Assembly: GCF_001194135.2 (NCBI RefSeq)
Contig: NC_068982.1
Coordinates: forward strand, 24,247,848 to 24,303,961
Direction: 5' to 3'
Length of the DNA: 56,114 bases
Origin: Octopus bimaculoides
Taxonomy: Eukaryota
Position 1 is the first letter of the stretch. The number at the start of each line of letters is the position of its first letter. The notes under the pieces were generated by a model, which was not told the DNA's origin, searched no databases, and saw nothing but the letters and a program-made list of their open reading frames with translations. Positions 1-56,114 of the stretch are shown here, piece by piece. A program made the translations under genes and the position numbers.

Positions 1-1255
1 ACTCTCCTGCTGTAAATCTCATCCTCATGTTGTCGTAGCAGGACATGAGTATTCGTTGAACATCTTTTGGAATCCAAAAGAAGTCCATCGCTGCTCTGAT
101 TACCGCGTGTGGAACAGATCCATATGCATTGGCAAGATCTAGCCAAACAACGTGCAGGTTTTTCTTCAGTTGTTTTGCACAGGTGATAGCTTCCCAGATG
201 GCAAATGCGTGTTCTATGCACCCAGGGATTCCGGGGATTCCTGCTTTTTGGATTGCTTCATTAACGTACCCGTTATGCTGTACGAATCTTATGATTCGTC
301 TAGCAATGATTCCAAACATGATTCTCCCGTCAGTATTTAATAATGAAGTTGGTCTAAACTGTCCTAGTGTTTTTGCATCTTTCTCTTTAGGTAAATAGAT
401 ACCTTCAGCTATACACCATCGCTCCGCTACGTCTTTCTTCTTCCACATTTCTCTTATCAATGCAAATAACTGTAAACGCAATTTTGGGCAATACTTGTAA
501 ACCTTGTAGCTCACACCGTCGTTCCCTGGTGAACATTTTGCTCTTGCTTTTCTTATGAATTCCTCTATTTCTTTCCGTTTGATGTCGCTCAAATCGAAAA
601 GTACCCTTGGTTCAGGTGGTTTCTTCAGTCCGAGCATTTCTGGGAGTACTTTATTTCTGTCAGAGTCGCTGTATGTCTCTTTAAGATGTGGTTCGAGCTT
701 TTCATTCGTGCAATCCAATTTTCCGCTTTTACTTTCAGTAAATAAATGTTTCGCATATTGATAGGGATTGTTCAAAAAGCTACGATAGTTCTTTTCTCTC
801 TCCTTTCTTCTGTTCTTCCTTCTTTCTTTTCTCAGTAGTTCTCGATGCCTCTTTTTTATCTCTTCATATAGCTGCTTTAACCCTTCTCTTTCCTCCTCCT
901 TTGCATCCCTTCATCTGGTTCTGAGTTTTTTCTTCTCTTCTCGAATCTTTGCAATCCGTCTTTCTCTCTTCGATGGTCCACTCTTTGCCGGTGATTCTAC
1001 CTTCCATGTTGTTTCCAGTCCAAATATTTTCTCTCCTTCCTGGTAGATTGTATAAGCCAGGTTCTCGAGCTTTTGTTCGTCGTCGCCTTTGAATTTGGTG
1101 GTCATTCTTGATACCTCGTTGTCGATGTTTTTATAATTTTCTGCGTCACTTGCTTTCGGCCACTTAATCTTTGTCTTCTTCACGCCTATCACTGTTTGTG
1201 ACTGTTCTAATTCAACTGTGGAATGTCCCATACAAGAAACAACAGGATTAGGCAA
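1..1255 (-). mobile_element. HERO-type (R2 superfamily) non-LTR retrotransposon ORF, N-terminal region plus RT domains; apparently 5'-truncated, one premature stop, continues beyond window start
   Basis: Manual translation gives one frame from 1255 to 2 with a single TGA (911-913): KIKWPKASD...LRTR*RDAKEEEREGLKQL...FLNNPYQYAKHLF...SPGNDGVSYKVYKYCPKL...WCIAEGIYLPKEKDAKTLGQFRPTSLLNTDG...QKAGIPGIPGCIEH...VVWLDLANAYGSVPH. These are RT motifs of RLE-type LINEs, closest to HERO by recall. Confidence 0.9.
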
Positions 1256-1850
1256 TGTACAACATCATATATCAAACACTTACTATGCAGCAAAAACCAA
1301 TGCATATCACATGCAGAGGCAGATACATTTGTGCACGTTAATGCAGTGAGAGCACGCAATAATAGTAATAATGCTAAAATAAGTGTGATAGTTTCTAACT
1401 TTATCTGATATATGAAATACTGGTGAGAACGATTGACGTTAGAACTTAAATACTTTGTTTCATTGAGCTCATTATGAAGGAAAGCAAAGGCAGCTTTCAC
1501 GGGATTTAAATTAAGAGCGTAAATTCAGGAAATAAATCATAGTAAAATCATTTCCCGATGCTCACTCCCATTAAATTCAATCAATAACAGCAGCATTAAT
1601 AATAATGATAAAAACATAATATTTTTTTCTTTCTATCAGTAATGCAACAGAAGAACAACATAAGGCTTGTACATCTATCTAGGAATACGATAAATATGAA
1701 ATGGAAAATAATATACAGATACAATATCGAAATTAGTGATGTTTTTTTCGGATATTAGCATGGAACTAAATAGCAATTTGTATTTAGTGTGGACGAAAAA
1801 TGTAACTATTAAAAGTGAAACAAATATGTACAAGTATGTGTTTGTGCATG

Positions 1851-1921
<71 letters not shown>
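1851..1921 (+). repeat. (TATC)n microsatellite
   Basis: Perfect tetranucleotide run. Confidence 0.98.
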
Positions 1922-2608
1922 ACACACACACTCGCACACTCTCACAGACAGCCACATATATAAATATTCCATTAACAACATTTCGAATGAAAATGTGAAA
2001 ATGAAGTTACGCACAAGAGGTTAAAGTAACTTACCCTCTCTGCCTGTTTGTGTCTATGTGTGTAGGGGGTATGTGTATAAATAATATACACACAATATAT
2101 ATACATAAATACATGTACACACATACAAATACACCCACCCACACCCATACCCACATCCCTTCACACATATATTTATATAGGTATATATGTATGTATCTGT
2201 CTGTCTGGGAATGTGTGTATATTCCTTTCGGTTTTTAATAATTTAGAAATACATACGCATGCACACACACATACGCGAGCGAACATAGACTATCAGGTAC
2301 ACATACACACACATCAATAAAGACATACATATATTCATACACACACACACACACACATATTATATATATATGTATATATATATATATATATAATACCTAT
2401 TAAATCTAGTATTCTGAAAAATATAATGGAAAATAAATTAAATGAGGGAAATGCATTGGACTATACAGAGGGGAAAGTAAGTTTGAAAAGACTTCAATAT
2501 ATTGAAAATGCTATTGACTATTAGTTAATTAATTTTGATACAAATATTATTTTCGAGAGTTACTCAGACGTACACAGCCGCAGACAAGCAAAGAGACACA
2601 TATGCTTT

Positions 2609-2710
2609 CATATAATATAATATAATATAATATAATATAATATAGTATAGTATAATATAATACAATACAATATAATATAATGTAATACTGTATAATATAA
2701 TACGATACAA
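2609..2710 (+). repeat. (TATAA)n pentanucleotide microsatellite with TATAG/TACAA variants
   Basis: Seen directly. Confidence 0.95.
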
Positions 2711-3200
2711 AATTATAAGCAAGAAGAAAATAAGGTAATATAATATAATTTGCTTCATATATACAAATAAATAATGAGGTATACAGATGCGCATTCCACG
2801 CGTTCAGAAGCACTTATGTATTCATTCACACACACACACACACACAAGCAATATATAATTTATTTTTATATTCTACTATACAAATGTGTTATATTTTTCT
2901 TCTAATGTTATTTAGGTATGGATGGGAACATACTAACCAAATTTCACTGCATTTTAAAATATGAAAAAATAAGTATATATGTGGATCGGAAACAAAAAAA
3001 CATGGTTTCAACAAATGTAAAGTCACTAAATTTATTAGTAAATTTTACAAACAAATGAACACGACTGTATATCTTATTTAAATAACATACGACGGAGTTA
3101 TATATTTTGTTAATTTAATTGTAATTAAGGACACGAATATTTACAAATGGCCATGCGGACATACTCGAGCATGTTTATGTGAAACCCCATATAAGTATAC

Positions 3201-3668
3201 ATTTATTCTTTTTACGTACTCTTTTAGACTTTTACTTGTTTCAGTCATTTGACTGTGGCCATGCTCGAGCACCGCCTTTCAGTCGAGCTAATCGACCCCA
3301 GGACTTATTCTTTGTAAGCCTAGTACTTATTCTATCGGTCCCTTTGGCCGAACCGTTAAGTTACGGGGACGTAAACACACCAGCATCGGTTGTCAAGTGA
3401 TGTTGTGGGGACAAACACAGACACACAAACATATATACACACATGTGCATATATATATATATATATATATANNNNNNNNNNNNNNNNNNNNNNNNNNATA
3501 TATACAACGGACTTCTTTCAGTTTCCGTCTACCAAATCCACTCACAAGGCTTTGGTCGGCTCGAGGGTGTTGTAGAAGACACTTGCCCATGGTGCCACGC
3601 AGTGGGATTGAACCCAGAACTATGTGGTTGATAAGCAAGCTACTTACGACACAGCTACTCATACGCCT
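3201..3668 (-). mobile_element. tRNA-derived SINE, family 1, full length with internal (TA)/(TG) microsatellite
   Basis: Minus strand: AGGCGTATGAGTAGCTGTGTCG (A-box-like), GGGTTCAATCCC (B box), GGCACCATGGGCAAGTGTCTT, body, microsatellite and gap, 3' part ...CTGGGGTCGATTAGCTCGACT..., A-rich tail. Related copies at 3910, 6210, 18908. Confidence 0.9.
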
Positions 3669-3716
3669 ACATAATATATAAATATATAATATGTATATAT
3701 ATATATATATATATAA

Positions 3717-3900
3717 ATGGGAGAATATACAAATAATAACAACAGACGAGGACAGGTGGTGTAAATAACAAAAGTATATATTAGTATGACGCTCGGGAAT
3801 ACGGAAAGTCTTTGACGTTTCGAGCTACGCTCTTCAACAGAAAGAATACGGAGACAACGAGAGAAACACGGAGAAAAAAAATTGAATAGTGTTCAGTCAT
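3717..3900 (-). mobile_element. Penelope-like terminal repeat (pLTR) fragment with a minimal hammerhead-like motif
   Basis: Minus strand TCTTT-CTGTTGA-A-GAGC-GTA-GCTC-GAA-ACGT-C-AAAGA at 3845-3809, the layout typical of PLE termini; flanked by (TA)n. Confidence 0.6.
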
Positions 3901-3909
3901 ATATATAAA

Positions 3910-4070
3910 TGACGAGCTTTCAGTTTCCGTCTACTAAATCCACCAAGAAGGCTTTGGTCAGCCAGAGGCTATATTAGAAGACACCTGCCCAAGGTACCAC
4001 GTAGTGGGACTGAACCCGGAACCATATGTTAGGGAAGGAAGCTCATTACGACACAGCCCTGCCTGCGCCT
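3910..4070 (-). mobile_element. SINE family 1, 5' half ending at the (TA)n tract
   Basis: Aligns by eye to 3497-3668 and, as reverse complement, to 6210-6375. Confidence 0.88.
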
Positions 4071-4929
4071 AAATACATATAAATTAAATAATTTGCATAT
4101 ATGTATATATATATAATATATATGCATAATACTTATGCATATTATGTATAAAAATATATGTATATATATATATGTATGAGTATGTGTGCGTGTGTGTGCA
4201 TGTATATATATGTGTGTGTGTGTGTGACTGAGTGCGCGCGCTTGTGTTTGTGAGGGTGTGTGCATATGTGTGGGCACGTCTGTGCTTGTCTGTACGTGTG
4301 TGTGTGTTATATTTGGATAAGAACCTATGGCACTTGATTTTTTAGTATGACACACAATACGTTAGATTTACATCTGGTACCTGATTGCATTCACTATAAC
4401 CACACATACATACAAGTGTATCTCTTTGTATGACTGTGTGGGTGTGCTGTGGTCATATGTTTTTCGAATTTTTTCTTTGCTATGAAATTCTAGTGAATGT
4501 GACCGAAAATCACTGCTAATTGACGCTATTCATCAATGATGAATGTGATAAATATGATTTGGTGAATAAATGAATATGCCGTGGGTGTATTTCGAAAATG
4601 GTGGATAACCCTTAATAAAAAGCAATCTTATCAAAAGAGCTTTTTAAATCTGGCTCTAGCTTACGAAGGATATATGTTGCGTCCTTCATCATGAATCGCT
4701 CAAATTCAAATATATTTATGCCGATGTTTATACGTATACACTCCTATCATCTAGCTATCGAACACAGCAATCTATCATGTTCTCTCAATATTCCGCAACA
4801 TGAAAATTCCATATCTTAAAATATTATAATGTTGCGATTATGTGTAATTAAATAATATACCAATTATTGGTAATATTTCTACTTACGTTTGGTGATGTTA
4901 TAAATGAATAAAGTGGTGCAGCAATACTT

Positions 4930-5010
4930 CAGTACTTTCTATTATCGAGATCGAGAAACTCAAATGTCGCCTCAACCGATTTGATCTCAAAATGTAAATC
5001 TTCGGAAGGT
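4930..5010 (-). mobile_element. Degenerate SINE family 2 fragment
   Basis: agtactttctattatcgag...aaatgtcgcctcaaccgatttgatctcaaaatgtaaa resembles ggtacttattt.atcgac...aaagtcgacctcggcggaatttgaactcagaacgtaa. Confidence 0.5.
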
Positions 5011-5204
5011 TGCCTAGTGCATACTTGAAAATTGAAGATTGATGATGTCTTTCCATCATGGTGGTTCAAATTTTTAATTTGAATTTTTTATGCATCACTT
5101 TTGATTTTGAACTCGACAGGGACAGACAGGCTTTCGAAATGTAGTTCAACGAATAAAATATCTATTGCAATCGCAAAGCGCTCTTCGTATTTTCTACTAC
5201 TACT

Positions 5205-5398
<194 letters not shown>

Positions 5399-5399
5399 T

Positions 5400-5890
5400 A
5401 GAAGAAACTATTAAACAGCTTGAAAGATTTATACATACTGTTCACATATTCTCAAATTTGGGATCTAAACGTGTGCTATTTTGGAATGAAACGAGGATGA
5501 TTCGAAGGAAACCAAGGAATTGAAATGCCAAATTGGTGCACAATGAAAGTGGTTCAGAAAGGACAGTAATAAAAGTAGCTGGGGATAAAGGAAGCAGATG
5601 AAATGAAACGTGAGAAAATGAAATAAATTACCAGTAGAGAGTACACAAGGAGAATTCTTAAGGCACTGGGAGTCTTGACAACGAGATTTGAGAAATTTGT
5701 TGGAGAATTTGGGATTGACATGAGTGTATAACATACTCAGGGAACTGCCCTATTGGGCCTAATGAAAACTTTGAGTTGGGTACTTGGATGCTAATTATAC
5801 TGGAAATAGAACTTAGGAGATCCTGGACAACAGATGCTGTCCGCAATTACACAATTAAATAAACTGTGAGGAAGAAGACGGTGCTCATAA
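5400..5890 (+). mobile_element. R4/Dong-type LINE fragment, internally deleted (post-RT region joined to C-terminus and 3' end)
   Basis: Frameshifted remnants IKQLERFIHTVHIFS, LGIKEADEMKREKM, ALGVLTTRFEKFVGEFGID...QGTALLG; ends in cataataataac. Confidence 0.75.
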
Positions 5891-6209
5891 TAATAACGAT
5901 ATCAATAATATGGCTATTATGATAAGCCTAAATTATTAAATACCAATAGCTTGAATAAAAATTATTAAATAATACGTTTATGATAACATAGCAATACATG
6001 AATATTTAGTAAGATATGTTGATGAAAATAAAATCCGTGGTGTACAAAATGTTATAATAACTGTGATAAAATCCAGCATACGTAAGTTTAATTTAGAACA
6101 AAGGATAATAATGGTTGGTATATGATAACTGGTGCGGAGATGTGCTGAGTTAATGAAGTTAAATTATGCAAGGATAATAACGAGTATATATAATTATAAA
6201 ATATTTGCT

Positions 6210-6908
6210 AGACGTAGGAGTGGCTGAGTGGTATGTAGCTTGCTTACCAACCACATAGTTCCGGGTTCATTCCCACTGCGTGGCACCTTGGGCAAGTGTC
6301 TTGTATTATAGCCTCGGGCCGACCAAAGCCTTATGAGTGGATTTGGTAGACAGAAACTGAAAGAGGCCTGTCGTATATATGAATATATATATATATANNN
6401 NNNNNNNNNNNNNNNNNNNNNNNNNNNNNNNNNNNNNNNNNNNNNNNNNNNNNNNNNNNNNNNNNNNNNNNNNNNNNNNNNNNNNNNNNNNNNNNNNNNN
6501 NNNNNNNNNNNNNNNNNNNNNNNNNNNNNNNNNNNNNNNNNNNNNNNNNNNNNNNNNNNNNNNNNNNNNNNNNNNNNNNNNNNNNNNNNNNNNNNNNNNN
6601 NNNNNNNNNNNNNNNNNNNNNNNNNNNNNNNNNNNNNNNNNNNNNNNNNNNNNNNNNNNNNNNNNNNNNNNNNNNNNNNNNNNNNNNNNNNNNNNNNNNN
6701 NNNNNNNNNNNNNNNNNNNNNNNNNNNNNNNNNNNNNNNNNNNNNNNNNNNNNNNNNNNNNNNNNNNNNNNNNNNNNNNNNNNNNNNNNNNNNNNNNNNN
6801 NNNNNNNNNNNNNNNNNNNNNNNNNNNNNNNNNNNNNNNNNNNNNNNNNNNNNNNNNNNNNNNNNNNNNNNNNNNNNNNNNNNNNNNNNNNNNNNNNNNN
6901 NNNNNNNN

Positions 6909-6940
<32 letters not shown>

Positions 6941-7098
6941 TGTGTGTGTATATGTGCGTGTGTGTGTGCGCGTGTGTGTGTGTATTTATTTATGTGTGTG
7001 TATATGTCTGTGTGTCTGTTCTGGTCCCCCCCCAACATCGCTTGACAACCGATGGTGGTGCGTTTACGGCCCCGTAACATAGCTGTTCGGCAAGAAGA
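6210..7098 (+). mobile_element. SINE family 1 spanning an assembly gap in its internal microsatellite
   Basis: GACGTAGGAGTGGCTGAGTGG...GGGTTCATTCCC...CTTGGGCAAGTGTC before the gap; CCCCCCCAACATCGCTTGACAACCGATG after it. Confidence 0.92.
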
Positions 7099-10034
7099 GC
7101 TAACGTAATCTAGCATACAATGTAGCTTGGATAAAACGTTTAAAACTTAAACGAGAGAAGGGTAATGATGACGTAAACACACGCACTCTCAAACGCACGC
7201 ACACACACATATACACACGCACACACATACATCTACGCGCGTGCGCACAAACGCGCACTTATATATATAATACCGTATATACATGGGCATGCATGTCTGC
7301 TTCTATAAGGATATATACGTACATATTCATTCAAGATTTAAAGAAATAGAGTGGGGTTTATAATATGTGCAATGAAATATGCTAAATATGGAAATGACCA
7401 TTGATCAATTGATACATATAAACATACAAAATGCTTTACGTTTAATACTACTAAAAGCTTGTTTAGATTGGTTTGGTCAATATAAGCTTTATGCTTTATA
7501 CGAAAACCTAAATAATATTAAAGTACACTTGAAATTATAACCATACAAAATGATAAGAAGTGATAATCATAGAAATTAGAAGAACACGTCATTACTATGC
7601 TTCATAAACACTATCTTCTTTGAGTGTAAGGCATTTTAACTCTTCAGATATATACAGTCTCTTCGCTTCACCTAAACATTAAGAGTTAACAAACTTTGTG
7701 TATTTCTTTATGTCATGTCTAATGTGTGTCCTACACGCCACAATCATTTTAGTTTCAACACATCAAAACATTTGACATATAAGTATGTCATCTTAAATCT
7801 ATTCGTCTTGCTGAGAGAATTACCCGCTAATTTTGTATAGAGTGTTTCTAAGGATAAGAAGTTACAGAGTGTCTACAATATTTTGTTAATTCCAGTTTTA
7901 ATAAAATATTCCAGACGCAATGGTGTAAGAACTAATAAGGCATGTGGGATTATTTTATCGACTATAATCCAGATCATTCGCACACACATTCACAAACGCA
8001 TGCACGTACACAGATTCAAACGCACATTTATTCTGCCAAGCGATAGATGATGGGTTCTTTTAATGTCAGAAATCAATAAACTTGAAGTCTGTTGTATAGA
8101 GATCAATCGCTCATAAACGTATACTTACCCCCATAAATCCACACACACGTAAACTTTAAAAAAAGTATAAACATTAAGTCATATAATTACCTAAGCTTTA
8201 ATAGTCTGACTAGACTGAAAATAAGCGGCGTTAATAAAGCAGATATTTTCTTGAGTAATTATCACACATTTTTATGAGGAATTAACATAGCGTAGATTTT
8301 CTCGGAAACAAGATATATGATATGTTGTTACAATTCTTTTTACAGATAAATCAATTGTCTTAACGTTCCTCTGCGCCAATTACATTGTAATTTCTTCCTA
8401 ATGTGTTTTTGGAAACGAATTCTTTTATTCGGCAAATCCAAATCTAATTATGTGATGTAAATGTAGTCAATGAAATTGATTTCAAAGTAATACAGATATT
8501 CCTAAAATAACCTAAGGCTTATATATATATGTGGAGGGTGGGTTGTGTGCGTGCGTGAGTGTGTGTGTGTGTGTGTATATGTGCGTGTGTGTGTGTGTGT
8601 ATTTATGTGTGTATGTGTTTGTGTGTGTGTGTTTAAATGTTAAATTAGGCACAGTTGAATCCTAGGTGCTGCTGTGTTATAGATAATTTATAGCGTAAGT
8701 GATGTTTAAATCAAGCGTAATAAAACGGGGAAGGAGACAATGTACTACGGTGAGTTATCTAATATTTTATAATCTACTCATTATAAGGGAGAGGTAATGA
8801 TAACCGATTAACTTTCAAATGATTTATCATAATGCAATAAAGAAAAAACTGGATTAGTTATAATGTTTTACTTCAAAATTTTAAAATGTCAGGCAATTAT
8901 ATACGAGCAATTTGCTAAATGAAGATACACTGCGTATTACGTAAATTCATTATATGTATTGATGCAATTAGTTGTGAGATATAGACAAAATAATATTAAT
9001 TTTATGTAAGTTCATGAAAGAAAGACACCACATAAAACAGAAAGAAATAATCATCTTAGAAAGGAGACATGTTGATTCTAATATGGCATGCCTCAATGCG
9101 AATATAAAAGTTTTGACTCTGCTCAGTTGCATAATTGAAAATTTATAAGTTAAAGGTATAGGAAAATGTCCTGCATTAATGTATAGTAAATTTCTGTATT
9201 CTTATGTATAACGCTCAAGTCCAGCATAGAATTTAAGATACATTTAGAGTAACATTTTTTTGGAATCTGCATTTTGCGTGATGATTCAAAACATGTAATA
9301 TGAGTACTTGTAGTTTTAAATAATTTAAGTTTTTCTAACAATTTAGAGAAGAGACAAGTGTCCAACTTTTTTTTTTCTTAATGTATTCGATAAGATTATT
9401 TTTGTTATGAATCAATGTAGATGCAGATTACAAGTTGAATGTTTAATCGAGCAGGGATTGCATTACATTACGTGACGTTTATTACTAATTACATGAAGGC
9501 ACGTGGACATGAACAATTATTAGAGTGCGATGTTTCTCAGGTGTTCTGTTTTCATATGCTGCCAAGCGTAACTTAGCTATTTCACCTTTCGAAACCGATA
9601 AGGTCAGGCCCCAGTTATGTTCCAGCGTTGATGTATGTGAGTATTCTAATATTTTTTCAGTGTTGCCGACATTTTAACTGAATGAGAAGCAAAACAGATT
9701 TTAATTGCAGTAACCAGTGATTGAATCATTAGCATTTTCCTTTCGATAAATCTACATTGCGTCAATGAGCAATGCATCAAACTATTTGACAGCCAGCCTC
9801 GCATATATATTTCTGAGTATTGCTGAATAATTGTCATATAGACATTAAAATTTTAACTGAGTGTAAAACAAGTAGATTATGTGTAAACGTAAAGTACAGC
9901 GCATAAATATGTATGAACGAGCTCGGTGCAATCGACTAACCCATTAAAGTGATATTCTTATGAAGGAATTAGAAACAATCATATAAAATTTCTGTTGAAT
10001 TCCATAAAAGAAAATTATAAAATAACTGTCTAAA

Positions 10035-10240
10035 TTTTGGGAAAGGGTAACAAATTTTCAAAGAAGGGAACAATCGAATATATCGACACCAATGTTCAAC
10101 CGGTCCTAATTATATGGACCTTGAAAGAATACAAAGCAGGGTCGAAATCTGTAGCATTTAAACATAAAAGACAAAGCCAGTAGAAATGCCACAAAACATC
10201 TTCTGTCCGGTGCGTAACGATATTGTCAGCGTACGGCCCT
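10035..10240 (-). mobile_element. Degenerate SINE family 2
   Basis: aatcgaatatatcgacacc...gaaagaatacaaagcagggtcg...; matches the family 2 layout. Confidence 0.6.
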
Positions 10241-10774
10241 CTGCGGTCATTAAATTTTAGTCATTATCATATACGCAATAATTGTCGATACACTATATTG
10301 TTATTGCAAACATAGAATTATAGTAATGTATCTCTGAGTCGATAGATTACGTTTCTCCTGTTAAATTCAAAATTAGTTGAGTCACTGAAAATGTGAAAAC
10401 AAAATATCAAGGTGTTCTAGGACGTTTATTTCCTGAATTTTTACTCTTCATCACGAATGCTGGTTTGCTTTCATTTGTTCTACTTAATGTCAAAACAAAA
10501 TGGGCGAATAATAATATGCATCGAGTCCACAATATTTGTAATTATATCTTTTAAACTATATCACTAAATAACAAATCCAGGGGAATTTATGATATTTAGT
10601 ATTGTTAAAGTATCGGCTCCTCACATATTTTTCGATCTTTTATAATTATGACCAAATACAAAACATGATTAATATCTTATTAAGCAAAATTCTGTATTTT
10701 ATGTATCTATGTAGATATTTCTAATACTTATTTGAATAGCATTTATTGCCAGCACCGAAGGAAGTAGTATGTCC

Positions 10775-10935
10775 AGTGCATCGACCTCACTACTAAACTG
10801 GTACTTAGTTTATCCATGCCGAAAACTTGAAAGGCAAAGACAACTTCGGCGGAACTTGAACCCAGAACGCAAAGACGGACAAAAAGCCGGTAAGCATTTT
10901 ATTTAGCATGCTAACGGTACTGACAGCTCACAACG
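10775..10935 (-). mobile_element. Degenerate SINE family 2
   Basis: actggtacttagtttatc...gaaaggcaaagacaacttcggcggaacttgaacccagaacg...catgctaacg. Confidence 0.8.
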
Positions 10936-11129
10936 CTTTACAGGCAGCTAAATTTAGCTCTGCATGAATGAAGAATTGCAGAAAAGTTATCGTAGAAGCT
11001 ACAGAATTGATATTCTTGACCTTCATCAGAAAAAAGAAAATGTTGACCTCGACTAAAAGGGTAACTGTGAGTCATGAAATGCAGTGTCATTTACAGTGTG
11101 TATGTGTGTATGTGTGTATGTGTGTATGC

Positions 11130-11172
<43 letters not shown>

Positions 11173-12184
11173 CATAATATATATAGTAAATACGCGAGTA
11201 TACGAGTATACGAGACAAACGAAAGAAGGGCGCCCAACACACACAGACACACACATAATAAAAAAAGCCAATCTGAAACTGTTCTCCTACAGAGGTGTCA
11301 ACGACAAAACGCCTAACTTTACCTCAAAGCTTCTACAGAAGAAATTAACAAATATGAGCCTTAGTAAACTGTTCGTAAAATTACAAAATGAACAGAATGC
11401 AATTGTTGCTATTTGTTGCAAATTCCCTAGAATTAAATTTACCGGACGCTACTACTCAGAATGGCTAAAGAAAATTTGCTCGTGTAAATATTTGTTTATT
11501 TTCATTAATGCTAACTAATTCCTAAACAAATGTTTGAAATCGGAATTTCCTGAAATTTGAACAACAGAGAAAACATATCCTCTGTAGAAGTAAAAAAAAA
11601 AAAAAAAAAATCAGAACGTTGATTCTTCGCGTAGAGAAATTATTAATTTTAAAACGTGTTGAGAATCGACATAATTATGGCTTTGAAACTTTGACATCAT
11701 ACAACGTATTTCATTTTAGTCTTCTGAGGTTTGCCAGCTCGCCGCATTGATTAGTGTGAAAATCTCTGATTTGTTACAGATAAGAACAGTAAGTAGTTTG
11801 ACTAGGTTAAGAATTTGATACATTTTCTTCGTGTTGCAGCTTTTATTTTCTGGTGATATATTTCATAGTGTCAAAGAAACAATTCTGGTTCACTCTGCTG
11901 AAATGGCTTAACCTTTACAAGAGGGTGAACGATCTGCGAAGGAAATATATTAGTAAATTGTGAGGAGGTATGCCTTAGTTTGTTGAACAAACCAGACATT
12001 TCTTATATATTTTGTATGATGTATGACTTTCGTGCACCAAATCGCTGATAGAAGATAAGCTAGCAACTGATAAGTATCTTTATTCACACAAGCAATATGA
12101 TCTTTTATTTATACATAAGTCTATAAATACTTACGTGAAAAACATCTAAAACACACTTAAAACTTACCAAACACTACACAAACG

Positions 12185-12192
12185 CCTATCAG

Positions 12193-12260
<68 letters not shown>

Positions 12261-12270
12261 ACGCACACAC
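12185..12270 (+). repeat. (TATC)n-(CA)n compound microsatellite
   Basis: Seen directly. Confidence 0.95.
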
Positions 12271-12589
12271 CTCTAAACACTCGCACACCTACGCACATAT
12301 CTATGAGTGTATGTTTTTGTATAATTGTACTTTATGTTTCTATGTGTATTTGTGATTTGAAAGTGTAAAGGAGGTGAATTAAATTCCATATAAATTAAAG
12401 CATAGATTTGGAAATGTAGATTAACAGGTTTAGAAAACATCAATGTAAAGCTGACAGGAATATTGGCATTTACAAACTTTTCATATCGCAATATATGCTT
12501 CATATTTTTGAAACTATATTGTCGAATTTTAGCATAAAAAGGAAGAGAATGTTGATAATTAAAAAAAAAAATTAATAGTAACTAAATAA

Positions 12590-12590
12590 G

Positions 12591-12636
<46 letters not shown>

Positions 12637-12665
12637 ATACTACTACTACTACCACACCTACTACT
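12590..12665 (+). repeat. (CTA)n microsatellite directly 5' of an R4/Dong fragment
   Basis: Seen directly. Confidence 0.95.
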
Positions 12666-13905
12666 ATGTCCTCCATGCTCAAGACATGCGTGTAAAAATC
12701 ACATCAAATGACAGAAATGGTCCAGGAGAGATAATAAACAGGTTATTGAGGCTTACTGTACCACAATGTGTCAACTAATAGACGTCCCAGACACTTAACA
12801 AATATATAGAATCTAATGTAACGTATTTCTGCTTTTCTCGTTAATAACAAACTCTTCCCTGACTTACAAAAGGAATGTAAACGTGGATGCGGGACTCAAC
12901 AATTAATTAACAGAATGATTTTTGAACTTTGTCATAGCAGGAAAAAACTTTTCCTCGTGGCCTGCATAGACTACAAGAAGGTCTTTAATAGTCTTCCTTA
13001 GAACTGGATAAAGGAATGCTTGGAGATAAGTAAATTTTCACCTGCAGTAAGACATTTTGTAACCTACACTATTAAGGTACACTATTAAAATTCAAATAGA
13101 ATCATCTCTTTTTGTCTGCAGCGTAACCCCATTTCCTCTGAATATTCTCCTGAAAGAAACAAATTATGTATGTAGGGTGTATGGAAAAACAATTAATAAT
13201 CTTCTCTTCGCAAAAATTATCAACCACTGCAAGCACTCCTACAAAAATTATTAACAACTGCAAACTCACCTACGCAGAGTCAAACAATTTAGTAGTGACA
13301 CGAAAATAGAAATTGTTCTTGTCGAATATACCAGGGATATATTTACCAAGGCAAAACTATTAAACATATGCAAAAATCACACTATGGAGCATCAAGGAGA
13401 TACAAGAATTAGAACTTCTTGGCAGTTATAAATATCTAGTTGTACGTGATGGAGATGGGATTAAACGTTCGCTAATGAGAGAAAAGACAAGGCAGGATTG
13501 CTAACGAAAAGTAAAAACCATTCTGAAAACCAAGCTGAATGTCAGAAACAAAAGTGAGGCCAAAAATATATTGGCCGTGTCTATAATCACATACAATTTC
13601 AATATTACAAACTGGTCTATTTCTGAGATCAACAAAGTACGAAACATGATGACAATGCATAGCTTGCATCACCAGAAAGCAGACACTGACTTAATATACT
13701 TCACGGGGAATAGAAGGCAGACGGACTTTAATGCTATCTCAACTCTCATTGATAATTGCAAACTTGGGACTTTTTGCCTACCTGCAACAAGCAAACTATT
13801 GGATGTTAAAATTGGTTCTGGAACATGAAGATACCAAGAAATCATACTCACTGAAGAATACTTCGATCAACAGCCTCACTGTGTTGTATACTGAAGGACA
13901 TCTAT
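12666..13905 (+). mobile_element. R4/Dong-type LINE, decayed RT and post-RT region with 3' end
   Basis: Remnants QKECKRGCG, ACIDYKKVF, YKYLVVRDGDGIKRSLMREK, KVKTILKTKLN.RNK, MMTMHSLHHQKAD; ends in (ATA)n. Confidence 0.85.
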
Positions 13906-13909
13906 AATG

Positions 13910-13982
<73 letters not shown>

Positions 13983-14035
13983 TACTAACAACAACAACAA
14001 TAATAATAATAATAGTAATGATAATAATAATATGC
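13905..14035 (+). repeat. (ATA)n microsatellite at the 3' end of the R4/Dong fragment
   Basis: Seen directly. Confidence 0.97.
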
Positions 14036-15385
14036 AATACAGGCCACTGGCTCTCATGGCTTCTGATCTTGACTGATTGGATGTGTTATTATGGTCATTG
14101 TTTTGTTTTGGTATAAAAGAGGGTCTACAGAAAATATTCTGCTCAATAACACAAATGTACTTATTAGTTGTTTCACTGTAAACAGTTGAGCATGCCATCC
14201 GAAAACTTAAAATTTAGGCTAAAAAGAATTAATATTAAAAGAAGAAATAAGATGATAAGTTTGAGAGAATAAAGGAGTCGCCTAAAACCATTAGATAAAC
14301 CATCTTAGAGTACTGAAAATGACACATCACAGAAATGACAGTTTATGAGTAATGGTTAAATTTACCATCTGAAGGTTTGTAAACCGTCCTTTTAAGAAAA
14401 TTCTAAGTGAAAACGATAACTCTTGCAAATAATACATTTATCAAAGATCTTGTTAAAGTGTAGAATCTAAGCTGGTAAAGGAGGAATTTAACATGCGTGC
14501 CGACATAGCTCGAGTGACAAATTTAGAAATCCTAGGAGAGTAAAAGACATAACATGTCAATCATAGAAGTTACAGGTACATAAAATAAAACAAGTTAACG
14601 TAAAATATTAATATAATAATACAAGTGTATAAAAACTGACACAGACAGAGTAGAATATAGAAAATGTGGATATAACATATGTCTGTACACAAAAAAGAGA
14701 AATTATGCCACTATACACACAAAAAACACTGTTAGATAAGAGATATAAAAAAAATATCAAATGAAAGTAATATAAAAATATATGAAAAATATACCTATAA
14801 CATATAACATATTACTACATAAATAAAACAGAAAATAAGAGAAAAATATCAGAAAAAAGTATCTAATTATGAATTGAGATATCAACTCATAACATATGTG
14901 TCTGGGATTGTAAATATGAGTGTATGGGAATTGATAATTAACCATATATAGTAAAAAAAATATCAATAGTTAACTAGCGGGCGGAGGTTCGAACACGGAG
15001 CAGATAACATTAGATCACGTGTGGTAATGTTTCACAGAATTTATAAAACGTGTTCTCTGATTATTTGAAAATGTAACAATGCTAAAACTATATTGTATAA
15101 TATATTTTTAGATGATAAATTACCACACAACACACACACACACACATACTCATATATATATATATATATATATATATAAGAGAATGTTTAATGGAGACAA
15201 TACTCCGTGTATAGTATAACTGTTTCTTTTTGTGCTCGTTTATGAGCAAAGTAGTAATACAAATCCAAGGATCAGTGTTATCATTACTCTGCCTCTCTCT
15301 CTTTATATATATATATATATATATACATATGTATAGGTACGTATGTATGTAGAATTACAGCTACGAGTCCAGACTACTATTCCCA

Positions 15386-15987
15386 GGTAGACTAACTTAG
15401 TATGGCCTTTGATTAATTCTAATCCTTCAGCTATTTAACGCTTTTTGGGGCCTGCAATCGCCTATAATACTGAATCTCTTACAATCATTTTTATTTCTTA
15501 CGCTAGATAATAACAGAATCAATAATATCTTCACAAATATTTTCTCCTGAATTATTTGCCCCGTATTGAAATTATTTTCACACTGGTGGTTACCACGATT
15601 CGGCGCAAAAGGAATCAGTTTCAATGCAGACATCAACGTCACGAGTTGCGGCTTTCCATCATGGCAACGCATGCTGGGAAAGGTTAATGCCAGTCCAGAA
15701 ACTGGTCCATGTGAGTCAAAATACTCGAATGCATGTTAAAAGTTTGTCTTAGCCTGTTTGCCCGGAAACGGTTGTTTTCTGTTGTTATTATAACCGTTTC
15801 TCTTCGGCGATTTAAATAAGACTTTCGATTCTAATTTCCTGCTGGTAGACATACTTAGTATTTCCTTTGATTAATTTTACTCCTTCAGCTATTTAATGCT
15901 TTTGATGGCCTGCAATCGCCTAAATTATTGATCATGTTATCATTTTTAATTGTTACACTAGATCATTTTCTCTCCAATTATTTGCTC
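15386..15987. repeat. Diverged direct duplication, offset 458 bp (15386-~15560 and 15844-15987)
   Basis: ggtagac..acttagtat..cctttgattaatt.ta.tccttcagctatttaa.gctttt..ggcctgcaatcgccta occurs twice; ccttcagc at 15424 and 15882. Confidence 0.9.
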
Positions 15988-15999
15988 AGTATATATATG

Positions 16000-16035
<36 letters not shown>

Positions 16036-16984
16036 NNNNNNNNNNNNNNNNNNNNNNNNNNNNNNNNNNNNNNNNNNNNNNNNNNNNNNNNNNNNNNNNN
16101 NNNNNNNNNNNNNNNNNNNNNNNNNNNNNNNNNNNNNNNNNNNNNNNNNNNNNNNNNNNNNNNNNNNNNNNNNNNNNNNNNNNNNNNNNNNNNNNNNNNN
16201 NNNNNNNNNNNNNNNNNNNNNNNNNNNNNNNNNNNNNNNNNNNNNNNNNNNNNNNNNNNNNNNNNNNNNNNNNNNNNNNNNNNNNNNNNNNNNNNNNNNN
16301 NNNNNNNNNNNNNNNNNNNNNNNNNNNNNNNNNNNNNNNNNNNNNNNNNNNNNNNNNNNNNNNNNNNNNNNNNNNNNNNNNNNNNNNNNNNNNNNNNNNN
16401 NNNNNNNNNNNNNNNNNNNNNNNNNNNNNNNNNNNNNNNNNNNNNNNNNNNNNNNNNNNNNNNNNNNNNNNNNNNNNNNNNNNNNNNNNNGTGTGTATGT
16501 GTGTGTGTATGTGTGTATGTATGTATGTGTGTGTGTGGGTGTGTGCATATGTAGGTAGATAGATAGATAGATAGATAGATAGACAAATACGTATATGTGC
16601 GTGTATATATATATATATATATATATGCAATATTATTACTTTTCTTCAAATATGCTTGTGCCGCGTTCGCATGTAATTCATTGTGTCTTGTGTTCGAGAA
16701 AAATTTTCGCTGTAGAAAAATCGTGTAGATACACCTAAATCCCCCAACAGCGCCACCCTACCAAACTGTTAGTTGTTAACATTTCGGAGTGGTTATCTCT
16801 TCCATGTCACAGAAACCGAACAGGTGCGATTCAGGCTGACAACAGAGATTGTCTCTCTTATGCTCTTCCTCTAATCATACGATTATAGGTAGTTCCAATC
16901 ATCGGTTCACTGTAAACAAATTATGGAATGGGAAGGTTAAGAAATGATCTCTATATAAGCAATGTTATTACTAGTTCAAATATC

Positions 16985-17150
16985 TTAGTGGTACGTTGTC
17001 AGTTTACGTTCTGAGCACCCATTCCAACGAGGTCGACTGTGTGTTTCATCACTTTCTGACCAGATTAAATAATTTCCAGTTGGTGACTGAGGTCGATCTA
17101 ATCGACATATCCTGCCCACAAAACTTCTGGCCTCATGCAAAGATTTCAAA
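16985..17150 (+). mobile_element. Degenerate SINE family 2 (tail type 1)
   Basis: tttacgttctgag...gaggtcgactgtgtgtttcatc...gaggtcgatctaatcgac...aaaacttctggcctc. Confidence 0.75.
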
Positions 17151-17740
17151 GCAATACAATGAAATACGTGAGTAACATTAAGAACAGGTGATGTGATTAT
17201 TGCTAAAATAGAAAATATAAATATATCCTCTGTTCTAGGTTGTAATATAAAGAAAATTGCGCGGAATATAGTTATGATTACTAAATTTTAGTTCGGCACC
17301 AACGAACACACAGATGCACGCTCTCTCCCCACCTCTCTCTCTCTCTCTCACACACACACAAATATACACACATACATCCACACCCACATACACGCACACA
17401 CAAACACACACGCACATATATATTCATATATTCTCGGCACATAATAGGATATATCGGCGTTGCTACACCATAAGTGTCTTACATACACACACAAACAAAA
17501 ACACACAGCTATACGTTATTTTTCACTTTCACCATTCATCTCTCTATATATATATACAGACACACATCTGTATACATGTATATGTGTGCGTGTCTGAACT
17601 CCTGCTTGTGTATGTATATATAAATCACAGAAGATAGAGATACCTTCAAGTCAAACATGAGGTTAAAGAATTTAAGTTAATAAAATACGTGTTAAACACA
17701 GTATCGAAACCTTATTTAAGTGTAAGTGGCCACGAGTATG

Positions 17741-18590
17741 ATTATTCTATTCTACTCTAAGCACAAGGCCGGAAATTTTTGGGGAGGGAGGCAGTCGATT
17801 GGATCGACCCCAGCACTTACTTTATCGACTCCGAAAGGATGAAAGGCAAAGTCGACCTCGGCACAATTTGAACTCAGAACGTAAAGACAGAGGAAATACC
17901 GCTAAGCATTTCACCCACCGTGCTAACATTTCTTATTTCTTTATTGTCCACAAGGGGCTAAACATAGAGGGGACAAACACGGACAGACGAAGGGATTAAG
18001 TCAATTATATCAACCGAGTGTGTAACTGGTACTTATTTAATCGACCCCGAAAGGATGAAAAGTAAAGTCGACCTCGGCGGAATTTGAACTCAGAACGTAA
18101 CGGCAGACGAAATACCGCTAAGCATTTCGCCCGGCGTGCTAACGTTTCTGCCAACTCGTCGCCTTGAGTGTGCTAACGTTTCTTATTTCTTCACTGCCCA
18201 CAAGAGGCTACACACAGAGGGGACAAACAATGAGAGAGAAACGGATTAAGTCGATTATATCGAACCAGTGCATAACTGGTACTTAATTTATTGACTCCCA
18301 AAGGGATGAAAGACAAAGTCGACCTGGGCGGAATGTGAACTCAGAACGTAACGGCTGACGAAATACCTATTTCGTTATTGCTAAACATAGAGGGAACAAA
18401 CAAGAATAGACGAACGTATTAAGTTAATTACATCGACCCCAGTGCGTAACTGGTACTTAATTTATCGACCCCCGAAAGGATGAAAAGTAAAGTCGACCTC
18501 GGCGGAATTTGAACTCAGAACGTAACGGCTGACGAAATAACGCTAAGCATTTCGCCCGGCGTGCTAACGTTTCTGCCAGCTCGCCGCCTT
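17741..18590 (-). mobile_element. Head-to-tail array of four SINE family 2 copies (17741-17933, 17934-18166, 18184-18367, 18368-18590)
   Basis: Each unit carries GTTCTGAGTTCAAATTCCGCCGAGGTCGACTTT.C.TTTCATCCTTTCGGGGTCGAT (or a close variant). Full heads GGCGGCGAGCTGGCAGAAACGTTAGC in copies 2 and 4. Confidence 0.95.
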
Positions 18591-18907
18591 GTGAGTATAG
18601 TTGTTAATGTGTGCTTATGTATCTCTTTACCTTGATTTAAACGTATGAGTTTGTGCGCGTTTCTCTGTGCGTCTGTCTAAGTGTTAAAACCTTCCAATAC
18701 AGCGAAACTCAAGTGTAAATCTTCCAGTTTAAAAACTTATTATCGCACCCGAGGAGTCTTCTATGCGCTGTGTGTTGCATCTGTTGTTATTGCATCGGTC
18801 CACGCCCACAATGGAGCAGTGCATCTTGAAGATGAAAAATTCTTCTAGTAATATAAATTTTTTTGTTGGTACATTCCATCCTTTCTTTTTATAATTAACA
18901 TACATAT

Positions 18908-19071
18908 GTAGGCAGAGCTTCGCTGTGTGGTCAGAAGCTTACTTCCCAATCAGACGGCTTCAAGCTCAGTTCCACTGCGTGGCAGCCTGAGCAAGTGTCT
19001 TCTACTATATCCTCGGAACAATCAAAGACTTGTGAGCGGATTTGGTAGACAGAAATTGAAAGAAACCCGTC

Positions 19072-19075
<4 letters not shown>
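18908..19075 (+). mobile_element. SINE family 1, 5' half running into (TA)n and a gap
   Basis: gctgtgtggtcagaagc...ccactgcgtggcagcctgagcaagtgtcttctactata...gatttggtagacagaaattgaaagaaacccgtcgtata. Confidence 0.88.
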
Positions 19076-19109
<34 letters not shown>

Positions 19110-20000
19110 NNNNNNNNNNNNNNNNNNNNNNNNNNNNNNNNNNNNNNNNNNNNNNNNNNNNNNNNNNNNNNNNNNNNNNNNNNNNNNNNNNNNNNNNNNN
19201 NNNNNNNNNNNNNNNNNNNNNNNNNNNNNNNNNNNNNNNNNNNNNNNNNNNNNNNNNNNNNNNNNNNNNNNNNNNNNNNNNNNNNNNNNNNNNNNNNNNN
19301 NNNNNNNNNNNNNNNNNNNNNNNNNNNNNNNNNNNNNNNNNNNNNNNNNNNNNNNNNNNNNNNNNNNNNNNNNNNNNNNNNNNNNNNNNNNNNNNNNNNN
19401 NNNNNNNNNNNNNNNNNNNNNNNNNNNNNNNNNNNNNNNNNNNNNNNNNNNNNNNNNNNNNNNNNNNNNNNNNNNNNNNNNNNNNNNNNNNNNNNNNNNN
19501 NNNNNNNNNNNNNNNNNNNNNNNNNNNNNNNNNNNNNNNNNNNNNNNNNNNNNNNNNNNNNNNNNNNNNNNNNNNNNNNNNNNNNNNNNNNNNNNNNNNN
19601 NNNNNNNNNNNNNNNNNNNNNNNNNNNNNNNNNNNNNNNNNNNNNNNNNNNNNNNNNNNNNNNNNNNNNNNNNNNNNNNNNNNNNNNNNNNNNNNNNNNN
19701 NNNNNNNNNNNNNNNNNNNNNNNNNNNNNNNNNNNNNNNNNNNNNNNNNNNNNNNNNNNNNNNNNNNNNNNNNNNNNNNNNNNNNNNNNNNNNNNNNNNN
19801 NNNNNNNNNNNNNNNNNNNNNNNNNNNNNNNNNNNNNNNNNNNNNNNNNNNNNNNNNNNNNNNNNNNNNNNNNNNNNNNNNNNNNNNNNNNNNNNNNNNN
19901 NNNNNNNNNNNNNNNNNNNNNNNNNNNNNNNNNNNNNNNNNNNNNNNNNNNNNNNNNNNNNNNNNNNNNNNNNNNNNNNNNNNNNNNNNNNNNTATATAT

Positions 20001-20040
<40 letters not shown>

Positions 20041-20074
20041 TCTTCCTGGATGAAACGTGTTCTGCTGCAGGAAC

Positions 20075-20200
20075 ACTCGTTTTTGTCAGCTGTATGGACT
20101 GGAACAAAGTTTTGTTCAAGAGTACAACGCGTCGCCGTATCCAGGAGTCTAAACAATAATGTCATGATCGTGAGGCCAACACCCGAACTAGTAAGTCACT
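20075..20200 (-). mobile_element. SINE family 3, partial and degenerate
   Basis: tttttgtcagctg..tggactggaac...ttgttcaagagtacaacgcgtcgcc is the reverse complement of the 40970-41040 segment. Confidence 0.7.
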
Positions 20201-20339
20201 TACCTTAGTACACACACAGAAATCTATATATCTATGTGTGTGCGGTGTGTGGGTCTTTATGTGTCTGTGCGTGTGTGCGTGTGCCTGATAAATTATAGTT
20301 GTGTATTCGTTTCACAGTTTTTATACTGCTTGCATACTG

Positions 20340-20525
20340 TGGTACAATGCCTTCAAATTTCGGAGAGGGGATAAGTCAGTTACATCAACACCAGTTTTCA
20401 ACTGTCCCTTGTTTTTATCGACCCTGCAAGTATGAAAGGCAAATTGTGCCCCGGCGAAATTTGAACACAGATTGTAAAGTGGGAAGAAATGTCTCCAAGC
20501 AATTATTCTGCAAGCTCACCGCCTA
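20340..20525 (-). mobile_element. Degenerate SINE family 2
   Basis: tttttatcgaccctgcaagtatgaaaggcaaattgtgccccggcgaaatttgaacacag...gctcaccgcc. Confidence 0.75.
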
Positions 20526-21830
20526 GATATAATTGAATATTTCGATTTCTAACCAACTTAGATATTTTTGTTTCTATTATGGATTGCTATAGCACAGACA
20601 CACACTATGTATAATGTTGTAAAGCGATAGTCCACTAACCATTCATCGATGAACACAGCAGCCGTGTATCGACACACATGAATATCTTTTAATATATTTT
20701 CTGAAAATTAGCTTAGTCGTTTGAAGGGACATTTAATTCGACCTCTAATTCTTTATTATTTATTTTTTTGTTATTTCAAATTGATTTGCTGCGTTGGTGT
20801 TTTAATTTATTACTAGTTTTGTTTTTTGTTTTTGTCGTGTAAATGATGTTTCACTAACTATATTATTACTCAGTTGAGAATTGACTAAACGATGTGTATA
20901 TTTTTTCTTTGATATCTCTATTGTGTGATTACATTTAGAAATGTTGCATTATGTTACATGTGGCATTGATGGAACCGAATGTTATGTTTGTCCATGCTAT
21001 CATTGAATTGTTGCTGTGTAGCATATATCCATTTGTGTTTAATGTTTTCTATAGTGTTGTCAGTTCGATTAATAAGGTATTTGTAAAGCAACTTCCATTT
21101 ACGAGACAAAGCTTTGGGAATTGGGCAGAATGTTATTTGCAACCTGGTGTTATGACGTAAATGCAGCGTATGCTATACAGCATGCTTAGTGCATAGAGAG
21201 CAATTTCAACGCTCCAGTTTATCTATTTCCCTTTCATGCACTACCAGCTAATTCCAGTTGTAGTCAATGGAGTGTGCAATGGCTCCATAGTCTATACTTG
21301 ATATTGGCAAGTATAGACAGCCGAGTTTATTAGAGTAAAAGTAAAGTTATTCGTCGGTTACAATAATGAGTGTTCATATTATTTGATTAACTGAACTTCC
21401 TCCTTGCTGAAGGTAGTGAATATGGTTGATTATACTGCATTCACCGATACGTTTAAAATGCATCAAGCTCACTCGACATGGCAAAAGGTATGGTATGTCT
21501 GGCGCTTTAAGAATCTCATGGATTTTCACGATATCCATCTGCTTGACTTCACAAATATTGCCTGTTTCCACCCAGGTGTATAAGAAAGACACCCGCGCAA
21601 AATCCTGCACAATGGGATCGAAGCTGACGAATCATAATTTTGAAATGAACCTTTTCTCTCAACTCAGCTTCAGTCATTTAGTGGAAAAGACATGGCACAT
21701 TAGGTGCTGAAGTTCAGTGTATTATTGTTGATTTTATATGAGAAAGAAAATCATTTAGTGCAAGAAATTGTCACCTCCCATCGAATACTAACACGTTCTG
21801 TTATCTCTGTATCTATGGATGATTCCCTGT

Positions 21831-21861
<31 letters not shown>

Positions 21862-21873
21862 CATATATATATA

Positions 21874-21906
<33 letters not shown>

Positions 21907-22302
21907 GTTTGAGTGAGCGTGTATGTGTATATGTTCATATGTGCATGTACCTCGAGGTGGTTGCGCATGTATGTCGGTAGCATATGCTGGTGTTTATGTA
22001 CAACTATTAAGTATTCAGCAGTCATTCATTGCTAAATTTAAGACATGAATATTGCCACCTATTATATTTGCTCTTTCAAAAAGGCATTTTACATTGTCAA
22101 CCATGTCTAATACGTGCACCATTGTTAGCTCACAAATTAGAGCAACTGATAAGTATACAAATAGATTTATTGGACAAAATATCCCTCTATATATTTTCAC
22201 ACTCTCAAAAGGACAACGCAACGCCGTTACATAAAACCAAAACACCGATAAAGTATGTTGTTCTTTATTTACTTCTTTTTAATTGTTGCAAAAGAAGTTC
22301 AA

Positions 22303-22520
22303 GGAGGAAGTGCTGAAAAGTCTCTGGCTTTGGGTACAAGAAAATGCAGAAGGGTAAGTTAATTACGATTTTGTTCACCACATTCTCCTCTCAAATTCAC
22401 ACCCTTATTTCAGCGCTCCTTCAGTCTTTCTAAGTCCTATAAATGTACTCGGAATTTTAAGCCGTCAACCCGGCCTTTCGTGATACCTTTAAAGCCAGAA
22501 ACTTTTCATTACCACAACCC
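22303..22520 (-). mobile_element. Mariner-derived MITE
   Basis: Terminal inverted repeats gtgctgaaaagtctctggcttt (22310-22331) and aaagccagaaacttttcattac (22491-22512). The minus-strand interior resembles a mariner transposase C-terminus (GLERLKER...V.LRGE). Confidence 0.8.
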
Positions 22521-25500
22521 CCGCTAATATTGTACCTATTTGTCTTATAATAAAACATTTACTTTTCAAATTTTATGGGGACCCCATTTATAAAATAAAT
22601 GATTATGACATTAATGCTACTCGAGTAAATTATATAGGGAATACTTGGAAATTGATGAATGTAATATTCGGGCGAATACATTTTCCCCTTCAGTTTTGAC
22701 AGTTTTTCTGATTCATTCTTCCTTCATGGTTCTCGTGGCGGTTGGAATACTTGTAACAATGTGAAATACGCAAAAAACATCCGTGTTTCGGTTGCAGATG
22801 TTTAACTGGTCGATCAGTGTGTGTCAATCACCTACATCTCAGTTCACAAAGAAATAAAGCAATTACAAGGCGACTCATCCGAAATTCTAATAATTTAACA
22901 GATAAAATGCCAAATATAACATTCTTTGACTTCCGCTTATCCTGTTATCTAAAGTATATAGCGTTGATATATTGCTTGATTGCTTACATTTCATATTTTA
23001 AATAATCTATACATTCAATATCTCAACAGAAATATATGAATACATGTATAATGTGTGATTGTACGAGTTTCCCTTTCTCGCCATGGTTTTAAAATTTAGA
23101 ATGAAGTAAATTTCTATTCGTGTTAACTTGCAAACGTTTAAACTTATCTAGTTGTCAGTTCATGATTTAAGATGAAATGTATATTCTAATATGAAACTTG
23201 TATAGATTTACGGTGCTAAGAAGAGTGCATGTCTTGTTGCAATCCTTTGTGCAAAGGCTCCAATGTAAGTATAGTTACATCTATTCGTACAAAATATTGA
23301 AGCATTGAAAACTATGTGAGGTGCTTCTTCACAAGCTCAGTTTTAATATTGAAACTTGATGTGTTTGTTGCAGCATGTACATATTTGACAATATTTATCC
23401 GAAATCATGATTGCTTTCAAATTCATTCAAATATACAAAAAAAAAAACTTACACGTATAGGTGTACGCCTTATTCCATACTAGTGTTTAACAATGACTAA
23501 TAGATAAATATACTTATAGATCTGTGCACTTGTGTGTGTATGCGTGTGTGTTTGTGCGAAAAGTGCGTGTATATACGCGTACGTAAGTGGATATAGATGT
23601 ATGTAATTATGCTTGTATTTATATTTAGAGAACTTAACTTTATTTTGCAAATATTCGTATTTGATTACATAAACATGAAGTTGTTGAAGACTTTTAACTA
23701 CAGATATCTAACAACAAATGCAAACACAAAAATTACAATGTGGTATTTAACCAACATCATTTTAAACACTCTATCTGTCCCTCTGTCTATCTATCTATTC
23801 ATCGTTATCTTTATAAATTTAATGTGTGTACGTGTGTATACACACACTCATATAATATCATATATAAATATTGATTCTTTGTTGATTTATTTCTCCAGTC
23901 ACACTTTACATCGTATAGATAGAGGGTATAGAGGCAGTGAAAGTGTGATACGAGGGAAAAATAACATGCGATGTGCAGCCTGAGTATATGCGCTTCGCAT
24001 GGTGGCAGGCAATGAGTAAAAACGCTAAACGAACAGATAACGGGAAGTATCATAGACTCAGAGGAGGAGACCAAAGAGCAAAGAGAGGCGTACGAAAGTT
24101 CAGCATTACAGAACAGTAAAATGTACAAAATATAGTAGAAATAAGTGCTACAAAATATTGAGAAACTAAACGAATGACGCGGCGTGATAATCTTCGGTGA
24201 GAAGATTATTGGCAGAGAAGAGAGAGAGAAAGTTCGTCATAGGTTGAGAGTGAGAAAGAAGAGAATTCCAAATCGAAATGTTTTATAGAAGAGATTATAT
24301 ATCGTATTTGAAAATATATTCGCAATACAATGAGAACTGTGTGATTATTACAAAGATTATTATGACAAAACCTGATAGATTATGAGCACCACTCACAGAG
24401 TATATGATAGTAGATTGTACTATGCCTTTTCCCAAATTTCTCAATCGTTAGTAGGTCACTACATCGACGTAAGAAAAATACACAAACTCGCAGCACTCCC
24501 ATACTTGAACCAAGTTAAGAATCGTTCATTTGACAATTAATGAATGAGAGGGCTTTGATATTCATCAGCTCCATATTTACAACTGAAGATCACACACAAA
24601 CACACAATCTCCCTCTCTCTCTATCTCTCCCTCTCTCTCTTTCTCTCCTTTGCACTCCCTACTCACTCGAAGTTAGCTAGTTAATGCATTAGTGGAAAAT
24701 TAGTTTATTTACCTGTTTTGTTTGTAATATCGTTGAATAAAAAATGAACCAGTGAAATACAGAAGCTGGGGTTCTGAATGTATCTATAAAATCTAATTCT
24801 GTAAGCTGATAGTTATTTAGTTTGTGAATTGAAAGCATTTATATATTACTTGTATATATATTCAGGAATTTCCGATGTAGCCAGTGAGAAGCTTTTTATC
24901 ATACGTAATTCATGATGCAGATTAACGTTGTGATTGCAGTAAAAAAAAAAGAAAAGAAACTTAGACAAGCTAAATAAAGTTCTAAGCAGATATTTTACCG
25001 ATATGTTCATAGTTTTCTAGATTTTACAAGTATCTGAACTAGAAGGTATCATCAGATACATCGTAGAGATAAAAATATATTCTTATATAGACTTGTGCAT
25101 CTTTTCGGTGCATCTTGAAAAGAAACTAAAAACTGAGCAGTTAAATTAAAATATGTAAATCTCGTATACTATGTAGTATCAGATTTGATATTTCACTATT
25201 GTTTTCATGCTTGTTTAGTTTAATATTCCCCATTATCAACCAAACTAGTAACTATAATCATTTCAGATGCATGATATTATTTAGTATTCTTATATTAATA
25301 ATTATCTTGTCCAATTTATTTGTCCTATTTTAATTTTGAATGTTTCAATTCCATTTTAGAGTTCTTTCTAGTTTTTTTTTTTACTCACTACACACAAGGT
25401 TGCTTTTTTTCTCAATATTCCGTGATTGAGTATTATACAGTTAGTATGCATACGGAGATATATGATCTACAAATCGCTATGCTAAATGATAAAATCATTT

Positions 25501-26375
25501 TGAAGCCAATTTTATTATAAAAACCACTTTGGATGACGAGGCAAACGTTGTTGATACATCCTAAAATACTGACATAAAACATTCTTCGTTAGAAGATTTC
25601 TCTATAATTTTCATGGCAATACATTAACAAGTATCCCTTTTTCGCAGTTGATTCAAGCAATGAAAACATGTCTAAATCGAAGCATACGCAAATCAATGAA
25701 TATTTGGGGCAGCAATGAATCTAATTTCAGAGAGCATCATTGTCAAACAGAAAAGAAAAAAACAAACAAACAAATAAAATTTGCATCCATAATTTTATAG
25801 AATAAAACGATTCACACGATAAATTTAACTCGCATATGTCACTGCAAAAACTAGAAAACAATATTCATATTTCAAAAATCTAAATACACTGTCGATTCCA
25901 ATTTCTGCAAAAACAAATCATGCGACCATTAAATGATTTAATCTTCTATAAATTGAAAGTAGAAATGAGTAGTAAATAATGAAATTCTGTGCGCACGAAT
26001 GCTATGTATATAAATAGAACTAAATATATGTATACAACCAGATTATACAGGTATTAAAATACTCATTAGTTAATGCCTGTAACTACACGTATGCGTGATA
26101 GTATTGTATTTATTACGTATGTAAGGAAGTGCGCAAGCGTCATTATGCGTCTATATCCTGAATGCTTTGTTTCCGATATTTCATATCTAAATGCAACAAA
26201 CTTGCCTTTAGTTAGAATGCTTTAAACTGGGTGGTAATAAAAATACGTAAACCTATATAAGGGTTTATTAAGTGAGTATATGAATGGACTGGGAATATAT
26301 AATATTGCTTAAAATGTATGTGTCGCCTCCATCCCTCCCACATCTAACTCATCATCTTCATCCACGCTTCCGTCT

Positions 26376-27440
26376 GTGGTTATCATTCCTCCTTATCTTC
26401 CCCTATCTGGGGTGGAGCGCTCTCTTCTCAGTAAGGATCTGCGCTTCATCACCCTCACTCTATCAGGAACGAGTTTAAGACCCGTGCTGACATTCATAGT
26501 TTTGTGCGCCAGGTTTGACCAGTTCCAAGTAGTTGATCATTGTGCAAGCATCTGCCAACCTGTTGTGGACGGGTTCAAATTTTACAGGTGTCCCCACAAT
26601 TTTTACACCTCGCTGGTCGAACTCTCGGCCTACCGACAAGGGCGGCGCTATGCTGGTGTAACGTGCAGACGTTTACAAGGCAGAAGCTCTCCGCCAACTT
26701 CAGGACATCTCCTTCTATAACCCTCTGCCTTGCAACCTCACGCCTAACTGCCAACAGACTGTGTCTTCCACTATTCATAACCTCATTTCCTTCTCCCGTC
26801 ACCCTCCCACCGCTTCCAACCTCTTTGTTCACACTCCAACATCACCACTATTTACTTACTTCTTAAAATGCACAAGCTCAACAACCTTGGCCGCCCTATT
26901 TCTCCGTTTGCAACTGCCCTGCGGAAATGATCTCCAAATACCTCAACCATGTCCTTGCTCCTCCTTGTGGCTTCCCTCCCCTCCGACATCCATGATGCTA
27001 ATCATGTTCTCCGTCTCTTTAAGTCTTTCTGCTACCCTTCTGGTCTCTCTAAATTCCCGTTCACTATTGATATCAAGAATTTATATACGGTGATAGCACA
27101 CAACGAAGGACTTTTTCCTCTGAAAGACTTTCTGGACTTTCGACCTGACTCCCAACCTGACATCTTCACATATTTTCGTCTGGTTGAATTTGTTCTCTCA
27201 TTCGACGGCTTTTCCTCTGCCGGGGAATTTTACTAACAAACTTCAGAAGTGGCCGTGGGAACGAGAATGGGCCCCAAATACGCGAAGCTGTTCGTTGGCT
27301 ACGCTGAGACCCAAACATTCTCACATTTCACTTGTCCCATTCCCGAACTATACGGTCGTTATATCGGTGACTGTATCGGCGCAACCTCACAACCCTCGCG
27401 AATAACTAGACTCCTTCGTCTCTTTTATCCAGTCCTTCCA
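26376..27440 (+). mobile_element. Penelope-like element (Neptune-type) reverse transcriptase pseudogene
   Basis: LSGVERSLLSKDL; PTDKGGAMLV*RADVYKAEALRQL; IYLLLKMHKLNNLGRP; FTIDIKNLYTVI; VAVGTRMGPKYAKLFVG; YGRYIGD (YIDD lost). Stops and frameshifts present. Confidence 0.9.
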
Positions 27441-27534
27441 TCTTGCCCTCTAATTCTCCTGCGCTAGATAGTCCCACCATGTAGGACTACCAATCTTTAT
27501 AAAGTAAACCATACCCGTTTGACAGAATGACGTC

Positions 27535-27840
27535 TCAGAATAGTTGTAGTGTATGTTCTAAAAACCCACATATTAACTGCAAAAACAAAAGCACTGTATA
27601 CCAGATTAAGTGCAAGAAGGGACTTGCGCGAGTATCCCAGAATCATATATTGGTGAAACTTCTAGGAGCATCAATGGCCCCTTAGGGAGGCTTAAGTCTG
27701 ACATCTTATCTACATATCCCACTGATGCAATGCTGAGACAAGTCACTGAAGCTGTATGTATACAGGAATACAAACTCACGCTCAACCTTACATCCGAACG
27801 GGGTAACACCCACATTCCGTTCGGGAGTACCCATCTATAG
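27535..27840 (+). mobile_element. GIY-YIG endonuclease remnant of a Penelope-like element
   Basis: CSVC...CKNKSTVYQIKC, then after a frameshift YIGETSRS...DAMLRQVTEAV.I...LN. Confidence 0.85.
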
Positions 27841-28009
27841 TCACCCCTTTCTTTCAATTGCATGTAGAAATCCAAACATATATGTTGAAATGTATGATAG
27901 TGACATACATATATGCAGTTATATGTAATATTATGAGTGTACATAGATTAATACTATATACTTATGTGTAGATGCATGTGAATTTTAGGGTTCGCACGCA
28001 CACACAAAC

Positions 28010-28094
<85 letters not shown>

Positions 28095-31000
28095 ACCTTC
28101 GATAGAATAAGTCATATATACTGCTTGAACAGACACACATATCAGTGCATAAGCATACGTTCACAACTACATACACATAAAGACACACACAGACACGTCT
28201 ACAAACATACATCTCCGTTATATATATGTGGGGGGGGGGTGTATGTGTGTGTGTACGTGTGTGTGTGTGTGTGTGCGTGTGTGTATACCTATGTACAAAT
28301 ACACTATTAATAGATGTATGTCTGAATGTAAATTTGTGTGGGTTGAACGCCTTCATGAAGTTCATGTAGATCACAAATGGCGTCATTAATTTCTAATCGA
28401 TTTTTGCTACATAACACGAAGATTTTCGAGGTTAAATTTTACCTAGGAATTGCGCAGGAACCTCTCAGAGTTATCATCAACCACCTTCTTCGTGTTGGTA
28501 AGGAGAACATTGCAAAAACATTTCACTAAGTACAGACGCCTGAACTGTTCATACTCTGGTTTTTGCAGTGGCATACTATCTTGCCAAACTATCCTGACAA
28601 GCATTACTCGAATTGGTACATTTTTTATTGTATGAGGTCGTAGAAATATCCCAAAGATTCTACAATGAATTTTTTTTCACGCGTAATACATCATGTTTGC
28701 GAAATTTCTATAACTTATTTTAGTATATTTTTTCAATAAAATTTATAATCCGACGGTGCTAATGAATAAGCAAACAAGGGAGCAGATGTTGAAATTAAAA
28801 GAAAGCAGTAGAATGGTAAGCAAGTATTTTTAGAACAATATATTTTCTATTTGTTGGGCATTTTGAATTTAGGCCATGTCACTCGTCAAAAAACCCCATT
28901 TATTTCTGTTGTATGCATTATTTACCGTTATTACGACTAATAGTCAAGGATTTAAGGTGAATGTACGTGATCACACGATTTTTTATTTTGCAGTATGCTG
29001 AAGGCATATTTCAAGAACTCTTAATTCAATTTTAGTTTCAAAGCCTGAAAGCATCAATATGGATGTCATAAATAATCTCATGTGGAACATGGTGACAGGC
29101 ATTTACATGCCGATACAGCTCACCTATTCCAATAGTTCATTTTCAAGTGAAGGAGATTCCATCGAGATCTTTAAAATATGCTTTAGATACTTGTCGTGAA
29201 ATCCTTCGTGAACATTTGTGTGTGGTTGATAAAAGTCTCATCGCCTATATGAGTATACTAAAGATGGGATGAAATAGTCACCGATGATGCAAAGTTCAGT
29301 GGGCTGTTTCAAGTCCATGACTGATCAGATTTTCAAGAATTTCTCTAGTACCCCAAACGCAACTGATGTTTGCAAAGCCAATAAGTTGATTTCGCAATCT
29401 ACGGATCTATTTCAAAAGATATATATCCTCTGTGATGGATGGAATTATCCACTGGGCAATTATATTTGTCTATACCCACATGTTTTCTAGAGCAGTTGTA
29501 AAAATCACATTATTCAAGTCCAAATGCAGTAAAGTGAGAGTAGAAATGTTTTAGGCTTTGTCTGAATATCTTGTGTCAAATAAACTATAAGATTACAACA
29601 ATTAATACTCAGAACAACAACAATTAATACTCAGTAATTAGATAAGCGTTTCTTTGAGATTTTAAACTATTCACAATGAGTATTTCATTTGTGCAATAGT
29701 GGACAAAGATTCCTACATTAAAAACATTAAAAGTAATGGCGATCGCTACTGTAAAGTATATGGGAACAATATGTAATGGGTGTATTCGACAGTTTAACAC
29801 AATTGTTCAGTGAACTCGATTCTGATAATGCAGCATTTGACTTGAAGAAATACAATAAATAAATTAAGAGGCGCACCACAGGTTTTCACGATGCTGCACA
29901 GTAAATGTTTCTCATCGTGTAAAAGGTTTTCATTTGAGCAACAACAATTTAGTAACGAAGACTAAGTATATGATTAAGTCTAAATCTGGGGCGAGTTTGT
30001 GAGTTGTGTCGAGGAATGTGTAGACTACATGAGATCTCGCAGAGAGAGATTCAACGAGAGACAGAACCATGGTATCCCGGTCGGTGCCAAGAAGTCATCC
30101 GATACCGACGTGAGAATGAACACTAATACGTGCGATCGGAATCCACTTGAAAACCCTCGAACAACGACGTGTCACAGAGATATGTGAAGCATATTTAATG
30201 AGAACCTGAGAAATATCTAACCAACAACTAAAAGCAAAGAAATAACCGGAAACTAGCCATAGTTGATTGTTACTACGTACTTTGCCTTTCAACTGATATC
30301 AGTGTAGAATCTCCTCAACGTTTCGGAAATCGTGACCCATTCCAAAAATTGATATCTAGTGCTGTCTCAAGATCAGCGATTGTTTAAGTTTTGACATCCT
30401 CCAAATCACAAGCATTGTTCATTCCTACAATTACACGAAACTGAGGTTGGATTTTATGTTGTTATCACATCTAGTAGATAGATTATAAAAAAAGATATAT
30501 GAAATTCCCCACCGCTATCACTTTTCAGATTACTTTTAGTATTATGGATTAAATTATATCCACATTGGGAATGTAGGAGGAGGCGAACGGAGGAGCATTT
30601 TTGAGGAGAATATATATCTCTTTAAATAAGATGTAGACTATTTTAGAACATTTTTTGTCTACGACCAGTTAATAAGGTCACCTAGCACACTCTACTTATT
30701 GACCTCATATTTCCCAGTAATTTTGACTTGTGATCTTTCTTCTATCTCCAAAAAATCTTATGGAGTTAAATGTAATTTACGCTGTTAATAGTGTGATGCG
30801 CATTTTTTTCGTGATATACTTCAATGAACCAATTTTTGTTTGTTTTTGCTTATCCTAAAACACATGTTATTAGGTGTACTAGCATAAACCTAGTTTAAAC
30901 TCTGATTCCCAAGCATGAGTCTATGGATTTGTTACATATCTACGAAATGTAGTCGCTAAATCTTGGAGTTTTCGACATTCAGGCATTTCGGAAACTTCGT

Positions 31001-32562
31001 TTTTTTCTATTACAAATTTGTGCCTCGCATCTAGATTGAGATTTGCAAATATAGGTCAATGATTCTACTGACGTTACAATAACCAACATTACAAAAAACA
31101 GTAATACAGATTTTGCAATTTATAAAGTCATCTTGTTTCGTTCAAGAATTTATCCAAGTAAGTTTATATTTAAGTTTGTGTTGATTATTATATCTTATAA
31201 GTCCTACCTTAGAATGTAGCTGCAACGAGAGTAAACAACTATATATTTTAACGTATGCCAAAGCGTACCAAACTACATCGTGTATTGAAATTACAACATA
31301 AATCTTTATTAAACTCACCAGTGAGAATAGTATCTCCATTTGTTGGAGTGAAACAAAATTTAATAGCTAAACACGCTGGTAAAGAAAAAGAGTTTCGTAC
31401 GCTGAATAAAGTGGTGCACAGAGAGAAATAAAAATCGCATTACACCCCACAAACAATAGAAAACAGAGTTTGATGATGCATTCACTCATACTTGAGGGCA
31501 AGTCATTTAGCTTAAAAGCTAGTTATTCTTGATCACATGAACAATGCCAATTTATCTTCTGTAAATCTATCGGTCTGCCAGCCTAAAACATAATGTAACA
31601 ACTACCGGTGAGATTTAGTGGTCCCCTGACGACAATTTTTTTTTCAAATAAGCAGCGTCATCGAACTTGTATCGGTCAAAATCTGTTGCATCGAGAGTAG
31701 TGCTACTCTCAGATCTTTATTTTAAATCATCCACAAGCGTTCGCATATTGTAGGGGAACATCAATAGATGTGCTTTTAAGTTGAGGTAAATTAACCGGCG
31801 AGTATTACCATTTCTTGTTAGCTGATTCTTTAATGAATATGCAGTATCTCCTCGAAATAAATCTATTCTGGGTTTCTTTAAGAAAACGGTGTTAAGTTAG
31901 ATCTTCAACGGACAAATAAGGAGTTTTGTCAGTAAAAGGGCATCGAGAAAGAAGTATGGGGAAAGCGCTGGTGGTCTTCTATTCCTCATGACATATTTCA
32001 ATGTTGAGTACTAGTAAAAAGAGACGCATAGTATTCCACTGGTACACAGTGTGTCAACGGTAGAAGTAAAAGTGACTGATGTACGGGAAAAAGTGAATTC
32101 TCTCTTTGTTTCTCAGCTCCCATATACCAGTAACTGTACATGAAAGATTACATTTGATTTTATTTCCACTTCTCGTCGCCAAACAAGACCCAGCACAAGA
32201 AAATGAGGGTGTATAAGCCGGAGATTTCAGTTTCATCTTTGGATATTATGAAAAAAATTATACACCCTTCTCTTTCAGGTGATCTTAGAATACGTTGAAT
32301 TTTGGGGATTATGGCCCTGTGATTTGGCGAGAGATTCGATTACCTTAAGCCGGAGACATCCGCATTTTCAAACAAGGCAAAAAAGTTGCATACACAGAAT
32401 CACGAATAAGCAGTCATACACACGTACAGTGCATCCGCGAACGCGCAAACACATATTTTTAACTGTATGCAACGTACATATATAGTATCTATATAGTAAA
32501 AAAAATTATGCTTTATATGCGTGTATATGCAGGTATGACTATATATATATGTATATATATAT

Positions 32563-32598
<36 letters not shown>

Positions 32599-34439
32599 NN
32601 NNNNNNNNNNNNNNNNNNNNNNNNNNNNNNNNNNNNNNNNNNNNNNNNNNNNNNNNNNNNNNNNNNNNNNNNNNNNNNNNNNNNNNNNNNNNNNNNNNNN
32701 NNNNNNNNNNNNNNNNNNNNNNNNNNNNNNNNNNNNNNNNNNNNNNNNNNNNNNNNNNNNNNNNNNNNNNNNNNNNNNNNNNNNNNNNNNNNNNNNNNNN
32801 NNNNNNNNNNNNNNNNNNNNNNNNNNNNNNNNNNNNNNNNNNNNNNNNNNNNNNNNNNNNNNNNNNNNNNNNNNNNNNNNNNNNNNNNNNNNNNNNNNNN
32901 NNNNNNNNNNNNNNNNNNNNNNNNNNNNNNNNNNNNNNNNNNNNNNNNNNNNNNNNNNNNNNNNNNNNNNNNNNNNNNNNNNNNNNNNNNNNNNNNNNNN
33001 NNNNNNNNNNNNNNNNNNNNNNNNNNNNNNNNNNNNNNNNNNNNNNNNNNNNNNNNNNNNNNNNNNNNNNNNNNNNNNNNNNNNNNNNNNNNNNNNNNNN
33101 NNNNNNNNNNNNNNNNNNNNNNNNNNNNNNNNNNNNNNNNNNNNNNNNNNNNNNNNNNNNNNNNNNNNNNNNNNNNNNNNNNNNNNNNNNNNNNNNNNNN
33201 NNNNNNNNNNNNNNNNNNNNNNNNNNNNNNATATACACACATACATATATGTATTAGCATATACATATATGTATTAGCATATACATATATATATAAATAC
33301 ATACATACATATACATATATATATATATTCCAATAAAGAGGAACATATAAGTTTATATATACTAAAACCAGTACACTTCATTTATTTTTAAAGTGAGACA
33401 TCGTTTCTCTTCATCATTATTAATTTGTTAAAATTAAGCACAGAATTTAATATTGTTGTTGAAGAATAAATATTCCATAAACAGTGAAAAAGTTAATTTT
33501 GTTTCACTAACTTTAATATCAGCATATTCAATCACTCTCATGAATATACATACATGTATACATACAAGAATATACGCTTGTGCACACTCACTCACGCGTA
33601 TACTCACATTCACACATATGAATTACATGTGAGTATTGTGTATACGCATACATATGTGTGTATGTGTATGTATATGTTTATATTTATATGCATATATGTA
33701 TTTTTGTATGTATGTATGCTTATATGTATTTATGTATGTAGATATGTAGGTATATATCTATAACTATATGTTTATGTAGATGTGAAATATATTTTTGTTT
33801 AAGAATCTTTTATTAAAATTGTTCGACTACATTGAAGTTTTTCTTTATTGTTGTGTTTCGAAATGACTTTGTTTTATTAATCTTGTATTTAGCATGAAAT
33901 ATTTTTGGGGCGGTTTTATTGTTTGCACATGTTACTGCTGTAGCATAAGTGTCAGATACTCTTGTCAGGTTACGTTAACGACAAAATATAGGGTGTTTTC
34001 GAATATTCGCACATGAACTTCGGATTTCCTTCGTTAACAGAAGAGTGTTATACCCTGTGTCTTACTATCGCTGCCAATGTACGTGATCACTGGTTTGAAA
34101 GTGATGTACACTGAAACTAAAAAATATTTTCGAGGTCTATATTCAGTGATATATATTTGCATTTAGTTAAATTGAGTTGTTAGATATAGAGCCTTGGAAA
34201 AAAACCCTTACTCCCAATTCCAGAACATTCAAGTTCACGTACAATAGGTTGTAACATCCCTGAGCAAACATCTATGGGAGTTAGACGAAAGTATGATTGC
34301 CGCGAGCGAGTAAAAGGGGTGATTATAGACTGTTCAGTATCATAAAAAAATATCCGTTAATCGCACGAAATATGCACGTTCTAAGAGAAATGATACAATA
34401 TCTCGATACAGACAGAAAATTGAATTCAAATTCAAAAAC

Positions 34440-35300
34440 TATAATAATAATATTTTCTACCGAAGCCTAAATCTCTCTGTTTCACCCGTCAGTGGGTGAG
34501 AAGTCCAGGGCTGGAAGTAGAGCCTGAACGCTTCATATTGGCGGTACAAGATCAGTACTTGCTTACAAAATCTACCAAGTTTCTTCAAAACATTTCTGAT
34601 CCTAAATACAGATTCTTCGACACATTTGACCAAGCAATAGACCATCTCGTCTCGGGTTGTCCTGTGCTAACACCAAACGAATACACAAATCTCCACTATA
34701 GAGTAGGACAGTATTTACATATAAAAATATGTAAACACTAGAAAATCACCACTCTTGTTTACTGGTATGGACATCATCCTGAGTCAGTCATTGAAAGTAA
34801 ACATATCACTATCCTTTGGGATTTTCCAGTCACCACTAACAGGAAGATCCAAGCTAATCGAACAGACATGATTATTAAAAGCAGGGAGCCTATAAATACA
34901 TATATGTAAAGGATTTTGATAAATTAAGTGAATATAAGTACAAGGAAATTGAAACTAAGTAAATATAAGGACATGCAAATTGAAATACAAAAGATGTGGT
35001 ATCTTAAAGCGAGAACTATTCCTATTATAGTAGATGCCCTACGTATGATAAAAAATGGATGACAGAAACATTTAGATGACATCTCAGGAGAATTAGGTCT
35101 CACAGAAATTCAAGATTGTACTGAGAAATACTGCCCAAATCCTTCGAAAAGCCCTATCCATTTAAATGTATGTGTTGTATTACATTAAGTTATTTCGCTA
35201 CCTCCCTTCCACAACTTTCAGTCATAATGAAACGTGTCTTCTACTTCACTCATCCCAGGACGCTGAGTGTGTCTTAGCAAGCGACTGTAAGAAACATACA
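34440..35300 (+). mobile_element. R4/Dong-type LINE 3' end (zinc knuckle and restriction-like endonuclease remnant)
   Basis: GLEVEPERFILAVQDQ...IDHLVSGCPVL...VGQYLH; ILWDFPV...ANRTDMII; YKDMQIEIQKMW...IPIIVDAL; starts after aataataataat and ends in aataataacataataat. Confidence 0.88.
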
Positions 35301-35302
35301 GG

Positions 35303-35319
35303 TCAATAATAACATAATA

Positions 35320-35393
<74 letters not shown>

Positions 35394-35398
35394 AATAC

Positions 35399-35462
<64 letters not shown>

Positions 35463-35497
35463 AAGAAGAAGAAGAAGAAGAAGAAGAAGAAGAAGAA
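35303..35497 (+). repeat. Compound microsatellite (ATG)n-(ATA)n-(AGA)n
   Basis: Seen directly; source of the poly-M/I/R ORF artefacts. Confidence 0.97.
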
Positions 35498-35570
35498 TCC
35501 TTTGTACTAGAGGCACAAGGCCTGAAAAAAATAATGATGATGATAATAATGGTAATAATAATAATAACCA

Positions 35571-36300
35571 TTCACATGATGACATTGTCATTTAACAGCT
35601 CACCACAAAAAAGTGTTGGCCTTTTCTAGTACTTTCTATGTTTACTAAAATTTTGACAGTTTATACATTTTTATATTTTAAATACGATGTGAGTTGGTAT
35701 AGACAAATTCCATCGTAAATACGATGCGGTATTTAAAGTTAAAATAATATAGCTTCTTAAAACTGTGAAATACTGTTTATAAACTTCGATATCTTAGCTA
35801 TGGTAGTCCCAAGTTGCCGACGATATTTTCAAAAATTTCATAAATTTTCATATCTTAGCTATGGTAGGACCTCCCAAAGAAATCTAGAGTTCTATACGTA
35901 AATTCGTCCCACTCTGGCATTTTGGCAAGCTTACCTGCCTCTTTCCTCTTAGTCACCCTCCCCCCCCCCACTCTCTCTTCTCCTTCCAATGTGTCCTCAG
36001 TGCTGCTGAAATCATTCACTCAATGAAATGGTGATTTAACAGCTCACCCCATAATAATAATAAAAAAAAAAAACAGAAAAGCCTTTTGTTGTCATTTCTA
36101 TGTTGGCTAAAACTTTGAGATGTTTATAGATTTTTATGTCTTAAGTACGATGTGAGTTGCCATTGATGAATTCCTTCGTCAATACAATGGGGTGTTTATA
36201 GATAGAATACTAGAGCTTCTTACAACTGTGAAATGTTGTTTATAAACTTCGATATATTAACTATGGTGGTCCCAGTTTGCCGACTCTACTCTCAAAAATC
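35571..36300. repeat. Diverged direct duplication, offset 444-463 bp
   Basis: taacagctcacc at 35593/36037; tacgatgtgagttg at 35683/36146; aactgtgaaat at 35761/36224. Confidence 0.9.
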
Positions 36301-36733
36301 TACTCGCACCCGCCCTTAATTGACTACCAGCCATATCAACTAGTAGTCCAATCAAACAGCCTCTATTAGTAGACACACGTCCGCTCCTAAATTTAACGCC
36401 GCAGTATCAGTAACAGCTAAACCGACATTATTTGTTGTCTAAAGAAATCAGGGAAGACAATATTAGCACCCTGCGTCCTTATTGTAATAATATAATTATA
36501 TTTTTATTGTAATAATATAATTATAGTAATAATTGTGAAACTCTAGGAGTGAGCTAGATAATAATAAGAGAGGGAATACAGTAGTAATAGTGACATTATA
36601 ATAGAGAACATTATAATAGTGAACAATAAATATCCCGGAAACAGATGTAAGACCTTTTATTTATAAATGTTCTGAAATCTTTCACAGCCTTGGATTTTTA
36701 TCTCATTCTGTTATTTTTTTTTATATACATACA

Positions 36734-36789
<56 letters not shown>

Positions 36790-37329
36790 TTAGTTTCAGT
36801 AAATGTATGACTTCTTAACCTAAAAGTTAAGAGCTTGTTACAAAATTTGCTCTGGGCTATTCACGATCTAAAGTTTATCGAAGTCTCTTCCTGAAACTAT
36901 ATTGCCGGTATTAGCTCAGTTTAAAAAACATATTTTGATATTTTTTTTAAGTACGTAGATTTTATTTATTGTTTGTGTTGCATTCACTGGAGACAAATTT
37001 TCTCTAGCCAATGTTGAATAACACAGTGTTCGTAAATTTTTTGTGTGCTTCCTTAAAAATTGAATAATTCTAGTCAACAGATGCCAAATTATATTAAAAG
37101 ACTCTTCACGGAAAATTCCTTAGTAGATTCGTGTATGACACTTGCACTAACTATAAACACGAGCTTCAAATTTAAATTGCATTGGCTCAACAGTACAAAT
37201 ATTTCTAGTTATTTTATTTCCACGTTATAACACTTACGTATCTTGTTAAAGACTTCACCACATCTAGATGAATATCCTTTATAAATTAATGTCTTCGAGG
37301 ACTGTGTTATGTATATAGGATTTCCTTTA

Positions 37330-38130
37330 TATTTTATACATCATCTTAAAGGCTCATTCGAATTATTTATTGCAACCAATGCTAAACCAAACACGAAGAA
37401 ATATTGTCTACGTAAATTTTTAAAAATCAGTACATTTTTCTTTTTTTCAGAAATCAATTATTATAGGGAGAAGATATTTTATATAAGATATATCATTTCT
37501 ATATAAATACCATTCAAATATCACGCTCTCCAACGAAATTAAACAATGGTACAGCAGTGCAAATGTCATCGAATGGTTCAATAAAATAGATAAATAGCAA
37601 GCCATAGTGTTTCACGCACTTTGATAGCGTTGACTTCTTTCTATCAATCAGGAAGCATCTATTAACAAATCCTCTTGACATCACTGATATCAATAACCAA
37701 TACAAAAAGACTTCGTTACACATAAAAAGAAATCAGTCCTAATTGATGAATAAAAAGTAAACAATGTTCCCTTAGATTTAACAATGGTATCTTAATACTA
37801 AGCTGAAACATTTGCCCTTAGAGGATAATATACCCAGCGATTTTGCAAGATATGTATTAAGTCCAGAACAGGGCTATAGGGGGACAACAGCTCATCTATG
37901 TACCGAAATATGAAGACTAACCAAATTTAACGAATTCAAAACGAACTAAATGGGTTTTTTTTTTTTAATATTGACATGAGAATAAATATAGAAAGTAACT
38001 TAATAGTAGTAAAGTACTTACACGTAATGCTCAACCTGACAGCCGGAAAGCACTACATTTTAAAAAGGCCCAAAAAGTCATATTCATACATAAATATAAA
38101 TATAAAATCACCCACCGTCCATTCCATTTA
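37330..38130 (+). mobile_element. Second Penelope-like RT remnant (different family), highly decayed
   Basis: KQWYSSANVIEWFNKI; FTHFDSVDFFLSI; LDLTMVS...AET; INIESNLIVVKYLHVMLNLTAGKHY...SYININ resemble PLE RT blocks. Confidence 0.7.
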
Positions 38131-38430
38131 TACACATACACACACATACACATGCAAACACACACATGCATAGATATATGTATGTGTGTATGTGTATTCA
38201 TATATATATGTATATATATATGTGTATATATATATATATATATATNNNNNNNNNNNNNNNNNNNNNNNNNNNNNNNNNNNNNNNNNNNNNNNNNNNNNNN
38301 NNNNNNNNNNNNNNNNNNNNNNNNNNNNNNNNNNNNNNNNNNNNNNNNNNNNNNNNNNNNNNNNNNNNNNNNNNNNNNNNNNNNNNNNNNNTTAAAATGT
38401 AGTGCTTTCCGGCTGTCAGGTTGAGCATTA
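38025..38430. repeat. Perfect 39-bp inverted repeat (38025-38063 / 38392-38430) bracketing a gap
   Basis: taatgctcaacctgacagccggaaagcactacattttaa and its exact reverse complement. Confidence 0.95.
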
Positions 38431-38965
38431 TATATATTCGTACACAGACTTATGCATATCTTTGTTCTATGAGAAATCTCAAAATAACAATCACCAGATT
38501 TAAACAATAGCATTTAAAAGCCGATGCCTATAATCTGACATTCACACGCATACTCCCTCGCACACACACACAAACACACACACACACACACACACGCATG
38601 CACACTCAAATATATATGGTTATAAGTAATACCTAAAGGCCTGGTATATTAATTTAGCAGTAAACTGCATGTTTCAAAATATTTATTATTATCAGCGACG
38701 CACCAATATTTTTCCAATTGCCTTCAAATGCTTAAAACTGGTGATATTGGCCTTGCGTCAATTATTTCGCATTAAGCTCCTATAACATGTGGAAAAACAT
38801 GTTCTGATTTATCCATCATATTCTATTTCTCATATTCGTAGCTTCATGTGACATCTTACTATTGTATGTATGTATGTATGTATGTATGTATATATGTATA
38901 CACACATACGCACATTTTTTCTCGCTCTCTTTCTCTCCTCTCTTCTTGTCTGTCTATCTGTCTCT

Positions 38966-39019
<54 letters not shown>

Positions 39020-39977
39020 AGCACACACACCTGTGTATATATATACATGTTTCTATATAGACATATATGCATATATATGTATGTATATGTGTATATGTAT
39101 GCGCTAGTCACTATGAGAGAATAGAGGCCTATGTTTAATTAAATTGTGTGCAAATGTACAATAAAGAAAATGGTGCAGCGTAATTGATAAACGTCGCTTA
39201 TTTTAGCAAATTAATTGCAGCCTAAAACAAAACAACTTACCAAAAATGTTGCACGAGTATTTACTTACAATCTTATTAAAACTAATACAACTTTTTACTT
39301 TAATTAGTTGTATTATGCAAACTCTATTTAAGGAGACAAAATTCGAAATAATCATACAAAAAAGAACATAATAAAGAAATTAAAAAGGAAAATAATAAAT
39401 TAATTTATTGCAAATATTAATAATATCATTGAAGAAATGAACAAAATTCAATAAAATGGAAATACAGATATCTGGATAGATAAGTACACAGCTATTTTTA
39501 TATCAGTCGTTGGTCGTGCTTCAAGCATGCAAGTGCAAAACAAATGGCAACTGTCAAAATCAACTTGAGCATGAATTAAATAAAGTAATTTGCATCAAAT
39601 TATACATCGCAGACACAGAACAATTTTGTTATAAGACGGATAATATGCAACTAAATAAAAAAAGAAAATAATATCGCCATATCTCTATTAAGCAGTAGAA
39701 AAACAATTGAATAAATTGTTAACACATTTTGAAAATAAAAACTTAAATATTATCTCTTAACCTAACTGATTTCTTCATAGGAAGAAAAATTGGTAAGGCT
39801 CATGTTATACATATACAATTCTTAATGTTGTAGCTATAATTCTTTCTGGTCGTTATCTTAAAAAGCTGCTGTTCGTAAATACATATAGCTGTTTGAACAG
39901 AAAATCATAGCACACGATTCAGGATAGTATCTTTATATATTCTTAGCCAAAAAATGCACAAAATCCGACTGCAGTAC

Positions 39978-40013
<36 letters not shown>

Positions 40014-40340
40014 NNNNNNNNNNNNNNNNNNNNNNNNNNNNNNNNNNNNNNNNNNNNNNNNNNNNNNNNNNNNNNNNNNNNNNNNNNNNNNNNNNNNNNN
40101 NNNNNNNNNNNNNNNNNNNNNNNNNNNNNNNNNNNNNNNNNNNNNNNNNNNNNNNNNNNNNNNNNNNNNNNNNNNNNNNNNNNNNNNNNNNNNNNNNNNN
40201 NNNNNNNNNNNNNNNNNNNNNNNNNNNNNNNNNNNNNNNNNNNNNNNNNNNNNNNNNNNNNNNNNNNNNNNNNNNNNNNNNNNNNNNNNNNNNNNNNNNN
40301 NNNNNNNNNNNNNNNNNAGAGAGAGAGAGAGAGAGAGAGA

Positions 40341-40470
40341 TATTTTATTTTTATTTATGCACCCTTTTTAATGTCTAACCAGGGTCATGGACCCGGTTTC
40401 CCGGTGTCTATGGTGCATGTGCCCCCCCCCCCAAGTTGGACGGGACGCCGGTCCATCGCAGCGTTACTCA
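40341..40470 (-). mobile_element. SINE family 3, 3' portion
   Basis: Reverse complement TGAGTAACGCTGCGATGGACCGGCGTCCCGTCCAA...GGAAACCGGGTCCATGA...AAAAGGGTGCAT matches 41041-41140. Confidence 0.85.
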
Positions 40471-40534
40471 AGAAACAGGAAGCAAGAGTGACTGAAAGTT
40501 GGGGCGAATACGAAATGACCCTTTAAGAGAACCA

Positions 40535-40750
40535 ACCAACCAACCAGAACGATTTTTGCCCGTATCCACATGGAAGCCAACCAAGCAGAATGACAATCTT
40601 GACCACGGAATAAAAAGCGTCACCAGTATTTTAACAAATCAAAAATCAGATCCACTCGCGGAAAAAAAAATTATGAATTCATCTGATCCCAAAACATACC
40701 ACTACAAGCGAAAGCGTCTATTAGAAGAGGATCAGAGAAACTGTTAACCA
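40535..40750 (+). mobile_element. Possible Penelope-like N-terminal remnant
   Basis: FLPVSTWKPTKQNDNLDHGIKSV resembles the STW.P motif upstream of PLE RTs; short match only. Confidence 0.35.
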
Positions 40751-40905
40751 AATTCCCTTGTTTTTACTATTTTCATTTCACACTTGTGTTTTTTCAGTAT
40801 GACTCGTCGACCACCACTAAAATTAATGATCTTTGTACATACAAACAATTTGATATACAATTTTAATTTTATTGACTGCTATGAACATTCAAACTTACAC
40901 CTTCT

Positions 40906-41154
40906 GCGCGTGGCTTAGCGGTTAGGGTGTCAGTACCATGGTCCTAAGATTTTGGTTTCGATTCCTAGACCGGGCGACGCGTTGTGTTTTTGAGCAAAAC
41001 ACTTCATTTCAGGTTGCTCCAGTTCACTCAGCTGGCAAAAATGAGTAACGCTGCGATGGACTGGCGTTCCGTCCAGCTGGGGAGCACATTCGCCATTGGA
41101 AACCGGGCCCATGAGCCTGGATAGGTTTTAAAAGGGCGCATTTATTTATTTATT

Positions 41155-41157
<3 letters not shown>
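40906..41157 (+). mobile_element. tRNA-derived SINE family 3, full length
   Basis: A box TGGCTTAGCGG, B box GTTTCGATTCC, central TTGAGCAAAACACTT...GCTGCGATGGACTGGCG, (TTTA)n tail. Confidence 0.9.
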
Positions 41158-41185
<28 letters not shown>

Positions 41186-41895
41186 TAATAAATTATAGGG
41201 TGCCCAAAAAATTTTTTAGAAATTTCGTTTACCACCAGTGGTCTAGCGAGAGTAAAAATCAGTCAATAGACTATGTATTATTCATTTAAAATACAGAGAT
41301 GCCTATNNNNNNNNNNNNNNNNNNNNNNNNNNNNNNNNNNNNNNNNNNNNNNNNNNNNNNNNNNNNNNNNNNNNNNNNNNNNNNNNNNNNNNNNNNNNNN
41401 NNNNNNNNNNNNNNNNNNNNNNNNNNNNNNNNNNNNNNNNNNNNNNNNNNNNNNNNNNNNNNNNNNNNNNNNNNNNNNNNNNNNNNNNNNNNNNNNNNNN
41501 NNNNNNNNNNNNNNNNNNNNNNNNNNNNNNNNNNNNNNNNNNNNNNNNNNNNNNNNNNNNNNNNNNNNNNNNNNNNNNNNNNNNNNNNNNNNNNNNNNNN
41601 NNNNNNNNNNNNNNNNNNNNNNNNNNNNNNNNNNNNNNNNNNNNNNNNNNNNNNNNNNNNNNNNNNNNNNNNNNNNNNNNNNNNNNNNNNNNNNNNNNNN
41701 NNNNNNNNNNNNNNNNNNNNNNNNNNNNNNNNNNNNNNNNNNNNNNNNNNNNNNNNNNNNNNNNNNNNNNNNNNNNNNNNNNNNNNNNNNNNNNNNNNNN
41801 NNNNNNNNNNNNNNNNNNNNNNNNNNNNNNNNNNNNNNNNNNNNNNNNNNNNNNNNNNNNNNNNNNNNNNNNNNNNNNNNNNNNNNNNNNNNNNN

Positions 41896-41931
<36 letters not shown>

Positions 41932-42227
41932 AACAACTGTCAGGAAAAATATTGGTTTCTTTGGCCGGAGTTTGTGAAGTTTTCTGTTTCAAAAGATGAT
42001 CTGAAAAACATGATTTTATATTCACGTTAATTGGCAAGGAATCTGAGGTATTCGAATAAAATACAAATGTTAAGGAGCGGAGTAGATAATATTCAGGCTA
42101 TATATGTTTGATAATGTGTGAAAACTCGGAAGTGGTACATATCCCAAATGAGGTGTATAGCGCGGGCTACTTTGATTAAATGAAATTTGCATAGTCGTAA
42201 GGAGGTACATGTCAACGAACGGAAAAT

Positions 42228-42377
42228 TCGATCAGAATGAGTAGAGACCACCGTAAGAGTGAAGTATATAAATGTAAGAGAAATTTGGAATATGTGAGTG
42301 CAGAATATACTATAAAGAGAAAATTTTCTCTTCACAATATATTCTCCACTAACCGTACTACTACACATTCTGATCGA
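42228..42377. repeat. Nested imperfect inverted repeat (fold-back)
   Basis: Outer arms tcgatcagaatgagtag / ctacacattctgatcga (16/17); inner loopless palindrome 42297-42350 (27-nt arms, 4 mismatches). Confidence 0.8.
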
Positions 42378-43882
42378 GTCTTCTATGTGGAGACATTTGT
42401 TTTGTGTGTATACATNNNNNNNNNNNNNNNNNNNNNNNNNNNNNNNNNNNNNNNNNNNNNNNNNNNNNNNNNNNNNNNNNNNNNNNNNNNNNNNNNNNNN
42501 NNNNNNNNNNNNNNNNNNNNNNNNNNNNNNNNNNNNNNNNNNNNNNNNNNNNNNNNNNNNNNNNNNNNNNNNNNNNNNNNNNNNNNNNNNNNNNNNNNNN
42601 NNNNNNNNNNNNNNNNNNNNNNNNNNNNNNNNNNNNNNNNNNNNNNNNNNNNNNNNNNNNNNNNNNNNNNNNNNNNNNNNNNNNNNNNNNNNNNNNNNNN
42701 NNNNNNNNNNNNNNNNNNNNNNNNNNNNNNNNNNNNNNNNNNNNNNNNNNNNNNNNNNNNNNNNNNNNNNNNNNNNNNNNNNNNNNNNNNNNNNNNNNNN
42801 NNNNNNNNNNNNNNNNNNNNNNNNNNNNNNNNNNNNNNNNNNNNNNNNNNNNNNNNNNNNNNNNNNNNNNNNNNNNNNNNNNNNNNNNNNNNNNNNNNNN
42901 NNNNNNNNNNNNNNNNNNNNNNNNNNNNNNNNNNNNNNNNNNNNNNNNNNNNNNNNNNNNNNNNNNNNNNNNNNNNNNNNNNNNNNNNNNNNNNNNNNNN
43001 NNNNNNNNNNNNNNNNNNNNNNNNNNNNNNNNNNNNNNNNNNNNNNNNNNNNNNNNNNNNNNNNNNNNNNNNNNNNNNNNNNNNNNNNNNNNTATATATA
43101 TATATATATATATATGCATACATAATGTGCGTTAAACCACTTTGCATAATTTATAAATTCACATTACGTTTGTCTGAAATGTCAGAAAGATTAAGCTATA
43201 TCGAATACGTGTTGCTATAACAACATTACGAATCATATCACACGTGTTAACAATTAATGGGGAGATTTGTGCCAGCAAATAGAATTTTATAGATCAATGT
43301 CAACGATAGAAAAATATCTAAATAAATTTCATTCAGCAGGTGATCAACTTTGTATCTCAGAATGGAACAATTGAAAGGATAACGTACACGTATGCCAATA
43401 TATCATTTGAAGTGTTAAAATTACATTTCGGAAAATATATTTTAGATATTTAAGAATACCGAAAAGTCTGGTATATCCACATTTGTTTTACTTATCTTCG
43501 TATTTTGTATTTTGTTTTTATAGAACATTGCCTTACAAACCATGATAATTTTGATTCTACGTCAGAGGCTACCTTAAATAATGTAGTAAAATTGAGAATA
43601 AACATGCACCGGAAAATAACAAACTTTAACATAACTTATTCTTGCGTGATATATTAAAGGAGAAATGAATGTTCCACTATATAGAATTGCAAGCTTCATC
43701 ACGTTATCTCAGATCGTGCACCTTATCTGCGACGTTCAATCCAAATTAAACGATGGTAGTAGCGTGCACTACCGACATAGTGATTTTAACAATAATGCTG
43801 GAGACTAACTCGATTGGAAATTATTTTTCCCTCTAGGTCACATATGTATTTATGATATATGTATCGTTTACCCATATATCTC

Positions 43883-43914
<32 letters not shown>

Positions 43915-43935
43915 ATCTCTCTTCTTAATACACAC

Positions 43936-43966
<31 letters not shown>

Positions 43967-44003
43967 CACGTATAATTATATATATATAACAACATTTTAT
44001 ATA

Positions 44004-44061
44004 GAGTTACCTAAAGTTTCGCACCGACAAAGCCAAGCCTTGTGGACAGCTCGTCAGACTC
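44004..44061 (-). ncRNA. Type I hammerhead ribozyme motif with intact core
   Basis: Minus strand GAGU-CUGACGA-[stem II GCUGUCCACAAGGCUUGGCUUUGUCGGUGC]-GAA-ACUUUAGGU-A-ACUC. Stem I GAGU/ACUC; predicted cleavage after GUA, between 44008 and 44007. Confidence 0.72.
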
Positions 44062-44062
44062 A

Positions 44063-44097
<35 letters not shown>

Positions 44098-44769
44098 TTT
44101 TTTCTCTCTCTCTCTCTTTTTTTTCTCTCTCTCTCTCTTTTTTTNNNNNNNNNNNNNNNNNNNNNNNNNNNNNNNNNNNNNNNNNNNNNNNNNNNNNNNN
44201 NNNNNNNNNNNNNNNNNNNNNNNNNNNNNNNNNNNNNNNNNNNNNNNNNNNNNNNNNNNNNNNNNNNNNNNNNNNNNNNNNNNNNNNNNNNNNNNNNNNN
44301 NNNNNNNNNNNNNNNNNNNNNNNNNNNNNNNNNNNNNNNNNNNNNNNNNNNNNNNNNNNNNNNNNNNNNNNNNNNNNNNNNNNNNNNNNNNNNNNNNNNN
44401 NNNNNNNNNNNNNNNNNNNNNNNNNNNNNNNNNNNNNNNNNNNNNNNNNNNNNNNNNNNNNNNNNNNNNNNNNNNNNNNNNNNNNNNNNNNNNNNNNNNN
44501 NNNNNNNNNNNNNNNNNNNNNNNNNNNNNNNNNNNNNNNNNNNNNNNNNNNNNNNNNNNNNNNNNNNNNNNNNNNNNNNNNNNNNNNNNNNNNNNNNNNN
44601 NNNNNNNNNNNNNNNNNNNNNNNNNNNNNNNNNNNNNNNNNNNNNNNNNNNNNNNNNNNNNNNNNNNNNNNNNNNNNNNNNNNNNNNNNNNNNNNNNNNN
44701 NNNNNNNNNNNNNNNNNNNNNNNNNNNNNNNNNTATATATCAAATAAGAATGTTCCTTCATGAGCCATA

Positions 44770-45810
44770 GACACATACGGTCGGTTTTCTTGATTCCGTG
44801 CCATACATGTTGTACCCTTTTTGCCCGACCGTACTCCGGTTCATTTCAGGAGTACTCATCTTTGACTGCTGTGTCAAATTTCATCTCCTGGGCAGAGCTA
44901 CAGTCCTAAGTGAAGAAAAGACCGAGAATGTGCGCCTGGCACCTAGAATGTCGTCACGCGCTCTACCAGTCGGACAATGGGATCGGTGGATACTCCGCTT
45001 CAGAAATTTAGAGAGGAATAGTGGTGTAGATGTGCGAGGACATCTTAAGGGCGACAATGGGCACCGACGAAAACGAACTGGCTAGCCTGTTATCATGGCT
45101 AATTTCCAGATAGCCTTGGCCCCCCGCAGTGCAACTGGAGGGCGCTACCGGTTCGAGATAAACTCTACAGGCACGGATGTGCTCTTATTCGGGCTTGTCC
45201 GAGGTACACACAAAACAACGAAACCTTTCTGCACGCACTCGTTCAGAGTCCGGGCATTGCTGACTTGTGGGTTATGTCAAACAGCTGATGTCACGTGTGA
45301 GAGAGATCTGTCTGTCGGCCAAGTCTGTAGTGAAGATGGCAGCACCGTTCTCCTTCAATCGGGCAGGCAAGACAGTTTTCATTTGGCGTGGCGAATGTTG
45401 TTGTTTGGTAGACAAGGCTGAAAGGCATGAGGACAAACATATTCCCTTTTGGTAGAGCTCTCTTCAAGTTTCACTTGACAAGGAAACTGGGAGTGGAGAG
45501 AAGAAGAACTGTCCACGAATAAGTTTATTGAAAGGTAGGTGAAAGTTCGAAAATGGCAAAAGTGGGTGGTAGTTCTCTTAGTGTAGACCTGTGAGTTGGA
45601 GAAGAAGGAATTGGAGAGGGCACTTGCTCTTGGTGTTCAGGGAAATCTCTGTCGGTGGGGGTTTCTCGATTATCACTAGAGATCCTCTTGTATCAGGAGG
45701 GTTACATCTCTCATCCTCCCCTACGTTACTTTTTAAACTTTTGTATACTATATGCCCCTAATGTTTCAGTGTACACAGTGTATACTTGCCCTTTTTTATC
45801 ATTTCATCTG
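44770..45810 (+). mobile_element. Tx1/L1-clade LINE, ORF2 C-terminus (zf-RVT-like region) and 3' UTR
   Basis: AWHLECRHAL; QCNWRALPVRDKLYRHG...ACPR...ETFLHALVQ.P; SAKSVVK...FNRAGK.VF; FKFHL.RK..VER. Frameshifted. Confidence 0.85.
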
Positions 45811-46764
45811 TATATATAAAAAGCAGGATGTGTGTGTGCGTGTGTACGTGAATATAATTTATGCGCGTCCACAAATTTGCACGCATGTCGCTCCAATTTT
45901 AGGAGGACATTCATCATGACCCTATCTGCATTTTCGTCAACTGTTTTTCTCGCAGAGGCACCCGCGTATAGCTATAAAAATCGATTTTCAAACATAACCT
46001 TTACCAATTTTGAAGTTTGCTAACATGGTGAACTGAAAGTATGTGTGTAAGGTAGAGAGACAAATTGTGTGTGTGAGAGATAGAGATTGTTTGCCATCGT
46101 CTAACAAAAAAAGTAAAGAAAAATTGGAAGAGGGAGACAGAAAGCGTCTAACAAAAGAAAAGGTAGGTAAGAAAGACAGAGTAAGTGTCAGCGTAAAATG
46201 CCTTTTTCTTTGTTAAACATGAGATATAGTTTCAAATATCGTTTGTTTTTGAAAGACGCTATATTTTATAATGAGATTATATATACTTTCTCACACAACT
46301 ATCAAAATATATTTATTTTAAATCATTTATTTATTTTAAATCGTTCATCTTTCTACCCCTCTCACTCTCACAAACACACACACACACATACTACTTTGGG
46401 AGCGAAAGAGTTCTGTCTATATTTCACGCCGAAGAAAAAAGTTTATTAACAATCCATTTATTTAACAACAATGAAACAAAGAGGTATGTAACAATTTGTC
46501 AGTGAATTACACAATATAAATGGGTAAAATGTGATCTTACGATACCAGTGCCAGAGCTGTCACTTAACCCACGCGTGTTTATTTACATCACATCGGCCTT
46601 TTCCGTAAAAAGTGTTGGAGAGAAAGAGGGAAACGACGTCGTAAAAGCGAAAGAGATAGAGAGAGCGCTAATACTCCTAGTTACTTATAACTCCCTCCTC
46701 CTTTCAACGGTTTTAATGTCTGACCATGTGGTAATTGGGTGCCATCGGTATTGACAACCTGTCC

Positions 46765-47398
46765 GCTTCTCATGAATTATGTTGCACATTTATCTATATC
46801 AAATTCTGAGTTTATGTCTTTGCCGAAGTGCCTTACAGTTTGTATTAAGGAATCTATATTTCATTCTTACTAAAAAGCTTCAGATCATCCATTTAGAGGT
46901 AACTGTTAATTTTTCCCTTACCATTTCTGAACTGATACCCTGCTTATGCATTCCTTAATACTAAAGTGAGTGTGATCGAACGTATGACAAATATCAGAGG
47001 GGATAACGAATTGCCCTAGAAAATTACTTTTTGATATTAACTTTGTCTAAGAGTGTTCCACCTAACTATATATCTATCTTGCATTTCTTCATGTTAAGGC
47101 TAATTAATTTTCTTCTGATGTCTGCTATAATCTGTATACTCAGACATTCATAAATCCATTAATTAAGAATCATGTCATACACTTTACTATAATCTATCCA
47201 TCCTATTGTTTGATTCTTCTTTCTAACTTTTACTTCTTTTAGAACTGCTTTGTCGATCTATAATAGATCATGCGTTCCTCTAGCCTTCTTCCTGCAACCT
47301 TTCTGTTGTTTTGGCAGTAAATTCAGGTTTTCAATGTGCTCGTACACGTTTTCTGAAAACTACTAAATTACTTCAGCCAGTACCCTTGAACTAAATCT

Positions 47399-47400
<2 letters not shown>
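46765..47400 (-). mobile_element. R4/Dong-type RT fragment
   Basis: LLPKQQKGCRKKARGTHDLL; WIDYSKVYDM; GNSLSPLIFV; MDDLKLFSKNE..IDSLIQTV. Confidence 0.88.

Positions 47401-47487
<87 letters not shown>
47401..47487 (+). repeat. (TC)n microsatellite
   Basis: Seen directly. Confidence 0.97.
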
Positions 47488-47516
47488 TGGTTGGTTTTGT
47501 TACAGATTCCGTATTT

Positions 47517-48192
47517 CAGCGTTTACTTTTTTGACTCAACACCACCCATGGATGTGTGTTGATGTTTCTTTCGTAGTTATAATTATTATTGATGTATCAG
47601 CGAGAGACAAAGAAAACAGCAATGTGCATATATAGAAATGTTGCATAAATATGGATGTATATGGAATTAAAATTTAAAGTTTAAAACTTTTAAAAAATTA
47701 CTCACAATTCTGCAGTTTTCGTATAGAAACATGTCAGAGTTTACCTGTTTATGCACATGTTGCTGTCTAAAGGAAGGCTATTGTTTGTTTGTGTATAATC
47801 TATATAAGAAAGAATTTTTCAGTTTCCTTAGATGGCTTACATTACGCCAGTTTTCTTTCATTATTTTTGCGGATTCTTTATCCCTTTTTCGTGATGGTTT
47901 CAGATTTGATCTATTTTCCCAGCAGCTTGCTGGCTCACGTCCATGCTGTTTGGTATTCGCTGCGGTATTCTCTTACAGCGTTTACTTTTTCAACTGTACA
48001 CCTCCCGTAGACAGATGTTAATATTTCTTTCGCAGTTATAATTAATATCGATGTATCAGTAAGAGACCGGAAAGAAGCAGCAATGCGCATATATAGAGAG
48101 CTCTTTGTATAAATATGGCAGCATATGTAATTAAACTTTAAACTTTAAAATTTAATATATTACTCAATGGTTTACAGTTGTCATATAAATGT
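47517..48192. repeat. Diverged direct duplication, offset ~459 bp
   Basis: cagcgtttactttt at 47517/47976, followed by tttctttcg.agttataatta...gatgtatcag..agagac...cagcaatg.gcatatatag in both copies. Confidence 0.9.
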
Positions 48193-48196
48193 ATTG

Positions 48197-48399
<203 letters not shown>

Positions 48400-48400
<1 letters not shown>

Positions 48401-48768
48401 ATTTTTTTCCATTCGTTCCCAAACGTCTTCTTGACGCTTAGGGAAGAAAGATTCACCTTATACATTGGTAGGCCATCAAAATAAACACTCCAAATTGTTC
48501 ATTTACAAAGTCATGTGATGGAGAAAAAGGAAAAAATATGTTGTGCTTTACGAAGTTTGAAATCAACAGGAGAAATTTTGAAAATGTTCGGCGTTTTCAA
48601 GATCCGTGAATGCAGAACTGAGACTTCTGCGCTTGTTATGACAGTTCTCAAGGATCATGCGATGGATTAAAAGTTGTTCTTTGCGACCATGTGAGGCTCG
48701 TCGGCAACCTTTTTGTTCATTGGAAGAAATATCGTTCTGTTCCATAAATTTGTGTTCTCTCAACCAGG
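48400..48768 (-). mobile_element. R4/Dong-type fragment (RT segment joined to a probable 3' end) with (TAA)n tail
   Basis: FMEQNDISSNEQKGCRRASHGRKEQLLIHRMILENCHNKRRSLS; minus strand runs into (ATA)n. Confidence 0.8.
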
Positions 48769-49690
48769 ATTGTTTGTTCCGAATCAGCATTACAATTCCA
48801 CTTCATTCAGATCGACCAGAGTTGACATAAATTTCATGGTCACCCAGAAAGAATGTGAGTCAATGTGTTTCGGAAATCTTTGTCTCGCTAATGGCTACTG
48901 CATCTAGATGTAGTGACCTAAGATCGATGAGTAAGTGATCTTATTTCTACACTGTTCCAAACCACGAACATTTACACAACCTATTCTTACAATTGCCATG
49001 CTAGGAGGAGAAGAAGCAAAAGTTGGAGTTAATCACTTTCCATAGTCTTCAATTCATAGTCTTGACTTCATACTTTTACAGAACCTTTTGTACAAGCTTT
49101 CCAAGATCTGATTGTCAAATAAATTTTTGTAACCTACTTCAACATGTAAGAAATGTTTCCTCAAAATACGACACCTTGTGAAAGTTGTTTTTCCCGGAAT
49201 CTTTCTTCTAAAGTTTTGGAACTTGGGACGCGAACGAGACACTCGGCCGTTGCTAGAATTTTATCTATATTAGAATGCACAAAAACAATCAAATCCTTGT
49301 TTTCATTTCAGAGAACTGTGTACTTGAGATGCTTGTCTGTGACATGGTGCGCTCAGTTTACCTTCTCTTGCGGTTGATGTGGTCGTTTTAGTGTTGTTTG
49401 CTTTTGTTTTTGACATTTTGTTGTTGATTCTGTTGCGTTAGTTACTGATGCTGAGAACGTATCATCGTATATCTCTTGTTTGTTGCTGTTGCTATTGTAG
49501 CAGTTGCTGGAATTGCTGGTCCTGTCATTTTGGTTACGACTGGGCGCATCATTTTCAAGGTTACTTCAGCTTGGTGACCACAGACGTTGAGATTTAGGGA
49601 TTATGTCTGTAGTCTCACACGCCTTTGCTTTCTGTCTTTTGGAGGGGTTCCAAAATTATAACCCATACGTGAGCTTTTGTCTCGTCCGTG
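48769..49690 (-). mobile_element. Tx1/L1-type 5' fragment: probable ORF1 remnant and start of the ORF2 AP endonuclease
   Basis: ATG at 48999: MAIVRIGCVNVRGL, then after a frameshift HLLIDLRSLHLDAVAISETK...SGIVMLIRNK (NVRGL and ETK motifs). The ORF1 assignment of the upstream part is weak. Confidence 0.7.
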
Positions 49691-49699
49691 GATATTGTT

Positions 49700-49745
49700 G
49701 CTGCTACTACTACTACTATTACTCATGATAATAATAATAATAAAA

Positions 49746-49830
<85 letters not shown>

Positions 49831-49878
49831 TGGAGACGTCAGGTGTATATGTAGAGTATGCAAGTGATAACGATTATA

Positions 49879-49927
<49 letters not shown>

Positions 49928-49960
49928 CGAAGACGACAACGACAAAGAGGACGAGGGGGC
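49700..49960 (+). repeat. Compound microsatellite (CTA)n-(ATA)n...(GAT)n-(GAC)
   Basis: Seen directly. Confidence 0.96.
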
Positions 49961-51952
49961 AACGACGACTATGACCACGATGAAGAAAGAAGCAATTTCG
50001 AAGAGGAAGGAGAAATATCAAATAACACACATCAATTTTGTTTCTACGTTTTCGTCTGTCCAAAGAAAGCCATAAGAGGAAGAGGAATGGGGAGAAAACT
50101 GCAAAATTACAAAAGTAGATTAGCAGAGCCAGCACCAATATCAATACATTTACTAGACACAAACAACACCACCAACAACCTAATTGCTCTGTTCACGTCA
50201 TTATATGTGAGAAGTAGTAAATAAAGCAAATGAAGAACACCAGAAAAAATAACAACAACACGTGAACAAATCTAAGCAAGATAGATTGAAAGAGAAACGC
50301 GTTTCGTCAAACGTCGAAAACAATTATGTTTTGTAGCGACTCTGATGTTGACACAAAACTGTTGAGTGGTTCCAGTTTTAATGATGATTATGTCACTGCT
50401 AAACGACTATGTTCCGGAAACCATTATTCTTTATGGATTCTTTCAGAATAAGTAGAAAATAAAGGAAAAAATTGAAGAACATAAACATAAATTAGCCAGA
50501 AATAAAGAATGATCGAACTGAACACGAAAACAACAAGGTATATTTGCGGAAATTCTCTTGTGCATCAAAGCTGTGTAAACTTTAGCAATAATGTTTTACT
50601 AAATAAACAATACATATTACAAAATGGCTTATTCTGACAATCTATCTTGAATAATGAGAGAGGAAGAAAAGAAAACTGTGCTGAAGATTCTAATGTTGTA
50701 ATTAAGGCGTCAATACAGAAAACGCAGGAACTACAAGTGAGATAAATTAGTAGATAATAACTATTCCATACCTATTAAAATACCTCCTTCATTCACCACC
50801 CAATTCAGAAAAATTCTCCTAGGAACTTTAACGTTGAAGTTTCAAAATTTAATATAAAAAGAGGATAATTTCTAGTCTTTATAGTTTTTCCAACGATGAT
50901 TATTATTATTAAAAAAAAGCATGATTTGAATTTAAAATCTAATGCTTTTATTTGAAAGGCCTCCTATAAAAAATATATCATAAATGTGCTTTTACAATGG
51001 CGTGGGCAAGCTGGGACAATTTAATAATCTAAGATGGTTAAATTACTTCATTTTTAATTTGAGAAAAACTACATAGCATATTTTCATGCGTTTAGATTGC
51101 AAGAAATACACATTAAATATAATACTTTGGATATATTTACAAACTCAAGGACGTTATGTCAGATGTAAAAAATGATCTGTTATACGGTGCAAGTACACTG
51201 AAATCCTGATAACACGTGTACCGATGTCTGTTAAAATATCAGCGACATTATCTCTTATTGTAGATCTCTACGATTGTTAGAAAACATAGGAAGTATAAAG
51301 TAAACACGAAAGAGCTATTCCTAGAGTTACACCAAGGAAAATTTCCCGAAACAAATTTATGAAAAATATTTTAACTAGATCATTCAGTCAAGCTTTTCAG
51401 CGCGATAATGCATAATATTACTGATTTTGTTATACCATTAATAAGATGATTTTAGGCGAGCCCCTTATCCAATTCGTTCTTAAATAATTCCTTCTTTTTA
51501 CGGAAATGGAAGGGTGTCAGTTGCTACTTATTTGACTGCTATTTCTAGCAGTTTCAAGCGATTTGGTTGAGTCTTCCATGGTGTCCTGCATATTTTAATT
51601 TTGGACACAATATACCTAGTTTAATTCATGTGCAAAAAGATTATATCTAATCACTTTAGAATATGAAGACTGGGGAAAACATATAAGTGCGAACACGGCA
51701 AAGTAAAAAGGATTATGCATCAGTTGAGATCAGGAAGCGCTTGCTTAAAGTTGATAATCCTACACGATATGTTTACCCTATATGTTTAAGAGAATAGAAA
51801 GGTTATAAACCTGCACTATCGTATCCCTAATACTTCGCTGCAATATAATAAAATATTAATTATATATAGAAAATATTATTCTTTCTACTCGTGATTTAAA
51901 ACAGTATTATTTTCCGTAACGTCAGTAAAACATTTATAGAATCGTATTTCTT

Positions 51953-52030
<78 letters not shown>

Positions 52031-52257
52031 GCGAGCTGGCAGAAACGTTAGCACGCCGGGCGAAATGCTTAGCGGTATTTTGTCTTTTGTTACGTTCTGA
52101 GTTCAAATTCCGCCGAGGTCGACTTTGCCTTTCATCCTTTCGGGGTCGATTAAATAAGTACCAGTTACGCACTGGGGTCGATATAAGCGACTTAATCCAT
52201 TTGTCTGTCCTTGTTTGTCCCCTCTGTGTGTAGCCCCTTGTGGGTAGTAAAGAAATA
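52031..52257 (+). mobile_element. SINE family 2 (tail type 2), near full length, inserted in a (CA)n tract
   Basis: GCGAGCTGGCAGAAACGTTAGC...GAGTTCAAATTCC...GTGGGTAGTAAAGAAATA with (CA)n on both sides. Confidence 0.95.
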
Positions 52258-52559
52258 ACACACACATACACACACATACACACACACACAACCACGTACA
52301 CACACACACAACCACTCACACACATACACACACATACACACATACACACACACATATACACACACACACCAATACATATCTGGGTATCTCCCGCAAGTTT
52401 TGATATATGAGTTGAAGAAAGAAAGAAAGAAAGAAACTCCATGTAAGCATGAATGCATGAATGCAATTTCAATTCACGTATAGATTTGTTTATGAAGTCG
52501 CAATGGGTATGTTTATTACTTTGATTTTACTTGGGATTGGACAAGTGCATCTATTAATT

Positions 52560-52870
52560 GTGTACTATATTTCTTCTATTGTTCTTCTTCACCTCAAATT
52601 GCTTGGATCCATCGTGACATATTTTACGCCATGCAGATCGATCTAGGCAATGACTTTTCCAAGATATCTGGGTTACCTGTAGAAATGGCAGTGATTGCTT
52701 CAACTTATATTTATACCCAAGGAGAGGTCTTCTTCTGTCTTCTACTTGTTGGTCATACAGAGTAATTTTCGGAATGCTGTTATTTTCCATTCGAGCAACA
52801 TTTCCTGCCCATCTGCACAGAATTTTCCTTAGCACACATTGACTAATGGAAATGTCATACGCCTGCAGTA
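52560..52870 (-). mobile_element. RTE-clade LINE, ORF2 C-terminus
   Basis: CRWAGNVARMENNSIPKITLY...YKYKLKQSL...DRSAWRKI matches the RTE RWAGHV.RM...PK...DR..WR pattern. Confidence 0.85.
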
Positions 52871-53175
52871 TCGAATCCCTCATACTTGGCCTCCTAATAA
52901 AATTATAAGCATAATAGTATCCATGCATAATAGAAGGTTGGCAACAGTGATATCACCTAGTCATTGTTAAGAGGTATTTTCTGTTGCTACTGGAACCAAA
53001 CAGGGATGTGCTTTGGTCTTTGTACTTTTTCCATACTCTTTTCATTGATGCGCCAACAGGCTTTAGGGATTACCTTGAATGTATATATGTATATACGGAT
53101 ACACATTTAGATATAGGTATATAAATATAGATATAGATATACAGATACACACACACGCACAGGACACAACACGCA

Positions 53176-53243
<68 letters not shown>

Positions 53244-53327
53244 ATAACAGCATGGAAGATGTTTTTTCAGCCATTTAAGAACCCCACAAAAAACATCTGA
53301 TGTTGATTCACATCAGCATTTTGATTG

Positions 53328-53459
53328 AATTCGTGTCAAAATATTTTCGTTGCTTTCAAACAGTGACAAAACTCCGTGCTGTATCTCGAGATCCAGCACG
53401 AAGTTTTCTCAGTGAACAGGTCGCGGTTTCAAAGCGAAGAAAACATTTTGACACAAATT
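53328..53459. mobile_element. Palindromic MITE-like element
   Basis: tgtcaaaatattttcgttgctttcaaac vs gtttcaaagcgaagaaaacattttgaca; inner aaaactccgtgctg / cagcacgaagtttt around tatctcgagatc. Confidence 0.8.
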
Positions 53460-53604
53460 AAATTTTAAAGTTGAAGTGAATTTAATGGTTTGCATTTTGT
53501 GTTCATAAATGACTTACACACAACTTACACGCTGCAATTACTTTTGATTCAGCACACGAGATCTCAGATCGAGTCACTTTCTATGGAGGTACGTTTCTGT
53601 ACGT

Positions 53605-53730
53605 GACTGTGGTCGATGAAAAAGATGGTAGTAATACCAATGATTTTCGAAGCCCTGGGAACAGTGAGCAAAAATCTTGAGAAGTACGTGGAACAAATAG
53701 GGGCTGCAATAAGGGTGGAGTACTTGCATC
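53605..53730 (+). mobile_element. R4/Dong-type C-terminal fragment
   Basis: MKKMVVIPMIFEALGTVSKNLEKYVEQIGAAIRVEYL. Confidence 0.8.
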
Positions 53731-54408
53731 ATGTCCTGTTTCCAGTCTACTATCCTACTCAGATTGTGTCTGAGCGTCTTCACTTTACCTTCTAATCTCT
53801 TTTTCTACTATCACTCCTGCAGAGGTCAATAAGTTAGTGTCACTTATATTTCTAGTTTGAAATGTACTGATAACAGAACTGTCTATCAACACCTTTTAAT
53901 GCTGGCACTCATTCTCTATCTTAACTCATTACATCCTTCACCTCGTATATAATCTTCTAGTCTTGCTCACTTAAGTTGATGGTGCAAGTTGTCCCTTCCT
54001 GATTGATAGTGCTGCTATTTTAATTTTAGGCTATTCCTTTACTCGAACTATGCCTGTTATGCACCTAGCTTCATCCTGATTTGTGTTATTCGACTGTTCT
54101 ATTTATTGTTCTTCCTTTTCAATTGTCTTGCGAAAACTTCTCCCTTCATTTTATTCACTTAAGTCTCGTCATAGTATTAAACTGATCCACTAGTTTCTGC
54201 TCAGTTACATCAACTGTGACTTTCTTTAAGTAAAGGCTTTTTATGAAAAGTAACGATAGATATATACAATTTGATGAACTGAGGTAGGAATAAAGGTAAT
54301 AAAAGTCATCATTGTGAGTTGTTAAAGAGATTCAAAAGCATACCGGTTTCGTAAAGTTACTAATCATTGCTTGAATGCACACCGAATACATACATATAAA
54401 TATATATA

Positions 54409-54967
54409 NNNNNNNNNNNNNNNNNNNNNNNNNNNNNNNNNNNNNNNNNNNNNNNNNNNNNNNNNNNNNNNNNNNNNNNNNNNNNNNNNNNNNNNNNNNN
54501 NNNNNNNNNNNNNNNNNNNNNNNNNNNNNNNNNNNNNNNNNNNNNNNNNNNNNNNNNNNNNNNNNNNNNNNNNNNNNNNNNNNNNNNNNNNNNNNNNNNN
54601 NNNNNNNNNNNNNNNNNNNNNNNNNNNNNNNNNNNNNNNNNNNNNNNNNNNNNNNNNNNNNNNNNNNNNNNNNNNNNNNNNNNNNNNNNNNNNNNNNNNN
54701 NNNNNNNNNNNNNNNNNNNNNNNNNNNNNNNNNNNNNNNNNNNNNNNNNNNNNNNNNNNNNNNNNNNNNNNNNNNNNNNNNNNNNNNNNNNNNNNNNNNN
54801 NNNNNNNNNNNNNNNNNNNNNNNNNNNNNNNNNNNNNNNNNNNNNNNNNNNNNNNNNNNNNNNNNNNNNNNNNNNNNNNNNNNNNNNNNNNNNNNNNNNN
54901 NNNNNNNNNNNNNNNNNNNNNNNNNNNNNNNNNNNNNNNNNNNNNNNNNNNNNNNNNNNNNNNNNNN
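54409..54967. other. Assembly gap (one of about a dozen; most start or end in (TA)n, (TG)n or (CT)n)
   Basis: N runs seen directly; ORF calls spanning them are artefacts. Confidence 0.99.
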
Positions 54968-56114
54968 GTTTTATATTTCTAAAATTTCTTACAGACAAAA
55001 AAGAAAAAACAGTATTTCCTCTTTCCTCCCTATCGATTTATATTACTTTTACAGTATTTGCTTCCTAAAAACTTTTTGTCTCCCGCGGAATATACATTAT
55101 AGTATTTTTTTTTATAGGAGGCCCCCTACTTTGTTTTATTCGTGATAAATATATTTCCGTGACATATTTTAATTAGGTTATCCTGTTTTTGTTTTACACT
55201 TTTTCGTGTCTACTCTTGCTAATTCGACTCTTGTCAGGTTAAAATATCATACCTACAACTTCATGTGGAATCTCCAGCATTCGTCCCTAATCTAGCAAGC
55301 CTAGTACTGTTTTAAGCATTAATAAAATGTTATAAAGTAGTAGAGAGAATTTCTGCCAATGTCTAACAAACACAGTTTATGTTCACCTTTGACTTAGATA
55401 ATAGAGCTTTCAGCGTAAAAAATATACGCATAGGCATCATTAGTTTCAGAGTTTAAAAAAACTTAGTAACTTTTGAAACAGAATATTGAGACGTTTGAAT
55501 ACGAGATTAATACACTTGAAAAAAACAATTTTTTTAATATTATATACCTTACACAAATAGGTTGAAATATAAATCTTATAAGCATACATGACAATCCCCT
55601 TTACGTTTGTTTATAGTTGTAGAGATCTTGCGACTAGTTTATTCGTAGTAAGCTGAAATATTTACATAAATAGTGATAAACAAACCCATCGTTTTTCTCT
55701 CCATAAAAGGAAACTATATAAGTTGGCGGAATTTACAAAGGTCTATATACATAGCTCTGGTTACATAACTTTACATATATATAGAAATATATATCTACAT
55801 ATGACTATCATCCATCTTTCTTTCCCTCACCTCACTATTTTTCTTTTCCTATACTGTCGCTCAAAATAACGGATGTTTTTTTTTTTGTCTCAATTCTGTT
55901 TACTCTTTTCAAAAAGCATATTTCTCACGGCGTTCACTATTTTCCCCTCGTTCTGGGCTAACGAACCTCTATGCTTGTTTTCGTTCGGTTTCCTTGTATG
56001 TCTCTACTGTCATGTATGTTTTCCCAAATTTGCTCCTCCATAAATCGTAAATTTTATTTTAGAATTTATGGGGCCAACTGACTTTGAAGACTCATATTGT
56101 CGTTGAATGCATTT

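Follow-up and report, generated by a model that had tools for sequence, protein, structure and literature searches.

The window analysed here, a stretch of 56,114 nucleotides from Octopus bimaculoides (contig NC_068982.1), carries four SINE units on its minus strand between 18602 and 17732, arranged head-to-tail and all in one orientation. Positions within units refer to our own consensus, which was built from these few copies. Unit A (minus strand, 18590 to 18368) is a full-length member of a young family, with an intact head (AAGGCGGCGAGCTGGCAGAAACG...), the tail end ...AATAACGAAATA and, in alignment to a solo copy elsewhere in the window, an 11-nt deletion before the tail. Unit B (minus strand, 18367 to 18184) belongs to the same family and has the tail ...GAAGAAATA. 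It lacks head positions 1-49 and begins with GGTATTTCG, consensus position 50. Unit B is followed by a head fragment (AGAAACGTTAGCAC, consensus 17-30, minus strand, 18183 to 18170) and by the four filler bases ACTC (minus strand, 18169-18166), which form the 5' junction of unit C and are absent from the consensus of the other copies. Unit C (minus strand, 18165 to 17934) is a full-length young-family copy with a 14-bp duplication on both sides. The last unit, D (minus strand, 17933 to 17741), lacks head positions 1-16 and starts with AGAAATG, consensus position 17. It represents an older family, which we call D-type: head and core are those of the young family, the 3' body and tail (TAGAATAGAATAAT) are different, and identity to the other units is 75%. 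Within the array the units measure 223, 184, 250 and 193 nt, with no constant period.

Three junctions in the array join a tail to an internal position of a head. At 18368/18367 (A|B), the family tail (...GAAATA) abuts head position 50 with zero extra bases. At 18184/18183 the tail of B is joined to head position 17 (AGAAAYGTTAGCAC), and at 17934/17933 the tail of C is followed by AGAAATGTTAGCAC..., the start of unit D, again at head position 17. The sequence GAAATAAGAAAYGTTAGCAC occurs twice in the window, against 0 occurrences expected from shuffles. The only feature that the two head sites have in common is T[AG]GC^[AG]. On reading the sequence beside A, B, C and the young-type copy of the Octopus vulgaris pair described below, we saw no remnant of an upstream head (positions 1-16 or 1-49).

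The occurrence of AGAAAYGTTAGCAC on both flanks of unit C is the 14-bp target-site duplication of C. Its downstream copy consists of the first 14 nt of D (17920-17933), which differ from 18170-18183 by one CpG transition. The duplication could be as long as 22 bp (AAGAAATAAGAAAYGTTAGCAC), since the last eight tail bases are the same in B and C. The two position-17 junctions are thus not independent, which leaves two independent direct junctions in the window: A|B (position 50) and B|D (position 17). As for 17934/17933, it represents either a second hit on the bond already used by B or the B|D junction copied within the longer duplication. The clean 14-bp duplication of head sequence around C proves that at least one true retroposition took place into this context.

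These results bear on an earlier note on the same DNA, which had reported the tail end GAAATA fused to the head at 17933/4, 18183/4 and 18367/8. All three coordinates are confirmed. The note had treated the two position-17 junctions as separate events, and this count does not stand, because AGAAAYGTTAGCAC is the duplication of C; there are two independent sites, with one event each. The 17-nt head fragment that it described before a full copy is present and is really 14 nt of head plus filler. Its view of one family throughout applies to A, B and C and fails for D, with its different 3' body and tail. Target-site duplications had been proposed there as a check on insertion, and one of 14 bp surrounds unit C.

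A second, weaker duplication may enclose the entire array. Its 5' copy (AACTATACTCAC, minus strand, 18591..18602) lies immediately upstream of unit A, and its 3' copy (AATCATACTCGT, minus strand, 17732..17743) overlaps the last bases of the D tail. The two copies, AACTATACTCAC and AATCATACTCGT, share 8 identities and differ by 4 transitions in 12 nt, a likeness that could be due to chance. Units A (ATACTCAC, 18591-18598) and C (ACACTC, 18166-18171) resemble each other in the bases that immediately precede AAGG, which may reflect a 5' extension shared from a common source gene, or chance. Such a shared extension, if real, would weaken the argument from the outer duplication.

The 3' end of the young family can be read from a solo copy on the plus strand at 52031-52257, which starts at consensus position 7 and ends ...AAAGAAATA. 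This end fixes the tail end of the family, and a copy from O. vulgaris agrees. The young-family 3' end is ...CCTTGTGGGNANTAAAGAAATA, and the tail is also written ...CCCCTTGTGGGCAATAAAGAAATA. The solo copy lies within a long (CA)n tract (window 51950-52400), with CA repeats on either side that make its own duplication unreadable; its site might reflect a preference for microsatellites. The elements are SINEs in that they are short, non-coding, dispersed and multicopy; ~160 kb of DNA from three Octopus species contains 21 related copies, each 180-240 nt long. A further target-site duplication, of 14 bp (AACTTGATTT[AG]AGT), flanks the copy at 15183-15350 of locus L007 (GCA_001194135.2), a locus in which 8.6 kb of 23 kb is N. 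Five 3' junctions of the young family are available, in part from a window that was pre-selected for its junctions. Head position 50 accounts for two of them, position 17 for one or two, and (CA)n for one.

Several comparisons indicate how the units are related and which are younger. Identities within the array are 84% for A-B, 84% for B-C and 92% for A-C, and identities to the unlinked solo copy are 88%, 87% and 91% for A, B and C. The array units are therefore no closer to each other than to the solo copy, which rules out a recent local tandem duplication, the outcome of a check that the earlier note had set against its own reading. Consensus CpGs are intact at 19/20 sites in A, 16/20 in C, 8/13 in B and 9/15 in D (Fisher p = 0.025 for A versus B and 0.019 for A+C versus B+D), age figures that are indicative only, as the CpG consensus was derived from the same few copies. 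Private substitutions in 172 shared columns number 7 in A, 5 in C, 6 in the solo copy and 12 in B. At the divergence of A, the probability of at least 4 differences in the outer 12-nt duplication is 0.019; this duplication, with its 4 transitions, thus agrees with an old initial event, not with a young composite. Taken together, the CpG counts, the private substitutions and the outer duplication indicate that of two joined units the upstream one is the younger, and that its tail abuts an internal position in the head of an older unit. Insertion into a resident tail would be expected to give the reverse order.

One other substitution bears on the A|B junction. The only derived base exclusive to A and B is T61 to A (GTCAGCC), which falls in segment 50-63. 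An insertion of A into B would duplicate this segment, and we therefore count the shared base in favor of nesting. A point against nesting is that private substitutions are absent from the first 49 bases of A, which would be somewhat surprising in old sequence.

Other octopus DNA was obtained by way of the protocadherin genes. Part of an O. bimaculoides protocadherin was rebuilt from the supplement of PMC6339937 and used as bait for octopus proteins, and the loci of these proteins were then fetched. Protocadherin clusters proved SINE-poor, and a single locus was both SINE-rich and informative, L008 on O. vulgaris chromosome OX597827.1 (21.7 kb, no N, from a gap-free chromosome assembly). In L008 a young-type unit (minus strand, 5135 to 4926) ends in the tail ...GGTAAAGAAATA, and GGTATTTTGTCTGC, again position 50, follows it without a gap. 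The junction reads GAAATA|GGTATTTTG, and the downstream unit is D-type, starts at position 50, has a D-type tail and ends in (ATT)n. This pair differs from the window pair in its flanks, in the subfamily of the upstream unit and in the family of the downstream unit, and both of its units are far more decayed. By intact CpGs (6/17 versus 3/11, p = 1), its two units look equally old. The surrounding 1.1 kb (L008 4100-5250) holds six SINE copies of several families, and at L008 19575-20010 two full-length copies stand in tandem with AATAAT[TA][AG]CAT before, between and after them, the pattern of two insertions at one target site. The older families have (ATT)n-type tails.

This L008 copy is the sole young-family copy in loci picked without bias. 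For one unbiased young copy, we put the chance of combining a SINE head as its site, the same orientation and either of the two pre-named positions at about 5e-4 (2.3% x 2%). Among the 21 copies in ~160 kb, clear loss of more than 15 nt of the head is seen in only three, B, D and the downstream L008 unit, and each of these adjoins a young-family tail; two old copies were unscorable. A candidate solo copy starting at position 50 (L015 5596-5790) was rejected because alignment reveals decayed head sequence upstream. There are thus three independent direct junctions in all, two of them from a window that was selected because of its junctions. The upstream partner is of the young family every time, and the downstream partner is D-type twice and young once. 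Junctions spread along the head had been named in the earlier note as an outcome that would count against fixed sites. They are not spread, and the position-50 junction (GAAATA|GGTATTT) recurs at an independent O. vulgaris locus with a different downstream family. The claim of fixed sites survives this first replication, on very small numbers.

The head of these elements resembles a tRNA in a limited way. Its tRNA-like features are a B-box-like sequence (GAGTTCAAATTCC), TRGC motifs and two conserved hairpins, and nothing more. ARAGORN found 0 tRNA genes in the head, and Rfam gave no tRNA match at E<=10, so that the tRNA-like head of the earlier note stands on the B-box-like sequence and the hairpins and is not recognized as a tRNA by either program. 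Hairpin 1 has a stem of positions 11-16/23-28 and a loop of positions 17-22 (AGAAAC). Hairpin 2 has a stem of positions 33-45/50-62 and a loop of positions 46-49 (UAGC). In 13 copies drawn from several families, the paired share of cells is 85-92%, versus 33-59% in slid controls. The hairpins show no covariation beyond shuffles in these 13 copies. The helices require G-U pairs and are therefore present in the sense RNA only. Both junction sites are the exact loop edges of the two hairpins. Stalling of reverse transcriptase at the hairpins was considered as a source of the junctions and dismissed, since on reaching either site the enzyme would have the stem melted behind it.

Based on these comparisons, we tentatively favor, at a little under even chances, the idea that young copies integrate into the heads of resident SINEs at preferred positions and that the 5' side is resolved in register. 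With the same reserve, we read the array as a nested pile of retropositions and not as a duplication. The order of events, the in-register resolution and the choice of site at the DNA level are all inferred. In the proposed history, an old full-length D-type SINE would have inserted first, and its 12-nt duplication would still flank the entire array. The younger family, which shares the head, would then have entered resident heads by target-primed reverse transcription in constant orientation, with the first-strand nick at either of two preferred bonds, 16^17 (cTGGC^AGAAAC) or 49^50 (tTAGC^GGTATT). A staggered cut would leave a 12-14-nt overhang of head sequence complementary to the new cDNA, and the second strand could start in register. 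The outcome would be a complete unit followed by the old unit, from which the first 16 or 49 bases would be missing, and the duplication would not show. Unit C would have arrived on the border between the B tail and the D head, where there is no head upstream, and would thus have formed an ordinary 5' junction, with filler and a visible 14-bp duplication.

Resolution in register would account for the missing head remnants, for an old outer duplication that touches the first base of A and for the ordinary junction of C. The nested history also accounts for the constant orientation of the units and for the T61 to A change common to A and B. Repeated insertion into older heads, as postulated in the earlier note, agrees with a carrier that is always young and with an interrupted unit that is older in two of three cases. 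Its weak part is the 5' side: with no upstream head remnant at three direct junctions, resolution in register must be assumed each time. Other points also count against it. The nick contexts are unlike those deduced for older families (TT^CA, TT^GA), the upstream half of the supposed site (CTGGC) had already been exchanged for the B tail when C inserted, and the position of both sites at loop edges hints at a determinant at the level of RNA and not DNA.

What might direct the choice of site is suggested in part by the cut strands, which read CT^GCCA, CC^GCTA and, for the top-strand cut of C, AC^GCCG, a hint of a Y^GCY nick preference. Candidates are an endonuclease preference, base pairing with SINE RNA that read-through has extended at its 3' end and, at site 17, the 5-nt microhomology AGAAA between tail and head. 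There is no microhomology at the position-50 junction, and position 17 shares AGAAA only, whose use would delete the observed TA; microhomology was thus rejected as a common explanation of the junctions. Also rejected was the idea that the tail is a diverged copy of head positions 22-43 and the junction a recombination product (p = 0.6 for the similarity).

Several other origins of the tail-to-head junctions have to be weighed against nested insertion. Template switching by non-LTR reverse transcriptases is established, for example in the end-to-end jumps of R2 and in U6-L1 chimeras. In the octopus, SINE RNA might be cut in the head loops after C16 and C49, one loop D-loop-like and the other anticodon-loop-like, and reverse transcriptase might copy the 3' fragment, which would retain the tail recognized by the LINE enzyme, run off and jump to the 3' end of another SINE RNA. 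A single integration would then give a full unit followed by a unit from 50 or from 17, with no internal duplication. We consider this rather unlikely, yet it is the chief rival and a serious one. It fits junctions at the loop edges of conserved hairpins whose helices exist in sense RNA only, the C that precedes both cuts, direct junctions without duplication, filler or upstream head remnant, the one duplication around the A...D composite and the apparently equal age of the two L008 units. However, run-off without a jump should be common, and 0 of the 21 copies are solo copies starting at 17 or 50. The acceptor is always of the young family and the donor mostly older, an asymmetry without a reason. 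A and C look younger than B and D, and the outer duplication looks older than A. Pol III transcripts are expected to have variable 3' flanks, whereas all four junctions fall exactly after GAAATA. Finally, building the array in this way would take a minimum of two jumps, and C would have to be inserted separately. A further reference on template switching is 10.1101/2025.02.02.635956.

An improbable reading is that one or a few dimers arose once and were then copied whole, so that the shared junction was inherited. Only two junction types are observed, dimeric and trimeric SINE families are common (PMC4758252), and the T4 run from GGTATTTTG just behind the tail (in L008 and in the solo-type head) makes read-through products conceivable. 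Such masters are difficult to reconcile with the partners of the position-50 junction, since the downstream unit is young-type with a young tail in the window and D-type with a D-type tail and (ATT)n in O. vulgaris, and the upstream units come from different subfamilies. In addition, the tail of B is itself joined to yet another unit, and a dimer copied whole should precede a duplication and not another truncated head. It is still less probable that new, partly 5'-truncated copies landed in or near A/T-rich tails of resident copies, comparable to the insertion of Alu into A-rich tails, which would make the downstream unit the newcomer and its start the truncation point. At the direct junctions the downstream B and D look older than the units upstream of them, the same truncation points in two species would lack an explanation, the position-50 junction has no microhomology, and nothing is left of the upstream tail beyond the downstream unit. 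Tail-directed insertion may well describe unit C and the many full-length tandem pairs of L008. Pairs with a full-length downstream unit are frequent there (4119-4470; 19575-20010; (ATT)n followed by the copy from 4703 to 4520), and a nick within the B tail would suit C, where the duplication may reach 22 bp (AAGAAATAAGAAAYGTTAGCAC) and the nick would read TT^CA, as in older families. Least probable of all, by a small margin, is local rearrangement (tandem duplication, unequal crossing-over or gene conversion) or an artefact of a short-read, gap-rich assembly. The window does contain 11 N-gaps, one of them about 500 bp away (19110-19993), and unequal recombination of neighbouring copies yields in-register structures. 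On the other hand, identities within the array (84-92%) are not above those to the solo copy (87-91%), the units differ in family and length, C has a proper duplication and filler bases, and the same junction is found in the gap-free O. vulgaris chromosome assembly.

A broader form of nested insertion would have a SINE subfamily home into Pol III heads at two fixed bonds, in register and recurrently over a long time, and so build the head-to-tail SINE stacks of octopus. The specificity could come from a restriction-like LINE endonuclease or from RNA pairing, as in R2. The O. vulgaris pair, which is much more decayed than the window pair, is the basis for long-lasting recurrence. We regard homing in this full form as possible and doubtful. 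The sequence-specific LINE endonuclease proposed in the earlier note found no support: no LINE with this tail, and no non-SINE match to its last 67 nt, turned up in the window and the fetched loci (~160 kb), and the two sites share T[AG]GC^[AG] only. The safe-harbour role that the note ascribed to the heads is speculation.

Reverse transcriptases like those of the R2 superfamily are present in the window. The window starts inside a LINE (2-1264, minus strand) that has a 303-aa open frame with an RVT_1 match (E=6.5e-8). The best relatives of its reverse-transcriptase ORF (window 2-910) are 63% identical and come from ENA assemblies without the SINE; named relatives include R2-type elements. In one assembly (L005 1-16320, ERZ25072724), this type of LINE forms a head-to-tail tandem array with a period of ~3.6 kb. 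The most active LINEs reported in O. vulgaris are Dong-R4 (PMC13282606). Two other parts of the window resemble retroelements by eye, a broken frame at 26300-27900 (plus strand) with a reverse-transcriptase-like stretch, FTIDIKNLY...YA.LF, and a broken frame at 52557-52952 (minus strand), beside the solo SINE, with a LINE C-terminal stretch, ...RWAGNVARM.... Neither fragment gave a match in Pfam. Between 3472 and 54967 the window has 11 runs of N (5372 N in total), and (TA)n, (CA)n or (GA)n microsatellites flank almost every one.

Searches outside the octopus genomes returned little. ORFs read from the SINE gave no candidates in a protein database, in a search that used the antisense translation. 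In metagenome and prokaryotic genome collections there was no octopus SINE. The most conserved 20-mer of the SINE, TTACGTTCTGAGTTCAAATT, was matched by three contigs of JGI metagenome Ga0126343 and by one Oscillospiraceae MAG (L001-L004), and these four matches share no other part of the element. The conserved 20-mer had no match in viral contigs. Long contigs of ENA record ERZ21867824 (L010, L013 and L014), which is catalogued among metagenome assemblies, carry tandem protocadherin genes about 50% identical to those of octopus and no octopus SINE families; this record is presumably another cephalopod genome.

Known elements provide several parallels. Human Alu inserts into Alu in the sense orientation at a single-nucleotide hotspot (Levy, Schwartz & Ast 2010, PMC2836564). 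As in the octopus, young elements are nested in older kin, and the Alu hotspot is off the canonical endonuclease motif. In contrast to the octopus sites, the Alu hotspot directly follows the A-rich linker and is attributed to the poly(A) tail, and both parts of the target are visible around the insert. The octopus has two sites, which are within the Pol III head and not A-rich, and no upstream part of the target can be seen there. Target-specific non-LTR elements include R2, R4/Dong, Utopia (U2 snRNA genes) and Tx1-type elements (tRNA, 5S and snRNA genes) (PMC4640811, PMC4494074). Like these, the octopus SINE may use one defined bond of a multicopy, small-RNA-type sequence in fixed orientation. 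Its target would be its own relatives and not a host gene, though, at least one copy is elsewhere (the solo copy in (CA)n), and its specificity is putative.

Chimeras made by template switching, such as U6-L1, resemble the octopus pairs in that a complete 5' unit with an exact 3' end precedes a 5'-truncated unit without internal duplication. Truncation points are variable in the known chimeras, whereas in the octopus they are fixed and the units are apparently of different age. Yeast Ty3 and the Dictyostelium elements TRE5-A and TRE3 integrate at fixed distances from the A- and B-box promoters of Pol III genes. They land upstream or downstream of the gene through contacts with TFIIIB and TFIIIC. 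The octopus bonds, unlike these, are inside the transcribed head. The birth of SINEs by template switching is treated in 10.1101/081950. We conclude that the tail-to-head junctions in octopus are most likely a variant of the nested-insertion hotspots known from human Alu.

SINEs are the largest repeat class in octopus genomes (PMC8967140) and make up ~11-12% of them (PMC13282606). On either reading of the junctions the scope of the effect is modest, and a close human analogue is known. If template jumping after RNA cleavage in tRNA-like loops produced the junctions instead, these would be a record of tRNA-fragment-type processing of SINE RNA in the germ line. If landing is indeed directed to heads, it would give a tractable handle on the partner LINE. 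It would also mean that age and copy-number estimates based on RepeatMasker fragments are biased, because in-register chimeras pass for intact copies. A new copy would take over a proven promoter and its 5' flank, and insertion at position 50 would add a T-run terminator (GGTATTT[T/C]G) behind the tail. Head-directed landing would explain the dense clusters of SINEs in the same orientation, and the octopus would have a natural self-targeting retrotransposon that limits harm to host genes.
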